Below, one piece after another: positions 1 through 64,000 of a stretch of DNA of 64,000 nucleotides. Within the stretch, counting starts at the first letter, position 1; each line of letters opens with the position of its first letter. This DNA comes from a virus. Its lineage: Duplodnaviria; Caudoviricetes. Location of the stretch: IMG/VR virus record IMGVR_UViG_3300012983_000039, positions 27,306-91,305 of that record. The stretch is one strand, 5' to 3'. A program made the translations under genes and the position numbers. Below the pieces are notes generated by a model, which made no database searches, was not told the DNA's origin, and saw only the letters and a list, made by a program, of their open reading frames with translations.

Positions 1-2
1 AA

Positions 3-2391
3 AATTTAGAGGATTTTCGACATCTTGATAATATAGAAGAAGGAGCGGATTTACTCGAAAAGCATATTTTTAATGGAAGTAAAATTTATTTAGTAGTGGA
101 TTGAATGCTTGGGTTCACTTTAAATTCCTTAAATTGCGGGGACACCCTTAGAGCCTTAATAACCAAACATTAACAGCGATGTTAATGCGGCGGCTAGTAA
201 CGGAGTCGGTATGGTAAAATCATTAAGGATTGGGCAATCAAGCGCATCGAAATTTCTCTCTGAGAAAGACGTTCAACGACTATAATAGGAACATCAAAAA
301 AACGATGAAGGTATAGTCTACTCCCTATCTGAAATTTTATAAAATCTATCCATTAATTTTACCTCTACTTATGAAATGGTTTGTTGGTTAAAAGACATAT
401 TCGGTTTTGGTTCTATAGTAAAAGAAAAACGCCGAGAAAAAATATATTATTTTAATTTTGGTGGTAATAAACAAATTGAACTTTTTTATCATTTATTATA
501 TGATAACGCGACAGTCTGGATGGATAGAAAATATAATAAATTTCAAGATTTTTTTAAATACGTCGAAAGACGGGGTATAAAAGCCAGATATGGACGGCTT
601 CACAAGTAGTGCCATTCTATACAACTATTTAAGGCAAAACTATATCGACTATAATTTTGAACTTTCATATCATATTCCAGAAGGAAAAGAACACGGTTTG
701 GAAGTTCTAATGCCACTTCTTCAAAAAGAAAAAATATGTGATTTAATTATATGTCCAGACTCATCTTCTAATGATGAAGAGTTCCATAAAATTCTGAGTG
801 AAATGGGCTATGAAATTTTGGTTATTGATCACCATTTAGCTTCGGGATATAGTCCTTATGCTACAGTAATCAACAACCAACTTTCAGAAAAATATCAGAA
901 TAAAGAATTATCTGGTGTAGGAGTTGTATATAAATTACTCCAATTACTTGATGAAAGAAACGATACACGAGACGCAGATAATTATTTAGATTTGGTTGCC
1001 GCTGGCATATGCGCGGATATGTGTCCTCTTTTAACTTTGGAAAATCGCTTTATTTCAGAGTATGGTTTTTCTCATTTATATAATAGTGGATTAAGAGAAT
1101 TAATTAAATATCAAGCTTATTCAATTTTAGGTGTGGCGGCAAGTGAGATAACAGATTGGAGTGAAGTTAAGGTTAATCCAATTGATATTTCTTTTTATAT
1201 AGCTCCTTTGGTAAATGCTTTAATAAGAGTAGGCACTACAAAAGATAAAGAAACTTTGTTTGAAGCTTTTATTAATGGAAGGAAATTGGTTGACTCAACA
1301 AAAAGAGGACATAAAGGAGAATTGGAATCTATTGCCGAACAAAACGCAAGAAATTGTGCTAATGCTAGAGCCAGACAAAATAAGGAAAAAGAAAAAGCTA
1401 CAGAATTACTCGATATCCAGATTTTTAATGATAATTTAGATGAAAATAAAATTCTTATATTAAATGCTGACGAGCTGGAAACTCCTAATACTTTAACTGG
1501 ACTATGTGCCATGAATGTTGCGGCGAAATATAAAAAGCCAATTTTGTTAGGAAGGACTACACCAGATGGACAGTATCTTAAAGGTTCTATGAGAGGACAG
1601 AATGGTTCGGAACTAAAAGATTTTAGAAAATTTTTGTTAGATAGCGGATATATGGACTACGTTGAGGGTTAACACCATGGCCCGAAAATACTTTTACCAT
1701 TAATCAATGGGGTCGAAAAAAATTCGGCTAACGAGGAAAGCTAAGTCTAAAGGATATGCTAATCTCGTGGGAAAATTAAACCTGTAAAGACTATTCTCTT
1801 TGAGAAGTACAACTACTATTGATACGTAGTTGGAAACGGGTATTCTATCAGTTAGATAGTAAGAAATAGTCTGTACCATTGGAAACAATGGACTATACAC
1901 ATGCTAATGCTTCGGGTTTTAGTCTAAAAATTTCAGACATACCTAAGCTCTATGATTATGCTAATAAACAACTCGCTAATATTAATTTTAACGAAGGTTT
2001 TTACGAAGTTGATTTTATAGTTAATAACAATTGTCCATATTTAAAAGATTTAATTTTTGAACTAGATAAAGGTAAGTCAATTTATGGACAAGATTGTGAT
2101 GAGCCACTTATTGTAGTAGAAAATATATCTGTTGCGCCGGCTAACATATCTTTTATAGGAACTAATAAAGATACTCTTAAAATTTCAAGTGGAGATATGA
2201 CCTTTATTAAATTTAAGGCAAAAGAATTAATAGAACAACTTCAAGATTTGTTAAAAAGTTTAAAATCAACTGATAAAATTAGCTTTACAATAATAGGAAA
2301 AGGAAATATTAATACTTGGTGCGGCAGAAAGACAGCTCAAATTTTTATAGAGAGTTTAAAATTTGAAAAGGTTAATAAATATACATTTTAA
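3..2391 (+). CDS. recJ: RecJ-like DHH single-stranded DNA exonuclease, 5'-truncated by window; spliced join(<3..101,584..1669,1900..2391)
   Basis: Splicing restores DHH motif I (IYLVVD|PDMDG) and the DHHA1 motif (VEG|HANASG); ICPDSS, VIDHH, LSGVGV and GSMRG motifs are in exon 2. Confidence 0.9.
102..583 (+). ncRNA. Group I intron 1 in recJ
   Basis: Exon ends in U(101), intron ends in G(583); P7 strands GACTAT (~278) and ATAGTC (~313); removal restores VVDPDMDG. Confidence 0.88.
376..609 (+). pseudogene. Truncated LAGLIDADG homing-endonuclease remnant in recJ intron 1
   Basis: FGFGSI...YYFNFGGNKQ...LY...MDRKY resembles the C-terminal half of the intact intron LAGLIDADGs in this window (IGGRNQV...YYERKY); no N-terminal half. 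Confidence 0.65.
1670..1899 (+). ncRNA. Group I intron 2 in recJ (ORF-less)
   Basis: P1 GGGT/GCCC with U.G at 1669; GACTAT (~1789)/ATAGTC (~1866); GAAA-capped P9 CCATTG-GAAA-CAATGG; splicing gives EG|HANAS. Terminal nucleotide appears to be A, not G. Confidence 0.8.
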
Positions 2392-2403
2392 GGAGGATTT
2401 ATA

Positions 2404-2592
2404 ATGGGAGAAATAATGAAGAGAACAGAAGAAATAAGAGTTGAAACAGAAGAAGAAGCAATGGCACTTATTGAAAGTTTTAAGGAAAAATCTAAGACTG
2501 AGGGATATGAAATTGTTTCTTATTGTTCAACACATAAAGTAAAAAAAGATGATGATTTTTATATTGTTAAAATTATTATGAAATGGTGCTAA
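2404..2592 (+). CDS. Small hypothetical protein
   Basis: AGGAGG RBS, 62-aa ORF followed by a hairpin. Confidence 0.75.
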   Translation: MGEIMKRTEEIRVETEEEAMALIESFKEKSKTEGYEIVSYCSTHKVKKDDDFYIVKIIMKWC

Positions 2593-2598
2593 TTTATT

Positions 2599-2646
2599 GA
2601 AGTCAAGAGTTTAACTCTTGACTTTTTTTATGAATTATGATATAAT
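2599..2646 (+). promoter_or_regulatory. Terminator hairpin overlapping a sigmaA promoter (TTGACT-17-TATAAT, extended -10)
   Basis: AAGTCAAGAG/CTCTTGACTT stem plus T-tract; -35 at 2618-2623, -10 at 2641-2646. Confidence 0.8.
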
Positions 2647-2674
2647 TATATTATAAAATAAAAGAGGTGAGAAA

Positions 2675-3538
2675 ATGGCAAAAAGAAAAGAGTTAAATGA
2701 ATATTATCGTAATAAGTTTGGAAAAGATTTTTCAAGTTCAACTCTTAGTAAATGGGGCAAAGAAGGGAAGATTAGGCGAGAAATCCTGCCAAATAAAACT
2801 TATGATTGGAATTTTGAAGATTTTAAGAATATTGTTGATTCAGAACAATATTATAAAAAATTAAAAGCAAGGAAACAAAAGCCACAAGATTTTATTGGAA
2901 AAACAAAAGGATATTTATATATCAAAGGGATTGTACCCGTGGAAGAACGGAATCAAGAATATCTTGGAACAATGATGTATTGCGATTGTTTAAGATGTGG
3001 AAAGAAGAATATTCAAGTTAGATTCACATACTTGTCTGATAATGGAAATTATCATCAATATGGCTGTGGATGTGAGAGAAAAGAAAGAGCTTTTTTAGCC
3101 AGTGCAAGAAAAGGACTAACATCAGAACTATTATTTTCTTATAAAGACGATTTTGAAAAGTTTCTTTTTATTCATAAAGCATTGGTGGGAAATACAGACA
3201 AATATTATACAACTTGTGCAATTGAAGAATATATACAGACAATAGATTATTTTTATAACAATGAACAATTTAACCAATTATATCTTTTTTTGGGAAAAAA
3301 TAAAAAAGAGAACACTTTTTATGACTGGGGTAAACCAAGCTTAGACCATATAATCCCTAAATCAAAAGGTGGCGGACATAATAAAGAGAATTTACAATTT
3401 TTAACTGTTTTTGAAAATTTAGCAAAAAGAAATATGACATGGGCTGAGTGGGAAAATTTTAAAGAAAAAACACATATAACGTCAGATTATTTTATCGAAA
3501 ATATTATTACGAAGAAGGGAGGGGTGGATTATGAATAA
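2675..3538 (+). CDS. Free-standing HNH endonuclease (probable homing endonuclease)
   Basis: SLDHIIPKSKGG-H-ENLQ-LT-EN-K HNH motif; CDC-RCG and GCGC zinc motifs; N-terminal HTH-like segment. Confidence 0.85.
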   Translation: MAKRKELNEYYRNKFGKDFSSSTLSKWGKEGKIRREILPNKTYDWNFEDFKNIVDSEQYYKKLKARKQKPQDFIGKTKGYLYIKGIVPVEERNQEYLGTMMYCDCLRCGKKNIQVRFTYLSDNGNYHQYGCGCERKERAFLASARKGLTSELLFSYKDDFEKFLFIHKALVGNTDKYYTTCAIEEYIQTIDYFYNNEQFNQLYLFLGKNKKENTFYDWGKPSLDHIIPKSKGGGHNKENLQFLTVFENLAKRNMTWAEWENFKEKTHITSDYFIENIITKKGGVDYE

Positions 3539-6500
3539 TATTGCAAGATTTGATTGTCATTCACATAGCGAATATTCAAACATCCGCTTACTTTGACAGT
3601 ATTAATCGTCCTAGAGATATGATTTTAACAGCTCATAAATTAGGTATGAAAGGTATAATTTTAACAGACCATGAATGTCTATCTGGTCATGTAAAATGGC
3701 TGAACGAAGAAAGAGACTTAAAAGAAAAAGGGTTGATCCCTCCTGAATTTAAATGTGGTTGTGGCAATGAAATTTATTTAGTGAATGATAGAAATAATAT
3801 TCAATGTTATTGGCATTTCATTTTGGCAGCAAAAAACACAGAAGGACATAGAGCTTTAAGAGAATTAAGTTCAATTGCATGGCGTAATAGTTATTCATCA
3901 AGAGGTTTAACAAGAGTGCCAACTCAAAAAAATGAACTCAAAGAAATTGTTAATAAATATCCAAATACTTTAATTGCTACGAATGCCTGTCTGGGCGGTG
4001 AGCTTCCGCATTTAGTAGAAGAACTTGTAAAAGCAGAAAAAAGAAATTCAGAAGATGAAATAATTAAAATTAAATTAGAAATAGTGGATTTTTTAAACTA
4101 TTGTCTCGAATTATTTGGAGAAGATTTTTATATTGAAATCGCCGCTGCCCCAACAAAAGAACAAAAACTTTTTAATCAAAGAGTGAAAGCAATTGCGAAA
4201 GCTTATGGAATAAAGATAGTAATTGGTTCAGACGCTCATTATCTTACTTCGAACGAAAGAGAAGTTCATAAAGCTTATCTTAATTCAAAAGATGGGGAAC
4301 GAGAAGTAGATAATTTTTATTATTATGCTCATATGATGGATAATGAGGAAGCTTATAATAATATTTCAGATATTTTTACAGAAGAAGAATTTAAACAAAT
4401 CTGTGAAAATTCTATGGAAATTTATAATAAAATTGGGAGTTATGATATCTTTAGAAATCCTATTATACCAGAAGTTCAGGTAAAAGATTACCCTCCATTT
4501 ACTTGTGAAACAGATTTTACTGGGGGCTATAACCCAGATTGGTATTTCCCCACAATTGATGATTTATTGTGTAGTCAAGAAATTCAAGAAAGATATTGGA
4601 TTAATGAATGCTTAAACGCATTGCGTGAAAAAGATTTATACAATACAAAATATCTTGCTCGTATCGAAACCGAAGCGAAAGTAATTAAAACCATCGGAGA
4701 AAAACTTGGAGATTGTTTGTTTAAATACTTCAATACTTTTCAACATTTTATTGATTTATTTTGGAATTGTGGGTCTCTTGTTGGACCCGGAAGAGGGTCA
4801 GCAGTATGTTTTTTATCAAATTATTTATTGGGTGGACAATAATAGTAACGCCCATTAACATCTAATTATTTATTAATAATGTTATTTAAGCAGCTTAAAG
4901 TGTAAGAAACACATTCTTAAATAGCATCGGGGAAGCCTAAATCTTTACAAATGAGATATGGTAATCCCGAACCAAGTGTTAAATATTCAAAAAGGGAAAA
5001 TAAAATAAAATAAAAGAAGGAGGTGAAAGATATATATATGTTTTGTTATAGAATAGTAAATAATATAAATAAAAAGGAATATATTGGAATAACTGCTGAT
5101 TTTGAAAGAAGAATGAAACAACATAAAAATCAAAAATCCAATAGTTTGATTCACAACGCTATCTTAAAGTATGGTAAAGAAAATTTTACTTATGAAATTT
5201 TAGCTTCGGAATTATCTATAGAAGAAGCTGAAAAAATGGAAATTGACTTGATTAAAAAAAGAAATACTTTAGCTCCAAATGGATATAATTTAGCAAAAGG
5301 CGGATTACATGGCGGCTCTAAAATAAAAATAACAGATGAACAAGTAGCTTATATAAAAAATAATCGAAATTTGCCTTTATATGTTCTTTATGATGAATTT
5401 TCAGATTTAATTTCTTACGGGTATTTTAAAGAAATATATAAAAATAATGTAAGACCAGACATTAAGCCTGCAGTAGAAATGTATCCATACAATTTAGAAT
5501 TTTCAACTCAATTTACTAGAACTAAATTAACTTATCAAAATGTTGTAGATATAAGAAAAGCTTATGCCAATATGATAGATTGGAAAGAGATATATCCTAA
5601 ATATAAAGACAAAGTTGCCGAATCTACATTTTTCGATGTCTACAGAGGTCAAAGCTTTATGTTGATAATGCCAGAAGTATTTTCAGAAGAAAATAAAAAG
5701 AAACATTTTTCATTATCTCGTTCTGGTTCTAAAAATGGTAATGCTAAATTAAAAGCTGATGATGTTAAATTAATACGAAAAATGCATGAAGATAAGAAAA
5801 CAAATAAAGAAATTAATGCTTATTTCCCTCAAGTATCAATTGATACAATACGTGATATAATAAATTATCGAACTTGGAAGAATATTTAACAAAGGTGTAT
5901 CGACTATCCTAGTTAATAGGAGTAGAGCTACTATTGATACTTAGCTCGAAATGGTGTTCTTTCTATAAACAAATAGAAAGTAAGATATAGTCAGGTCTTA
6001 TAGAAATATAAGAATAACCGATTACGCAACTAGACCCAGTTAAATGGGGTTTACATTATTGGAGATTTTTAAACGAAGAAAGAATAGAGCTACCTGATAT
6101 TGATATCGATCTTGCTCCGTCAAAGAGAAAAAAAATTTTTGAGGAAATTAGAAAAGAGCGTGGAGAATTAAATTGTATTCAGGTTTGTACTTTCGGTACA
6201 GAAGGGACTAGATCTAGTATAGCAGCTGCTTGTAGAGGATATAGAAGTTCAGAATATCCCAATGGTATTGATAATGAAATTGCTTTATATTTAAGTGGAT
6301 TAATTCCTAATGAAAGAGGTTTCTTGTGGTCAATAAAAGAAATGGTTTATGGAAATCCAGAAAAAGGTAGGAAACCAAATGAAACATTTATAAGAGAACT
6401 CAACAAATATCCCGGACTATTAGAAATTATTGAGTCAATAGAAGGATTAGTGTGCCGCAGAGGACAACACGCGTCTGGTGTAATTTTCTATAACTCAACT

Positions 6501-9500
6501 CCTTATGAGACGAATGCGATAATGAGAAGCCCAAATGGTGATTTAACAACTCAATTTGATCTCCATGACTCGGAACAGTTAGGGGACGTTAAATACGATA
6601 AGAAAATAATTCTTCAATAAATTAAAAGTGAGGTGACTTTATGTCCCCAAGAAAAAATTTCCCTATAGAAACTATTGAAGAACTTTTATTTAAAGGATAT
6701 AATATTACTCAGCTTGCAAATCATTTTCAAACAAGTAGACAAACAATGTCAAAATTTTTAAAGCCAATTCTTTAGTTACAAATAAAGAGAAACAATTGAT
6801 TAAATGTAAAGAAGTAAGTAGTCAATATGTTTCAGAACTTTATCTTGAAGGAAAAACCATTAAAGAAATTTCTATTCTACTTGGCGTAAGTAATACAGTT
6901 ATAAAGGATCGATTAAAAGTAGCTAACTGTAAAACAAGAACAAATTCAGAAGCACATAAAAAATATTTTGAAGATTTTCGATACTTTGACTCTATAAATA
7001 CCTATGATAAAGCCTATTTATTGGGTTTTATTTGTGCAGACGGGTGGGTGTCTCGTAGAAATGAATTAGGAATTTCACTTGCTTTAAAAGACAAGGGAAT
7101 GGTGTATTGGTTTAAAAATCAATTAAAGACGGATAAGCCAGTAATTGAAAAAGAAAACAGCGCGACTTTAATAATTCAAAATGAAAAAATTACACATCAA
7201 TTAAATCAATATAATATAATTCCAAACAAAAGTTTAACACTGGACATTAAAACAGTGATAAATAAGGCCAATATTTCAAGAGAATTAATTCCAGCATTTT
7301 TATTGGGTTATTTTGATGGAGATGGTGGAATTTATAAAACAATTACTAAAAAAGGGTGCGTTCAATATAGTTGTTCAATTACTGGCACCTATGAAACTTG
7401 TTTGTATTTTAAAGAATATTTTGATAACATTGGTTTCTTTACTAAAAGACATCAAGATGATAAAAATAATTATACTTATCAAATTGGTGGGAGAAATCAA
7501 GTTAAAAAAGGACTGGGTAAATTATATCAGATAAAAGATAAGTTAAGTTTCTATTATGAAAGAAAATATAATATTTATTGTGAATTATGACTAAGGTCCT
7601 AATATACAGTGATGTATATTTGAAAGGGATTGAACCTGATTACTCAAGGGTGTAGAAAGAGCGTTTTAGTTTTTAGTAGGAAATGACTAATTAATCTTTT
7701 TGCTAACTGGGAAACCTGACCAAGTTATGTTGAAGGCAATCCAGTGCCAAGCTCACTTTGAGAAGGTCTATCGACTATCCGCTGAAATGTGGTTAGAGGT
7801 GAAGATGAGTTACACCTCGAAGTGGTCCCCTCTTATGTTTATATAAATGTAAGATGAAGATATAGTCAGTGCCATTAGAAATAATGGAATAACACGTTGC
7901 TTGTGACTGAAATAAGTGATAAAATTACAGCTTGTATTGAACTTTTGGTTGAAGATAAAATACTAGAAAATAATCTAAGTTTTAGAGAAATTTATAACAA
8001 ATATCTACACCCTGAAAAGATAGATACTACTGATGAAAAAATTTGGAATGCTTTAGGTGAAGGAAATATTATGGACGTTTTCCAATTTAGTTCAAAAGTT
8101 GGTTTAGCTACAGCTCGACAAATAAAACCTAAAGACCCTATTCAAATGACATCTGCTAATGCGTTAACATTGGCGCTTACACAGCTTTACTACTAATCAG
8201 TAGGGTACATTGAATAATGTGCTAACGGGGAAGCCTGAAGCTCCTGCCGTGAGGTATAGGTATGGTAATCCCGTGGGAAATATCAATTCATCTCCATACA
8301 GAGGTGATTTTATGTGAATAGGAAATATTAAAAAATTGAGAAAATTATTTCCAGATTTAGTATTTCCTATTCGCAATAGATGAATTGATAACTCCTGTAG
8401 AGACTATCCCGAGTGAGATTGGGAGTACGATTACTATTGATACGTAATTGGAAAAGGCGTGCTTTTTACAAAGAGTAGAAAGTAAGAGATAGTCCAGACC
8501 ACAAACAATTATTATAATTGGCAGGGAAACTTGTAGTGGTATGTAATGCGATTAATGGGAGAAAAAGGAAAAGAAAGTCCAATAGATAGATATTGTCGTT
8601 TAAAAGATGATATGTCATTGTGGTATAAAGAAGTAAGAAGTAAAGGTTTGTCTGAAGAAGAAATAAAAATTCTCGAACCATATTATCTTCCCAATTTTGG
8701 TGTTCCATGTAGTCAAGAAGATTTAATGGAAGTTTGTCTGGATAAAAATATTGCCAATTTTACATTGAGTGAAGCTAACGCCGCCAGAAAAATAGTTTCA
8801 AAAAAATTAGTAAATAAAGTTCCTGAACTTAAAGAAAAATTTATCTCTCAGTGTGGTAGTAGAAATTTGGGTGAATATGTATGGCAAACAGTAATGGAGC
8901 CGCAGATGAGTTACGCGTAAAGCACTTGCGCCCTTATACAGTAATGTATATTGAACAACTTCGTGAATTGCTGGAAAATCTGAAGCCGCTGTTGTGAAAC
9001 ATAGGTATGACAATCAGCAGCCAAACCGATTTAGCCAATCGGAAGGTTCAACGACTATCCTATTTAGGAGTAGGCTTTATGCCGAAGTGCGAAGTATCAA
9101 CACAGAGCTAATAAATAAAAATAAAAGGAGGTGAACTAAATTATGAAAAGAATATCAATAGAAATAGAGAAGAGGATATGTAATGATTATTCGACAGGTA
9201 AATATTCATCGAGAGAATTGGGAGAAAAGTATAGTCTATCTAAATCAACAATATTAAGAGTATTAAAAAGAAACAATATTGAAGCGAAAAATAGAAGACT
9301 AGTAAATACAAATTTGGACATAAATTATTTTAAAGAAATAAACACAGAACAAAAAGCATATTTTCTTGGTTTTATTTTTGCGGACGGTTGTGTTTCAAAT
9401 GAAGAGCTTTTTATTGATATTAATGAAAAAGATATTGATATTTTAGCTAAATTTAGAGAAGAAATAAATAGTCAAGCAAAAATATCAACAAGAATAAAAG

Positions 9501-11440
9501 GAAAAAGCTCTATGAGTAGAATTGTTATTAAAAATAAAACATTCACAGATCATCTATCTAAATATGGTATTATTAAAAATAAAACTAAAAATACGAAACA
9601 TCTTCCATATGAAATAATCCCAAAAGAATTATGGAGACATTTTTTAAGAGGACTGATCGATGGAGATGGATGGATTACAAAAACAAAGGAAAATAGATAT
9701 CATATTGGATATATCACTCAATATAATTCTACAGCATTGGATTTTATCTATATGATGAATGAACTCATAGAAGATAAATGGAAAAACAGAGTAATAAACA
9801 AAGATAAAAAATATTCTGTTGTTCAAATACAAAAATCTGAGCAAGTAAAACAGTTGGCAACTGTTTTATATATGAATAGCAATATTCATCTTAGTCGTAA
9901 ATTTCAATTAGCTCAAGAAATTTTAGACTCAAAAAGTTGATAAAGATATAGTCTGGACTTTATGGAAACATAAAGCTCGAAAGAGATCACTATATGTGAT
10001 AACACATTCGTTGCAAAACCTCATGCCTTAGCCTATTCATTTACTGGTATACAAACTCTTTATCTAGCAACAAATTTCCCCGAAATCTATTGGGATTGCT
10101 CTTGTTTGATTGTAAATTCTGGTGGAGCAGATTTGTTAGATATTGATGATATAGAAGAAGAAGATAATGAAAATGAAGAAGATGAGGCATTAAAGAAGAA
10201 AAAGAAAAAGAATAAAACAGTTAACTATGGAAAAATAAGCACGGCAATTGGTGAAACAAAAGCAAAGAAAATACAAGTATTACCACCCGATATAAATAAT
10301 TCATCTCTTATATTTAAACCAAGTTTAGAAAAAAATGCTATTCTCTATGGACTTAAGGGATTAAATCGTATAGGTTCTCAATTAGTATTACAAATTATTT
10401 CTAATCGTCCTTATTCTTCAATAGAAGACTTTCTAACTAAGGTGAAAGTAAATAAACCACAAATGATTAATCTAATTAAAGCCGGCACTTTTGACGAACT
10501 TTATCCAGATAAAACTCGTTATGAAGTAATGGATTTATATATAGATTTAATTGCTGATAAGAAAAAAAGAATTACTCTACAAAATATGATGATGTTAATT
10601 CGATTTGATTTAATTCCACAAGAACTTGATTATGAGCGCCGCCTCTTCAACTTCAATAAGTATTTAAAAGGTTTTAAATCAGAAGATGATTATTTATTGG
10701 ACACAATAGCTATGAACTTCTTTGAAAACAATTACGATACTTCTCTTCTAAAAGAAATTCTAGTAGACGATGAAGGAAAAACCGGTGTTATTTCTCAAAA
10801 AACTTGGGATAATATTTATAAAAAGGGAATGAACCCATTGAGAGATTGGATTAAAGCTAATCATGATGAGATTTTAAATACTCTTAATCAAAAACTTTTG
10901 AATGAAGCGGCGGAAAAGTATACTGAAGGCAATATAAGTAAATGGGAAATGGATAGTTTAAGTTTCTATTATCACGAACATGAACTTGAAAATTTAAGAA
11001 AAGACTTATATGGAATTTCAGATTACTCTAAACTTCCTAAAGAACCTGAAATTGATAGAAGTTTCTTAACTAAAGATGGAAGCAATATTACTATGTATAA
11101 AATTACACGTATTGCCGGCACAGTAATAGATAAGAATAAAGATAAGGGATTGATTACTTTACTTACTACAGATGGTGTAGTTTCAGTTAAAATTTGGAAA
11201 AACCAATTCGCCGCTTGGGATAAACAAATTTCTGAAAGAGATAGTGAAGGTAAAAAACACGTTATTGAAAAATCTTGGTTTACTAGAGGAACTAAACTAA
11301 TAATAAGTGGAGTTAAACGTGAAGACAGTTTTATTCCTAAAAAATATAAGAGTTCTGAGTATCCATTGTTTGAAAAAATAATAGAAATTGATGATAAAGG
11401 TTTTATTATCAATTCAACAACAGAAAGAGCAGAAGAGTAA
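3531..11440 (+). CDS. dnaE: DNA polymerase III alpha subunit (family C); join(3531..3593,3595..4833,6021..6599,7897..8164,8544..8918,10011..11440)
   Basis: PHP motifs HSHSEYS, LTDHE, SDAHY; GPGRGSA; LLG|ITQLDP; ELPDIDID; GQHASGV; KYD|LLVT; ANAL|MRL; SYA|FAKPHALAYS; C-terminal OB-like region. Confidence 0.93.
4834..6020 (+). ncRNA. Group I intron 1 in dnaE, carrying a GIY-YIG endonuclease
   Basis: U(4833)|...G(6020); GACTAT (~5902)/ATAGTC (~5987); restores NYLLG|ITQLDP. Confidence 0.9.
5023..5889 (+). CDS. GIY-YIG homing endonuclease (intron-encoded)
   Basis: CYRIVN...KEYIGIT...RRMKQH...E...GYN; C-terminal GSKNGNAKL NUMOD-type repeat. Confidence 0.9.
   Translation: MKDIYMFCYRIVNNINKKEYIGITADFERRMKQHKNQKSNSLIHNAILKYGKENFTYEILASELSIEEAEKMEIDLIKKRNTLAPNGYNLAKGGLHGGSKIKITDEQVAYIKNNRNLPLYVLYDEFSDLISYGYFKEIYKNNVRPDIKPAVEMYPYNLEFSTQFTRTKLTYQNVVDIRKAYANMIDWKEIYPKYKDKVAESTFFDVYRGQSFMLIMPEVFSEENKKKHFSLSRSGSKNGNAKLKADDVKLIRKMHEDKKTNKEINAYFPQVSIDTIRDIINYRTWKNI
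6600..7896 (+). ncRNA. Group I intron 2 in dnaE, carrying a LAGLIDADG endonuclease
   Basis: U(6599)|...G(7896); ribozyme core 7595-7896 with GACTAT/ATAGTC; restores KYD|LLVTE. Confidence 0.88.
6641..7590 (+). CDS. LAGLIDADG homing endonuclease (intron-encoded); N-terminal HTH part 6641-6775 is out of frame with the 6796-7590 ORF
   Basis: YLLGFICADG and FLLGYFDGDG motifs; RBS GAGGTG before ATG 6641; frame break near TTTTTAAAG (~6755-6763). Confidence 0.8.
8165..8543 (+). ncRNA. Group I intron 3 in dnaE (ORF-less)
   Basis: P1 GCGT/GCGC; U(8164)|...G(8543); GACTAT (~8402)/ATAGTC (~8489); split codon T|TA restores ANALMRL. Confidence 0.88.
8919..10010 (+). ncRNA. Group I intron 4 in dnaE, carrying a LAGLIDADG endonuclease
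   Basis: P1 GCGT/GCGC; U(8918)|...G(10010); GACTAT (~9053)/ATAGTC (~9948); split codon T|TT restores YAFAKPH. Confidence 0.9.
9143..9940 (+). CDS. LAGLIDADG homing endonuclease (intron-encoded)
   Basis: YFLGFIFADG and FLRGLIDGDG motifs; N-terminal HTH; GGAGGTG RBS. Confidence 0.92.
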   Translation: MKRISIEIEKRICNDYSTGKYSSRELGEKYSLSKSTILRVLKRNNIEAKNRRLVNTNLDINYFKEINTEQKAYFLGFIFADGCVSNEELFIDINEKDIDILAKFREEINSQAKISTRIKGKSSMSRIVIKNKTFTDHLSKYGIIKNKTKNTKHLPYEIIPKELWRHFLRGLIDGDGWITKTKENRYHIGYITQYNSTALDFIYMMNELIEDKWKNRVINKDKKYSVVQIQKSEQVKQLATVLYMNSNIHLSRKFQLAQEILDSKS

Positions 11441-11443
11441 TGG

Positions 11444-11470
11444 AAAGACACAAGTTAATCTTGTGTCTTT
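11444..11470 (+). terminator. Intrinsic terminator after dnaE
   Basis: AAAGACACAAG-TTAAT-CTTGTGTCTTT perfect stem. Confidence 0.75.
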
Positions 11471-11492
11471 ACTTTAAAGGAGGAAAATAAAA

Positions 11493-11951
11493 ATGGTTGA
11501 AATTAAAGATGGAAATTTACTTGAAGCTAAAGATGTAGATATTATTCTCCATCAGGTTAACTGTATGGGAGTTATGGGTGGCGGCATAGCAAAACAAATA
11601 AAAGGAAGATATCCTTATGTTTATGAGGAATACTTAGCTTTCTGCCAAGAAAGGACAGATAGACTAGGAGAAATTTTAGTTTGTGAAACGCCAGACTTTT
11701 TTATAGCAAATTGTTTCGGGCAATATGGCTATGGAACTTACAAAACTTTTACAGATTATGAAGCCTTAAGAGAGTGTTTTAATAAAGTAGCAAAACTGGT
11801 AAAAACAATGGAGAAAGACTATAATCGTCATTTAAGAATTGGGATACCTTATAAAATTGGTTGTGGCTTGGCTGGAGGAGATTGGCAAATTGTATATAGA
11901 ATAATTTGTGAAGAATTTAATAAGCTTGACGTTATTCTTTATAAGTTATGA
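11493..11951 (+). CDS. Macro-domain protein (Poa1p-like ADP-ribose-processing family)
   Basis: GNLL...ILHQVNCMGVMGGGIAKQI and PYKIGCGLAGGDW motifs. Confidence 0.9.
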   Translation: MVEIKDGNLLEAKDVDIILHQVNCMGVMGGGIAKQIKGRYPYVYEEYLAFCQERTDRLGEILVCETPDFFIANCFGQYGYGTYKTFTDYEALRECFNKVAKLVKTMEKDYNRHLRIGIPYKIGCGLAGGDWQIVYRIICEEFNKLDVILYKL

Positions 11952-11962
11952 GGTGAAAAGGA

Positions 11963-12889
11963 TTGGCAAGTATATGTTTATATGATATTGATTTTTTACA
12001 TGGAGCAAAGTTTTCAATTAATTTAGAATTAATGAAGATTTTTAATTATTATTATACACAAGGGCATAAAGTAAGGTTGGCAAAGAAAAATGATACAGAA
12101 GAGTGGTATGACCAAAAAATCTTTTTTCTTCAAAATCCAAAATGTCGTTTTCCTCAAAAATTAAAGTTAACTGGTGATAATATTACTTTATATGGGTATG
12201 GTTTTTATAAAGACTTTAAAGATTTAAAAAAAGAAATCAAGGCTGTGCCGCCCAGCTTTATGGTTTATGATACTAGCTATGACCTAATAAAAAATAAGAA
12301 TATCTATGAAAAGATAAAAGACTCTTCTTTAATAAGAGTAGAAAACAGAGATTTCTCTTATTATAATCCAAATAAAAAAGCTTTATATGTAGCAGATTAC
12401 GATTTCTTTTCAGTTTCTAATAATTTTGAATTTTTAGAAGAATATTCTAAACATAATATAAGTTTTCTTTGGGGATTAAGAGCAAAAGATAAGGATACTT
12501 TTTTAAAGCTATTTCGTTATTTACATAACGTAAATAGAAGAATTGTTATTGATTTTGATTATGATGTTAACTTCTTTAAAACTTATTACAATGAAAACAT
12601 AATGTTTTTATTCGATAGTGAAAAAGAAAAAGATTTATTAAAAATAATTCAAATGATTTTATACGCAAAAAATAAAAATCAAATACTATTTTTAGAACAA
12701 AGCTCTAAACCTATTTTATCTAATTTATCTAAATGGAGTTCTTCAAAAGATAAAATTTCCTTTTATGATTATTGTATTAATAATAATAAAAAAGATTGGT
12801 TTATTAATAACTTTACTGATAGAAAAGAATTAAGACTTTTACTTAGACAAAATCCACAGTTTTTTGATACTCAAAATCTTGACTTTTAA
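11963..12889 (+). CDS. Hypothetical protein, resembling a phage radical-SAM-family N-terminus but lacking CxxxCxxC
   Basis: ICLYDID...NLELMK...QGHKV...YD...GYGF pattern. Confidence 0.5.
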   Translation: MASICLYDIDFLHGAKFSINLELMKIFNYYYTQGHKVRLAKKNDTEEWYDQKIFFLQNPKCRFPQKLKLTGDNITLYGYGFYKDFKDLKKEIKAVPPSFMVYDTSYDLIKNKNIYEKIKDSSLIRVENRDFSYYNPNKKALYVADYDFFSVSNNFEFLEEYSKHNISFLWGLRAKDKDTFLKLFRYLHNVNRRIVIDFDYDVNFFKTYYNENIMFLFDSEKEKDLLKIIQMILYAKNKNQILFLEQSSKPILSNLSKWSSSKDKISFYDYCINNNKKDWFINNFTDRKELRLLLRQNPQFFDTQNLDF

Positions 12890-12907
12890 AGCAAAAAATG
12901 TTATAAT
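12879..12907 (+). promoter_or_regulatory. sigmaA-type promoter
   Basis: TTGACT-17-TATAAT with TG extension. Confidence 0.8.
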
Positions 12908-12935
12908 TATATTATAAAATAAAGGAGGAAAAATT

Positions 12936-13118
12936 ATGGAAAAGAGTAGGTTAGAAACTTTGAAGTTTACTTACGAAAATAAAGAGAAGAAGCTAAAAGA
13001 ATTAACTTCTAATCAAACCAATTTTGTCTTTAATAAAGAAATTAAAACGCTTATACTAGAAATGGAAAGTTTAAAAACAGAAATCGAAAGTATAGAGGCG
13101 GCAGAAGGAGGAAACTAA
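12936..13118 (+). CDS. Small coiled-coil hypothetical protein
   Basis: AGGAGG RBS, 60 aa, directly downstream of the promoter. Confidence 0.7.
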   Translation: MEKSRLETLKFTYENKEKKLKELTSNQTNFVFNKEIKTLILEMESLKTEIESIEAAEGGN

Positions 13119-13877
13119 ATGATAGATAAGGTTAAATTAAATGACGGAGCTTTACTTATTCCATATGATAAATATGAAGAGTTTATGAGAGAGTTCTTAG
13201 CTATAGAAGAAGAAAAGGAAAAAGAAACTATAGAAATTATAAAAGATAATGTTGCGCCGCCCACTGATGAACCTATAGATTATTTCTCATTATTTTCTGA
13301 CCCAGCTCTACAGATTAACGAAGAAAATACTATTGAAACTTTCTCGTTAGTAGAACGTTCAATTTTAATTAATGAAGAAATTGAACCTTATACCGCAACT
13401 TATGTTTTTAATCTTATAAGGTTCTGGAATACAATTGATGATATGGAAGATATACCAATTGAAGAAAGAAAACCGATTAAAATTTATATTGACAGTCCGG
13501 GTGGCGACTTGGACGCAACTTTCAGTATAATTGACTCGATTAAGTTAAGTAAAACACCAGTTTATACAATAACTTATGGCATAGGCCATAGCGGTGGCTT
13601 TTTTATTGGTATTGCCGGACACAAACGTTATGGTATGCCGCACTCCTCTTATATGTTCCATGAGGGTTGTGGACAGGGCGGCGGAGATGCTCATAAGTAT
13701 ATACAGAGTGTTAAATTTTATGAGAAACGTTTATCTCAGTTAAAAAAGCATACTCTTAAAAACACAAAAATATCAGAACAGAGCTATAATAAACATCGTA
13801 AAGATGATTTGTGGCTAACAGCGGACGAAGCTTTAGAGCTTGGTATTATAGATGAAATACTAACTGAATTTATATAA
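13119..13877 (+). CDS. clpP: ClpP-like serine protease with acidic N-terminal extension
   Basis: PIKIYIDSPGG, GHSGG (catalytic Ser), YMFHE (His), DLWLTADEALELGIIDEI (Asp). Confidence 0.88.
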   Translation: MIDKVKLNDGALLIPYDKYEEFMREFLAIEEEKEKETIEIIKDNVAPPTDEPIDYFSLFSDPALQINEENTIETFSLVERSILINEEIEPYTATYVFNLIRFWNTIDDMEDIPIEERKPIKIYIDSPGGDLDATFSIIDSIKLSKTPVYTITYGIGHSGGFFIGIAGHKRYGMPHSSYMFHEGCGQGGGDAHKYIQSVKFYEKRLSQLKKHTLKNTKISEQSYNKHRKDDLWLTADEALELGIIDEILTEFI

Positions 13878-13891
13878 AAAGGAGAAAAAAT

Positions 13892-14647
13892 ATGAAAGAA
13901 ATGATAGATAATGTAGCAAATATAGAAATAGTAAATGATTTGCTGGAATTGCCAGATGAGCAGTTCCACGCAGCTTATTCAATGATGAAAGAAGAAATTG
14001 ATAAAATGCTAACTTCAAAAAGAGCAGAAGCAAGTATAAGAGACAATATTCGTTTTGGTGAACTTGATATTGAAGAAGAAAGAGAAAACATAAAGAAGTC
14101 TAAAGAGAGTCTTAAATCTCTCGATTTTTCTACTGAAAAAGAAAATTTTCTTAAACAGCTTTTTGATACTAGTTTGAAAACAGTAGAAAAGGTTTATGCT
14201 AATCCGATAGAAGAAGTTAAAGTTGATATAGTTCTTACAGATGAAAACGCTAAACTTCCTACTTACGCTCATTTTGACGATGCGGCGGCAGATATATATG
14301 CTTTAGAAGAAACAACAATTAATCCTAATGAAACTAAGATAGTAAGAACTGGATTGAAAATGGCAGTTCCGGTAGGATATAGAGTAGAAATTTATCTTCG
14401 TTCTGGAGTGGGAGCTAAAACTAAACTTCGTTTAGCAAATGGAGTAGGACAGATAGATAGCTCTTATCGAGGAGAAATTGGCTTGATTATAGACAATATT
14501 GGAGATACACCTTATACAATTGAAAAGGGTGAAAGAATATGTCAAATGATGATTGAGCCGGTATATCATATAGGATTTAATAAAGTAGAAACACTTAACT
14601 CAACAGAACGTGGGGAAGGCGGTTTCGGTAGCACAGGCAAGAGTTGA
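13892..14647 (+). CDS. dut: Trimeric dUTPase with ~105-aa N-terminal extension
   Basis: AAADIY, RSG, GQIDSSYRGEI, GERICQ, RGEGGFGSTG. Confidence 0.93.
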   Translation: MKEMIDNVANIEIVNDLLELPDEQFHAAYSMMKEEIDKMLTSKRAEASIRDNIRFGELDIEEERENIKKSKESLKSLDFSTEKENFLKQLFDTSLKTVEKVYANPIEEVKVDIVLTDENAKLPTYAHFDDAAADIYALEETTINPNETKIVRTGLKMAVPVGYRVEIYLRSGVGAKTKLRLANGVGQIDSSYRGEIGLIIDNIGDTPYTIEKGERICQMMIEPVYHIGFNKVETLNSTERGEGGFGSTGKS

Positions 14648-15384
14648 TTAGCTTGAAACTAAAATATGAAGAAATTAAAAAAACTATTGAAGAAGCAAAT
14701 TGGACTTTAATTTCAGAAACCTATAAAAATTTGAACACAGATTTACAACTGCTTTGTCCGCTAGGTCATGAAGTATATATGACCTATGCTGACTGGCGTA
14801 ATAAAGCTGAATGTTTAATATGTAAAAAATCTCCTATTGTTAAAATCAATGAAAAACCTAAAAAAAAGAAAGGTTATAGAATATTAGCTTTAGACCAATC
14901 TACTAATACTACAGGTTGGAGTTTATTTGAAGATGGAAAGTTGTTGAATTATGGACAATGGACTTCTACCGGAAATGAAACAATACAGAAAATTAGCTGT
15001 GTAAAGACTTGGTTATCAACTATGATTGATAAACACCAACCAGATAAAATTATTTTAGAAGATATACAATTACAAAGTTATATTACTAGCAATAACAATA
15101 GTGGAGATATGGTTTTAACATACAAAAAACTCGCCGCCCTACAAGGAGTTTTATGTAATTTCCTCTATGAAAATGGAATTTCATATACAATTGTGCCACC
15201 AGCGACTTGGAGAGAACACAGTAGTATCAAAGGAAAAACTAGAAACGATAAAAAGAAGAGCGCTCAAATTCGAGTTAAAAACATTTATGAAATAGATGTT
15301 AATGTGGACGTAGCTGAAGCTATTCTGATTGGTGATTGGGCTACGGAAAAAATAAAAACAGTAGAAAAAGTAAGTTTCTACTAA
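14644..15384 (+). CDS. RuvC-like Holliday junction resolvase with N-terminal zinc ribbon
   Basis: ILALDQST..TGW, IILED, V.PATWR, DVAEAILIG; CPLGH...CLIC. Confidence 0.82.
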   Translation: MISLKLKYEEIKKTIEEANWTLISETYKNLNTDLQLLCPLGHEVYMTYADWRNKAECLICKKSPIVKINEKPKKKKGYRILALDQSTNTTGWSLFEDGKLLNYGQWTSTGNETIQKISCVKTWLSTMIDKHQPDKIILEDIQLQSYITSNNNSGDMVLTYKKLAALQGVLCNFLYENGISYTIVPPATWREHSSIKGKTRNDKKKSAQIRVKNIYEIDVNVDVAEAILIGDWATEKIKTVEKVSFY

Positions 15385-15390
15385 TAAAAA

Positions 15391-15424
15391 AGAAGAGGAG
15401 TAGATTAATTTCTACTCCTCTTTC
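15391..15424. terminator. Bidirectional terminator between the converging replication and late modules
   Basis: GAGGAGTAGA-TTAATT-TCTACTCCTC stem flanked by A- and T-tracts. Confidence 0.85.
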
Positions 15425-15787
15425 TTATTTTACTTTGTAAATATTCCATATATATCTGTCTGAACAATCGAAGGTATCATAAAGAGTTCCATTTAAAACG
15501 CAAGTAATATGACCGTTCATAGTAATAAGCCATCTACCTTTTAAATTTAATTTTAAAAAATCCTCTACCGTTTTAACTCTTTCTGTTGGATAAAATTTTT
15601 CAAATCTTTCTGCTAGATATTCGTTAATGAAATCTACTTCCGTAAAAGTAATTCCTTTTCTACACCCATAATCAGATAGCATTTTATAGGTCTTGGTCCA
15701 ACTCCAATTTAAAGCTAATGAAATTGCTCGAACAACACAGTCATTAACTTTTCTTCCTAAAGGATTGGCATTGTAATATTCCCACAT
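15425..15787 (-). CDS. Cassette gene F: putative papain-fold (Cys-His-Asp) peptidase/transglutaminase-like protein
   Basis: NDCVVRAI ... NGHITCV ... YDTFD spacing suggests a catalytic triad. Confidence 0.55.
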   Translation of the reverse strand: MWEYYNANPLGRKVNDCVVRAISLALNWSWTKTYKMLSDYGCRKGITFTEVDFINEYLAERFEKFYPTERVKTVEDFLKLNLKGRWLITMNGHITCVLNGTLYDTFDCSDRYIWNIYKVK

Positions 15788-16332
15788 TAGATTTTTTTCA
15801 TTTTTTCTAAATGTTTCCTTATTACTTCTTTTTCTTTAGGAGTTTCAGCAAAGTCAGCAAGAGACTCTACAAACATACAAACCGCCGCCATAGCCATTTC
15901 AATACCATCTATCATACGGCTTTCACCGTCTCCATGGCGATATCTGTCTCGTCCTTCGTTATAGGCGTCCATACCTTCCATCATTCTTTCCATATAACGT
16001 TCGGAGCGTTCGTCTAAATAAGGATAATTTCCATATCTACCTCTTGCTTCCCAACGACCATCGTTATAACCTCTTTCATTATAACCTCTGTCATAGCCCC
16101 TTTCATTATAACCATCTTCCATATATCTTCCTCTACTATCACGTCTTTGGAACATATTATAATCACCACCCTTTTCTTCATCAATTTCAGATTGATAGTA
16201 TTTAGCTTCTTTTATATCCTTGTAAATATCTATAAGCTTAAAAGTAGTTTCAAGATTAGAAGAACTTATCCCTTTTTCAGCTATAGCTCCTAATTCTTTT
16301 TCTACTTTTTCAAGCAACTTGTTCATATCCAT
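15787..16332 (-). CDS. Cassette gene E: helical protein with central R/G/Y low-complexity repeats
   Basis: RRDSRGRY and GYNER/GYDR repeats between predicted helical ends. Confidence 0.75.
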   Translation of the reverse strand: MDMNKLLEKVEKELGAIAEKGISSSNLETTFKLIDIYKDIKEAKYYQSEIDEEKGGDYNMFQRRDSRGRYMEDGYNERGYDRGYNERGYNDGRWEARGRYGNYPYLDERSERYMERMMEGMDAYNEGRDRYRHGDGESRMIDGIEMAMAAVCMFVESLADFAETPKEKEVIRKHLEKMKKI

Positions 16333-16335
16333 TTC

Positions 16336-16731
16336 TTATCCCTCCTCTGTAGTAGTTTCAATAGGTAATGCTGAGGCGGCACGAGAACATCCAGAACAAC
16401 CTGTCTTAGCTAATAGTTTAAAAACTCCGCTTTGAATATCTGTATGAACTTTTACAGGATAAATTTTTCTAGGGTAAATCTGACAAGCATTTACATTAGA
16501 ACAATTACAATTTACTAAAGGATAAGCTGTTGTATCTGTTCCAATTGTAATTGATACTGTCGCCGCAATTGTTGTTTCCTCTGGAATTTCCTGAGCAATT
16601 AGTAAACAATATCTTTCGCAATTACCATAAGAACCTTCTGGCAAATTAATAGTTAATACTCCATCGGCAAAAGTAATTGCTTGTGAGAGAACAAGTCTCT
16701 CACAAACACATTTAACACTAGGACAACTCAT
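16336..16731 (-). CDS. Cassette gene D: Cys-rich beta-strand protein
   Basis: 10 Cys in 131 aa; alternating beta pattern; GGAGG RBS. Confidence 0.75.
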   Translation of the reverse strand: MSCPSVKCVCERLVLSQAITFADGVLTINLPEGSYGNCERYCLLIAQEIPEETTIAATVSITIGTDTTAYPLVNCNCSNVNACQIYPRKIYPVKVHTDIQSGVFKLLAKTGCSGCSRAASALPIETTTEEG

Positions 16732-16744
16732 ATGTTATCCCTCC

Positions 16745-17641
16745 TTAGCAGCAAGCGCCGCAACCGTTATTTAAAAAAGCATTAACTGGAAAAGTCTGAT
16801 AAGGACTCATTACCGGATAAGCTGGCTTAGGACAAGGCTGAAGTTGTTCAATTAAAGCTCTTGTCTGTGAGTTCTGAGAAAGCTGGAATTGAGCAGATTG
16901 AAGTTCTGTTCTAAGCTTATCCATTTCAGACTGAACAAGATGATTGATTATTCTATCTGTGTTTCTATCAGCATTAGTAATAATATCACAAGTCTGTTGA
17001 GCTAAAGCATACTTAATATTTTCTTGTCCTCTTTCAAGATTGCAACAACAGCTTGCTAACTGATTAGCTAATGAATTGAAGCCAGCCTGTGTATTAAATC
17101 TGCTTTCCATAAGTCCCTGTTTAGTTTCACAGCAACAATCTTTGATGTTGTAGTTAGTCTGCGCTATAGCGGAATTAATTCCATTAAAGCCTTGACACAG
17201 TGTTGACTGTAAACCATTAAAACCTTGAAGATTTGCTCTATCTGCCGCACACATAGCTTGCTGGAACTGAGTGCCAAGATTTGTTATACCGAGATTTACG
17301 CTATAAAAACCATCACACAGACCTCTTTCAAGACCTCTCTGTCCATTATCTAACTGATTAAAGTTAAAAGCATCAGTTAAACTTTGCTGAGTTGCCGGAA
17401 CACAACAAGCATTATAGCCAAAGCTGCCAAAGCCACCAGTTGGAACTACTACTGTATTTGTGCCGCCATCGCAACCACAACCATTTCCACCGTTATTGCC
17501 CCAGCCACGACCATTCATTCCTAAGAATAATATAAGAACGATAATCCACCAACCAGAGCCATCACCAAAACCATTATTCGAACCATTGCCACCATTTCTG
17601 AGCGCCAATGCGTCCGCCACCGTAAGACCTTTTTCTTCCAT
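16745..17641 (-). CDS. Cassette gene C: Gly/Asn-rich, Cys-rich coiled-coil protein with an N-terminal hydrophobic segment
   Basis: Start moved to MEEKG (GGAGG RBS); WWIIVLILFL; 18 Cys including two CCC and a terminal GCGACC; GF/GL repeats. Confidence 0.8.
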   Translation of the reverse strand: MEEKGLTVADALALRNGGNGSNNGFGDGSGWWIIVLILFLGMNGRGWGNNGGNGCGCDGGTNTVVVPTGGFGSFGYNACCVPATQQSLTDAFNFNQLDNGQRGLERGLCDGFYSVNLGITNLGTQFQQAMCAADRANLQGFNGLQSTLCQGFNGINSAIAQTNYNIKDCCCETKQGLMESRFNTQAGFNSLANQLASCCCNLERGQENIKYALAQQTCDIITNADRNTDRIINHLVQSEMDKLRTELQSAQFQLSQNSQTRALIEQLQPCPKPAYPVMSPYQTFPVNAFLNNGCGACC

Positions 17642-17669
17642 AAATAAAACCTCCATTAAAATATATTTA

Positions 17670-17906
17670 TTACTTTAATAGACTTAGAAAATTATTTAAC
17701 TCCTGACCAAAGTTCTGTCCTCTTTGTCTAAAAAAGTTTTCAGCTATTGAATTGATACTATTAGTATCTCCTTTTTCGGCATATTGAATAAGTTCATTAA
17801 TCATAGGATCATTTATATTATTATTTTTAATATAAGACATCACTATTTGCTGAGGGTTTTGCCCTTTAACTAAATTAATAAAATCCATATTTATCATAAA
17901 TTCCAA
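17670..17906 (-). CDS. Cassette gene B: small N/Q-rich helical protein
   Basis: NPQQIV...; overlaps the end of gene A. Confidence 0.7.
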   Translation of the reverse strand: MEFMINMDFINLVKGQNPQQIVMSYIKNNNINDPMINELIQYAEKGDTNSINSIAENFFRQRGQNFGQELNNFLSLLK

Positions 17907-18316
17907 TCACCCTTTCCTTTTGAAGTGTTTTGTATATCAGATATCTTTTGTTCTATCTGACTTAATCGTTTTTCATATTGTTGGAGCTGAGAAACTATTT
18001 CATTTTCTTCTTGTTTTACTTCCTCTTGTGTTGACTGTGTTTTGTTTATATCCAAGGGAGCAATTTTATAAGCCCAAAATAAAGGGTTTCCATTCTGCAT
18101 GGTTTTAATATACATTACTCCTTCCTGTAGACATAAAGCTACTGAAATTCCCGCTCCCACCGGAACATTAGCCACCTCTAAAGTTGAGTTAATATTATAT
18201 ACATTACCTTGAGGTTGGGGAAATAAAGGCTGAACATTCTGTTGAAATTGCGCCGCCCCTTGTGAAAAACACATATTTTGATTTTGACCTTGATTTGTAT
18301 TATAATTGTAGGACAT
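17894..18316 (-). CDS. Cassette gene A: Q/N-rich N-terminus, small beta domain, C-terminal coiled coil
   Basis: GAGGTG RBS; MSYNYNTNQGQNQN...; VMYIKT...FWAYKI. Confidence 0.75.
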   Translation of the reverse strand: MSYNYNTNQGQNQNMCFSQGAAQFQQNVQPLFPQPQGNVYNINSTLEVANVPVGAGISVALCLQEGVMYIKTMQNGNPLFWAYKIAPLDINKTQSTQEEVKQEENEIVSQLQQYEKRLSQIEQKISDIQNTSKGKGDWNL

Positions 18317-18449
18317 TTTATCACCTCACTTATCCTTTCACCTAATAGTGAATTTTAAAAACCAAAAATTAAAAAAATTGGATAAACATAAGGAAAGTTC
18401 TATTTTTTAGACAATTTCATTTTCCTTATATTTATCCATTTTTTACAAA

Positions 18450-18815
18450 TTATTCTTTAATAAAAGGCATCAGAACCTCTAATGTATCCCAGCTTAATTG
18501 AATTGGTTCTAGCTCTTCTAAATTAATATAGACTTCCGGCATTTCTATTTCTTCATTTTCAAAACAAGTTAACTCTAATCCTAATTCTTCCACTCTATCA
18601 TCTGGAAATTGAATAGACTTTGTTTCTTCATTATAAGTGCCACCATAACGTTCTCTTAATTCCTCTATTAAAATTCCATAATATTCTAATTCTTTTTTAA
18701 CAATATCTTGTATTTTTAATATTCTATATTTTGTTGAAATTTTTAAATTCTCTTTTGATTTAATTTCTTCAAGGGCAGCGCCAAGTGGTGCTATTAATCT
18801 TCTTTTAATTGTCAT
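18450..18815 (-). CDS. Hypothetical acidic protein (possible tail chaperone)
   Basis: GGAGG RBS; position after tail genes. Confidence 0.6.
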   Translation of the reverse strand: MTIKRRLIAPLGAALEEIKSKENLKISTKYRILKIQDIVKKELEYYGILIEELRERYGGTYNEETKSIQFPDDRVEELGLELTCFENEEIEMPEVYINLEELEPIQLSWDTLEVLMPFIKE

Positions 18816-18826
18816 ATTTTTCCTCC

Positions 18827-19981
18827 TTAAAATTGAGAAATTAAAATTTTATTTTCTGGATAATTGCTTATATTAGAAACAGCGTCCGAGGCTGTAAAAA
18901 AACCTGTGTTCGCAATACAACCTATTAACCTAGTTGGTCCAGAATTAATTGTAATATGGCTTCTTATTTCTCTATTCACAATTTTATTTTCCAATTCAGT
19001 TTCAATTGAACGATAAGGACCATAACCGTATCCAGAGTATCCGAAGTTTTGAAAAGGATAACAGCTTGCTATTTGATAGAATTTTCCCTGTAGATTATAA
19101 ATATTTCCATTCATTAAGTTATTATACACATAATCTTTTATTTCTGTTGGGTAGCTATATGAAGATGAAAGAGTTGGATATCCTCTGCCGCCCCAACCAG
19201 AAAAACCACCATCTCTTTTTAAAGTTGTTATAATTGATTCACCATTACGTCCATGAAGAAAATAAACTGAACGTAAGAGTTTCGCATATACTCCAAAATT
19301 CATTAATTGAGTTTGTTTATCTCCTATGTCTCCCAATTCATCTCTACATAGTTGACACATTACAGATAATTCATAATCTGTAATTAAATTTTCATCAAGT
19401 TTTTGAGAATAATAATGTTCCATTTTTGAAGTTGGTATCAAAGATGTTTCAACTGGAAAATTTCCATTGACTTCCTTAACTTTTAAATATCTAAAAAGTT
19501 TATTTAAAAAGCCACATGGATTAGAAGGAGGAGTTAATCTAAACTCCTCTCTATCCGTCCATATTCTACTTACATCAGAACCATACCAAGTTCCTTTTCT
19601 TATCTGTAAATGTAAATGAGGTCCAGAACTATAACCGGTATTACCAGAAGTTCCTATAATCTGTCCATTTTTAACTATATCGCCTTCATTCACATCAACT
19701 GTTTTGAGATGCATGTATGTAGCATAGTAGGTTTCTCCTAAATTTTGAAATTCAATTACAATACAATTGCCCGTTTCCGTAGTGCTTCCGCCATACCAAG
19801 TATTATAATTTCTATCTTTTCGAGTTAAGAAAATTTTTCCGTCTGTAATCGCATAAATTGGAGTGCCTTCTGGAATGGCAAAATCAACAGAGTCTGTTCC
19901 ATCGTGTGAATGGTAGCCCGGCACATCATCATCATTAACAAAACGTCCATTTTGAATTGGAAAACTCCATATGTGTTTCAT
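18827..19981 (-). CDS. M23 family peptidase (peptidoglycan hydrolase; tail-associated or lysin)
   Basis: H...VDFA..EGTPIYA..DG, YMHL, GNTGYSSGPHLHL. Confidence 0.88.
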   Translation of the reverse strand: MKHIWSFPIQNGRFVNDDDVPGYHSHDGTDSVDFAIPEGTPIYAITDGKIFLTRKDRNYNTWYGGSTTETGNCIVIEFQNLGETYYATYMHLKTVDVNEGDIVKNGQIIGTSGNTGYSSGPHLHLQIRKGTWYGSDVSRIWTDREEFRLTPPSNPCGFLNKLFRYLKVKEVNGNFPVETSLIPTSKMEHYYSQKLDENLITDYELSVMCQLCRDELGDIGDKQTQLMNFGVYAKLLRSVYFLHGRNGESIITTLKRDGGFSGWGGRGYPTLSSSYSYPTEIKDYVYNNLMNGNIYNLQGKFYQIASCYPFQNFGYSGYGYGPYRSIETELENKIVNREIRSHITINSGPTRLIGCIANTGFFTASDAVSNISNYPENKILISQF

Positions 19982-22900
19982 TTATATATCCTCCTCTACA
20001 TAATAAGTTATATTACTTATATTAGTTTGTGCCGCCGACCCAGCATTTTCTGTTGTTTCATTAGGAGCAATTCGTAAATTTAATTCGTCTAAAAAGTCTT
20101 GAATTGGTATCCAAGTTATTTCATTATATAAAGTAGCTGAAGAAGTTCCGGCATTTTCATATTTAGAACTCATTAATCCAATATAACCATTTTCTAAAAC
20201 TGTTTTAATTAATCCTTCTTCTCTTAAAAAACTTTTTACTTTTGTCTCACTTATTTTCCCATCTTCGATTTTTTCAGAATGTTGATAAACTGTTCTACCA
20301 GAATAACCTTTTACCTCGTTTTCAACTTTCTTTCCACCTATGTCGTGATAGTGAGTAATAAGCCCCAAATTTGAAACCGTTTGAATAACTTCATCGATAC
20401 GATCTTCTACATATTCTTTAATATTAAGATTACCTATTGTAATTCCATTTTTATTTAAGGTAATTGTATTATTATCTTCTTCTATTGAAATTTCATCTGA
20501 AAAATTTGATAGAGTATTATCTTCCTCTTTATCTCCTAGTTCTTTTACCTTACCGCCTATATACAAACTACCATCATCTAAAATTGAGAATAAATTCATA
20601 TATTGATTGTTCTCTAATTTTACACAACTAAACAGTCGTTCAGTATTAACCTTATCAGTTCCTTTATTCTTTTTATTATTAATAAAGATACCAATATTTT
20701 CTGTTTCAGTAGTCAATGTTTCTTCTGAACCTTCTATTTTTTCTGTATAATATATGATCGATGGTCCGGCGGCGCTCACATATAAAGTTTCGTGTATAGT
20801 AGATACAGGAAGAGTTTTAAACTTTTCATTATATAAATGAACATTAATAAAATAACTTAATTCATTTATAGTATTAAGGTCTTTATCAGTAAGAAGTTCA
20901 AAATCTTTTTCCTCTAAAGTTTGAGAAAGAGCTATTGGGCGAATGCCTTGACCAGTTTCATAAAGTTTATTATTATTTGTGTTATAAACATATTGTTTAT
21001 CTAAATATTCTAAATAGGAATTTTCGCCTAAGAATGTTTGCTTAAAAATAAATTGATAAGTGATGCCTAAATAATAGTAATCACCTAGATAATAATATTC
21101 TGAAAATTCTTTTAAATTTGAAATTTCAATATAATCTTCTTCTGTTTTATAGAAATTTATACCACTATAATTTAAAAGCTCTTCTTGTGGATTATCAGCT
21201 AAAATTATTTTTTCAATAGCTTCGTATAACGTTTCGTTATCTTCTGTTTTATATAAATAAAGTAAATTATCTCCTAAAATTGAAACTAAAGGATAACAGC
21301 TACGTTGGGTTGTTTTAACTTTAGGCTTTTGATATTTATTAGGATTATAAATTTTACTTTGTAATTTATCAGCTACAAACATTTCACCGCCCAATGATAA
21401 ACGAGCCGCATATCTAGAGTTTGTTGTTTCAGTTTTAAAAATTGGCTGTCCTTTATCATCGTAAAGAAAGAAACCTATGGAATTTTCTTTGGTTATATCT
21501 TGTTCTTTACTAAAATCACCTTGTGCTGCCGCCTCAGCATTATAACTATATCCAGCTCTTAATCTTAATTTTTTATCTTCAACTAATGATAAACCATATT
21601 TATTAAATTTAACAAAATCTCCAAATTGTTCTTTATTTTCATCTGTCGCTTGCGGCGAGCGATAAGCTGTAATACCAGAATTATCCCACAAGAAATAAAC
21701 ATATTTTCCATCTATAATCTGTATTTTATTAGTATCAAGAGTGCCGGCATTAATATAAGTAGCATTAATTCCTTTTGGAGATACTCCAGTATCCCAAGTT
21801 TGTCCACCATTATTTGAGAAAAATAAACCCTGACCATTAAGCTTATATTTACAATTGTGGTTATTTATGTCGCTACCAGATTGTCCATTATAATCTATTT
21901 TTAAATTATCCTCTTTAGTTTCTAATAAAATTAGTTGATTATCCAATAAACTATTTTGAAGAGAATTAGTTGTGATATTTTTTGTAGCTGTAAAATTATT
22001 AGAACGCTTATATGTGTTCTCATTCATTGTAATAGATTGAACTGTAGCATTTATTTTTTCAAATAATTCTTCAAAATCAGATTTATAATTCTGAACTTTT
22101 ATTGATGTTTGATTTTGTACATCTAAATGCTCAGTTATTTCTACAACCATTACTTTAATTTTATTAGGTAAACCATTAATTTTATTTATTCCTAATAAAT
22201 CTTCGTCTTCAATAAAAGAAGTATCGCACAAATCCATTGAGTAATCGTCATCTAATATAGATAAATCTGTTATGGTTATATTATAACTAGCTTTCGGTTT
22301 AGAGCTTTCTTTTTCGGCGGCTAATGCCCCATGATAGTAAGCATTTCCATTTAAATAATTACTATCAACCCAAGTTCCTTCCTTTAAAAAAGGTTCGTAT
22401 TTTTTAAAGAAAGTTAAGGATAATTTATTAATCGCATTAAGATATTTTACCTTTTCTTTTGTCCATTTTTGAATTTGTTTATATTGTTCTGAGTAAAGTC
22501 CCATTAGTCCATAGTTAGTGTATTTATAATTATCTAAAAATTCTTTTTTATATTCAGAGAAAGTAGTTCCTTCAAGTTCTTTTAAAAAGTCCTCCGCTGT
22601 TCCACTTGTTGTAATAGGTTCTCCAGTTAAGAAAGAATTGTAGAAGCCATTAGTGAAAAAAGTCTTTTCAATTAATCCAAACAAAATATTTTTTTGCTCA
22701 CTGAACTTTATTTCATAAGAAGAATAAACTTCACTTTTTTCTTCATTCTCTTTGGGCATAAATTTTAACATTAAATTTTTTATTCGATTAAGCTCTTGTT
22801 GAGCTACCTCAATTCCCGTTAAATTAACTTCTATATTTGCAGATAACTCTATCAACGACTCTTTTTGTAGATTAATTATTTTATTAGATAGTATATCATA

Positions 22901-25633
22901 TTGTGTATTATAGTAGCCCATTTTCTTTAGATAACTCATATCATCACTATTTATACCATATAAATCAGCATTTACCTTGTCTTTATCTAATAATCCTTTT
23001 AAGATATAGTAGGAAAAATCAATTATATAATTATCTTTTGATGGGTTGTCCGCCGCAACCTTAATTGAACAAAGTCCATTTTCAGATAATTCACTGTCTA
23101 CATCTTCCACATATAGTTTTGTTATAATTTGTTTACTATCTAAAGTTCTCTGAATGTTTTTAAGGTTCTTACCATATCTAAAGCCGAGTTTATTTTCTTT
23201 ACCTTTTTCTGTTTGAAAATAAAGTGTTTTTGGCTTTTTTCCGCTATCAGCTTTAATTTTACCATTAGGATAATGTTCAATAAAAAAAGCTGGAAAAACT
23301 TCAAATACATTACTAATTTCTTGAATTAGATTAAAGCGATTTGATTTCTCGCCTTGTAAAGTCCTAATTTTTCTACAATGTTTTTGAGTTTCAAAACGAT
23401 AAGGGCAGTATCCATATTTTTGATAGATACATATTTTATCTGTGCCGCCATATGAACAATCTTTCTCAGCTTGGTCTTTATAGAATTTACATTTATTTAA
23501 ATCAAGGTAGTCTGTTAATATTTTATAGTCATCATCTGTATATTTTTCAGGGTCTAATCCATTTTTTTCATATTCGTTATTTAAATAAGATTTTAAACCA
23601 AAAGTATCTTGCGCCGCCCCATCATATTGAATTTGTTGTCTAAAGTATTTTGTATATGTGTAAGTCTCTCCTAATGTAATATCTGTTTCATCAAGAAATT
23701 CATTTATATTAGTTTCTTTATAATAAAAATTAGCACCTGCGGTCCAAGTATTTATATCAAAAAGAATATCTCTACCACTATATTTAAAGAAACCTTTAGA
23801 AAAATAATCTTTTCCTTTAGTGTAGCCTTCAAAGAACTGTGCGGAAGTTAAATTAAATATGGTTTCTTTTTCAGTTATTATGCCAAAATATGGATTAGAT
23901 ATAGTTAATTGGGTTTTAATAAAGTAATATTTGTTGAGTTCTATTTCAATTTTAATTCTTTTATTTTTATCAATAAAATAATCTCCGTTTGAAGTATATC
24001 CACCTTCGCCAATTACTATTTTAATATTCTTTAAATCTGTATCAATATATTCTCCATCTATATAAAGAACATATGTTTGTTCTTCTTTTATTTCTTTTTC
24101 TTGTCCTATTATTCCGAAATTTAAAAAAGTATGGTAATCTTCATTTTCTTCTTTAGTTTTATAGCTAGAATTAAATAAAAGTCCTTTTGTTGAGTTAGTA
24201 TTTTCTTCTATTTTAACTTCAATTAAACTAGAAATATCCCCAATCTTATTGCTAATTTTCATAACTTCCCAACCTGTAGTTTCTGAAATATTAGTTCCGT
24301 TTTGAAGTAAGTTTCTAGCTAATTGAGGAGTTATAACCCTGCTTGTTTCATAAGAGCAAATACGAAATTTTTCGTCAGTATTTATCCAATCTTCCATATT
24401 GATAAGGTCTTTATAATCTTGGTCTGATTTATTATAAACTTTTACATATCTATCTATATCTTCTGAAATATTTATTTCAGTTCTATCACTAATAGAAAAG
24501 TTTTTTCCATAGCTTGCCGGCACATCGTTTATTTTACTTAAATAATCTGTATAATAAACAATTTTATTTCCATCGTTCTTAACTATTTTTTTATTATCTA
24601 TATCATAACATAAATCTGTTTTAACAAGTTTATTCCAATCTTCAACAGTCATCACATAAGAAAAATTTTTGTTTAAAATCAATTCTTCTTCATCTATTAA
24701 AACTTCTTCTCCTTTAGGAATTGCTATAAACTGAATTAAAGCTTTTGGATTATTTGTGTTAGGAGTTAAACAATAATAATTCTCATTCCACATTGCCGGC
24801 TCTTCTGTTGCGTTGGCGGCGCTACTACTTGATTTAACATAACATAAACTTAGATTATTATAAGGTACATAAATAAATCCATCTGTCTTGACTTCTTCTA
24901 AAATTTTATTTAAAGGTTCTCCATTATCAAAGTTTCCATTGTCCCAAAAATATTTTTCTTCTCTAGCTAAGTCATCTGAAATCTCCATAGGTCTTTCTTC
25001 TTTTGAATTTAAATTAATAATTTTATGAGAACTTTCTAATGTAAAATTAATTCTATACGCCTTTATTTCATGAAACTGACTAACTGGAATTTTATAAAGT
25101 TTTTCTTTAGTATATTCAGTATAATCTCCCCAGTTATTCTGAGGAGAATAAGTCCACATACTGTCTTTTAAGACTTCGTTGACAAAAACACCAATTTCTT
25201 CAACATTATTATATAATTCTGTATCGAAAGTAAGACCATAACCATTTCTGGAAAGCTCATCAATAAAAGCATCTTCACATTTATAAGTATAAATTATTCC
25301 ATGATGATTTTTTTGTTCTGTTATTTCTTTAACATAAAATTCAAACCATTTATCATTATAATTTAATTTAATTTTACTTTCATTAAAAATATAATCGCAA
25401 TATTCATTGTGAATATAATCGTTATCTATTTCACTAAAAAAGTTTGAATATAATTGGAAAGTCAAAGAATTAGTTCCATTCTTTTTTCGTATGAGCTGCG
25501 GCGCAATAGCTTTACCTTTATAGTCCATATCATGACCGCCAATTATATAGGTTTTAGTTTCTTTTTTATTTCTATTTAAATCTAATTCTTCTTTCCAAAT
25601 ACTTATTTCATATTTCTTTTTTATTAAAGCCAT
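19982..25633 (-). CDS. Large tail-tip / Tal-like minor structural protein
   Basis: 1883 aa after Dit; SNRFNLIQEISNVF, YGKNLKNIQRTLDS..IITKL, GINATYINAGTLDT motifs typical of siphophage tail tips. Confidence 0.75.
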   Translation of the reverse strand: MALIKKKYEISIWKEELDLNRNKKETKTYIIGGHDMDYKGKAIAPQLIRKKNGTNSLTFQLYSNFFSEIDNDYIHNEYCDYIFNESKIKLNYNDKWFEFYVKEITEQKNHHGIIYTYKCEDAFIDELSRNGYGLTFDTELYNNVEEIGVFVNEVLKDSMWTYSPQNNWGDYTEYTKEKLYKIPVSQFHEIKAYRINFTLESSHKIINLNSKEERPMEISDDLAREEKYFWDNGNFDNGEPLNKILEEVKTDGFIYVPYNNLSLCYVKSSSSAANATEEPAMWNENYYCLTPNTNNPKALIQFIAIPKGEEVLIDEEELILNKNFSYVMTVEDWNKLVKTDLCYDIDNKKIVKNDGNKIVYYTDYLSKINDVPASYGKNFSISDRTEINISEDIDRYVKVYNKSDQDYKDLINMEDWINTDEKFRICSYETSRVITPQLARNLLQNGTNISETTGWEVMKISNKIGDISSLIEVKIEENTNSTKGLLFNSSYKTKEENEDYHTFLNFGIIGQEKEIKEEQTYVLYIDGEYIDTDLKNIKIVIGEGGYTSNGDYFIDKNKRIKIEIELNKYYFIKTQLTISNPYFGIITEKETIFNLTSAQFFEGYTKGKDYFSKGFFKYSGRDILFDINTWTAGANFYYKETNINEFLDETDITLGETYTYTKYFRQQIQYDGAAQDTFGLKSYLNNEYEKNGLDPEKYTDDDYKILTDYLDLNKCKFYKDQAEKDCSYGGTDKICIYQKYGYCPYRFETQKHCRKIRTLQGEKSNRFNLIQEISNVFEVFPAFFIEHYPNGKIKADSGKKPKTLYFQTEKGKENKLGFRYGKNLKNIQRTLDSKQIITKLYVEDVDSELSENGLCSIKVAADNPSKDNYIIDFSYYILKGLLDKDKVNADLYGINSDDMSYLKKMGYYNTQYDILSNKIINLQKESLIELSANIEVNLTGIEVAQQELNRIKNLMLKFMPKENEEKSEVYSSYEIKFSEQKNILFGLIEKTFFTNGFYNSFLTGEPITTSGTAEDFLKELEGTTFSEYKKEFLDNYKYTNYGLMGLYSEQYKQIQKWTKEKVKYLNAINKLSLTFFKKYEPFLKEGTWVDSNYLNGNAYYHGALAAEKESSKPKASYNITITDLSILDDDYSMDLCDTSFIEDEDLLGINKINGLPNKIKVMVVEITEHLDVQNQTSIKVQNYKSDFEELFEKINATVQSITMNENTYKRSNNFTATKNITTNSLQNSLLDNQLILLETKEDNLKIDYNGQSGSDINNHNCKYKLNGQGLFFSNNGGQTWDTGVSPKGINATYINAGTLDTNKIQIIDGKYVYFLWDNSGITAYRSPQATDENKEQFGDFVKFNKYGLSLVEDKKLRLRAGYSYNAEAAAQGDFSKEQDITKENSIGFFLYDDKGQPIFKTETTNSRYAARLSLGGEMFVADKLQSKIYNPNKYQKPKVKTTQRSCYPLVSILGDNLLYLYKTEDNETLYEAIEKIILADNPQEELLNYSGINFYKTEEDYIEISNLKEFSEYYYLGDYYYLGITYQFIFKQTFLGENSYLEYLDKQYVYNTNNNKLYETGQGIRPIALSQTLEEKDFELLTDKDLNTINELSYFINVHLYNEKFKTLPVSTIHETLYVSAAGPSIIYYTEKIEGSEETLTTETENIGIFINNKKNKGTDKVNTERLFSCVKLENNQYMNLFSILDDGSLYIGGKVKELGDKEEDNTLSNFSDEISIEEDNNTITLNKNGITIGNLNIKEYVEDRIDEVIQTVSNLGLITHYHDIGGKKVENEVKGYSGRTVYQHSEKIEDGKISETKVKSFLREEGLIKTVLENGYIGLMSSKYENAGTSSATLYNEITWIPIQDFLDELNLRIAPNETTENAGSAAQTNISNITYYVEEDI

Positions 25634-25645
25634 TTGTTTACCTCC

Positions 25646-27691
25646 TTAATAGAATAAAGGATTGTATTCTATCTCTGCTTTATTTAAAATATCAGCATAC
25701 CCATAATATAAAGGAGGAAAGTTAGCCCAGATATAATTACAAGCGTAAAACCACCATTCTTTAATTTCTCCTTTTATATTATCTTTTCCTTTTTGAGCAT
25801 ACCAATATAATTGAATTGTTTTTAGAAATTTATACTCTTTTTGAATAGAAAGTTCTCTTAATAAATCATGGGCAAATTTATTATCCTTATATTTTTCGAG
25901 TTCACTATCATTTCTAAAGTTAAGTTCTTCTTCATCAAATTGTTCTTTCCCTAAATAATCCTGTGCCGCCCTACGATAAACTTTATCAAAAAGCTCTTTT
26001 ATTTCTTTGTCTTCTCCATATCCCCATTGAAAATCTCTAGCATCTAACCAAGTCTTGCCTCCCCAATCTTCATCATCACAAACTGGGATTATATCTATTA
26101 AAGACCAGCCAGTTGGAATTTTAAACCAATGCCCCTCTTCAATAGCCTCATTAAAGATATTTTTAGTTTTTTTAATAGGAAAAGTATTTTCGATTGTTTC
26201 ATTATATAAAATTCTTTTTTCTGTATCTAAAAATAAAACATTTTCCTTATTGTCTTTTAAATTTATTTTCAAGTAATCGTCTGTATACCAAATAGGCAAA
26301 CTATTTATATTAAAATTAATTTGAGGATATAATAGTTCAAAATTTTGTCTAAAAAACTCTGGAGGGTTATTAATATAATTATCTAAAAATTCTGAAAAAT
26401 CTTTTTCTTCAAAAACTATATTAGATTTATAATTAGACAAAAGCATTATCAGAGTTGTCCAATATAATTCATAGATTTCTCTATTTGTAGAACAATTATT
26501 GTAAAGTTCTTCATATCTGTTGGCTATATATTCTCCCTCTTCAATACAATAACTATTATCAATTAAAGAAGATTGGTAATAGAATAGACGAATGTAATCT
26601 CCTAGTTTTTCTCTAGGAATTGGTTCTGCTACGTAGGCAAAATCGGGATGTAAATCTTTTATTTCTTCATATTCTACTGTATTTATATCTTCTTCATTTT
26701 CATTAATTTTTATTTTTTTAAAATACTTATTACCATACTTAAAATTCTTATTATCTTCTAAGTTTTGAGTTTTCATAAAAGTATAATCTACTGCCATAGA
26801 TATCGGAAGTTGCTGAACATTATAGCGCCGAATACAGAACTTAGAACCTCTTTGTTTTAAAGCATTATCTATTTTTAATTTAAAATCAATTGGAATATCT
26901 CCCGGATTATAAACTAAAATTCTACTACCAATCATTCCATTTTCTTTTTCTACACCTATGTCCATATTTATATTATTAATTTTAGAATATTGAGGCATAT
27001 ATATTAAACCTTTTTTATTATCCAAAGTAGGAGAATACAGTAATCCACTACTTTCTGCCCATTCTGGAACATTATCAAAATAATTTCGAGTATCAGAAAG
27101 TTGTTTTTCTCCATTTAAATTAAAAAATAACTCTCCATCTTGGGCTTGTTTGAAAGATGGAAAACCGCCTTTCCAAACTTCACTATTATTATAATTTACA
27201 TTAAAGAATTTACGAACTCCATTTTCTTTATAATAGTCCGCCGCCTTAACTAAATATTTGTTAAAACAATAAGCATAGGGGAAATAACAAACAAAAGTTA
27301 AACTACCTTCTCCTTTATAAACTCTTTGTTTCAATTTTTCATCATAAAAACAAATCACTTTAAACTCTGGCTTGCTTTTTAATTTAGCTTTATAAACTTT
27401 ATAAGGCAGTTCATCAAAAATCAAGTCTTGTAATTTATCTGTAGAGAAAATCTGAGAAATTTTTCTCCAAATTTTTTCACTTACGCTATCAAAAGCTACT
27501 TCTATTTTAAAATCTCTAGGTTCAAAAGTTGAACCAAAATAAGCACTGCCATCACCGCCAGTTATAGAACTGGTATAATCTTTATGGGGCGGCACAACTT
27601 GTTTTTCATATCTATCACTTACGCTTATTACTTTTAAGTGTAAATCTTCTGAACTTACATTTCCAAAGCGAAAAGATAAAAAATCTTCCAT
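25646..27691 (-). CDS. Distal tail protein (Dit) with insertions
   Basis: FLSFRFGN.SSEDL, GGDGSAYFG, LIFDELPYKVY, F.CY.PYA, YNPGD; follows the TMP. Confidence 0.75.
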   Translation of the reverse strand: MEDFLSFRFGNVSSEDLHLKVISVSDRYEKQVVPPHKDYTSSITGGDGSAYFGSTFEPRDFKIEVAFDSVSEKIWRKISQIFSTDKLQDLIFDELPYKVYKAKLKSKPEFKVICFYDEKLKQRVYKGEGSLTFVCYFPYAYCFNKYLVKAADYYKENGVRKFFNVNYNNSEVWKGGFPSFKQAQDGELFFNLNGEKQLSDTRNYFDNVPEWAESSGLLYSPTLDNKKGLIYMPQYSKINNINMDIGVEKENGMIGSRILVYNPGDIPIDFKLKIDNALKQRGSKFCIRRYNVQQLPISMAVDYTFMKTQNLEDNKNFKYGNKYFKKIKINENEEDINTVEYEEIKDLHPDFAYVAEPIPREKLGDYIRLFYYQSSLIDNSYCIEEGEYIANRYEELYNNCSTNREIYELYWTTLIMLLSNYKSNIVFEEKDFSEFLDNYINNPPEFFRQNFELLYPQINFNINSLPIWYTDDYLKINLKDNKENVLFLDTEKRILYNETIENTFPIKKTKNIFNEAIEEGHWFKIPTGWSLIDIIPVCDDEDWGGKTWLDARDFQWGYGEDKEIKELFDKVYRRAAQDYLGKEQFDEEELNFRNDSELEKYKDNKFAHDLLRELSIQKEYKFLKTIQLYWYAQKGKDNIKGEIKEWWFYACNYIWANFPPLYYGYADILNKAEIEYNPLFY

Positions 27692-27705
27692 ATTCTCACC
27701 TCATA

Positions 27706-27739
27706 TAAAAAGAAGCATAGAGCTTTTTACTCTATGCTT
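27706..27739 (-). terminator. Terminator hairpin after the tape measure gene
   Basis: AAGCATAGAG/CTCTATGCTT stem. Confidence 0.7.
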
Positions 27740-27747
27740 TTCTTAAA

Positions 27748-30700
27748 TTAATTTAAAATAATTGTTCGACCTATTGATTTAGATACATCAACAATATCTT
27801 TCTTAACTCTTTCTACCATATTGTCTATATCATAATCCGATGTTATTTTGTCTACATTTATGTGAATTTCTATAGATGTATCTCCAATATTTGTCGACAT
27901 ATTTCCTTTATCAAAGTTAGATTTAAATATAGGTAAATTAGACAACAACTTTGCCGCCGCACCTATACGAGCCGTATCCTCAGAATTAAGGAAAGCTTCT
28001 GGTTTATTAGGCGTTCCATCTACCCAAGCTGGTCCAGTATAATCAACTAGTCCACCATTTTTATAGGCAATAAATTTATCTTGTTTTACATCTAGTAAAC
28101 GTAATGTATCCAAGCCCGGCTTAGCAATTTTAGCCTTTTTAAGTTTTTCAATTTCATCAAGAACTTGTTGATAAGTAGAATATTCTGATATACTACCATC
28201 ACTCCATATTATTCCGTGAGCAAATTTTGAACTATTACGCTCAGATACAGTTGAATTATCAACAGTTTCCTTTACATATCCGCCATAACTCTTATTTTTA
28301 CTTTTATAAGCCTCCAAAAAAGCTTGAGCAGCGTCTTTAGAACCAAAAGATTTTCCAATAGCTGATGGTTGAGAATTTGCTGTTTGAGCTATAAACACTT
28401 TATAAGCTTGTGTAAGAGATTTTCCCGCAATGGTAGCATCAACTAAATCTTTAGAAATTCCATAAGTCTTAGTTAAATCATTGGGGCTATATCCCATATC
28501 AAGCATTATCTTAATTGAGTTTTGCGCCGCCATAATAGTGCTTTCTTTAGCATATTCAACTAGCCTTTCTAAAGCAACGGCAGTAGCATCAGCGCTATTA
28601 ACTCTTGACTTAGCCAATTCTTTTTCTTTTTCTTGCCAGTCTTTATAAGCTTCATCTACTTCTTTTTCGCCTTCTCTTAATGCTTCAAGTGCTTCATCTC
28701 TACCTTCAAGGGCTTTTTCTATTAACTCATTAGCTTTTCTTTCGGCATCAGCTAAAATCTGTGTACCAGCGTTTTCAGCATTATTAACAAGTTCATTATA
28801 GATTTGTTCAGTAGCATTTGCCAAGTCTTGTTGATTAAAGGTAAAATTAGTTTGTTGTAAGCCCATATAATTAATTAAGTCATTATATTGATTTTTCAAA
28901 TCATCAATATATTTTTGACTTTGAGCAGAAGTCATATCCTGTGCGGCTGGGTCATTTTGTGTGTACCAATTCTTCATATCCTCAAAGGAAGTCCAAGAGG
29001 ACATAATATTTTCTGCCCATTTAGCGAAATACTGAGTTTGTTCAGAAACTTCTTCCATATATTCAATTTCCGCATCTCTAGCTTCCTTTTGTTTTTCATA
29101 AAGTTCCTTTAATGAATCAATTATTGAGTCAACTTCTTCATCTAAGATTTCTGTGCGACTTTCTTCTACTTCTTTTTCTAAAGATTGGATATCTTTTCTT
29201 CTACTACCAGAAGTATCTCTTTGTAATAAAGCAAGTTTCTTTTCTTTTGTAGCAAGCTCTTCATAACTTTTTTCTCTATCTCTTAATTCTCTTTGTTTTT
29301 CAATTGCCGCCTCAAGAGCATCAAGATATCTATTATCTTCTTCTTCTAAAGCGTCATACTTATCTTTCGTAATATCAATTTCTTCTTCTGCTTTTTCTTT
29401 TAATATATCAATTAATCCATTTTGAACGGCAATAAAGTTATCAAGATTTTCTTTATAAAATTCTTCTCTTTCTTTTTCAATTTCTTTTATTTCTTTTAAA
29501 TTCTCTTGTTTCTTTTTTCTATATTCTTCATATAATCCATATTCTGTTTCAAAAGCTTTTCTTATTTCATCATTTCTAGCCATTTCTTGATAAGCAAAGT
29601 TTATTGTAGCTAATCCATTTTCATCGAAAGAAATATAATTGCCATAGCTTTGTTCCAGAGTGTTTCTAATATTTAGTAAAGCTGAGTCTAAAACTTTGTT
29701 TTCTGCCGAGATATGTGCTGTTTTATTTTGATAAGAGGTATTAAGAGAACTAAATAATTGTTTAGAAGATGAAATAGTTTCAATTTCTTCTAACTGTTCT
29801 TTAGTTTGTTCCAACTGGTTGTTTAAGTTTTCTAAGCGAGCTGTATAGTTGATTAACCTATCTAAACCACTTGTGAAATCATCTGAACCATATTGAGCTT
29901 CGTGAAGTTCTTTTTCCGCTTCTTTTAATTTTTTGTTTAAATCTTCAAGTTCTTCTTTTGCTTTTTCGTATTTATCTTTTGCTTTATCAACATCATCTAC
30001 TATATCTTCTGTTGTATCTTTAATTTCCTCTAGTGCGGCGGCAATAGCATTAATATCAAGAAGTTCTTCTTTGCCTAAACTTTCTCTAGCAAATTCTGTG
30101 GCGGCAATAGTATTAGTAATTTGTAATTCTAATTCTTTTAGTTCAACTCTATATTGATTAAGTTCTTTGTTTTGTTCTTCATTTAACGATTTTTCGGCTT
30201 GTAAACGTTCAATGTTTTCTTTTAAAACTACTGTTCGAGCTTTATCATTTTTAAGACGCTCTTCATTCATTTTAATTTGTTCTCTAAAGGCTTCGCCGCC
30301 TACAGCCATTGAATCGAAATAAGCTTCAAGTATCTTTCCACTATCTAACTGTATACCGTCAATTCCATATTTTATTGCGTCTTCAAAACCTTTTTCTAAT
30401 AAAAAGTTAATTGACTCAGAAGATATAAAGCCTTTTTCTATTTGTTCTTCGTAAGCTCCAATAATATCTTTCCAATTTTCACTGGCGTCTTTTCGTAATT
30501 CAGCTAAGTCTGTAGAAAGTTGTTTTATACCTACTGTAGAGGTAATAGCTAAATTACTTCCATAGCCGGCAACAGTATTAATAAAGTCTTTCCAAATTTG
30601 TTCTGCTTGTTCTGTAGTATGACTAATTTCTTCCATCGAATCAATATACTGTTCTTTAAATTTCTTTAAAGACAATACATCTAAATTCTCAAGATTAATT

Positions 30701-33700
30701 CCCAATAAGAAAGAACTTTCTTGGGCAGTTAAATTTTTATCTTGAATAAATCCTTCTAATGCTTTTCCATATTCTTCTCTTAAAGTTTCCGGCATAGCAT
30801 CAATAGCATTTTTAAAAATTGTTAATTGTTCTGTTGTCCAATTTTCAAAAAACTTTTTGCTATTTTCTTTAGAACGATTATCTTCAAAAGATATTGGACC
30901 ATTCATATCTGGATAGAGATATTGATACAATCCATTTTTTCTTGTTCCATTTTCTTGTAAAACACCAAAGAATATAGTATCCCAATTCTTTACTTGTTCT
31001 TCTATATAAGTTTTGGCATTATCTTCGTTTTCTGTTCCGGCAAAAGTTTTGAGGAAAGTTTGTCCTATTTGTCCTTCTAAATCAGCTTTTGTATAAGTTG
31101 GTAATTTTTCCGCAAATTCAGTTATAGTTAAACGTTGGAGAGGATTAAGTGCTTCAATTAATTCTTGTCCTTCTTTTGATTTATAATATGCCTCAGCCGC
31201 AGATTTATAATCCGATTGGAGTTTTTCGATATCCTTTTTAGCTTTTCTCTTCTTTTCGTAAGTTTCAGCTTCGTAGCCGGCATATCCAAGAATTTCTCGT
31301 TGTTCTGTAGTTAAATCTGAATACGCTAAAAGATTATTGCCCCATCCATTTGTACTTATTTTTCCTAAATGTTTACCTTTAATCTCATTGTCTGCCGCCT
31401 CAGATATAACAAAATTAACTATTTCTTCTTGGGCATCTGTAAGACTTGTTAAAGCAGTAGCAAGCGCCGCCTTTTTTAAAGCTTCAAATTCTTTTGTTTC
31501 TATTTCCGTCTGTTTTTCATTTCTCTTAATTTCATCTTCTACGTATCCATTAGCTGCTCGCCAACCCTCGTGTCCGGGGTCATCAATTTTATAAAGGAGG
31601 TCAATCCAACCTTCTTTATTGAGATTTTCGAGATTGTCTACTCCAAAATAGCTGGCAATTTTTTCTACTTCTTCTTTATTAATTTTTTGTAAAGCAAAAC
31701 CTAAAGTCCACGCATCATTTTCCAACATCATTCTTATTTCTGGAATAGAAGAGTCAGATGTAAAGTCTAAATTATTTAGTTTTTTAATATCTTTATTCCT
31801 ATTTTCTTTTTCTAATTTAGCTACTTCAATTTCTTTATCATATATTGTAGAAGTAGTAATAAAACTTTCTAAAGCTTTTTCTTTAGCCAACTGTTTAGAA
31901 GATTTAAGAATTTGTTCCCACAAATCAGTTTGAATTTGAAGTTCTCCAGTCATTTCATTATAATAATTAACGATTTCTGGATACTCGTCTTTTATTTCTT
32001 TAATTAAATCATTATATCTTTCTTGTTCTTCAGAACTTAAAACTTGTTTACTATTTAACTCATTAAATTCTTTCTTAAGTTCTTCTGCCTTTTCTATAGC
32101 TTCTTTTTCTGTTTTAATTAAATTCTCAAGCTCATTTTTCTTTGAAGTTAGTTCTTCAATTTCTTTATTAAGTTGATTAATTTGACGATTAAGTTTGCCT
32201 ATTTGCATCTCCTTAATCGCATTAGATGCGGCTTTGATACCAGCAGCTAAAGCACCGATGGCTAAGCTAATTCCCATAGCTACGCCGCCAGCCTTTAAGC
32301 TTGAGAATAAAGCTGTCAACTTACTAGATGAAGCATCTAATACTGTTTTGAAAGTATTAACAATTTGTGGAACGCTAGAGACCAATCCAGTTATGATTGT
32401 ATCTTTTAATACTTCCCCCGGATTATTTCTCAATACATAAGAAGTAATAGCACTAGTTAACCCCATAGAGAAAGAAGTTCCAACAGCAACACCCATGGCT
32501 GAATAGTTGGCTTTCTTAACAAGATCTTTTGAAAGGTCTTTTGATTGTAATTTAAGGGCTTCTTCATAACTTTCTGGAGTATAGCCTCTTTTTGCTAAAA
32601 ATCTAGCCAAATGATTATTTACATAATCAGAAGATTTGTTTAAAGATTGAAGTTTTTGTGAAAGAGCTGTATATTCAATAGAAACTTTTCTTATATCGGC
32701 AATAGGTCTTGTGATATCAATTGCCATAGTCATTGGTGTTCCTATTAAATTACGAGCCTCTATTATCTTATTATTTACTGCTTGAATTTGTGCTTCTATT
32801 TCTTGTGTTGATAAATTTAAATTAGTATTAATACCTAAAAATGAACCAAGTTTAGTTTGAGAAACTTTTTTCATTATAATATTGCGTAAAGTTGTAAAAG
32901 CTCCTAATACTGTTGAAGAGGCATCTCTCATTCCTTTTGCGAACTGTGTAATCGCAGTTCTTCCTAAAGTAAACCACATTACCGCAAAGCCAGTAAAATT
33001 AAGTCCACTTAAATCACCGAGTTTATTTACAAGATTATCCAAGAAAACAAGAACATCTTTGTAAACTTCACTATTGAGAAAGCTTGTTCTTAATTGTTCC
33101 CAACTATTTTTTAACTGGTTTAATCTAAATTCAACAGTATCTTGATATTTTACGAATTGTTGTTCTGCCTTTCCTGAAGCTTCGCTCGCAACTTCAATTA
33201 ATTCAGTTGTTCTTTCGTAGTTATCCATTAAGGCAAGAAATCTACTTTGCTCGTTTATCCAAATAAGTTTCCCTATTTGACAGACTATATCTTCACTAAA
33301 AAGTGTCTGGCACTTCGAGAATTTAACTTCTCTACAATTAGTCGTTGAACCTTATACTTAATCTTCAATATTTTTCCAATAAAAGCCGCAACTACAATAA
33401 CCTTTTTTTATTGCCGCTTGAATAGACTGTGGCTTTACTCCCATATGTCTCGCCGCATCAGCATTATTTTCAAATATTTGAATTAGATTTCCTTCTTTAT
33501 CATAACAAGCAGTTCTTTTAAATTTAAAAGTTTTAGTTTCATAAATAGCTTTTAAAACATTTTCTTGGTTTGTAATATTTTCTAAATTACTAAGTCTATT
33601 ATCAAGTTTATTACCATTAATATGATTAATAATTTTTTGTTCAGTTCCAACCCAAGTTTCCCAAACTAATTTATGTCCTCTCAAACTATGGCTTTTGTTA

Positions 33701-36700
33701 TCAAAAGTTAAGTTAAACTCTCGATAACCAGCATCGGTTATTTTCCCTTTTAGCATTTTTTCTGTTTTAGCATTTTTTACTCGTCCTAAATTAGAAACCA
33801 TATAAACAGTATTTCTAAAAGTTCTCCATTCTTCCTGAGATAAATCATAATCAAGATAATCTGTATGGTCTTTAAAATTTAATTTTTTGTTAATTTTTAA
33901 ATTATTTTCCGATGGACTTACCCATTGTAAATTTTCAATTTTATTATTAAGTCTATTTCCGTCTATATGATGAACATATTCTAAATTTTTAGGATTTTCA
34001 ATAAAAGCTTCAGCAATTAATCTATGTTGACTTCGAGCATATTTTTTATTCTTCCATCTTAAGTCAAACCATCTATATCCATTTCTAATAGTGCCTTTGT
34101 AATATCTTCCGGTTTTTTCATTCATTACTCTACCATCATCATAAATTCTATATGTTGTTTCCTGCTGTTCAATAAAAATTTTTTTATACATATTCTCACC
34201 TCTCTTAAAAAGAGGAAATCTAATATAAGTATCTTGGCTGCGGATTACCCAATCTTTTCTCTTTTTACCATACCGAAGTAATTACTTTCGCCATATAATA
34301 TGTTGCCATTTATATTTGGTAAGAAAAGCTCTAAGGAAGTCCCCGCAATTCACCAGATTTTTGTTTTCTTGTATTATTAGGCTACAAGAGGTAGTGGGTT
34401 AGCATTTAGCCTACTACCTGCCGATTGAGTGGCAATGTATCTTTGAGCGTTTCGGGACAATTTAGACCAGTTCTTATTTAATTCAATAAATACATCGTCC
34501 AAATCTCGGAATTGTCCATTAGTATCTTTCAATTGAATTCCGACAGATTTTAAAGCTTCGTCTACTCGGTTGTAGTCCATTGCTTCAATTTCTTCTTCAC
34601 TTAAATCAGATACATTTTCTTTAAGCTCTGTGAATCTCAAATTTTGTTACGATCATTCGCTACATGACCTCTTAATATTTCTATTAAGTTCAGACTATAT
34701 CTTCATCTTTCGATGTTGGGCACTTCGAAACGCTTGTTTCTACATAATAGTCGTTGAACCTTGAGGATAAAAATTCGGGAATATTTTTTAAATCCCAATA
34801 AGGAATTTCTATTAAGATAATATTATTAGCCTCGCAAAAATCTCTTTTCTTCTTATCTCTTGTAATTTTAGTTGACTTGGGCATTTTATCCTCCTTGGCT
34901 GCTGATTGTCCATTAAATCAAACTTAGGTATATATTTTCCATGTTATATTTACGATATAATTTAGGAAAATGATGTTCTTCCATATTCTATCCCCTTATT
35001 TATTTCTACTTTCGCAACCTTTTCTTTTATTATATCATTTTTTTAGATAAAAGTCAAAGGTATAAGGGGCTTTAGGATGTCCCAGCAATTCACCCAATTT
35101 TGCATCGCCAAATTCACATCTCAGCGATTATACTTTTCATCGCAGTTCCTAGGTTTTCTGGAGCCTCCTGAGTTGTTTCAATCATTTGAGTAAGGAAAGC
35201 TGCGGTATTTTCAAAGGACATACCAGCTGAATAAGCAATTGATGATGTTTTACTCATAGCGTAAGCTATACCTTGAACATCCGCTGCCGCCTTAGCTGCG
35301 AGTTCTGAGTAAACGTCGGTAACTCTCTGTCCTTCGTCCATTTCAAGTTTAAATCCTCTTAAAGCAGAGGTCATTTGTGAAGTTGCTTCTTTAAAGTCTA
35401 GTCCGGCTAAAGTAGCCAATTTCATTGTTTCTTCTGTAAGTTTAAAAGTTTCATCTATTTCCAAGCCCTGTTGAACGTAAAGTCCAGATGCTTGAATAAC
35501 AGAAATTGTGGTTTGTCCAAGACGATTAGCTATCTCAGCATATCGGTCATATCTATTCCACATATCTTTGATTGTTAAATCGGTTACCATCGCTACTTGA
35601 GCAAAAGCTTTATCAAGTGTCTGTATATCATTAAAAGTTGAAGTAATAACTCTTCTTAACAACCTAAATCCATTAGCCAAAGATAAAGTATATTCAGCAT
35701 AACGTTTTAAATAAGAAAAACTATTATCTAAATCTCTTTGCTTGTTAACCAAGTCAGAAGTTTCTCTATTTAATAAAGTTGTGCTTTCTCTTTGTGTATT
35801 AATTAAATTGTCAATACTTCTTAAACTGTTCTGTTCTCTATTTAATAAAGCTAGAATACCTTTGATTTGCTGACTTGTCTGATTTACATTGTTATTTTCT
35901 CTTTCAACTTTTTGTTGCTGTTGATTTACTAGATTAAAAGCATTTAAAATTTCTGGGGAATTTAAAATCTGTTCTCTACTAATTCTTTTATCTTGGGCTT
36001 TTGTTAAACTACCTTTTGCGGCACTTAAACTTGCTTTAAGACCATCTAAATCTTGTTTAGCTCCACTGATTGCCGCCTTCACTGTTTTAAATTGGTTTGC
36101 CATATTGGCGGTTAAACCTTTTTCATTTTTTATTTCAATATTCATTTTCTTTAAAGCTTCGGTAAAGTTCTTATAAGCTATAGTAGCATCTTTAACTTGT
36201 TTACCTTGAGCATCAAAGAAACTGTCAGCATAGGCTAATTTAACTTGTTCAAGTTGCTGAGTAGTTATATTTTCTCCAGTGGTGGTATTCCTAAAACTTG
36301 TAGTTTTATAGTTATTTAAAGGTAAAATTTGTTTACGTCTTTCAGACAACTCTTTCTTAGCCAAATCATAAGATTGTTGTTTTCTTGCTACTTCGGCATC
36401 TAAGCCGGCAAGAATTTTAGATTGAACTTCTTTTAAAGACTTCGCATCTACAATTTGTTTAGCATAGGTTTCTCTTGTTTCCCGAGAAACCTTTTGTTGT
36501 GCTAAAAAATTTTTAATTTGTTCTTTTTGTTCATCCTTGGTTTTCTTTAATAATCGTTCTTGTTCTTTTAAAGCTGTGTTTGCCTTGTCTAAATCGTTTT
36601 CTAAATTCTTCGTGTTTAAATCTTGTAATTTTAAAGAAATTTTAGAAAGGTTAGAAAAGAGTTTATCAACTTCTTTTTCATAGTTAGTAAAATCTTGCGG

Positions 36701-36910
36701 TTTAACTATACCTTTTTCTCTCATTTCCTTTATTGTTGCGTAAAGATTGTTAACTCGGCGAATTTCATCTCCAATAGCAAACGTAGAAACTTTTTGCTTA
36801 CTTTCTTTATCAATTCGACTTCTTATTTCTTCTAAGCTTTTAATTATGTTAGAAACATCTAACTCACCTTTATAAGAAATCGTTCTTGAAAATTTTTCAC
36901 TTTTTGCCAT
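27748..36910 (-). CDS. Tape measure protein, ~2506 aa; join(complement(35123..36910,34409..34637,27748..33251))
   Basis: TP901-type TMP core (ETTQEAPENLGTAMKSIIA|RFTELK; AGSRQ|QSRFLALMDNY), long coiled coils, C-terminal YKNGGLVDYTGPAWVDG..PE. Confidence 0.9.
33252..34408 (-). ncRNA. Group I intron 2 in TMP gene, carrying an HNH endonuclease
   Basis: Terminal G at 33252; P7 elements (~33283, ~33340); long P1; split codon C|AG restores SRQQSRF. Confidence 0.85.
33358..34191 (-). CDS. Intron-encoded HNH homing endonuclease with two NUMOD4-HNH units and a C-terminal NUMOD1-like HTH
   Basis: HRLIA...VHHIDGNRLNN..NLQW and HKLVW...INHINGNKLDN..NLE. Confidence 0.9.
   Translation of the reverse strand: MYKKIFIEQQETTYRIYDDGRVMNEKTGRYYKGTIRNGYRWFDLRWKNKKYARSQHRLIAEAFIENPKNLEYVHHIDGNRLNNKIENLQWVSPSENNLKINKKLNFKDHTDYLDYDLSQEEWRTFRNTVYMVSNLGRVKNAKTEKMLKGKITDAGYREFNLTFDNKSHSLRGHKLVWETWVGTEQKIINHINGNKLDNRLSNLENITNQENVLKAIYETKTFKFKRTACYDKEGNLIQIFENNADAARHMGVKPQSIQAAIKKGYCSCGFYWKNIED
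34690..34884 (-). pseudogene. Internally deleted endonuclease remnant (Vsr/DUF559-like C-terminus) in TMP intron 1
   Basis: AGGAGG RBS, then MPKSTK fused to RDKKKRDFCEANNIILIEIPYWD. Confidence 0.65.
35029..35057 (-). promoter_or_regulatory. sigmaA promoter inside TMP intron 1
   Basis: Minus-strand TTGACT-17-TATAAT with TG extension, upstream of the endonuclease remnant. Confidence 0.7.
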
Positions 36911-36920
36911 CTTCTCACCT

Positions 36921-38930
36921 CTAAGTTTTAATTTTTATTCCATTAAAACGAACTCTCATGTTTCCCATTAAATTTTCACTAATAATACTAGGATAGGTTT
37001 CATTATCTGAATTTTCAAAAAATCTAGCTCTAGCATAAATCAGTTTACCATAAGTAGTTCTATTTTTCTTGTAAGCTTTTGGCTGTTCTGGAGTATTTAC
37101 AATTGTATAATCAATTCCCTTTTCATATTCAGAAGTTTCTTGATATAAAGGGAAACTACCATTTATTTCAAATATTTTTTGTTTTCGAGCATTAATAGTT
37201 AATTCAATAGCCTGTTCAAGAAAGATCGCTAACAGCAACGAAGCCGGCACAACCCTATTGTTAACATAATAAAAACTATTAGCAACTGTTTTTTCACCTA
37301 TATCAGATTTTAAATCGTTAATTCTTATAAATTGCTCAAAATGAACATATAAAAATTGAGTTAAATCTTCTAAAGAAAAATTAAGTCCATATTTGTCTTT
37401 TGCTAATTCTCTATTGGCTATTAAAAATTTCATTACTTTTAAATCGTTTGAAGTGATATAACGTTCAATTAAGTTATTGCCTAAACCAATTTCAGTTCCT
37501 TGATATAAAGAAACTGTTTTTGAAGAAGTATAGTTTTTAACCTGTATTCCTACTAAATCGGTTTTAACAACTTTATTACCATCTTTTTTATAAACTTCAA
37601 GCTGAATATCTGTAGCAACCTTTTGCCCCAATTTATTTTTTTCGCCACCAGTTATATAGGCTTTATTATCTCCAGAAGAGAAAGCAAAGGCAGCGCCTAT
37701 CTCACCAAGCAAACCACTAATATTAGATTTAGCGAACAAAGAAAAATTCCTTAGTTTATCTTGGTCATTATAGCCTTTTAAAGAATAAGCTGTTCTTAAA
37801 ACTTTTATTAATTGACTTCTCTTCTTTTTTATATAGGTCGCGGCTTGTGGTTCATTATAAGAACTTCCATAAATTTGAATTTGATTTATTAAGAAATCCG
37901 CAAATTTTTCTACGAAATCGTCAAATGCTAAATTTGTATTAAATTCTCCATAAGGGTCATTAGAACCTGCTTCTGGTGGTAAATAGATTTCAGAAAGAAC
38001 CTGAGTTCCATAGGGAGTTTCTTGAATTTTTTTACCAATTACCAAAGCGCCGCCTAAGTAAGTTCCTTTAGGTTGTAGACCCTTTTGTAGATTTCGGGAA
38101 AAATTTTTTTCAAATTCACGATACAATTCCTTATAAAATCCCTTTACTAAAGTTTCGTTTGAAATATTCATTAACTTTTCTGTTCTTACTTTAGTTGTTT
38201 TAATTCCCATTAAACCCGTCTTTTTAAAGCGGGAGTCTATAACTTGAGCAATAATAGCATCAACTTTTTTTATTGTTTCGTTATCAAGAGTTGATATAAA
38301 ATTTTTGTTATTTCCATCTGCGTTTTCATTTAGCATATCAATTATATCATTGATAACTAATTCTCTGACTGGTTTATAACGCTCAGAACGCTTAATGTTT
38401 TTCGCCGGAGACATTGCCCTACTTAAACCTCTTGTTGCTTTCTTTTTACCCTTTAAACGATTTTGATTACCATAGCCTGTAAAGGTAAAAGTTGTGGTTG
38501 ATTTTGAGACAATTAAGTCTAAAAATGCGGCATCATTAAGAACTTTTAAAAAAGAAAATTTTCCAGCTTCCCGTTCTACAAAAAATTTAGTCATTTCATC
38601 ACTAAGTTTTTCACTTTTTGCTTTAAAATCAGCAATATTATTTTTATTAACCTGTTTAGGATAATTAATATTAATTTGTTCATAAAGAATGCTTTCATTT
38701 TTTAAACTTCTATTAGTCATCTGAACCATTCTATTAATAAACTCTGAGTTTAAAACTGGGTCATCACCTAATTTTAAACTATTCATATAATTAACAGCTG
38801 TTTTAAGTTCCTTTTCTATTTTTCCCCTTCTATCAGTATAATCAATTTCTGGACTTTGAATAAAAGCATAACCGTCATAATACTGATATTTAAACTTCCC
38901 TCTAGTTGCTAAGTTAGCGATAAGCCTCAC
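36921..38930 (-). CDS. Large basic hypothetical protein with a PD-(D/E)xK-like motif
   Basis: SGLLGEIG...ATDIQ...GIQVKNY. Confidence 0.55.
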   Translation of the reverse strand: MRLIANLATRGKFKYQYYDGYAFIQSPEIDYTDRRGKIEKELKTAVNYMNSLKLGDDPVLNSEFINRMVQMTNRSLKNESILYEQININYPKQVNKNNIADFKAKSEKLSDEMTKFFVEREAGKFSFLKVLNDAAFLDLIVSKSTTTFTFTGYGNQNRLKGKKKATRGLSRAMSPAKNIKRSERYKPVRELVINDIIDMLNENADGNNKNFISTLDNETIKKVDAIIAQVIDSRFKKTGLMGIKTTKVRTEKLMNISNETLVKGFYKELYREFEKNFSRNLQKGLQPKGTYLGGALVIGKKIQETPYGTQVLSEIYLPPEAGSNDPYGEFNTNLAFDDFVEKFADFLINQIQIYGSSYNEPQAATYIKKKRSQLIKVLRTAYSLKGYNDQDKLRNFSLFAKSNISGLLGEIGAAFAFSSGDNKAYITGGEKNKLGQKVATDIQLEVYKKDGNKVVKTDLVGIQVKNYTSSKTVSLYQGTEIGLGNNLIERYITSNDLKVMKFLIANRELAKDKYGLNFSLEDLTQFLYVHFEQFIRINDLKSDIGEKTVANSFYYVNNRVVPASLLLAIFLEQAIELTINARKQKIFEINGSFPLYQETSEYEKGIDYTIVNTPEQPKAYKKNRTTYGKLIYARARFFENSDNETYPSIISENLMGNMRVRFNGIKIKT

Positions 38931-38933
38931 CTC

Positions 38934-39836
38934 CTATAAATAATCTCCTGTTAACTCTTTATCTAAAAAAGAGATCTTACAAACTAATTGTTTTTCTCTT
39001 CTCGTATTTTCATCAGGATATCCTGTAAAAAAGAAATCACTTATAACAGACTCCTCATAGTTTTTCCCAAGTCTTATTGATAAACTAGAAGAAATTTTAA
39101 TTTTTGGAATTTCGATTAAAACAGTAGATACTTCTCCTGTTCTTTCATTTTTAGAAGTCATTTTTCCGGTTAAGTGGAGATAGTTATTAAACAGACGTTC
39201 TCCTATATTTATTGTTTTTATAGAACCTTTATAATCAGTAGTATAATCTACATATATATTTCTATACGATGTGGCAAAATATACTCGATTGTTAATAATT
39301 TTAAAATCTTCTATTCGTTTACCATTATCTTCGTTATAAATAAAAAAGAATTTGTCTTTTTTAGGTGGTAAAGGTTTTAAAGGTAATTCTGGTCGCCGCC
39401 CCATAGGCAATGGCTCATTATCTGGATTTCCTTGAACTCCGATAAGACAACCACAATAATTAGGGAGGAACTTTAAATCTACATAACAATATTCATCATC
39501 TTCAATTGTTTTAAGTCTTTCGCAATAACAAATTGATTTAACATCATAGTTATCAGCTTTAGAATTTGAAAGTAAACTCCAACTAATTGGAGATAAAACT
39601 CCGTTCGTTATAGCAAAGTTAATCTCTTTATCGGTTTCCCAATCTATTAAAGGGTTATTGTGATATCCACCTCTGGCTTGAACAGTATTTTTTATTTCAT
39701 TTAAATTAGCCAATTCAGCAGTATTAAATTTTAAAATCGATTCATTTACGTCATAGTGCCGCCCACATATATCTATAGGTTTTGTTAACCTTAGGTCAAC
39801 ATCGTATAGTTCCTTTATTCCATAAAAATCTTCCAT
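38934..39836 (-). CDS. Tail-tube-like paralogue 5 (diverged)
   Basis: FYGIKELYDV; ARGGYHN..LI.WE..KEI; IEIPKIKI. Confidence 0.6.
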   Translation of the reverse strand: MEDFYGIKELYDVDLRLTKPIDICGRHYDVNESILKFNTAELANLNEIKNTVQARGGYHNNPLIDWETDKEINFAITNGVLSPISWSLLSNSKADNYDVKSICYCERLKTIEDDEYCYVDLKFLPNYCGCLIGVQGNPDNEPLPMGRRPELPLKPLPPKKDKFFFIYNEDNGKRIEDFKIINNRVYFATSYRNIYVDYTTDYKGSIKTINIGERLFNNYLHLTGKMTSKNERTGEVSTVLIEIPKIKISSSLSIRLGKNYEESVISDFFFTGYPDENTRREKQLVCKISFLDKELTGDYL

Positions 39837-39891
39837 CGTTATTATTCACCTCCGCTAAAATAAAGTGAATTGTTATTGTTTCATATATAAT

Positions 39892-39918
39892 AAAAAGAGA
39901 TGAATAGCTCATCTCTTT
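39892..39918 (-). terminator. Terminator hairpin
   Basis: AAAGAGATGA/TCATCTCTTT stem with A-tract on the + strand. Confidence 0.65.
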
Positions 39919-41188
39919 AGTATATTTCTAAATTGTCAATTACTTCTAAAGTTTCTATTTTTTCAAGTGGAGTATAATTATTTTTAATAGAGATAGGTAA
40001 GATAGTTGTGCCGCCATATAATAAATCTTCTTCTATATTAAATTGTTTTAATTCTAAACTAGGAAGATTTTTTAAGGTTAAAGCTTTTATTTTTAAATCA
40101 AAAACCGTAGGGTCTCCCTCAGCTTCTAAAGTTATTTTTGCCTCTGGTGATACGACTGCCTCATTAATAATAAATTGATAACGCTCATCTTTTTGAGTCT
40201 TTTCATTTCTTATAAAAGTTTCTCCAACTATCTGATATTTACCAGAAAATGTCTGAGGATTAATTGTCAAAATCTTTCCTAATACACTATCATCTTCTTC
40301 GGTTTTTTCTTTAACTGTTCTGCTCCATTTATAGTAAAAAGTTCCTTTTCTGAGAACCACTTCATCTTCCGTATCTTGTGGTAAAAAAGGCATTAAAGTT
40401 TTTACATCATAAAAGATAACAAAAGAAGATTGTTCATTTAAATAATATTTTTTTAAATTTTCTTTTTGTTCCGTAAGTGATATAGGTTGTCCATCTTCCT
40501 TTTCTACAATACATTTTTCCATTCTATCAATAACTTCACAGTCTTTTAAATCTGTAGAAAAATAACCTAAATCTTTTATTGAAGTTATATAAGAAATAAT
40601 CCGAGAAAATACGGAGGGCGGCACAACATAATCTTCTTTGCTTAATCTTTTATAATATTTATGTAGAAATTTTTCTCTATTTTCATTTATGAAAGGTTCA
40701 TCTACATTTAAAGTATAAAGATAACGACTCCCCTCATGTTCAACATCTTCTGCCTCTATTTGTTCTTCTTCTAACGCCCTATATAAAATTGCCTTCTCAT
40801 TGTCTGTTAGAATAGGAGACGGATAAGCCATTACTGAATAATTTTTTGAGAAATATTTGTTAGTGATTTTACATTTAAGGAAAGTTGAAATATAATCTGA
40901 AACTAAAAAACTTAACTCGCCGCCCCACATTAAGCTCATACTCATTGGAGAGAATAAAGCGTCTTGTAATTCTAAATTAATATCTTTTTTAAAATTCCAA
41001 CTAATAACTCTATTATTCCCTTTACCACCAAAATGTTCTACTGTTTCGGCTTGTTCTTCTAAACTCGAAATTTTTAAGGTATCTAAAAAAAGAACTGGAA
41101 TATAAAACTTTTCATCTTCTATTTGGGTTATCGAATAGAAAACTACATCAGCTACTTCTTTTATTCCATATTTCTGAAATAAATTCAT
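39917..41188 (-). CDS. Tail-tube-like paralogue 4
   Basis: FQKYGIKEVADV, PVLFLDTLKIS, GGKGN, LQDALFSP, FSGKYQIVGET, LEAEGDPTVF. Confidence 0.7.
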   Translation of the reverse strand: MNLFQKYGIKEVADVVFYSITQIEDEKFYIPVLFLDTLKISSLEEQAETVEHFGGKGNNRVISWNFKKDINLELQDALFSPMSMSLMWGGELSFLVSDYISTFLKCKITNKYFSKNYSVMAYPSPILTDNEKAILYRALEEEQIEAEDVEHEGSRYLYTLNVDEPFINENREKFLHKYYKRLSKEDYVVPPSVFSRIISYITSIKDLGYFSTDLKDCEVIDRMEKCIVEKEDGQPISLTEQKENLKKYYLNEQSSFVIFYDVKTLMPFLPQDTEDEVVLRKGTFYYKWSRTVKEKTEEDDSVLGKILTINPQTFSGKYQIVGETFIRNEKTQKDERYQFIINEAVVSPEAKITLEAEGDPTVFDLKIKALTLKNLPSLELKQFNIEEDLLYGGTTILPISIKNNYTPLEKIETLEVIDNLEIY

Positions 41189-41189
41189 T

Positions 41190-42848
41190 TTACAATACCT
41201 CCTCTATGCTTAAATTAACTTCTTCTGAACCTTCGCCGCCCTTATATAAGTTTTTAACATCTCTACTAACTTCAACTAAACGAGTTTGAATATTATTATT
41301 CTCATCATAAACAAATTCTGGTGTATCTCCATTCCATTGAACTTCACCATCTATTGTTAATACAAGCAACTGAGTTCTTAAATTTAATACTGTAGCTTTT
41401 AAATTAACTGCGCCTTCATACTCATCATTTTCTTCTTCTGCCCAATATATTCTATCTAAAATATAAAAATTACTATCGTTTTTTGGTGTATCTATTTTAA
41501 GTCCAATAATTCTTGATTCATCTGGATAAACTTCAATTCCCCAATTTAATTCTTGCGGAGTTAACCATTTTTCTTCGATTTTAGTATCGCTAATTCCATT
41601 TTCAAAACAATCTTTCTGAATTGGAATTAAACTTGAACTTATGTTTTCTCCAAAAATCTCATTTTCACAATCATATTTCTTTAATTTAATTAGATTACCA
41701 AAATCATCCTTTAGAACTTTTAAATCCATAGAAAAAACAGTAGCTTCTCCATTGGAAGATAAACTTAATTTATTCTTTGGAATTATTTTACACTTAGGAA
41801 TTTCAATTTGAAAATGAGAATCCGTATGGGTGGCGGCGTCTCTACATAAAGTTTCCCCTACAACTTTATACGTGCCGGCGAATTTGTCTACACAAACTTC
41901 AAATTCATCTCCAAATTTTTTATATTTTGGAGCATTTAATCTAGTCCATCTATAGTATATCTCATCTTTTTTAATTAATCGTAAACGCTTAAATCCTTTT
42001 TTTGGATAACGTTCTCCGTTTTCTTTTATAAAAAATCTTACATTATCTTCATAGGGCAACATTGTTTGCGGGTCTATATAAACAACTAAATCTGTTTTTT
42101 CATATTTTCTTAAATAACGATAATTGTTATGAATATAATTTTTTTCAACTTCTATTACGAAGTCTTTTTTAGCAACGCATTGTTCTAAGCGTTCAAGTGT
42201 TTTAATAGGTTTAATTCCATTTTCTAAGCTATAGATAATTTCCATAGGAAGTCTAATAGAACTATTCTTATCTTGCGATAAAGTAAAAACACCATCTCCA
42301 AAACTAATATCATTAGGAAATCCCCAATAACTTTTTCCCTTTATCTTATAGTAAAAAATTTCTATTTTTTCTGCGTTGTGTCGAACTGTTCCGTCTAAAG
42401 ATATTATCTGTAAATTAGTAAGCCAATTATAAACTTTACCTTTTTCTTCATCTATCTCAATCCAAAAATCAGAAAAGTTTTTTATAATAGCTTTAGATGG
42501 CAAATAAGTTTTTTCCTTTTTAAAAATCCCTTGTAATTCCAACGTTTTAGATTTATACAGATTACTCCACATTAAGCTAAAGCTAGCCGGCGTGAATAAA
42601 GCATCTTCAACACTTAAAGTTAATTCTTTACTATGGTCCCATATAATCAATTCTGAATTTCCTTTGCCGCCCCTAGCCGAAGTTTGTTCTAATTTTTCCT
42701 CTAAATCCGAAAGTTTTAAGCTATCAAGAAATAGAACTGGCACATATACCAACTCATCATTCTCATCGGTTTCTATTGAGTAAAAAGTTAAATTCGCAAC
42801 TTCTCTTATTCCATATTGTTCAAAAATTCCCACTTTATTCACCCCCAA
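41190..42848 (-). CDS. Tail-tube-like paralogue 3 with C-terminal extension
   Basis: FEQYGIREVA, PVLFLDSLK, RGGKGN, EDALFTP, FAGTYKVVGET. Confidence 0.7.
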   Translation of the reverse strand: MGVNKVGIFEQYGIREVANLTFYSIETDENDELVYVPVLFLDSLKLSDLEEKLEQTSARGGKGNSELIIWDHSKELTLSVEDALFTPASFSLMWSNLYKSKTLELQGIFKKEKTYLPSKAIIKNFSDFWIEIDEEKGKVYNWLTNLQIISLDGTVRHNAEKIEIFYYKIKGKSYWGFPNDISFGDGVFTLSQDKNSSIRLPMEIIYSLENGIKPIKTLERLEQCVAKKDFVIEVEKNYIHNNYRYLRKYEKTDLVVYIDPQTMLPYEDNVRFFIKENGERYPKKGFKRLRLIKKDEIYYRWTRLNAPKYKKFGDEFEVCVDKFAGTYKVVGETLCRDAATHTDSHFQIEIPKCKIIPKNKLSLSSNGEATVFSMDLKVLKDDFGNLIKLKKYDCENEIFGENISSSLIPIQKDCFENGISDTKIEEKWLTPQELNWGIEVYPDESRIIGLKIDTPKNDSNFYILDRIYWAEEENDEYEGAVNLKATVLNLRTQLLVLTIDGEVQWNGDTPEFVYDENNNIQTRLVEVSRDVKNLYKGGEGSEEVNLSIEEVL

Positions 42849-44286
42849 CTAAAATTTGAGTAGAATTATCTAACTGATTTTCCTTTGAAATTTCATAAGG
42901 AATTAATTCCATCATTACTCCATTCTTTTGAGGAATAACTTCTAAATCTAAATTAAAAACTACTGCGTCTCCATCTGCTGATAGTTCTAAAGATTGCTCA
43001 GAACTTACTTTACAAGCTGGAATATGGATTAACATAAATTCGTCTTCTCCAGTTTCTTTGTTTCTAATTAACGCTTGTCCTTTTAAACTATAGACACCCG
43101 GAAAGACACCACTATTAATTCTTATCCTTTTTGCTTTTATTTTCTTTTTATAGCTAGATAATGTTAGTGCCGCCTTCATATAAACTTCATCTTCTGAAAA
43201 CCAATAGTCATCTGGAAAAGGTTTAAGAGTTTTCGCATCTAAATAAGCCCACAGATAATTCTTGCCACCATCTATTGATAAAATATTATCTTTATATTTT
43301 GTAATTAAAAAATAATTTAACTCGTTTAATCCAGAAAAAACTAAACTTAAATCTAACTCCTTAAAAAGTGTATCAATTATATCGACTTCTGGATAATACC
43401 AAGAAGTTCCATTGTTAGATATATAAAACTCATATATGTTGTCTTGTTTTATATTAACACATAAGTATTTAGCCTTACTTATGTCCATAATCTCTTTTTT
43501 ATCTTGGGGCGGCACAACATAAGCTTCATTTAAATCTTCATTTATTATTTCACCGCCCGCCTCATACAAATCCTTAATTTCTTCTGAAGTTGAAAAAGGA
43601 TTTATCTTATATACTAAATTAAATTGATTTTGCTCCAAAGTATTAGAATTAATTAAAAACGGATTAGAAATAATATAAAAAGTATTCCCATTAACATCAA
43701 AAAAACGGTCGGGAATAGTATGTAAAGTTCTCGTTCCAGAGTCAATAAAAACTCTCCATTGATAAACTCTATCTAAAATTTTACCCCATCCTTTTATTTT
43801 TACATTATCAGTAATGGTAGAACGAACTAAATAGTTATTGAAACTTTCAATAGTATCATTCTCGTTTCTAGGTAAAAAATAACTAATAAAAGATTTATCT
43901 TTTGGACGATTAATAAACCTAATTTTTTCAGTTCTAAAAATTCTTTCTACACTATCTTCTACTCCGTGTTCTTTCTGAATTTTAGAATTAACCCAATCTG
44001 CGTTTAATACGCCGCCCCAGCATAATCCTAATGAAGCTGGAGAGCATAAAGCATCTTCCAAATGAACTCTTATTTGTTTATTATGGTCCCAACCAATATA
44101 TTTCTTATGCCCTTTTCCACCTTCCGCCCAAGAAGTTCCAGCACCTTTATCAAACGATGAAATCTTTAAAGTATCTAAAAACAAAGCGGGGACATGATAT
44201 ATGTCCCCGTTGTTATTTTTTCTATGAATACTGAAAAGAGCTACATCGGCGACTTCTTTAATTCCATATTGTTCAAAGATATTCAC
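42835..44286 (-). CDS. Tail-tube-like paralogue 2
   Basis: FEQYGIKEVADV, PALFLDTLKIS, EDALCSP, FPGVY, LSADGDAVVF. Confidence 0.7.
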   Translation of the reverse strand: MNIFEQYGIKEVADVALFSIHRKNNNGDIYHVPALFLDTLKISSFDKGAGTSWAEGGKGHKKYIGWDHNKQIRVHLEDALCSPASLGLCWGGVLNADWVNSKIQKEHGVEDSVERIFRTEKIRFINRPKDKSFISYFLPRNENDTIESFNNYLVRSTITDNVKIKGWGKILDRVYQWRVFIDSGTRTLHTIPDRFFDVNGNTFYIISNPFLINSNTLEQNQFNLVYKINPFSTSEEIKDLYEAGGEIINEDLNEAYVVPPQDKKEIMDISKAKYLCVNIKQDNIYEFYISNNGTSWYYPEVDIIDTLFKELDLSLVFSGLNELNYFLITKYKDNILSIDGGKNYLWAYLDAKTLKPFPDDYWFSEDEVYMKAALTLSSYKKKIKAKRIRINSGVFPGVYSLKGQALIRNKETGEDEFMLIHIPACKVSSEQSLELSADGDAVVFNLDLEVIPQKNGVMMELIPYEISKENQLDNSTQILVGGE

Positions 44287-44305
44287 CTTTTAACCCCCTT
44301 ATAGA

Positions 44306-46531
44306 TTAATATTCTGTAGCACCTATATATTCTGTATCTTCTGTCATGTCAGAGTCAATTCTGAACATTTCAGCACTATCAAGAAGATTAAGATTTTCTG
44401 TATCCTTAACCATTGTAGAACCATCATTTTCTTCTGTGTTTTCTACAACGTCAAACTGAACAAGCTTCATCATAACACCATTGTCTGGACGAAGAACATT
44501 TAAGTTCATTGAGAATACAGAAGCTTCTCCCTCAGCTTCAAGTGTAATTGTCTGTTCTGAAGACATTTTTGCTTGTGGAACAATAAACTGGAATCTCTGG
44601 TCTTCACCAGTGTCTTTATTTCTTGCGAAAGTTTCGCCAACAATTCTGTATGTGCCCGGGAACTTATCTGCTGAAATTTCAATTGTTGTTCCAAGTGAAT
44701 TATCACCATAAGCCACAGAACGAGTCCATTTAAGATAAGTTTCACCTTCCGCAATTGGAGCGCCGTCTTGGTATGGCTGCATGGTAGCAAGTTCAATGTA
44801 AACTGCCTGTGCTGATGTTTCACCTTCCGAAGGAACACCCTTACTATTGCCAGCCGGCACGATAAATGAACGAGCTGCTGTACATTTCTCTGTTCTGTCA
44901 ATTCTCTTTGTATCCTTAATGCCCTTAGTAAAGTCGCCACCTTCATAAGAACCAAGCATAGCGCTCATAGAGGCTGGGCTATAAAGAGCATCTTCGAGAG
45001 CAAGAGTAATTTCCTTACCATAATCCCAAGTAATAAGCTTAGAATTGCCTCGACCACCTGTAGCATCTGTAGACTCAGCTGTCTGTTCAATTGTAGAAAC
45101 TTTAAGAGTATCAAGGAAAAGAACAGGAATATAGCGGTCAACTATTTTCTTAGTCTTACGAACCTTAAGAGAGCTTACTGAACATACAGCATCAAAAGCT
45201 TCATCAAAAATTGTCATATCTGTCATATGAATAAGACCGTTTTCAACAACCTTATCACAGTTTTCAGCACTTATGTATCCATTTTGATTTACCATCCAGC
45301 CCATCTTTTCAATTTTTCTCTCGCCGTGGCGACCTACTTTAAAGATAAGACCATTTGTGCCTACAATAACAAGAGCAAGATATTCTGTGCCGGCAAAGAT
45401 TTCATCTTTGTAGTAAATTGTTTCATTTGTAGCCTTACTTGCAAACTTAAATATACCAGCTGTATCCTGTGAAAGTTTCTTGTAAGAAATATTTCTTAAA
45501 AGATAGATATGTGATTTTGCTGAGATATCTGTTGTATTAGCCTTAACATAAATTGCTCTATTTGAAGGAACATCATCACTACCTGTGATAACAACATCTT
45601 CTTCAGTAGAAAGCTCTGTTAAAGCCTTTAATACAGAAGCAAGTGTATACTTGTTATTTACCACATCTTCTCCATTATACTGATATACGCCGGCATCATC
45701 GTTAGCATTCTGGTCTTTAACTGAAACATTATATCCGCCGGATATTGTTTTAACACCAGAAACACCAGCATTATCAACTACATCAACTATAGTTTTCTTC
45801 TGACGAAGAGCAAGAATAGCATCGTTGATACTCTTACAATTGTCTTTGTTCCACATAGTTGCGCCGGCTATGATAGGATCAGTTATATCTGTTTGTGAGC
45901 CAGTAATCTGAGTTCCATCTGTGTCTACGCCTGTTCCAAGCTGATTTGGGTCGAAATAGCCCATTTCGTCTGAAACAATAAGTTCAGCATAGTCCTTGTA
46001 AACTACGTTAAAAGCTTTAGCCTTAAGAGAGTAAGTAAGTGCTTTAATTGAAGCATTTACATCTTCTGAACTATAAGTTTCTGGAGAGATAGCTCCTTCT
46101 AAACCAAAAACTACAACCTTTTCTGTTGAGTTTGGAGCAAGAACAAATTGGTCGCTAAATTCAAAGCCACTACCGAATATATTTGTGTCTGTAAAACTAT
46201 ATCTAGCACCTGTCTTTGAAATTAAGTTCTGGTTTTTAGCAAAAGCATTGAGTATTTGCTTTTCATAAGAAAACTCATGGTTATGTTCATTAGCTTCATC
46301 ACTAACAATTGTTGCGTCTGAAAAAACATAAGCTTCAAAGCCATCTTCCTTACCCTTGCCATTTTCATCAATAGGATAAACTGTCTGGAGTTTAAGAGCG
46401 CTTTTTAATATAGTAGCGGCGCTAATTTCTCTTTGTGATTCATAAGTTTCTTCTTTCTTTTCTATACGGTAAAAAGTGACGTTAGCTACTTCTTTAATAC
46501 CATACTTTTCAAAAAGATTTGTATTAGCCAT
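44306..46531 (-). CDS. Probable major tail (tube) protein with large internal insertion
   Basis: FEKYGIKEVANV...PVLFLDTLKVS, TGGRGN, EDALYSP, FPGTYRIVGET, LEAEGEASVF; codon usage resembles the capsid gene. Confidence 0.72.
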   Translation of the reverse strand: MANTNLFEKYGIKEVANVTFYRIEKKEETYESQREISAATILKSALKLQTVYPIDENGKGKEDGFEAYVFSDATIVSDEANEHNHEFSYEKQILNAFAKNQNLISKTGARYSFTDTNIFGSGFEFSDQFVLAPNSTEKVVVFGLEGAISPETYSSEDVNASIKALTYSLKAKAFNVVYKDYAELIVSDEMGYFDPNQLGTGVDTDGTQITGSQTDITDPIIAGATMWNKDNCKSINDAILALRQKKTIVDVVDNAGVSGVKTISGGYNVSVKDQNANDDAGVYQYNGEDVVNNKYTLASVLKALTELSTEEDVVITGSDDVPSNRAIYVKANTTDISAKSHIYLLRNISYKKLSQDTAGIFKFASKATNETIYYKDEIFAGTEYLALVIVGTNGLIFKVGRHGERKIEKMGWMVNQNGYISAENCDKVVENGLIHMTDMTIFDEAFDAVCSVSSLKVRKTKKIVDRYIPVLFLDTLKVSTIEQTAESTDATGGRGNSKLITWDYGKEITLALEDALYSPASMSAMLGSYEGGDFTKGIKDTKRIDRTEKCTAARSFIVPAGNSKGVPSEGETSAQAVYIELATMQPYQDGAPIAEGETYLKWTRSVAYGDNSLGTTIEISADKFPGTYRIVGETFARNKDTGEDQRFQFIVPQAKMSSEQTITLEAEGEASVFSMNLNVLRPDNGVMMKLVQFDVVENTEENDGSTMVKDTENLNLLDSAEMFRIDSDMTEDTEYIGATEY

Positions 46532-46546
46532 ATTTTTTATTACCTC

Positions 46547-47293
46547 CTATTTTTCTTTTAGGCTACCAGCCCAATAATTCGTTTTAATCTTAGTGGAGTC
46601 TGCTCCTGCGCAAAGCATTTGAATATCTTGTTGCCATTTTTCTCTGGCTCTATAACGAGTTAATAGTTTATAAAAAGCATAGATAGTAGTATTTTTACAA
46701 TCTATTCCATAAACAGTAGCTATTTCCAAGAGTTCAGAAATTTCTATTACTTCTCCATTTTTTTCTTGTTGTTTTTTCTTTATAGAGTCTCTGTATTCAG
46801 CTTTTAATCTAAACTCTCTTGCTATTGCTGACTCGTTTTCTGGTGGTGGTTCTTTTATTTTCTTAACATTTTGAATACGCAGAATGTCTTGAAAATCTGA
46901 AAAATTTTCATTTGTAATTAGTCTTTTTTCTTTTGGAGAACCTACTACTACTGCTTTATAATCTGGCAATAATAAGATATCTTCTGTTATAAAAGTAGAA
47001 AAGAATTTCTGTAGCTCCAACAAAAAACTATTATCTTTTGCGGCGCTATCTAAAAGATAGTGTAAAGGTTTTATTTCTGCTATCTTTGGTTCTTTTCCTG
47101 TTTTCTCTTTAATTAATTTACAAATATCTACTTCGGTTAATAACAGAGTATCTAGCGCCGCCCCATATAAACTATCTGGAAGTAAAATCTCTCCCATAGT
47201 TATTGGGCGAACTTGGCATATATTATAAAGGTTTGAGGGATAACCTAAAAAAGCTTGTTGTTTTATTTTTTCTATATGATTATGAGAAAGCAC
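46547..47293 (-). CDS. Tail assembly chaperone-like protein
   Basis: Position in the neck/tail block; ITNENF..FQ.IL..QN and C-terminal AGAD...YW. Confidence 0.5.
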   Translation of the reverse strand: MLSHNHIEKIKQQAFLGYPSNLYNICQVRPITMGEILLPDSLYGAALDTLLLTEVDICKLIKEKTGKEPKIAEIKPLHYLLDSAAKDNSFLLELQKFFSTFITEDILLLPDYKAVVVGSPKEKRLITNENFSDFQDILRIQNVKKIKEPPPENESAIAREFRLKAEYRDSIKKKQQEKNGEVIEISELLEIATVYGIDCKNTTIYAFYKLLTRYRAREKWQQDIQMLCAGADSTKIKTNYWAGSLKEK

Positions 47294-47777
47294 TAATGCT
47301 AAACCTCATAATATAACTACCCATTTCAGTAGTTAGAGTTGAAAGCTCAAAGCCTTCATATCGAATTTCCCCCAATCCATTAATTCTTTTATCTTGTAAA
47401 CTCTTTCTTATTTCAGACATTATTGCGAATGGGCGCAATGTGTCTCCGGCAATTAGCCACTCCTCAAAAGGACAATATACATCAACTACAAAAGAAAGAA
47501 TTTCGTTGTCTGGATTTTTTAGTGAAACTTCACCATTGTCAAAGAGAATAACAATTTTACTTTCGGTGTCTTGTTCTTTTGAGTCTACTAAAGGAATAAC
47601 CCTAACGTTTTTATGAAGTAGCTTCATTGTGTTAATTTCATTAGGGTGCTTTTGTTTATCTAAAGGGTCTAGGTCTGTGTTTATTAATAGGCTACAAAGG
47701 TCCTGATTTGATAAAAGTTTTTTGGCAATTTTTATTAAGTTCTTTCCTGTTTCTTGTCCATATTTAACTTCTGACAT
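47280..47777 (-). CDS. Tail completion/terminator-like protein
   Basis: Position; DVYCP..W....LRPF.I pattern. Confidence 0.5.
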   Translation of the reverse strand: MSEVKYGQETGKNLIKIAKKLLSNQDLCSLLINTDLDPLDKQKHPNEINTMKLLHKNVRVIPLVDSKEQDTESKIVILFDNGEVSLKNPDNEILSFVVDVYCPFEEWLIAGDTLRPFAIMSEIRKSLQDKRINGLGEIRYEGFELSTLTTEMGSYIMRFSISAFS

Positions 47778-47788
47778 TTCAAAACCTC

Positions 47789-48520
47789 CTATCTATTATT
47801 TAAAAAGAAATTATCGTCTTCACTAACAATTAAGTCTTTAGATGAATTAGGTTCTGGTTCTGTAGTTAAGATTTCAGAAACAGTTAAAAACGCAACTCCT
47901 TTTATATCTATATTATTAACACCTACTATTTTGAAGCGCCGCCCCTCGATAACAAAGGTTAAACCTTTCTTTAAAAAATCGAAATCTTTTGTTATAATTT
48001 GCTTTTTAAAATTTGGCTCTATATACCCATAGTTATCGCCCGACTGTGAAAAAATATCAGTTATGAGGGCGGCAGTAAGATTAACATTTTTTATAGGGAT
48101 ACAATTAGTTGTATTACCATATTCATCAGTTATGTTGAGCCGCTCATCTAAGCAAATTACTTTATATTTTTGGTGTCCTTTAGCAACATTATTTTCTTTA
48201 TATAAAGGAAGCCAAATTTCATTTAATTCCTTATCTTTTGTCTTTTGAAATATTTTTAATAAATCTCCAGTTTTAAAACTTTCTTCTCTATTTGGAATTA
48301 ACAAATTTGAAATTAAATTTGTTTCACTCCATTTATTTGGTTGTAAAGAACAAATTACATCACAGTTTTCTTCATTAACTTGGTAAACTTTAGCTTGATA
48401 TCCACTCTTCTTTAAGTAAAGTAAGTCAAATTCTTTTTCTTTACGAGTTTGGATACGCTCTTGTGAAGTATTCCCATCTTTATTAATTCTTTTTAAATAT
48501 ACATCTGAAAAATAACTCAT
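47789..48520 (-). CDS. Head-closure/neck-like protein
   Basis: Position and beta-rich composition. Confidence 0.45.
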   Translation of the reverse strand: MSYFSDVYLKRINKDGNTSQERIQTRKEKEFDLLYLKKSGYQAKVYQVNEENCDVICSLQPNKWSETNLISNLLIPNREESFKTGDLLKIFQKTKDKELNEIWLPLYKENNVAKGHQKYKVICLDERLNITDEYGNTTNCIPIKNVNLTAALITDIFSQSGDNYGYIEPNFKKQIITKDFDFLKKGLTFVIEGRRFKIVGVNNIDIKGVAFLTVSEILTTEPEPNSSKDLIVSEDDNFFLNNR

Positions 48521-48765
48521 TTAACATCAATCCTGTCAAATAAATTCATACATTCAAAAATTGTTTTTCGATAGTATTTATAAGAAAGATATTTACAACT
48601 AGAAAGTTTATAAAATAATATATAATAATCTAGGGTCTTCTGCTTATCAGAATACCCTAGTAATTCAATTAAAATGGACTCCAGAAAGGTTTCCCATTCA
48701 CCATTCTTTTCTCTTTCTCTTAAAAGTCCATATAGTTTATTTTTCATTTTTTCTTTATATTCCAT
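48517..48765 (-). CDS. Small hypothetical protein in the neck block
   Basis: Translationally coupled, 82 aa; KLYGLL..RE...FR/YRKTIFECM pattern. Confidence 0.6.
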   Translation of the reverse strand: MEYKEKMKNKLYGLLREREKNGEWETFLESILIELLGYSDKQKTLDYYILFYKLSSCKYLSYKYYRKTIFECMNLFDRIDVK

Positions 48766-48766
48766 A

Positions 48767-49216
48767 TTATCGCCGCCCCGCTAATCTTCTGTAGTTGAAA
48801 GGACGTCTTTTAACTGAACGATAATAAATTCGCTCCAAAGATTGAGCTTCTTCAATAATCTGTTGCCGCAAAGCGATAAAAGTTTTTAGTAAGTTGGCTT
48901 GTGAAAAATCTTTTTCTTCATATTGAGTCTTAATATTTTCCCAAGTATCTACAGTTCTCTTAATCCACTCTTGTTTCATAAAAACCGAGAGAACTTGAAT
49001 TTCTTCTAACCCCATTTCTTTATCTTTAAAAGCTTTTTTTTCTTCATCTATTTCAAGACTACAACGAGGGAATTTAAAGTAAGGAATAGCAGAATTTAGA
49101 ATGGAGCGCCAATCTTGAAGAAAAGTTTGTAAATCTTCTTCAGAATAACAGTGCGCCCATTCATCTTCTTTCACTTTACTTAAAAACGCATCGTAAACAT
49201 CCATTAATTTAACCAT
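48767..49216 (-). CDS. Head-tail adaptor-like protein
   Basis: VYDAFLSKV..D, AIPYF.FP, EIQVL...M..EW, KDFSQAN.L. Confidence 0.6.
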   Translation of the reverse strand: MVKLMDVYDAFLSKVKEDEWAHCYSEEDLQTFLQDWRSILNSAIPYFKFPRCSLEIDEEKKAFKDKEMGLEEIQVLSVFMKQEWIKRTVDTWENIKTQYEEKDFSQANLLKTFIALRQQIIEEAQSLERIYYRSVKRRPFNYRRLAGRR

Positions 49217-49221
49217 TTAAA

Positions 49222-49713
49222 TCACTTCTTTGCCTCAGCTTCTTCTACTTTTTGATTAATAGATATTGCGGCGAGTATATCCGTTCCTGTTATTTTTCTT
49301 AACAGTTCAAGCTTGTCATAGTTAGAAGTTATTTTATTAAGAATAGCATAATTAGTAATTTCTCTTATCTGAGTGCCGCTCAAAGTTTTAAGTTCTTTTT
49401 CAAAATCTTCCATAGATGCCTTAGTTAATAGCTGAACAATCTGTGTATCGTTCAAAACTTTAATTCGAGTTGGAACTTTTGTATCTTCACTTTCCAAACC
49501 TAAGTCAATTTTATCCTGCATACTTTCAATATATAAAATCCCTCTATCTATCATATTACGAAAGCCCGGATGCCAAAGCAACTGCTCTACTGTTTCAAAA
49601 GGTATTGGAAGTTTCTGTCCTTTATTATCCCATCTTTTGTTTATATTATATTCCGCAAGTTTTACCCCAACTTTCTTATTAACCATGTTTGTTATCATTA
49701 CTCTTCTTTCCAT
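49222..49713 (-). CDS. Hypothetical protein downstream of capsid
   Basis: AGGAGG RBS, 163 aa. Confidence 0.7.
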   Translation of the reverse strand: MERRVMITNMVNKKVGVKLAEYNINKRWDNKGQKLPIPFETVEQLLWHPGFRNMIDRGILYIESMQDKIDLGLESEDTKVPTRIKVLNDTQIVQLLTKASMEDFEKELKTLSGTQIREITNYAILNKITSNYDKLELLRKITGTDILAAISINQKVEEAEAKK

Positions 49714-49739
49714 TTAAATTCCTCCTTTAAACTCAAAAA

Positions 49740-49770
49740 TAGTGAGTGAGCAATTTAAACTCACTCACTA
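49740..49770 (-). terminator. Terminator/stabilising hairpin after the major capsid gene
   Basis: TAGTGAGTGAG-9nt-CTCACTCACTA perfect stem. Confidence 0.75.
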
Positions 49771-49794
49771 GTTTCACTACTTTTGTAAAATTAA

Positions 49795-50850
49795 TTAAAC
49801 TGTCTGTGATGGATACTTAGTATTATCTACACTCAATTCTGTATTTTCGTAAATACACCAATTGTGATGTGTAAGAATACCTACACCAAGTTTCTTATAA
49901 GCTTGAATTTCCATAGAGTTATCTCTATTGTCAAATTCCTTAATAGTTGTGTCTCCTTCAAGAACAACCTTAACTACCTTCTCGCCACCGGATGGGAAGA
50001 TATAAGCAAAGCCCGGATTAACCTGAGTAGTTTCATTAGTTGTATCTGTATATGACTGAGGCATCTGAATTATAGGTGTGCCTCTGAAAGACTGAACATA
50101 GCCAGTATCAGCTATAGCCTGAATATCCTTAGGGCTGTAAGTTGGTCCCCAATTAGCACCTGCCGGCGCAATAGCATCTGGTCCCATAGAACCAACAAAT
50201 TCTGGAGCGGCAAATACAACTGCTGAACCATTACCATATACCTTAGCTACATTAATAAGTTTCTGAAAAGCATCTGGGTCAAAGCCCGCACCAACAAAAG
50301 AGTTAGCGGCTGGTCTTGTATCAGCATTAGTTGAAGCAATAAGAGCCTTCTGAACTTCACCGAGAATAGCTTCTTGAATACCTTCAAGTATAAGGTTAAG
50401 AGATTCTGAGATATCTTCATCTCCACAAATACTTCTTTCCCAATCTATATAAGCAGCACCGCCAATAGCGCTAGCACTTACTTCAAAGCTATCTGAGTCA
50501 AGTCTAAATGCTTCATAAACGCCTGAGAGACCGACTTTTGTTATAAACTGCTTAGCTCTCTGACGACCTTTCTTTAATGTGAAAGTAGCCTTTACATTAT
50601 TGCCAACCTGCTTAATTTCAGCAAAAGATGACATTACGTTTTCTACATACTTAGGAATTTCTTCATCAAAAACTTCTTCCATAATTTCAAAAAGCTGTGT
50701 CTTATTACGTCTGTAAGACTTATAATCACAAGCTATTTCGTGAACAGCATTTGATAAAGCTGATTTTATATCTTCGTTAGAAAATTTTGTAGGGTCTGGA
50801 TTTGTTCCTCTATGTCTACAAAGAATTAATTCTTTAATGCTCTGATCCAT
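49795..50850 (-). CDS. Major capsid protein
   Basis: 351 aa; position after scaffold and decoration genes; high-expression codon bias; followed by a hairpin. Confidence 0.75.
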   Translation of the reverse strand: MDQSIKELILCRHRGTNPDPTKFSNEDIKSALSNAVHEIACDYKSYRRNKTQLFEIMEEVFDEEIPKYVENVMSSFAEIKQVGNNVKATFTLKKGRQRAKQFITKVGLSGVYEAFRLDSDSFEVSASAIGGAAYIDWERSICGDEDISESLNLILEGIQEAILGEVQKALIASTNADTRPAANSFVGAGFDPDAFQKLINVAKVYGNGSAVVFAAPEFVGSMGPDAIAPAGANWGPTYSPKDIQAIADTGYVQSFRGTPIIQMPQSYTDTTNETTQVNPGFAYIFPSGGEKVVKVVLEGDTTIKEFDNRDNSMEIQAYKKLGVGILTHHNWCIYENTELSVDNTKYPSQTV

Positions 50851-50867
50851 TCTCTATACCTCCTTTA

Positions 50868-51503
50868 TTATATAACTGGTTTATTTATAAACTGAACCAT
50901 AAAAGCAAGTGTGCCGTCTGCGTTTGTATAAGCTTTTACAACCTGAGCATATACATTACCAAGCGCATCGTCTATGCTAGCGCCAATAACAAGCTTACCA
51001 TCTGAACCTTCTACTACATAAGCATATACATCTTCACCATCAGCAAGCTTAGTTTTAACTTCTGTCCAAAGTTCTTTGGAGTCAGTCTGTGGGAATGCTG
51101 TATCGTCCCAAGCTACTGTATTTGTAGTAATTCTTTCACCGGGTGATGTATAGCCAATTCTAGGAAGAAATTCACCTGTAATCATACAGAAATTTCTACG
51201 ACCTTTAGTAAACTGATTATAAATCTTTTCTGTAGAATAGTTAATACCCATCATAAAGCCCTTATCACTAAGTGCCTTTGTTGGAACTGTAGCAATCTTA
51301 TTAGCCTTGTCAACCATAAGAAAAGCACCAACTTCACCGTAAATCTTACCATCTGTTGCTTCTGCAGCAGTCATAGGGAAATGAGCTGCGAACTTAGCTG
51401 GGTCGAGTTCGCACTGTGATTCACTAGCGCCGTCTCTTGTAAACCAAACCTGATTTGGTTCAATTTGTCCAAAACCATTACAATCAAAAAATTTAATTGC
51501 CAT
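50868..51503 (-). CDS. Head decoration/structural protein
   Basis: GFGQIEPNQV N-terminus; lies between scaffold and capsid. Confidence 0.55.
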   Translation of the reverse strand: MAIKFFDCNGFGQIEPNQVWFTRDGASESQCELDPAKFAAHFPMTAAEATDGKIYGEVGAFLMVDKANKIATVPTKALSDKGFMMGINYSTEKIYNQFTKGRRNFCMITGEFLPRIGYTSPGERITTNTVAWDDTAFPQTDSKELWTEVKTKLADGEDVYAYVVEGSDGKLVIGASIDDALGNVYAQVVKAYTNADGTLAFMVQFINKPVI

Positions 51504-52876
51504 TATTTATTACCTCCATTTCTATATTTCTTTATTGCTTTTACTAAAACATTTTCATCTTCTTTTGAGTCATTACCGCCAGTATAGATTAAACCTGTTT
51601 TAGCTTGGAAAATAGTAGGGTCAGCCTCATATGCCGCCATACAAATTTCTTTCTTAAAATCAACAATTGAGAAATCACTCATCTTATCTCTATAAGACTG
51701 AATTTGTTCGTCAGTAAAATGACTTGAAAATTCCTCTATAATAGCTTCTTTCTCTTGATTTTCTTTCTGAGTCTTGAAGTTTTGAAGTTCATTTCTCTCT
51801 AATTCAATGTCGCTTTTTTCTGTTTCTAATCTAACTTTTTCTGACTCCAAATCAGAAATTTTTTGTTCATATTCACCAATTGACTTTTCATAAGACTGTT
51901 TATTTTCGTCAACTACTGTTTTAATCTGTTCGAGAGAACTGTTGAGTTCTTCAATTGAAGAAGTAAGTTCCAGAACTTTATCAAGATTAACTTGATTTTC
52001 TGTTTTTAAAGCTTCATATGCCTGAACATCTTCTGATGTTATGCCGGCAAGCGTTATTTCAGAAGTTTCCCCAAGAGTAACTTCTCCATCTGTTATTGTA
52101 TAAGCAACCTTAATACAACCATCTTTATTAGTGTAAATAGCATAATTTTCGGCAATTTCAACTACAATGTTTTCAATTGTCCAATTGCCTTCTTCTGTAT
52201 ATTTAGGATTAAGTAAACTAAAAATCTTTGAAGCATTTTCATTATCACTCAATCTAAATATTTCAAGAATTTTCTTATCCATTTTTTCACCTTCCTTAGT
52301 ATTTTTATTTTTTAAATAGTTCTGATATAAGGAGAAGAACGCCGCCCCTTCAAAACACGGTTCAACTTTATCTCCTAAAATCTGTAGACCAATTAAGCCA
52401 CCTTCCATAAAGTGATAGTAAGGCATACCATCTTCCCAAGTTCTCCACTCACCTTTAACGGTATCTTTAAAAATTTCCATTGATTGTGGCTTACCCTGAA
52501 CTAATTTTGCTTCTGGATAAAGTCCGGTAAATAAATACACATCTGCTGTTGCGTATTCTCTTTCTACTCCGTCATTATCTAAATGTTTTTCCCAAGCAAA
52601 ATTAGGATTTTCTGGAACTATTCCATAAATACGACCATCTGTATTGTCATATCCATGGTCTTCATAATCCACATCAGTATAGCTAAAAATGCCTTTGATT
52701 GGAGTATAAGGCAGAGTAGCTATTAATTGCTCCGCAAACTCTTCTGAAATAAATGTGCGATTTCTATTAAGCCCCTTATAAAAAATTCGGACTCTTGTTT
52801 TAGATAATGTGTCAGTTATTTTTTCAGCTTGCCCGTAGATAAGGACATCTAACTTATAGATATTAATTTTATCCAT
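51503..52876 (-). CDS. Prohead protease/scaffold fusion
   Basis: NRNRTFI, TPIKG, YG.VPE, QSMEI, ILG..VEPCFEGA N-terminal domain plus acidic coiled-coil C-terminus. Confidence 0.75.
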   Translation of the reverse strand: MDKINIYKLDVLIYGQAEKITDTLSKTRVRIFYKGLNRNRTFISEEFAEQLIATLPYTPIKGIFSYTDVDYEDHGYDNTDGRIYGIVPENPNFAWEKHLDNDGVEREYATADVYLFTGLYPEAKLVQGKPQSMEIFKDTVKGEWRTWEDGMPYYHFMEGGLIGLQILGDKVEPCFEGAAFFSLYQNYLKNKNTKEGEKMDKKILEIFRLSDNENASKIFSLLNPKYTEEGNWTIENIVVEIAENYAIYTNKDGCIKVAYTITDGEVTLGETSEITLAGITSEDVQAYEALKTENQVNLDKVLELTSSIEELNSSLEQIKTVVDENKQSYEKSIGEYEQKISDLESEKVRLETEKSDIELERNELQNFKTQKENQEKEAIIEEFSSHFTDEQIQSYRDKMSDFSIVDFKKEICMAAYEADPTIFQAKTGLIYTGGNDSKEDENVLVKAIKKYRNGGNK

Positions 52877-52888
52877 TTTTTCCCTCCT

Positions 52889-54370
52889 TTATTCTTCTGT
52901 GCCGGCACTAGTTCCTTCATCTTCTTCTTTTGTTGTTGTTTTTGTGTCGGCTTCTTGTTCTTTTTGCTTAGTAGTTTCTGCTGTCGCCGCATTAACCTTT
53001 CCACTTTGAGTATAAGCAGATTGGTAAGGAACTAAAGCTTTATCTAATTTAAGCAAATCTATTTCTAAATTCTTTAAGTCTAAAAGATTTGTTTGGTTAA
53101 TTCCCATTGGAAGAACTGGAGTTAAGAAACTATATCCAAAAGCTCCTAAATCTTTTGACCTAGTAGAATAGTCTTCTGCGTTATAATGACTAATAGGAAG
53201 GATTGTAAAACTAAAATCTACTTTTTTAGTTGAAAGTTTTGTATTAATTACATAAGTAAAGAATTTTGAATATTTTCTGCCTAATATCATCATTATAGCC
53301 AAATCATTTTTTAGTGAGGCATCTAATCCAGAATCTGTTGTGGCGCTGAACAATTCTTTAGAAATACCAGCATTTTCATAGATTAAATTCTGCATGGTTG
53401 TAAGTTCTGTTTTATTATCGTCTTCACTACTTAAATCTAAAATTTTAACATCATTATAAGTAGTAAGTGTATCTAAGTCCTTATTTTCTGAAAGCATACT
53501 GATTGCCGCCTCATGCATCTCTTCGGCTTCTTCTGGCTCAAATACCAAATTCATTCCATCTATTCCAATTTTCTGAACTAGAATTTTCTTTAAAGCAAGT
53601 AAATTTCTTTGTTTGTCAATTTCCTTATAATCTTCAAAGTCATCTAAAAGAGGAATTAAACCTAAAAAGAAAGGAATATCTTCAAGAAAGCTAAAGTAAA
53701 CACCCACCTCAGCCGGCAAGAATATCCAACTATTCTTTCCTTTATGAGCATATTCATAATAACCTTTCTGAATTACTTTCGGATAAGTGTTTAAAATTTC
53801 TTTTCTATATTCTATATCATGAATTGTATCAAAAAATTTAACATTAAATTCAACAATATTAATGTCTTGATGATTTTTAAAACGACTTCTACAGTATTCA
53901 TAAGGTAAATCTTGAATAACTACACCATCTTGATTATAGTGAATAATTCCAAAATAAGCGCCGTCTAATAAAACATTTAAAGAAATATGAGTAAATTTTT
54001 CTTCAATTGAAAAATCAGCACAAAACTTTGCCGCCCTCATATAAGCATCAGATAATTTTTTATCTTTAATTTTATCACGAGGATTTATGGGGTGCGGCAC
54101 AACTAACCAAGAATAAGTTAAAAGAGTAGCATAATGTAGAATAAACATTCGATATAATCCATTCATTTCAAAGAAGTATCGAGAGAGCTTTGCTCTCTCA
54201 ACTGGGTCTCCTTTTTGAACAATTCTATTAATCTTTTCACTTGTATAATAACCACACTCTGCTCTTCTACTACTTTTTGAGTCAGATTTAGTATAGGAAC
54301 TTCTTGAGGCGGCGACCATACCCTTTAAAGCCTTTCTGAATTCCGTTATACGATTATCTATCGTTTCCAT
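52889..54370 (-). CDS. Portal protein
   Basis: 493 aa immediately after terminase; LSRYF...GLY, DGAYFG, LP..YCR, IY.NAGIS..LF. Confidence 0.78.
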   Translation of the reverse strand: METIDNRITEFRKALKGMVAASRSSYTKSDSKSSRRAECGYYTSEKINRIVQKGDPVERAKLSRYFFEMNGLYRMFILHYATLLTYSWLVVPHPINPRDKIKDKKLSDAYMRAAKFCADFSIEEKFTHISLNVLLDGAYFGIIHYNQDGVVIQDLPYEYCRSRFKNHQDINIVEFNVKFFDTIHDIEYRKEILNTYPKVIQKGYYEYAHKGKNSWIFLPAEVGVYFSFLEDIPFFLGLIPLLDDFEDYKEIDKQRNLLALKKILVQKIGIDGMNLVFEPEEAEEMHEAAISMLSENKDLDTLTTYNDVKILDLSSEDDNKTELTTMQNLIYENAGISKELFSATTDSGLDASLKNDLAIMMILGRKYSKFFTYVINTKLSTKKVDFSFTILPISHYNAEDYSTRSKDLGAFGYSFLTPVLPMGINQTNLLDLKNLEIDLLKLDKALVPYQSAYTQSGKVNAATAETTKQKEQEADTKTTTKEEDEGTSAGTEE

Positions 54371-54385
54371 TTATTAATTCACCAC

Positions 54386-56464
54386 CTAATTGAAAAAAGT
54401 TAGTTTTCTTTTACCCAATCCACGATTTCTTCGCCGGCTCGTTGCTTCTTTTTCCAATTCATCTATTCTCCATACACCATACTCAAAAGCAGAAAATTTA
54501 TCTTTTCCTATTCTTTTATTAATTTGTTCAACAGAAACTTGGTTGTTAACTCCCGTTGGTTTAAGGCGTAAATTCAAAATTTCATTAATAAGAATTGATG
54601 TTAATTCGTGAGGCATCAAACGAGCTATCTTAGCCTCTGGTTTAAGTTTCTGTCCAGCTTTAGTTGACAAAAGTTTTAATTTTGCGTCTTGCTCAGAAAT
54701 TAAGAAATCTATTACACCAGAATAAATTTTAGCATAGAGTGTTGAGTGTATGTTGCTATTAAGTTGAGCATTTGCTTTAATTCCATAGAGAATTTTTTCA
54801 CATTTTTTAGGTTGAGCAAAGTCTGCCGCATATTTGTTATGGAAACCATAGGCGGGCAACATTAAGTTATTTATAGGGTCAAAAGTTTCTTTTACCATCG
54901 CATCTCCAAATGTGAAACCGATGCCGTTTATATCTATTATAACTTCTTTTGGATTAAAAGCAATAATCAATCTTTTTAATTCTAAAACTTGATGGTCAAA
55001 ATCTTTTTCATCTTTAGTTTTACCTAAAATAAAAAGATTTACAAGTCTTATCTTCCAAGCGTTGTCTTTATGAGGGAAAACCTTAAGAACAACACATACA
55101 GATTGACATCCTTTTCTAGCAATATCCACTGCTAAAATGTAGAAACTTTCTATGTCGGTTCTAACTTTTTCCTTAACTTCTGGATTGACAATTTTACGGT
55201 GGGCGGCGAGTTTTTCATAGTCGAACCAAGATTCTTCGGAATTACCAACAAATCTTGACATATATTCTTTAGCGAAGCCAACTTCACTAAAGGTTGAAGA
55301 AGTCTTAATTTCATTTAAGTAATCTTTTGATAGAAGTCCAGTTAAAACAGGAACTCTATAATCAAATCCTATTATAATATTTTTACTAGGATTAATAATT
55401 GTCATTTCTAAAAATTCGATTGTTTTATCATAACAAAAAGTGTTTTTGTCGCTTGCTGAAGAAATCCACAATTGAACTTGTTGAGGTTCATAGGAGTTAA
55501 CAACTTGATTCTTCATTGGGCGGTCTACGTTAAGTAGAGGTAAAATAATTTCGTTTATATCATCACTAGAATGATCCCTTTCTACCCTCGGTTTCCCGAT
55601 ATTTATTAGGGGAGTAGACTATACCATCTCAAAGTTGAGTTCCCATTATAGTCGTTGAACGTCTCTCACATATTGGAGATTTCGATGCGGATTACCCAAT
55701 CCTTAATGATATTACCATACCGAACTTCATTACTGTCGCCGCACTAATATTACTATTAATGTTTGGTTATTAAGGCTCTAAGGGCGTTCCCGCAGTTTAG
55801 AGAATTTTAATTCCGCCTTTATCAAGATAATTTATAAATAAATTTTTAAATAAATTTATAAGGAAAAACGGAATTCATCTATAATGCCGCAAGTGGCTCG
55901 GTTTCCACGAGTAGAGTTAAGAGGACTCATTACTGTAAATTGAGAGCCATTGCGGTAGGAAAGTTTAATGTAGTCAGAGCCAAAATTACCCTCCCCAATA
56001 ATTTCAGCTTTAAGCAAAGGCAACATTTCCCACAATTGCTTTACTTTTTGTCCGGCAATTCTAGCACCTTGGGACTTACCCGGTGCACATATGAAAACAT
56101 TACTTCCCGGTCTAAAAATACATATCAACATTAAAGCCAATACACAAATAAAAGATTTACCTGCGGCACGAGGGGCAATTGTTAGAACTCGCCCATGTCT
56201 AACACAAGCACGTAAAAAATAACGTTGAAAAAATTTTAAAGAAAACTTAGAATTTGTAGGTGTAATTGTATCTACAAACTTATCTGGATAAACACTCCAA
56301 TAATGACAATATTGTTCATAAAGTTCTCTATATCTTTCAATTCTTTTTTCGGTAATAATAGCTCCTTTTTCTATTTCAATACCATCCTTAAAATATTTTT
56401 TACGTTCTGCTCTACTTAAATGTTTTGTATCTAAAATTTCTTGAGGTGTTTTAATTTCATTCAT
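54386..56464 (-). CDS. terL: Terminase large subunit; join(complement(55868..56464,54386..55576))
   Basis: Walker A APRAAGKS, RGNR, Walker B IIDEFR|D, nuclease LAVDIAR and KDKFSA; start reassigned to MNEIK (GAGGTGG RBS). Confidence 0.9.
55577..55867 (-). ncRNA. Group I intron in terL (ORF-less, 291 nt)
   Basis: P1 AATTCCGT/GCGGAATT with U.G; terminal G at 55577; P7 elements; restores IIDEFR|DHSSDDINEIILP. Confidence 0.9.
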
Positions 56465-57128
56465 CCACCTCACCAACATTTTCATTGATGTTGTGCCGGC
56501 ACACGTTAAGAATAGAGGCTATATCATTTTGACTACTTAAGGGTATTTCAATTAATTTATACCCCCTCTCCTCACAAAAATTAATTTTATATTGATTGCC
56601 TAACTTTTTATAACCAGTTATATAGTCAATTAAAATTTTTTTATCGGGTATAAGAAAATCAAAATTTCTTCCATCAATTTTAACATTATATTCAAATTCT
56701 ATTTCATTATCTTGAAGAAACTGAATAATTTTTGTTTTTCCTTTATTAAGTCTAAAGCATTTAGGACAACCTTTTCCCTCAATAAATTTTTCAGCATTTA
56801 CAGAAAAAACAAAACCACACTTATGCCGCACTAGGCATTGAGTATCAAAACCTTTATATTTAAGTAGTTCATAATCTTCTCTTTCCTTTTCTTTCATAAG
56901 CTGACGCATTTCACTTTCACTAACTTTTTTTATGGTGCGGCGGCACGTCGGACAAGAATTTTTATTTTCTTTTAGAAAAGAAGCAACACTAATAAAAAAT
57001 TCTGTTCCGCATTTCTTACATCTTAAATGAGCTACTCTCTCATTAAACTTTAAATTCTCAATTAGCTCAAATCTCGATTTTTTAAGATAAGAAAAAAATT
57101 TATTTCTTAAAGTATTATAACTATCCAA
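56457..57128 (-). CDS. Zinc-ribbon, Vsr/DUF559-like endonuclease (probable free-standing homing endonuclease)
   Basis: CKKCG..CPTC, HKCG..CPKC repeats; FDFLIP..ILIDY...K..FC...GYKLIEIP. Confidence 0.7.
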   Translation of the reverse strand: MDSYNTLRNKFFSYLKKSRFELIENLKFNERVAHLRCKKCGTEFFISVASFLKENKNSCPTCRRTIKKVSESEMRQLMKEKEREDYELLKYKGFDTQCLVRHKCGFVFSVNAEKFIEGKGCPKCFRLNKGKTKIIQFLQDNEIEFEYNVKIDGRNFDFLIPDKKILIDYITGYKKLGNQYKINFCEERGYKLIEIPLSSQNDIASILNVCRHNINENVGEVDE

Positions 57129-57154
57129 TTTTATCTCACCTCATTTTTTTAATT

Positions 57155-58090
57155 TTACAATTCAATTTTAAAATCTTCTTCTTTAGCATTGTCTTCATTT
57201 TTAACATAATCCCTAAATTCTTTTTCGTTAAATTCTTCTCCACTCAATTCTGCGGCTGTCTTAAGATTATTAATTCTTTCCTCAATTTCTTCAGCTACTC
57301 CAGTTTCATTAACATAAAGATAACGCAACCAATTCTTCATATTTCTTTCAGTATTATCAATCTCATCTCTAACAGCACCTTGATAATATTTATTCTGCCA
57401 ACCTGTTTTTTCAAGATAAGCAAATACTTCACCGAAACTATCAAATTCATTAGCATCCTTAACATTTTTTGGAGTTAAGTTCGCAAGTTTAGCCAATTCG
57501 TCATAAGCTTTTAAATCTTTAGTAAAATCAACATTAGCTCTAATTTTTTCTTCGATTATTAAAGAAATCTTACAAAGTTTAAGAGCTTGGTCTTCGTTTA
57601 AAGCCCCTACAATATTTTGAGAAAGAATTAATCCATTATGTAGGTTCTCTAAATATTCAAGCTGTTCTTCATCGTAATTGTAGCCCCATTTCTTTCTTCT
57701 ACTTTTAATCTGCTCTTCTTTGAGTGCCGGCACAGCATCTTCAAGCCTTCCTTCTTTTTCTAATTGAAGATAGGCTCTATTATAATGCTCCCAATTTAAG
57801 CCCTCAAACTTTTTTGCTCTAAAAATAGCTATATACATACCTAAAGAGTCTTTATCTCCCTCTTTGGAAATTCGGTCCCACTCTTCTGGAATAAAGGGAA
57901 TATCAGCCCATTGACAAATTTTATTAACAATTTCCCAATTGCCTTTCTGACTATCTGTATTTTCCTTAATAATTTCATTTAAACAGCTTCTACAAATAGG
58001 AAGATAGCCACAATGTAATTGAGATGGGACACTTATAAAGTTAGCAAGAGTTTTGTCTTGCTTACATTTTAAACAACTTCTATTTGCCAT
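57155..58090 (-). CDS. Zinc-finger protein upstream of terL (possible terminase small subunit)
   Basis: CLKC...PICRSC; DIPF; KKWG..Y; position. Confidence 0.5.
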   Translation of the reverse strand: MANRSCLKCKQDKTLANFISVPSQLHCGYLPICRSCLNEIIKENTDSQKGNWEIVNKICQWADIPFIPEEWDRISKEGDKDSLGMYIAIFRAKKFEGLNWEHYNRAYLQLEKEGRLEDAVPALKEEQIKSRRKKWGYNYDEEQLEYLENLHNGLILSQNIVGALNEDQALKLCKISLIIEEKIRANVDFTKDLKAYDELAKLANLTPKNVKDANEFDSFGEVFAYLEKTGWQNKYYQGAVRDEIDNTERNMKNWLRYLYVNETGVAEEIEERINNLKTAAELSGEEFNEKEFRDYVKNEDNAKEEDFKIEL

Positions 58091-58134
58091 CTATTTAATC
58101 TCCTCTAATTATGTTGTGCCGCCCTTTAATAAAT

Positions 58135-58368
58135 TTATATATGGGCGGCGCCTCCTTTAAGGTTAAGTTCTTTATTACACTCACTAACCTCTTTTGCCAT
58201 TTTTAAAATTTTAATTCTCTGCTTTTTCTTTAAATTTTTAAAGGCATCAAAAATATCAACCAAGAAATCTTCAAATTCATCTCTTTCTTCTACTTTTAAA
58301 ATTTTAGCAAGTCCTAATAAATCACATAAAGTAAAATCTTTAATATACTCATATAACTTTTCTACCAT
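58135..58368 (-). CDS. Small hypothetical protein
   Basis: 77 aa with a leader/RBS identical to that of the next gene. Confidence 0.65.
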   Translation of the reverse strand: MVEKLYEYIKDFTLCDLLGLAKILKVEERDEFEDFLVDIFDAFKNLKKKQRIKILKMAKEVSECNKELNLKGGAAHI

Positions 58369-58469
58369 CTATTTAATCTCCTATAATTATGTTGTGCCGC
58401 CCTATCATAATTTTAACGGTGGGCGGCGCAGTATTAACTTAAAGCCTTAATCTAACGGTGGGCGGCGTA

Positions 58470-58586
58470 GTATTAACTTAAAGTCTTAACTTAAAGTCTT
58501 AACTTAAAGTCTTAACTTAAAGTATTAACTTAAAGTCTTAACTTAAAGTCTTAACTTAAAGTCTTAACTTAAAGTCTTAACTTAAA
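58470..58586. repeat. Tandem repeat, 9 x 13 bp GT(C/A)TTAACTTAAA
   Basis: Read directly; one extra unit at 58431-58443. Confidence 0.95.
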
Positions 58587-58589
58587 CCT

Positions 58590-59786
58590 CTAGCTCCTTG
58601 CCCTCGCTTTCTTCTCACACTTCTTACATTTATTCGTAAGCCCGTCTAAAGCCTTAGTCTTCCTAATAAAATTTCTCGAATCTCTAAATAAAAGCTTCCC
58701 ACAAGTATTACATTTCTTCCACTTCAATTCCTCACCTTGATTAACCCACTCATCGTAATTTAAAAGTGCGCTATCAGCTATAAGCTGTGTAATCTTATTC
58801 CAAATAGTCGAAATATAATTTTCTTGATGGTAAATTCCCAACTCTTTATCCAAATGCTCCTTAATTTCTTTATTGGGAACTCTTAATTTCTTATCTCTAA
58901 CAATTAAAAGTTGTTGTGGGCTAAGTTCTGCTTTTTCAATATAAAAGTCTAAAGTCCAAATTAAGTTCCAAAGTGGAGAGTCCGGTACTTCTTTTATAGC
59001 CTCAACTAAATCCCAATAATTTAAAATTAAATGGTAAATGTGTTCCTTATCTAAAAAGTTAAAATAAAATTTGTCTGCCGCCTCTAGCTTTTTAACTGCC
59101 TCCTTAATTCCTTCTGAATTTTTAAGCCCAAAATAAAATTGTTCTTCCTCATTTAATTTAAGGTTTGGGTTAAAAGTTGAGTTAAATAAGGGGTCTTGCT
59201 CTTCTCTAACTAAACCTCTTGGAAAAACTTTATAGTTAAGTTGAGAATCTGGAATAGCTTGAAAAAATTCTGCTTTATTTTGTGCCGGTGGCAAAGTAGG
59301 ATAAGCTGAGTCTTTTAAATAATATTGGTGGCGGCGCAAGTCAATTAATTGGTGTTTTAAATAATAAAGTTGTTTTGAACTTAACTTGTCCTTATTATTC
59401 TCAATATAGTCTTGAACTTTCTGAATTTCTTCTAAAAGTTCTTTAAAGCCTCTAACGTTCTCCATTTTTGTTTTGTCAACTGTAGGTTTTAAATTTTTAT
59501 ATAAGTGTGATTTTGGATTTAATAAATTTTCGTTAAAAGTTGGGGATTCTAATAAAGCATCAAGGGAAACTGGAATTTTTTTTGAATATGACTGGAATTT
59601 TGTTTTAATTTGAATTTCTTTTCTATCAACACTTGAAGTAAAGTTTTTCTTTGGGTCTTTTCCATAGAGAATATAGTTTGAACAGAGTTCTAACTCTTTG
59701 GCGGTAAGAGTTGAAAGGTCTATGGATTTTACAAGTTCTAAGCGTTCTTCAGATGTTTCAAGAGAAAAATCAAGATTAAATTTCAT
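58590..59786 (-). CDS. Putative transcription regulator with sigma-region-4-like HTH and C-terminal zinc finger
   Basis: Start MKFNL (GGAGGTG RBS); ELSPQQLLIV...NKEI...YISTIW; CNTCG...CKKC. Confidence 0.5.
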   Translation of the reverse strand: MKFNLDFSLETSEERLELVKSIDLSTLTAKELELCSNYILYGKDPKKNFTSSVDRKEIQIKTKFQSYSKKIPVSLDALLESPTFNENLLNPKSHLYKNLKPTVDKTKMENVRGFKELLEEIQKVQDYIENNKDKLSSKQLYYLKHQLIDLRRHQYYLKDSAYPTLPPAQNKAEFFQAIPDSQLNYKVFPRGLVREEQDPLFNSTFNPNLKLNEEEQFYFGLKNSEGIKEAVKKLEAADKFYFNFLDKEHIYHLILNYWDLVEAIKEVPDSPLWNLIWTLDFYIEKAELSPQQLLIVRDKKLRVPNKEIKEHLDKELGIYHQENYISTIWNKITQLIADSALLNYDEWVNQGEELKWKKCNTCGKLLFRDSRNFIRKTKALDGLTNKCKKCEKKARARS

Positions 59787-59808
59787 TGAATTTTCACCTC
59801 CTATTAAT

Positions 59809-59837
59809 ATTATACAATAAATTCGGAAAAAAGTCAA
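59809..59837 (-). promoter_or_regulatory. sigmaA promoter for the leftward operon
   Basis: TTGACT-17-TATAAT on the minus strand. Confidence 0.8.
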
Positions 59838-59853
59838 GAAGTTCAACATTTAG

Positions 59854-59992
59854 CCCAACCTTTAAAAAAATATTATTCAAATAACCCAACCCTTTAAATT
59901 TTACTACTCAAATGGAAATTTGGACCAACCCTTAAAAAAATATTATTCAAATGGAAATTTGGACCAACCCTTAAAAAAATATTATTCAAATG
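59854..59992. repeat. Imperfect direct repeats CCAACCC(T)TTAAAAAAATATTATTCAAAT(GGAAATTTGGA), about 4 copies
   Basis: Read directly in the divergent intergenic region. Confidence 0.85.
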
Positions 59993-60106
59993 AAAAAATG
60001 GAGAGGGGAGTGTTTTGGCGGGTTTTGGCAATTTTTGGAAAAATGATACCCCCTATTTTACATAATGTTAAATAAGCTGACAAGGCCCTAAAATTTCAAA
60101 AAAGTA

Positions 60107-60135
60107 TTGACATTTTTAAAAGGGTATTGTATAAT
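60107..60135 (+). promoter_or_regulatory. sigmaA promoter (first of the rightward series)
   Basis: TTGACA-17-TATAAT followed by ATAAATGTAGTCAA, as in the downstream cassettes. Confidence 0.85.
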
Positions 60136-60203
60136 ATAAATGTAGTCAATAGACTATAAAAATTAAATAGTCGCAAAATGCGACAGAAAGACGGTGTTTT
60201 TTT

Positions 60204-60836
60204 ATGAAAAACAGGATAATGAATATGAACAATTCCAGCTTTATTAACGGAGTCTTCTATAAGGGCAAAAAAAGACTTTGCTCTTTGGATGAAATCAAGG
60301 TAGATATTATTGAAAATATTTTTAGTAAAAAGCAAGGGTTAATACTTTGCTATAATAAAAACGAACTTTTGTATTTCAAAAGAGTATACAAAAGGGATTT
60401 TGAAAGGGATTTTGAATCCTTAATTTATATTAAAGAGCATTCGAATAGCATAGATATAGCTTTTAGGTTAACAACTGAAAGCTATAAAGTTCTTCAGGGT
60501 TATTCAGATATTATCCCGCCAATATCCCAAAGGGATATATCTGAATGGCTGTATAAAAATCAACCGAATTATAAGGTTCATCAGCTCGGTGGATTTTGCG
60601 AATATTGCCTTAGTGGCAATATTAATGATTTTGTTAATCCCACACGAAAAAAAGCCCATGATGTGTGGATTGACGGCAAATGTTTTGAGGTTAAAAGCTC
60701 GCTTTGCGGTTTTAAGCTTGAAAAACAGGCTAACAACCCATTAAATCTATGGTTATGGGATGTTAAAGAGCATCGCTTAAAAGCCATGAGAGAAAGCTAT
60801 TCAATCTCAAATGGATATTATAAAATTGAAGTGTAA
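60204..60836 (+). CDS. Hypothetical protein with a PD-(D/E)xK nuclease-like motif
   Basis: LGGFCEY...AHDVWIDGKCFEVKSS. Confidence 0.55.
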   Translation: MKNRIMNMNNSSFINGVFYKGKKRLCSLDEIKVDIIENIFSKKQGLILCYNKNELLYFKRVYKRDFERDFESLIYIKEHSNSIDIAFRLTTESYKVLQGYSDIIPPISQRDISEWLYKNQPNYKVHQLGGFCEYCLSGNINDFVNPTRKKAHDVWIDGKCFEVKSSLCGFKLEKQANNPLNLWLWDVKEHRLKAMRESYSISNGYYKIEV

Positions 60837-60853
60837 AATCCGTCAAATAATGG

Positions 60854-60877
60854 AAGCACCCTTCGGGGTGCTTTTTG
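60854..60877 (+). terminator. Intrinsic terminator with UUCG loop
   Basis: AAGCACCC-TTCG-GGGTGCTT-TTTG. Confidence 0.9.
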
Positions 60878-61071
60878 TCATATTTTTTAACACCCATATT
60901 TTGTCAATTTTACTTCCATTTCTGCCATATTCTACCATGTCAATATTTTCTGTATTTCCATATTTTACTAGTTTAAGTAGGACCACTTTTGCCATATTCT
61001 GCTAGTAAAATTTTACCATTTTATTAATCATTTTATCCATATTCTACCTTTACAGTTATTTCCTTTTTATC

Positions 61072-61193
61072 CATATTCTACCATTCCAACCACTACCATA
61101 AAACTTCCAACTTCTACCATTCCATTTATTTCCTTTTAATTTACATATTCTACCATTCCAACCACTACCATAAAACTTCCAACTTCTACCATT
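61072..61193. repeat. 50-bp direct repeat x2 (period 72) within a C-rich TTCTACCAT-repeat tract
   Basis: CATATTCTACCATTCCAACCACTACCATAAAACTTCCAACTTCTACCATT at 61072 and 61144. Confidence 0.9.
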
Positions 61194-61534
61194 TATGGTA
61201 ATAATTCCGTGGTCCTATTTCTAGGACCACTTCTACCATTTTCCACCACTCACGCCACATATTTCCACCACCATAATTTTCCATATGCGAGCTGGAAAGC
61301 TGGAACTTCCTACCATTCCGCTCGTGGTCCTACTTCTAGGACCACAATTGTTGTTTTCTTCTTTAAATTTACAGGAATTGGCACTGGTATTATTTACTAC
61401 TAAGCGAGCTGCGAGCTGGAAGTTTTAGGAAGTTCAAAGTGGTCCTAGATTAATTCTTTTTATTTACAGTTGTTAAAATTTTAACATATAGTTGTGCCGG
61501 CTTCCATAAAATTACAGGAAATATAAAAATTGTA

Positions 61535-61599
61535 TTAATAAATTGTTTACAAATAAATTTTAAAAAGGTATTGACTTTTATTAAGGAATATGTTATAAT
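61535..61599 (+). promoter_or_regulatory. Cassette 1 promoter with upstream 18-mer
   Basis: TTAATAAATTGTTTACAA at 61535; TTGACT 61571; TG-TATAAT 61594. Confidence 0.88.
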
Positions 61600-61643
61600 A
61601 TAAATGTAATCAAGAGAAACCAATTTTAAAGGAGTCGATTTTA

Positions 61644-61850
61644 ATGAGTAGAGTATACGATTTTGATAACCTTGAGACCTTATCTGAGGTTCTCGGAATG
61701 GACCTTCAACTGGGTTGCGGTGATTATATCGACCGCAGCAGTGGCGATAGTGTCGCAGAGTGCGACCACTATTTCGACTGGCAACTCATCCAATTATTGG
61801 ACGAGTTGTCCGATGAACAGGTTTTACCTGTTCTTTACAGAGGGAATTAA
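61644..61850 (+). CDS. Small acidic early protein (cassette 1)
   Basis: Promoter, AAGGAG RBS, 68 aa, terminator. Confidence 0.8.
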   Translation: MSRVYDFDNLETLSEVLGMDLQLGCGDYIDRSSGDSVAECDHYFDWQLIQLLDELSDEQVLPVLYRGN

Positions 61851-61863
61851 TTCCCTCTTTTTT
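61839..61863 (+). terminator. Cassette 1 terminator
   Basis: AGAGGGAATTAATTCCCTCTTTTTT. Confidence 0.85.
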
Positions 61864-62154
61864 CCAATAAAATTTTTGTTAAAAAATTAACAGCAATTCT
61901 AGGACCACTATGGTGTGGCGGCACTATGTGGTCCTAGTTTTACTTCCAATAAATAGAAGTTAATTGTGGTCCTAGAATTAGGACCACTATAAAGATAATT
62001 GCTTCCAATATATAGGAGTTGTTAAGATTTTAACAAATTGGTGTGGTCCTAGATTTATTTCCATTATATAGAAGTTGTTAAGATTTTAACAAAATTAAGT
62101 GGTCCTAGATTATTTCCAGATAATAGAAGTTGGGCCGCACTTCCAATAAATGTT

Positions 62155-62219
62155 TTAATAAATTGTTTACAATTAAATTTAAAAAAAGTATTGACTTTTA
62201 AATGTAGATATGTTATAAT
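62155..62219 (+). promoter_or_regulatory. Cassette 2 promoter with upstream 18-mer
   Basis: 18-mer at 62155; TTGACT 62191; TG-TATAAT 62214. Confidence 0.88.
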
Positions 62220-62272
62220 ATAAATGTAGTCAAGGGAACTACATCAAATATTATTCTTAGGAGTTGTTTTAG

Positions 62273-62488
62273 ATGAACAGAATGAAAAAGGAAAAAATTA
62301 GAAAACTACAAGAAAAATTGTATGGTTATGGACATTATTTTCCTAACCTGATTCCAGAGAAGTGGACATGGGAGTCCGCTTGGAAATTCAAGGAAGAACT
62401 GGTAAAAAGACGTGATGCCGGTGAGATTTCAGTAATTTCTTTTACCTTTCTTTATGGGGCAATTTGGGATTACATCAAATTGATGTAA
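62273..62488 (+). CDS. Small early protein (cassette 2)
   Basis: AGGAG RBS, 71 aa, terminator AGAGGGATTTAAATCCCTCTTTTT at ~62503. Confidence 0.8.
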   Translation: MNRMKKEKIRKLQEKLYGYGHYFPNLIPEKWTWESAWKFKEELVKRRDAGEISVISFTFLYGAIWDYIKLM

Positions 62489-62806
62489 TCCCAAAGGAAA
62501 TAAGAGGGATTTAAATCCCTCTTTTTCCCATTTAAAAATTCTGTTAAAAATTTAACAACTACTTCTAGGACCACAACCATTATATCCAATTCTTTACAGT
62601 TATGGTCCTACTTTATCTACCTTATTTTTACAGTTGTGGTCCTACTTTGTTATTCCAATTCCTTACAGTTGTGGTCCTAATTCTAGGACCATTTTCTCCT
62701 TATTCTACCACTCCAATTCTGGAATTAATTGGTAAGACAATAATTTCAAGCGAGCTGGAAAAAGCTAGAAATTATTGTGGTCCTACTTTATTTTCCTTTT
62801 AATTCC

Positions 62807-62872
62807 TTAATAAATTGTTTACAAATAAATTTTTAATTTTCTATTGACAATACCGCTCATATATGATATAAT
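62807..62872 (+). promoter_or_regulatory. Cassette 3 promoter with upstream 18-mer
   Basis: 18-mer at 62807; TTGACA 62844; TG-TATAAT 62867. Confidence 0.88.
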
Positions 62873-62923
62873 ATAAATGTAGTCAAGAGAGACTACATTA
62901 AAATTTAATAGGAGTTGGTAGAA

Positions 62924-63145
62924 ATGAATAGAAATCAGTATTTTGAGGGCGATGTTATCGCCACATCAACAGATTTCGGTGGTATAGAGGTATACTATAT
63001 CACTGATGAAAGAATGTATATAATGGTAGGAGTTATGGGTGATGAACCTACCAAACATAGAGCCAAAATTTACCACGATACTGAAATACCTTATATCAGG
63101 TTATACGGTAGACGTTTACGACTGGACTCTTTTATAAGAGTTTAG
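62924..63145 (+). CDS. Small early protein (cassette 3)
   Basis: AGGAG RBS then ATG 62924; terminator AGAGGGATTTAATCCCTCTTTTT at ~63159. Confidence 0.8.
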   Translation: MNRNQYFEGDVIATSTDFGGIEVYYITDERMYIMVGVMGDEPTKHRAKIYHDTEIPYIRLYGRRLRLDSFIRV

Positions 63146-63311
63146 TCTAAAGGAAATAAGAGGGATTTAATCCCTCTTTTTCCAACTAAAAAATCTGTTA
63201 AAAGTTTAACAATAATTCTAGGACCACTGCGCCGCCACTAGATAAACTTATCGTTTGTGGTCCTAAATCGCTTCCATTATATAGAAGTTGGGCCGCACTC
63301 CAATTACTTCC

Positions 63312-63377
63312 TTAATAAATTGTTTACAAATTAATTTTTAAAAAAGTATTGACATTTATATATGGATATGTTATAAT
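63312..63377 (+). promoter_or_regulatory. Cassette 4 promoter with upstream 18-mer
   Basis: 18-mer at 63312; TTGACA 63349; TG-TATAAT 63372. Confidence 0.88.
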
Positions 63378-63422
63378 ATAGGTGTAGTCAAGAGAGACTA
63401 TTAATATTTAAGGGGTATTCAT

Positions 63423-63620
63423 ATGAATATTTTACAATTGTGCCGTTTATCAGACTCTTTTAAGGAATATACCATTAACATGGTAAAGTGTAAAGTGTTA
63501 ACTGATAGGTTATACTATTTTATTCAGGCGAGTGCTATGTTGGAAGCTTGTTTGAATTTAGAACTCATAAATGAGTATGAGTTCGATCACATATATGCTG
63601 TTTTAAACAGATTATATTAA
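63423..63620 (+). CDS. Small early protein (cassette 4)
   Basis: AAGGGG RBS, 65 aa, hairpin ATCCCTAAAGC/GCTTTGGGGAT at ~63627-63659. Confidence 0.78.
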   Translation: MNILQLCRLSDSFKEYTINMVKCKVLTDRLYYFIQASAMLEACLNLELINEYEFDHIYAVLNRLY

Positions 63621-63934
63621 TTTTAAATCCCTAAAGCTTTTTTAGCTTTGGGGATTTTTCCCTTTTTGTTTTGTTAAAAATTTAACAAATAATTCTAGGA
63701 CCATTTATACTACTATTGGATAACTTTTACAGTTGTGGTCCTAATCTACTTCTAAAAGATGGAAGTTTAAAATGTGGTCCTACTTTTAGGACCACGGTTG
63801 TTAATTATTAACAAAATAATGTGGTCCTAGATTATTTCCTTTTATTTACAATTGTTTGTTAATTTTCTAACAATATTGTGGTCCTAGATTCACTTCCAGA
63901 TAATAGAAGTTGGGCCGCACTTCCAATAATTGTT

Positions 63935-63998
63935 TTAATAAATTGTTTACAAAAAATTTTTAAAATCTATTGACATTTCTTTTTATATATGTTATAAT
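63935..63998 (+). promoter_or_regulatory. Cassette 5 promoter (gene lies beyond the window)
   Basis: 18-mer at 63935; TTGACA 63970; TG-TATAAT 63993. Confidence 0.85.
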
Positions 63999-64000
63999 AT

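Follow-up and report, generated by a model that had tools for sequence, protein, structure and literature searches.

Genes A to F occupy the minus strand between 15425 and 18316 of the window (the whole stretch of phage DNA that was analysed, 64,000 nucleotides), and they belong to a gene module that is very widespread and has no assigned function for any of its members. Comparison of the predicted proteins supports the conclusion that the six are conserved together, as one unit, in many phages that are not related to each other. The best explanation that we can offer, and one that we hold tentatively, is that A-F may be a mobile accessory module which encodes a stalk-plus-knob complex, built in the cytoplasm, held by a membrane helix and trimmed by a protease. 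No study on the module was found in the literature, nor any paper on the Bacteroides strain that hosts the isolated carrier phage C3_41T2LP.

The six open reading frames are closely spaced, neighbours either overlapping or standing 3-13 nt apart, and they are enclosed by a hairpin on the A side and a bidirectional terminator on the F side (Table 1). An earlier note on this DNA had described six tightly coupled minus-strand genes at 15425-18316 between two such elements; all six frames are present there and both elements were recovered. Its account of the composition was confirmed too, namely the Cys richness of C and D, the WWIIVLILFL, two CCC and terminal GCGACC motifs of C, the GYNER/RGRY repeats of E and the DCVVRA...GH...D motif of F. 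Indeed, C and D have the highest Cys content among the 57 open reading frames of the window (5.9% and 7.6%, respectively, vs 1.2% overall). The upstream hairpin has a dG of -23.8 kcal/mol (z -5.8 vs shuffles), and its loop and 3' arm carry the motif TTGTCTAAAAAATAGAA (18398-18414), which in its exact form occurs a single time within the 64-kb window and is kept upstream of A in relatives. For the upstream motif TTGTnTAAAAnnTAGAA the window gave 8 loose matches vs 6.2 expected; it does not recur there, therefore it was ruled out as a general promoter of the phage. The terminator is common to the cassette and to the convergent RuvC-like and dUTPase genes.

Table 1. Features of the cassette and its boundaries (positions in the window; strand "." for both strands)
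Feature	Position	Strand	Description
Upstream hairpin	18377-18438 (about)	-	18-bp stem followed by a U run
Gene A	17894-18316	-	140 aa
Gene B	17670-17906	-	78 aa
Gene C	16745-17656	-	303 aa, 18 Cys
Gene D	16336-16731	-	131 aa, 10 Cys; predicted beta-sandwich "knob"
Gene E	15787-16332	-	181 aa
Gene F	15425-15787	-	120 aa, putative papain-like Cys-His-Asp enzyme
Bidirectional intrinsic terminator	15392-15423	.	detected on both strands

Two metatranscriptome runs of one study each yielded one contig of ~2.1 kb (15458-17602 and 15551-17705), although contigs of this kind cannot demonstrate a single transcript across the cassette. The flanking tail genes had no contig cover, which does not mean silence, since the contigs of that sample diverge from the window there (loose ends 18820/18854). 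A DNA-level search of the phage collection gave no match to the cassette A-F, Pfam and NCBIfam scans returned nothing significant for A-E, and all the PHROG matches of the cassette proteins are labelled "unknown function". Signal peptides are absent from A, B, D, E and F.

Related loci formed 27 clusters, in which the genes follow the order A-like, B, C, knob and E-like, usually with a protease added; the complete A-like/B/C/knob/E-like set is present in 18 of the clusters. C homologues with the full architecture were found in Bacteroides phages (including crAss-like ones), Vibrio N4-like, Pseudomonas and C. perfringens phages, and also in viruses assigned to Methanomassiliicoccales (methanogenic archaea); the carriers comprise podo-, sipho- and myovirus-type genomes together with archaeal-virus records. 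The portability of the module is supported by this occurrence of one PHROG and one architecture across virus types and host phyla. Its sites vary: copies were located after tail genes, within head/tail clusters or beside recombination genes, and this variable genome position counts against a fixed role in the virion or in lysis. Most copies belong to a virion gene cluster or close one, which counts against the complex that we favour. The C family is abundant in gut viromes. When profiles were aligned with hhalign, neither the A-like gene against the crAss 168-aa protein nor D against the crAss 136-aa protein was significant, and for the A-like, knob and E-like genes of the Bacteroides and crAss modules homology to A, D and E is not demonstrable, which also counts against that complex.

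The predicted stalk is encoded by gene C, whose database relatives begin at the second Met (298 aa). An acidic N-tail of ~31 aa, bearing a conserved amphipathic motif, precedes a Trp-flanked hydrophobic helix of 13 residues set between G/N-rich linkers; GFNG repeats and CCC motifs mark the long helices beyond it, and a Pro-rich tail with the terminal Cys cluster closes the protein. The same plan is kept family-wide: the hydrophobic helix has a median length of 13 residues, Trp at both ends and Arg immediately after it, the N-tail has 3.6 D/E vs 1.0 K/R, and after this conserved short helix the protein continues as long helix for ~170 residues before its Cys-rich tail. C is a member of phrog_16490 (profile match, E 1.1e-23), it has more than 2000 relatives, and the PHROG holds ~920 representatives at 50% identity. 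The crAss-like phrog_16490 genes (cr116_1 QOR59421.1, C3_41T2LP WLZ21182.1) belong to the same family, the cr116_1 homologue matching the PHROG with E 1.8e-50, and their products share the order of C, that is G/N-rich linker, hydrophobic helix, Cys-bearing helices with CCC, coiled coil, Pro-rich tail and terminal Cys; a vir215 gene is annotated as phrog_16490 as well. The C model (pLDDT 59) places a helix at 36-47 and further helices at 99-153 and 160-272, and a fold search with this low-confidence model returned generic coiled coils only (Z ~7), among its non-specific neighbours the reovirus sigma1 tail and phiX174 H. ESM Atlas searches with A and C gave unnamed viral clusters only. Homing endonuclease genes adjoin C or sit inside it; genes that such elements target repeatedly are usually important, thus C may be a conserved and important target.

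D was modelled with 8 strands (pLDDT 80, pTM 0.70), in agreement with its suspected beta-rich character, and it has 121 relatives. The best PDB match of the model was 9b45_2, residues 235-340, which is the C-terminal domain of the Pa193 baseplate/tail-fibre chain (Z 5.2, rmsd 4.9, 97 aligned residues; the next match had Z 3.4), and searches against BFVD gave the C-termini of fibre, collagen-like and receptor-binding proteins (E 1e-5 to 1e-3, TMq 0.43-0.57). Foldseek of D against the PDB gave no match at E<=0.001, and a profile search of PDB sequences found nothing credible for it. In its predicted fold D thus appears to resemble the C-terminal tip of phage fibres, which agrees in part with the possibility, raised against the earlier reading of the cassette, that its members are ordinary tail-fibre parts. 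Cys clusters stand at both termini of D, and terminal Cys clusters were present in every C/D pair examined. In many Firmicute-phage modules a putative BclA_C/C1q-like protein takes the place of D: against PF18573 (BclA_C) the gene in this position scores E 8e-8 (32.7 bits) in the module L023 and E 1e-4 in L020, both under the 38-bit cut-off, and among PDB sequences the L023 knob is matched best by 9H38 F-BclA-CTD (E 0.001). The BclA_C-like members L046, L047 and L087 were grouped by jackhmmer only. D itself had no Pfam match to PF18573, and hhalign of its profile against the L023 protein gave a probability of 0.1%.

These likenesses bring in the main alternative, which we regard as rather unlikely and yet serious, and in which a C-trimer stalk capped by D would be borne by the virion as a fibre or pilot protein, with A, B and E as chaperones or adaptors and F as maturation protease. 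The stalk would either be seated on the tail or on the universal HK97-type capsid, or C would be packaged and its helix would enter the membrane of the next host at DNA delivery, comparably to phiX174 H or tape-measure ends. A coiled-coil stalk with a knob is the classic anatomy of a virion fibre; the D model has fibre-tip domains among its matches and C1q-like knobs hold the same position elsewhere, the parts of the module have no signal peptides, like virion parts, and the module often follows the tail fibres on the late strand or separates the MuF-like head protein from the scaffold. The non-specific neighbours of the C model named above point the same way, as do the annotations of crAss-like homologues as "outer capsid protein/viral fiber" or "spike protein/glycoprotein", which are remote-homology labels. 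However, the carriers include podo-, sipho- and myovirus-type as well as archaeal-virus genomes, therefore a virion structure would need a docking site common to all of them; the modules of KPP23, CPD1 and C3_41T2LP sit among non-structural genes; and Trp at both ends of the helix is often seen in membrane-spanning helices. Trimeric attachment fibres (reovirus sigma1, phage tail fibres and needles, BclA) likewise combine a long helical stalk with a beta-sandwich tip, but in the module the predicted stalk and knob are separate polypeptides, both with terminal Cys clusters, and the C stalk starts with a membrane-type helix between Gly/Asn linkers. A search for longer proteins found no fused stalk-knob form of D, which is weak evidence against the virion fibre.

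The earlier note had seen in the cassette an oxidation-cross-linked coat or matrix, formed on the spore surface of the host or, occlusion-like, around virions. The Cys-rich C and D would build it together with the low-complexity proteins A, B and E, and F would be its processing enzyme. It had proposed a check of the gene neighbourhood: the order was found to be co-conserved across unrelated phages, but there was no restriction to spore-formers. In endospore appendages (Ena/F-ENA) the Cys clusters are placed on terminal extensions of small beta-rich subunits (PMC12357932), a connector strategy which the terminal Cys clusters of C and D recall; with these appendages and the exosporium and crust proteins the module has in common the terminal Cys clusters, and a C1q-type tip protein (F-BclA-CTD) is the one that the L023 knob matches best. 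BclA_C-like proteins standing in for D in many Firmicute-phage modules, the composition (and the composition only) of E, which resembles that of Tyr-rich coat proteins, and the presence of a protease in the gene set also speak for a coat. Nevertheless, such a coat is hardly credible. Sequence membership is missing, since A-F had no Pfam or NCBIfam match to a spore-coat or exosporium family at E<=1, and none of CotY/ExsY/CdeC type; the genome collection contained the module on phage-like contigs only, with no copy in bacterial sporulation loci; and the C1q/BclA_C fold is common in phage fibres too. The spore-surface reading fails as a general explanation because the C family and the module occur in Bacteroides, crAss-like, Vibrio and Pseudomonas phages and in methanogen-assigned viruses, thus among the carriers are phages of non-spore-forming hosts.

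Gene F belongs to phrog_3754 (E 1e-23). Its Cys17, His93 and Asp104, which follow one another as in papain-like enzymes, do not vary among the nine sequences compared, even at 33% identity. F stays under every Pfam threshold. It resembles clan CA enzymes (Tae4, C39) in having an N-terminal Cys at a helix start of the form D-C-x-x-R-A, a His ~76 residues on and an Asp 11 further, and it differs from them in that it has no sequence relative in the PDB by profile search. The match to Tae4 (15.5 bits, cut-off 27, E 0.018) was obtained with one of the nine members, and a Pfam scan of F and its relatives gave no Peptidase_C39 or NlpC/P60 match. In other modules a small HExxH zincin after E replaces F: F is present in 9 and the zincin in 6 of the 27 clusters, and the two were found together in one of 102 loci. 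This distribution supports the view that the protease is an integral yet interchangeable part of the module.

A role in lysis, which we consider improbable, would make C a large single-span holin or lysis-timing protein. It would be comparable to T4 holin T, which likewise has a big soluble domain; its regulators would be the other proteins, and F would be a cell-wall amidase or peptidase of Tae4/NlpC-P60 type. The membrane is the sole envelope layer common to all the hosts, the cassette in the window follows an M23 peptidase with no other small membrane protein seen nearby, the module is near lysis genes in L020 and cr116_1, and F has its weak Tae4 match. This match, however, came from a single member of nine, no holin family was matched by the cassette proteins in Pfam or PHROG, and five or six conserved partner genes far exceed the needs of a holin. 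Moreover, other carriers of the module have separate annotated holins and endolysins: a relative of the source phage encodes a 611-aa Amidase_2 lysin 40 kb from the module, and in KPP23 the lysis genes with the spanin pair KPP23_008 are at 6.6-7.3 kb, far from the C homologue ORF074 at 44.6 kb. In the i-spanin Rz, T4 holin T, phi29 p16.7 and phiX174 H, too, a hydrophobic anchor at the N-terminus precedes a helical or coiled-coil domain, and Rz, like C, uses Cys; no homology to any of them was detected, and C is larger and has four or five conserved partners. The reading of C as a spanin was rejected for KPP23 on account of the distant spanin pair, and the C family is also present in viruses of monoderms and archaea, which need no spanin.

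Very improbable, in our judgement, is a leader-processed membrane-active protein, in which F (C39-like) or the zincin would cut a leader off C and free a Gly/Trp-rich membrane-inserting protein, the N-terminal motif hydrophobic-S/T-x-x-D-I/A-A-A-x-T/R-G/N-G acting like a double-glycine leader. This motif is conserved family-wide, and in the "YSLADIAAATGG" subfamily it is in register with the consensus LSxxELxxIxGG. F has its Cys17, His93 and Asp104, and a protease is recurrent in the modules. Against such processing, the Gly-Gly pair is not conserved (NG, GS and GN occur), the protease-free modules L002, L003, L009 and L022 retain the motif, Peptidase_C39 does not match F, and the module encodes no exporter.

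A consists of a Q/N-rich N-terminus, a small conserved beta domain (PQPQGNVYNINSTLEVANVP...MYIKTMQNGNP) and a C-terminal coiled coil, and it is kept within the close lineage; in distant modules the analogous gene upstream of B encodes a Q/N/P/Y-rich protein that combines a helix with a small domain, its homology to A being unsupported (hhalign probability 7%). B is small and helical, its N-terminus is rich in Met, Gln and Asn, and its gene always immediately precedes C; jackhmmer found it adjoining C in most loci, no Pfam relative was detected and a profile search of PDB sequences gave nothing credible. E (phrog_28802, E 1.5e-16) has helical ends and an Arg/Tyr/Gly/Asp/Glu-rich low-complexity centre; it is present in most modules and co-occurs with the protease.

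In the membrane-held complex that we favour, the core of the module would be the A-like protein, B, C and the knob, with E and the protease as an add-on pair. C would serve as an anchor that crosses the membrane once, with the stalk on the cytoplasmic side and the short acidic N-tail on the outer one. The hydrophobic stretch of C is short for a membrane span, which counts against an anchor, and the charge bias underlying the proposed topology is weak, which counts against this orientation. D, or the C1q-like protein elsewhere, would cap the stalk, the two proteins meeting at their Cys-rich termini, which would be bonded by metal, or by disulfides once the complex is released into oxidising surroundings. 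A, B and E may be assembly or holding partners, of which B, rich in Met, may mask the hydrophobic helix of C, and F (the zincin elsewhere) would trim one component, E being the prime candidate. The complex would act in the infected cell, on the inner side of the host membrane, which is the sole envelope element that monoderm, diderm and archaeal hosts share. Exclusion of incoming phages, tethering or organising of phage processes at the membrane and control of the end of infection are candidate roles.

It is conceivable, though we would not count on it, that the module represents a new phage-built cellular structure of the viruses of Firmicutes, Bacteroidota, Proteobacteria and possibly archaea: a membrane stalk-and-knob, put together in the cytoplasm from separately encoded parts, with oxidation-locked Cys connectors, matured by an interchangeable protease, and with a function unlike the known lysis, exclusion and virion systems. 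The C family crosses host phyla and virus morphotypes. Isolated carriers are available for C. perfringens, Bacteroides uniformis, Vibrio cholerae and Pseudomonas aeruginosa, and CPD1, C3_41T2LP, 12VC501 (C homologue gene0008) and KPP23 are among the isolates, therefore the question is directly testable. Defining the role of the module would annotate thousands of phage genes, some of them in crAss-like phages, and it could bring to light either a general infection step that takes place at the host membrane or a fibre system that is portable.

The six minus-strand genes A to F lie exactly where the earlier note had placed them, either overlapping or separated by 3-13 nt, and the composition that it described was likewise recovered: C contains 18 Cys, with CCC occurring twice and GCGACC at its end, as well as the segment WWIIVLILFL, and D has 10 Cys in 131 aa. 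With Cys shares of 5.9% (C) and 7.6% (D) against 1.2% overall, these are the top two among the 57 ORFs of the window. The RuvC-like and dUTPase genes, which converge on the cassette, share its 3' terminator. At the 5' end the cassette is bounded by an AT-rich hairpin with an 18-bp stem followed by a U run (dG -23.8 kcal/mol, z -5.8; 0 of 200 shuffles as good). The motif TTGTCTAAAAAATAGAA inside it occurs exactly once in the window, relatives keep it upstream of gene A as TTGTnTAAAAnnTAGAA, and a regulatory role specific to the module is possible. In its 5' part gene D contains a 13-bp hairpin (GC-containing, weak T tail) that probably arises only from what the gene encodes.

Coordinates of the features discussed (window positions, unless a related locus fetched for comparison, L001 to L087, is named)
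Feature	Position	Strand	Basis or remark
Gene F	15425-15787	minus	putative papain-like Cys-His-Asp enzyme
Gene E	15787-16332	minus	
Gene D	16336-16731	minus	beta-sandwich knob
Gene C	16745-17656	minus	Cys-rich coiled-coil stalk
Gene B	17670-17906	minus	
Gene A	17894-18316	minus	
Terminator, 3' boundary of cassette	15392-15423	both	terminator scoring
Hairpin in gene D	16678-16708	minus	flagged by terminator scan
AT-rich hairpin, 5' boundary	~18377-18438		fold energy and shuffles
Hairpin motif	18398-18414	minus	
Metatranscriptome contigs	15458-17705		F through C
M23 peptidase	18827-19981		
Endonuclease gene, L002	4089-4739		HNH/I-HmuI type
Endonuclease gene, L016	5170-5841	minus	HNH/I-HmuI type
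Endonuclease gene, L024	2967-3587		HNH/I-HmuI type
Serine recombinase, L037, L040, L042	~3025-3750		DNA-invertase type
Zincin, L046	6960-7271		HExxH protein after E
Lysin, L035	G001:C1:72266-75619		Amidase_2 multidomain

The window belongs to a 91-kb IMG/VR virus record with an estimated completeness of 56%, and its nearest relatives are gut phage contigs of 150-230 kb, many with TAG read as Gln. Close relatives (L005-L008, L012-L014) need this reassignment for their genes, those of the module included; in the window itself the cassette is open when read with the standard code. Following a 1883-aa tail protein, the window encodes an M23 peptidase whose ~250-aa C-terminal part is of no recognised family. 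In one relative a 611-aa lysin, encoded after a collagen-like protein, lies 40 kb away from the module. In each of two metatranscriptome runs, both from one study, a single ~2.1-kb contig of a relative ~96% identical covers F through C, which shows the region's presence in RNA libraries and no more; the flanks without RNA cover are not readable because the phage of that sample diverges from the window there.

Iterative searches across the fetched loci revealed the full A-B-C-D-E-F order across the close lineage, and a B-C-D core in distant phages (e.g. Dulem viruses and C. perfringens phage CPD1). More than 530 loci were recovered when IMG/VR was scanned with a second C subfamily, and 80 were kept; 51 have the order A-like, B, C, BclA_C-like (C1q-like), E, and 21 have F, A-like, C, BclA_C-like, E. 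After collapsing to 27 clusters at ~70% identity of C, the whole A-like/B/C/knob/E-like set was present in 18; the loci are not independent samples, thus these co-occurrence figures are counts and not statistics. The A-F genes are a genuine co-conserved unit. In L002, L003, L009, L020, L022 and L023 an alternative 3' sub-module, made up of a small protein (~70-77 aa) that has a single hydrophobic segment and a second protein (175-270 aa) of the phrog_17879 type, replaces E and the protease downstream of the knob gene.

The unit does not keep one place in the genome. It stands at the late-strand end, convergent with replication genes, in the window, its relatives, L037-L047 and 12VC501; between a MuF-like head protein and the scaffold in L001, L016 and L087; within the tail cluster in L018; after the lysis cassette in L020; beside recombination genes in CPD1 and C3_41T2LP; and diverging from the terminase, among non-structural genes, in KPP23. 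Several loci have a small sigma-70 region-4-like gene before it, and HNH or I-HmuI endonuclease genes adjoin or interrupt C. The module thus behaves like a self-contained, mobile unit of functional importance. In L002, L016 and L024 the endonuclease gene is placed between B and C or shortly before C, and L012 and L015 have unexplained 450-570-nt gaps between B and C. L037, L040 and L042 encode a serine recombinase (VLYGYARVSS.DQN) between the module and genes resembling tail fibres, an arrangement that points to invertible fibre segments in these phages.

Family scans found no explanatory curated family for A-E, and the PHROGs assignments of F (phrog_3754), E (phrog_28802) and C (phrog_16490) are all labelled function unknown. 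For C, more than 2000 relatives were collected by word index (920 representatives at 50% identity), and one architecture is kept throughout their alignments: an acidic N-tail of ~31 aa with the amphipathic motif GLSVADALAL or YSLADIAAATG, which may resemble a double-glycine leader; a hydrophobic helix (median 13 residues, Trp at both ends) between two Gly/Asn-rich linkers; long helices with GFNG-type repeats and one or two CCC motifs; a strongly conserved coiled coil, LRxExQ..SQxxQ; a Pro-rich tail, P.P.PAY..PY; and a terminal Cys cluster. AlphaFold modelled C with low confidence (pLDDT 59), as a helix at residues 36-47 and two long ones (99-153 and 160-272), and generic coiled coils are the only structural neighbours of this model.

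In F, Cys17, His93 and Asp104 are invariant down to 33% identity, with a residue spacing that may resemble that of a C39 domain. F stays under the threshold of every papain-type family (Tae4 at E 0.018 for 1 of 9 members; no C39 match) and has no sequence relative in the PDB; stand-alone F-like genes occur in Pseudomonas PAK_P1-type, Bacillus and Lak phages. Modules of the A-like/B/C/BclA_C-like/E type usually have after E a small HExxH zincin, matching DUF6782 at 29 bits (cut-off 27) as well as M78 and SprT-like families. A zincin is held by 45 of 102 loci, and only one of these 102 has both enzymes, which are almost mutually exclusive; by cluster, F is found in 9 of 27 and the zincin in 6 of 27. 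Twelve of the 14 modules having E contain one of the two proteases, and those with phrog_17879-type genes in place of E contain neither. This is the pattern of a protease step kept via non-orthologous replacement within a functional unit. In L037-L050 the zincin (104-110 aa, ~100-320 nt after E) occupies the position of F in the window.

The same pattern is seen at the knob position, filled by a D-type or a BclA_C-like protein. The D model (pLDDT 80, pTM 0.70) has eight strands and a fibre-tip-like fold; among solved structures it comes closest to the C-terminal domain of a Pa193 baseplate/tail-fibre chain (Z 5.2 versus 3.4 for the next). Among predicted viral structures, stand-alone homologues come first, then the C-terminal ends of collagen-like, T7-fibre-like, hyaluronidase-fibre and receptor-binding proteins (E 1e-5 to 1e-3, TMq 0.43-0.57). 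The BclA_C assignment (E 8e-8 and 1e-4) is under Pfam's cut-off; the best PDB match of this knob is the F-BclA C-terminal domain, 9H38 (PMC12357932). In D, conservation reaches 90% or more at just three Cys positions; Cys clusters are present on all C tails and all D termini examined. In one database protein, P0236, an A-like N-terminus (…FPQPQGNVYNINSTLEVA) is fused to a C-terminal half like D; recombination, loss of the DNA between A and D, or an assembly error may explain it.

Full-architecture C homologues were found, by tblastn and inspection of matches, in Bacteroides uniformis phage C3_41T2LP and many crAss-like phages (annotated 'spike protein/glycoprotein' or 'outer capsid protein/viral fiber'), N4-like Vibrio cholerae phage 12VC501 (ECCCDLRTGQADIK...NADKNTQRIVD), Pseudomonas phages KPP23 and RSP, C. 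perfringens phages, and two viruses that their depositors placed with Methanomassiliicoccales. Within the genome collection, the C family was seen only on phage-like contigs of metagenome bins. After C, the Bacteroides/crAss versions encode a beta-rich protein, one that combines a beta domain with a coiled coil, a small protein rich in Arg, Asp and Tyr, and HExxH proteins, which recall D, A, E and the protease; homology of these neighbours to the module genes was not demonstrable. The earlier note had read the cassette as an oxidation-cross-linked spore coat or occlusion-like shell processed or cross-linked by F. That interpretation is not supported, and this host range rules out a spore-specific role as a general explanation; a self-assembling Cys-rich structure with a dedicated protease is still plausible.

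By sequence inspection A, B, D, E and F lack a signal peptide, and since these partners stay in the cytoplasm the stalk of C is expected there too. An N-out, C-in orientation would fit the acidic N-tail and the Arg that follows the helix, though the charge bias is weak. In the simplest assembly the C stalk would be capped by the knob and joined to it via the Cys-rich ends of both. Stalk and knob are also classic fibre anatomy, and many copies of the module lie in virion gene clusters, hence a virion fibre or pilot protein stays a strong rival. Such a protein would need a specific docking site on the virion, whereas the cytoplasmic membrane is the sole envelope layer common to all hosts, which favours a role at the cell membrane. 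A lysis function is less likely, since the carriers have their own holins and lysins, and KPP23 encodes its spanin pair elsewhere in its genome. The module is uncharacterised, very widespread and experimentally tractable.

Follow-up and report, generated by a model that had tools for sequence, protein, structure and literature searches.

A one-directional row of small-gene units built on a shared regulatory frame in a large uncultured phage

We consider that the window, by which we mean the whole 64,000-nt stretch of DNA analyzed, probably closes on the start of an immediate-early region, in which about 24–25 self-contained, mostly single-gene units would be read by the host RNA polymerase and would exchange genes at the frames that surround them. 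The source contig is 91,305 nt long and is cut at both ends; the end of the window is also the end of the contig and lies inside the promoter of the fifth unit. The phage is uncultured and large (about 164 kb), is probably of the siphovirus type, and probably infects low-GC Gram-positive bacteria, most likely clostridial ones. A DNA search among cultured phages found no close relative, and the portal protein is only 20–30% identical to those of large Firmicutes phages. The features of the row that lie in the window are as follows.

60091–60875, plus strand: unit 0, a sixth unit, with the same promoter and leader as the others and no 18-mer
60091–60153, plus strand: unit 0 promoter and leader (TTGACA at 60107, TATAAT ending at 60135, ATAAAT-GTAGTCAA)
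60204–60836, plus strand: unit 0 cargo, a 210-aa ORF (203–209 aa from alternative starts)
60852–60875, plus strand: unit 0 intrinsic terminator (-16.5 kcal/mol, z -3.9)
60880–61467, unstranded: non-coding repeat field with CCATATTCTACCA-type words, a 72-nt repeat (61072–61193) and GAGCTGGAA words
61209–61230 and 61324–61345, unstranded: palindromes of the repeat field, with a half-site at 61439
61468–61486, unstranded: Rex-like box TTGTTAA-N4-TTAACA, with further copies from about 61877, 62020, 62076, 62542, 63196 and 63672
61535–61643, plus strand: unit 1 frame (18-mer 61535–61552, promoter 61571–61599, leader without a hairpin, RBS)
61644–61850, plus strand: unit 1 cargo (ORF1), 68 aa, acidic, pI 4.1
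61839–61864, plus strand: unit 1 terminator, AGAGGGAATTAATTCCCTCT plus a U run
61966–61987, unstranded: full palindrome GTGGTCCTA-N4-TAGGACCAC, with more full sites at 62671–62692 and 63774–63795 and about 16 half-sites between
62155–62272, plus strand: unit 2 frame (18-mer, promoter 62191–62219, leader with 5' hairpin, RBS)
62273–62488, plus strand: unit 2 cargo (ORF2), 71 aa, basic
62502–62528, plus strand: unit 2 terminator (-17.8 kcal/mol)
62807–62923, plus strand: unit 3 frame (18-mer, promoter 62844–62872, leader with 5' hairpin, RBS)
62924–63145, plus strand: unit 3 cargo (ORF3), 73 aa, or 76 aa from a TTG at 62915
63158–63184, plus strand: unit 3 terminator
63312–63422, plus strand: unit 4 frame (18-mer, promoter 63349–63377, leader with 5' hairpin, RBS)
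63423–63620, plus strand: unit 4 cargo (ORF4), 65 aa, with a 37% identical paralogue two units on
63625–63668, plus strand: unit 4 terminator, a different, 14-bp hairpin (-19.6 kcal/mol)
63878–64000, plus strand: unit 5 frame, truncated by the contig end (half-site, GC box, 18-mer 63935–63952, promoter 63970–63998)

All units point in the same direction, and between one cargo gene and the next there recurs a stretch of 100–240 nt, present in about 25 copies, in which terminator, Rex-like box, 20-bp palindrome, GC box, 18-mer, promoter and 5' hairpin follow one another. An earlier note on this DNA had described such a repeating unit from the letters alone, and its anatomy is borne out. The 18-mer TTAATAAATTGTTTACAA occurs exactly at 61535, 62155, 62807, 63312 and 63935 and nowhere else in the 91,305-nt contig; other matches in the window all carry 3 mismatches, and none of 100 shuffles reached 7 matches. 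A gap of 18 nt (19 nt in unit 3) separates it from a promoter of the form TTGAC(A/T)-17-TGnTATAAT, in which 11–12 of 12 positions agree with the consensus and a TG precedes the -10 element, and the leader GTA(G/A)TCAAG, an RBS and the ORF come after. The terminators, including the different hairpin of unit 4, have folding energies of -11 to -20 kcal/mol (z -2.7 to -4.9). When 26 frames are aligned, they are nearly invariant from the -35 element to +20. The note's description of one-gene expression units in which the frame is conserved and the cargo is not is supported, and the units look autonomous. High identity among frames could arise through selection on regulation alone. A 5'-terminal hairpin folds in 25 of the 26 leaders, unit 1 being the sole exception; it is weak (-3 to -9 kcal/mol), and its 3' arm shows G.U-compatible changes, but true covariation is lacking because the 5' arm never varies. 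Rfam returned only RsaD, below threshold (39 bits against a cut-off of 50) and on the minus strand, which we took as chance.

The frame is restricted to the array. With an nhmmer profile of it, 6 sites each are detected in the 91-kb contig and in a 64-kb companion contig, all within the array, and over 155 kb of this genome type it has no match outside. Promoters of the genome fall into at least three stereotyped classes, each with flanks of its own, as would be expected of temporal classes, and the array frame is one of the three or more; in a 152-kb relative, 42 consensus promoters are stereotyped in this way. We see the array frame primarily as a regulatory module.

The array continues past the window edge, as had been supposed. 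A metagenome contig, L113, equals window positions 63735–64000 over 266 of 266 nt (100%) and then carries about 11 further units, and a second contig, L136, which is 97% identical to L113 where the two overlap, extends the row by 5 more. Nearly all cargo proteins, namely ORF1–3 and the cargo of L113 and of IMGVR_UViG_3300012983_000049, have exact copies on one 163,890-nt contig, and we therefore put the full array at about 24–25 units. IMGVR_UViG_3300012983_000049 was first taken as an unrelated phage with common frames, having only five weak protein matches to the source contig; we rejected this reading, and since its cargo shares the 163,890-nt contig with the window cargo, it is the other part of the same genome type. 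The frame of unit 5 recurs one unit further on in L113 over 147 of 147 nt, and this identical repeat probably explains the assembly break at the contig end. In a scan of IMG/VR with the 18-mer, 23 of 24 matches were single chance matches and L014 was the only true relative. Among bacterial genomes, the 20-mer TATAATATAAATGTAGTCAA gave chance matches along with a single family of mobile-element promoters from Clostridia MAGs, which hints at a host without identifying it.

As the earlier note had it, the small ORFs of the window (68, 71, 73 or 76, and 65 aa) are unrelated, in that ORFs 1–4 show no match to one another. Nor do the four match Pfam, PHROG or PADLOC, or any known host-takeover, anti-defense or toxin family in these. 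Homologues of ORF1 (84–100% identical) and ORF2 (75–100%) occur within this phage lineage only. ORF3 belongs to a small family of proteins of about 75 aa, with a 49% identical paralogue further along the array; its predicted structure is a confident all-beta model (pLDDT 94) for which Foldseek has no match in the PDB (best E 0.56) and VIA-align gives nothing above Z 3.9. Sequence-search matches of ORF3 to large proteins were rejected as repeat artefacts. The cargo of unit 0 has no family match, and its cluster at 90% identity has 10 members. Elsewhere the array carries a deoxyribonucleotidase-like protein (phrog_2643), an HD hydrolase, three PcfJ-like paralogues and numerous small proteins confined to the lineage, a mix typical of early regions. 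PHROG scans of 14 cargo proteins found no host-takeover family except phrog_2643, and the sole PADLOC match was a weak Cas3-HD-like one for the HD protein. The ORFs that flank the array encode a sigma-like protein, phrog_3314 and unknown proteins. There is no recombinase gene adjoining the array and no recombinase match in any cargo, in agreement with the note's comparison to an integrase-free cassette array.

Taken together, we propose the following course of events. Upon DNA entry the main, sigma-A-type RNA polymerase of the host would read the one-directional row, with very strong initiation expected from the A/T-rich upstream region that contains the 18-mer and from the near-consensus promoter (-35, 17-nt spacer, extended -10). 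The likely start of transcription is a G that stands 7 nt downstream of the -10 element, and the first 20 nt or so of the RNA may fold into a 5'-end hairpin of 5–7 bp that most likely shields the message from 5'-end-dependent decay. A strong RBS would then give one small protein per unit, and an intrinsic terminator is predicted to insulate each unit from its neighbors. The Rex-like box, the TGGTCCTA-N4-TAGGACCA palindrome, which lies about 88 nt upstream of the -35 element, and the GC box resemble operators, and such palindromes could time or shut off the whole class together. With 100–240 nt of frame recurring about 25 times, single genes may be duplicated, deleted or replaced as one frame recombines with another by homology, converts it or slips against it.

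The earlier note had supposed that genes are swapped, gained or lost through the common flanks and had suggested comparing relatives for the presence and absence of cassettes; from the sequences we regard gene exchange at the frames as partly supported. Two frames, a pair that flanks cassette 6, are identical over 147 of 147 nt around unrelated genes, the left edge of this block being a GTGGTCCTAG half-site, and the frame of a 169-aa gene is 95% identical to that of an unrelated 161-aa gene. One lineage has cassette B whereas L136 lacks it, and it is at the frame that the homology changes. Neither ORF4 nor the next cargo turned up on the 163,890-nt contig, where their neighbors are present in exact form, so that two adjacent cassettes are apparently missing, as judged from exact-sequence look-ups of the contigs carrying each protein; by the same kind of look-up ORF4 was not found on a 172,725-nt contig either. 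In the strain contig L102, a 230-nt deletion has both ends in copies of GTGGTCCTA. On the other side, homologues of most cassettes occur in the 172,725-nt relative and the order, too, is apparently kept between lineages, so that turnover would be modest and gene content fairly stable. This stability could be read as that of a fixed regulon, in which the frames are alike through a common polymerase and common regulators and recombination is incidental, with no real part in gene gain or loss. Such a reading fits the orthologues of gene A, whose frames are 99% identical whereas gene A and its flanks are 86% identical in DNA and 84% in protein, and the two other promoter classes of the genome are equally stereotyped. 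We nevertheless hold it to be rather unlikely: selection alone needs no identity over 147 of 147 nt around unrelated genes, the similarities of frame and cargo disagree, paralogues are dispersed within the array and not in tandem, and both the variable cassette B and the apparent absence of ORF4 and its neighbor from an otherwise identical genome speak against it.

Two further readings give the promoters or the palindromes a different role. Transcription pulls the leading end of the T7 genome into the cell, and about 25 co-directional consensus promoters might likewise pull the genome in, or soak up host RNA polymerase, as their main point. Terminators every 500 nt or so would suit a pulling motor poorly, and the good RBS, the intact ORF kept in relatives and the strong terminator of each unit argue for protein output from short transcripts. 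We thus think this account very improbable, even though the common direction of the units, the match of the promoters to 11–12 of 12 consensus positions with an extended -10 element, and the repeat-rich non-coding field that adjoins the array, and that ends the contig in the 152-kb relative too, are all in its favor. It is yet harder to believe that TGGTCCTA-N4-TAGGACCA is the crossover site of a phage recombinase in an integron-like array. A perfect palindrome does lie in almost every junction, both ends of the L102 deletion fall exactly within copies of GTGGTCCTA, and the 147-nt block begins at a half-site, but a 9-nt direct repeat suffices for slippage, the palindrome stands also beside minus-strand genes beyond the array, and each unit has its own promoter, unlike integron cassettes, while no recombinase gene adjoins the array. 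Moreover, the left edges of the other similarity blocks vary, falling at the GC box, at the 18-mer or further upstream, and for this reason we rank site-specific crossover at the palindrome low. An immediate-early region whose units recombine at their frames remains the reading that we prefer.

The boxes of the junctions deserve separate comment. The TGTTAA-N4-TTAACA box and the TGGTCCTA/TAGGACCA words that the earlier note had listed occur in the contig 7 and 26 times, the former all in the array stretch and the latter all within the last 3 kb, and in minimal frames that also carry the 18-mer the palindrome starts 86–91 nt upstream of the -35 element. The repeat field differs in length in L102. 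GGWCC inside the palindrome was considered as a restriction site and rejected, as the rest of the sequence, outside the array region, shows no depletion of it (27 seen against about 33 expected). We entertain, as a doubtful idea, that each junction is a multi-operator switch at which the redox sensor Rex of the host, bound to clostridial-type TTGTTAA-N4-TTAACAA boxes, and a putative dimeric binder of TGGTCCTA-N4-TAGGACCA would gate all of the approximately 25 early units together, or alternatively that the palindrome is a dedicated cassette crossover site. If the switch were real, the phage would tune its takeover program to the metabolic state of the host. The extra palindromes point to regulators yet to be found.

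As a natural example of single-gene expression units that are insulated from one another, the array is very regular, and it belongs to a phage whose low-GC Gram-positive hosts are probably clostridial. Its approximately 25 near-identical promoters, predicted to be strong, may be of use as parts together with the terminators and the defined 5' hairpin, and its short list of putative small early proteins supplies natural candidates for host-takeover or counter-defense factors.

The closest known systems are the promoter-early stem-loop (PeSL) cassettes that T4-type phages carry in their hyperplastic regions (Arbiol et al. 2010, PMC2839356; Comeau et al. 2014, PMC4122927) and the host-takeover module of SPO1. 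A PeSL cassette places ahead of small ORFans an early promoter that follows the host consensus, with A/T-rich sequence upstream of it, and a stem-loop terminator; conservation spans about 100 nt or more, and recombination between copies is proposed to insert, delete and swap single genes with their own regulation and with no integrase (PMC2839356, PMC4122927); the idea of an integrase-free cassette array is thus not new. Mini-circles and promoter and terminator activity have been demonstrated for PeSLs (PMC2839356, PMC4122927), whereas the promoters and terminators of the present array are predicted from sequence. Here, too, a composite of host-consensus promoter and terminator is repeated (26 frames, 11–12 of 12 positions, z -2.7 to -4.9) and stands before small ORFans, ORF1 and ORF2 being confined to the lineage and the window cargo having no family match. 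The two differ in that PeSLs form scattered islands in T4-like myoviruses, with terminator and promoter interleaved, whereas here one continuous, one-directional row of about 25 lies in a large, probably siphovirus-type phage of low-GC Gram-positives, terminator and promoter are separate, and the frame is longer (150–240 nt), with a Rex-like box, TGGTCCTA-N4-TAGGACCA, a GC box and a conserved 5' RNA hairpin.

In SPO1, a large lytic phage of a Gram-positive host, the module comprises about 24–26 genes, small and for the most part unique, that are driven by strong early promoters of the sigma-A type and whose products act on the DNA, RNA and division machinery of the host (PMC10531801, PMC6873191). 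The SPO1 module lies in the terminal redundancy, encodes gp37–gp60 and shuts off or redirects host processes. By sequence the array is likewise a cluster of small genes under strong host-type promoters. However, SPO1 groups its genes into operons, whereas here nearly all genes form separate units, each with a terminator, and the cargo has no host-takeover PHROG match save the deoxyribonucleotidase-like protein. In the pre-early, or first-step-transfer, region of T5 the host-type promoters are very strong, the genes include small ones without known function and one for a 5'-deoxyribonucleotidase, and a non-coding field dense in direct and inverted repeats adjoins the region; the T5 genome has a terminal repeat and enters the cell in two steps. 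The array resembles it in its strong host-type promoters, its small genes, a deoxyribonucleotidase-like protein and an adjoining repeat field; homologues of T5 A1/A2 were not found. An integron shares with the array a row of unrelated small genes and a recurring junction with palindromes, but its cassettes are promoterless, whereas each unit here has its own consensus promoter and intrinsic terminator, and there is neither an IntI tyrosine recombinase by the array nor an attC-type site. Exchange here is best explained as ordinary homologous recombination. The array matches the known layout of early host-takeover and PeSL-type regions and is not a new kind of mobile element, and it would extend the PeSL idea, that regulatory junctions double as recombination joints, beyond the T4-type phages of Gram-negative hosts.

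The array observation made in the earlier note is confirmed and extended by our analysis. The window forms the right-hand 64 kb of one 91,305-nt virus contig with 30% GC and ends where the contig ends; the contig start falls within a gene, and both contig ends are therefore assembly breaks. Late and structural genes lie to the left of the array, among them those for a portal, a tape measure and a sigma-like protein (phrog_5767). The portal is just 20-30% identical to those of large Firmicutes phages such as Phass-1, Enterococcus EF1-type and Bacillus FADO, and the array DNA gave no match when searched against cultured phages. A window scan found the identical 18-mer claimed for the array, TTAATAAATTGTTTACAA, exact at all five positions (61535, 62155, 62807, 63312 and 63935); its sole other matches in the window carry three mismatches, and 0/100 shuffles reach as many matches. 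Within the 91,305-nt contig, the 18-mer, the half-site TGGTCCTA (26 copies) and the box TGTTAA-N4-TTAACA (7 copies) are confined to the array stretch. The predicted promoter, TTGAC(A/T)-17-TGnTATAAT, was likewise recovered, matching 11-12/12 consensus positions and lying 18 nt downstream of the 18-mer (19 in unit 3); in each unit it is followed by ATAAAT, the leader GTA(G/A)TCAAG, an AGGAG-type RBS and then an ORF. The cargo differs from unit to unit as proposed, in that ORF1-ORF4 of units 1-4 (68, 71, 73 and 65 aa) show no mutual similarity when compared, and a strong intrinsic terminator closes every unit (predicted -11 to -20 kcal/mol, z -2.7 to -4.9). The window holds a further unit:

60091-60875, sixth unit (unit 0): promoter and leader as in the others, without the 18-mer; codes for a 210-aa protein

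The 5' UTR of this 210-aa ORF (60143-60206) is long, about 60-80 nt, with three predicted hairpins (-14.8 kcal/mol, z -3.5), the third followed by a seven-U run that abuts the ATG at 60204; it could be a leader attenuator. At 59848-60002, between the sigma-like gene start and the first array promoter, a 39-nt unit of CCAACCCTTAAAAAAATATTATTCAAATGGAAATTTGGA type stands four times in tandem, adjoined by a divergent TTGACT-17-TATAAT promoter (59837-59809, minus strand) that points at the sigma-like gene. The field 60880-61440 is non-coding throughout. Words of the CTACCATT kind abound in a 72-nt direct repeat, which has two copies at 61072-61193 and three in the strain contig L102 (reverse strand, 1196-1324).

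Alignment and motif mapping of 26 junctions gave a minimal frame of about 200-240 nt, with its parts in the following order:

Part 1, terminator, often the same AGAGGGA..TCCCTCT hairpin
Part 2, Rex-like box, a candidate by likeness to the clostridial Rex consensus TTGTTAANNNNTTAACAA (PMC5367854)
Part 3, 20-bp palindrome TGGTCCTA-N4-TAGGACCA, with its start 86-91 nt ahead of the -35 in minimal frames that also bear the 18-mer
Part 4, GC-only box, GTGCCGGCAC or GGGCCGCAC
Part 5, the 18-mer
Part 6, A-rich stretch
Part 7, TATTGACA
Part 8, spacer, conserved in part
Part 9, TATGTTATAAT
Part 10, ATAAAT
Part 11, GTAGTCAAG(A/G)G..ACTAC

The window's five units have longer junctions (277-807 nt) with additional half-sites and boxes. 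A 5-7 bp hairpin is predicted within the initial ~20 nt of the RNA in 25/26 units; its 5' arm is invariant, and its 3' arm varies in position and accepts changes compatible with G.U pairing. A search with an nhmmer core-frame profile hit the array only, with six sites in the 91-kb contig and six in its 64-kb companion. Putative binders of the palindrome and Rex-like box, a possible message stabilisation by the hairpin and the roles of the small proteins are the points of biological interest.

The claim that the array continues past the window edge also holds: contig L113 (6,640 nt) matches window 63735-64000 at 266/266 nt and carries ten more units that share promoter and leader with those of the window, along with one two-gene unit in which the promoter is kept and the leader is a different one. 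One of the units of this continued array, at L113 818-1180 (minus strand), has palindrome, GC box, 18-mer-like box and a TTGACT-17-TGGTATAAT promoter, no GTAGTCAAG hairpin leader, and two ORFs (75 and 56 aa) ahead of the terminator. Scanning metagenome contigs for the palindrome yielded several small contigs built almost entirely of such units. Five further units come from contig L136, which overlaps the L113 end at 97%, and L113/L136 in turn overlap the start of the companion contig IMGVR_UViG_3300012983_000049 (63.9 kb, CheckV completeness 38%), which has six units at its start and minus-strand genes thereafter. By exact-sequence look-ups, a single 163,890-nt contig carries ORF1-3, the L113 cargo and the six cargo proteins of the companion contig. 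The companion therefore supplies the other part of one ~164-kb genome type; it had first been read as an unrelated phage because almost no proteins are in common, a reading ruled out by its cargo on that same contig. We put the full array at about 24-25 units, spread over some 17 kb. On a 172,725-nt contig, sequence look-ups found many of the cargo proteins in diverged form.

Just past the array (companion stretch L014, 2440-2560 and 3700-3810), three minus-strand genes of 256, 262 and 160 aa carry at each 3' end the palindrome plus a GAGCTGGAA word, and two have their own 4-5 iteron-like repeats upstream; the products look like DNA-binding proteins with private operator sets. An ORF at L001 1839-2288 resembles, as judged by eye, a TnpB/OrfB protein in its N-terminal part. 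Over 58 aa it shares 84% identity with a companion-contig ORF, and we read it as a mobile-element remnant in the phage genome.

The earlier note proposed that shared flanks let genes be swapped, gained or lost. Its interpretation is partly supported: it holds for the one-gene-unit architecture and for some exchange at the frames, while early timing and cargo function stay putative. Cassettes 6 and 7 are preceded by frames that agree at every position over 147 nt, from a GTGGTCCTAG half-site through the hairpin end, and the genes behind these frames are unrelated; this repeat probably explains why the assembler stopped at window position 64000. The frames of a 169-aa gene and an unrelated 161-aa gene are 95% identical. 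Those of the orthologous gene A are 99% identical, with gene A and its flanks at 86% in DNA and 84% in protein, and the gene after it (161/162 aa) has a protein identity between lineages of just 47%. Frame and cargo relationships, as read from these comparisons, disagree. Cassette B is present in one lineage (A, B, 161-aa gene) and absent from L136 (A, 162-aa gene), and paralogues are scattered rather than tandem (ORF3/cassette 10, ORF4/cassette 7, two 170-aa genes, PcfJ A, B and C). In protein look-ups, ORF4 and the next cargo were the sole cargo not found on the 163,890-nt contig, which has exact copies of their neighbours; assembly collapse of identical frames could account for the absence of cassette 6, but not for that of ORF4. 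In strain contig L102 a stretch of 230 nt between two GTGGTCCTA copies is missing, and the 72-nt repeat has one more copy. Most cassettes, however, have counterparts in the 172,725-nt relative, which speaks against great fluidity of the array. The similarity blocks begin on the left at differing points, a pattern closer to ordinary homologous recombination or gene conversion than to exchange at a dedicated site.

The frame is best read as the signature of one regulatory class, probably a temporal one, because at least two further stereotyped promoter classes exist in the genome, each with its own upstream and transcribed flanks, and 42 consensus promoters, nearly identical to one another, occur in a 152-kb relative with a sigma-like protein at 53% identity. 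The second class (GGCGGCACAAC..ATTTTGTTAAAT, then TTGAAAATTTTTTAATTTT(A/G)TG(C/T)TATAAT, then ATTTATAGTAAAG) has ~13 copies ahead of minus-strand genes on the minus strand at companion positions 12400-33516 (in L014 from 7903 on, in L064 as far as 16719); the third has AAGTCAAG upstream and TATATTATAAAAT downstream, and contig position 1788 (L001) is a further location for these two classes. In the 152-kb relative (L067 1-2900, IMGVR_UViG_3300035517_000383), ~2.9 kb of non-coding simple repeats (CTGAAT/CTGAAAT runs, ACACAACAATAAC-type units) extend beyond the sigma-like gene up to the contig end and may be a genome-end region. The 20-mer TATAATATAAATGTAGTCAA (-10 box and first transcribed bases) recurs directly after -35/-10 promoters (IMG/VR loci L028-L040; genome loci L042-L063). 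Phage contigs that have it are unrelated and of 34-41% GC, with some copies before tRNA genes; in several Clostridia MAGs it stands ahead of a mobile-element-type gene of 92 aa. Mobile elements of these hosts may have it in common as a promoter and start region.

As to the cargo, ORF1 (acidic, pI 4.1) and ORF2 have homologues in this lineage only (75-100% identity), ORF3 belongs to a small ~75-aa family (17 representatives among 1.84 billion), and ORF4 has homologues on small contigs only. Structural comparison of the confident all-beta model of ORF3 gave no significant match. Cargo farther down the array includes an HD hydrolase, three PcfJ-like paralogues, a deoxyribonucleotidase-like HAD protein (phrog_2643) and further unknowns. 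The cargo matched none of the defence-system models scanned, and a role in host takeover or anti-defence is therefore a suggestion based on position and on analogy.

The array is not an integron: it lacks both an integrase and attC, and each unit brings a promoter of its own. T4-type phages carry about 50 composite early-promoter/stem-loop (PeSL) motifs ahead of ORFans (PMC2839356), and through recombination between these motifs genes are inserted, deleted and swapped, with mini-circles arising as well (PMC2839356; PMC4122927). The cassette-exchange model of the earlier note is in essence the PeSL model. By analogy, the closest functional parallels in large lytic phages would be the SPO1 host-takeover module, with 24-26 small early genes within a 13-kb terminal redundancy, and the T5 pre-early region. 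This array is set apart by its phage and host group, its strict one-gene-per-unit regularity over ~25 units, its longer, multi-box frame and its conserved 5' hairpin.
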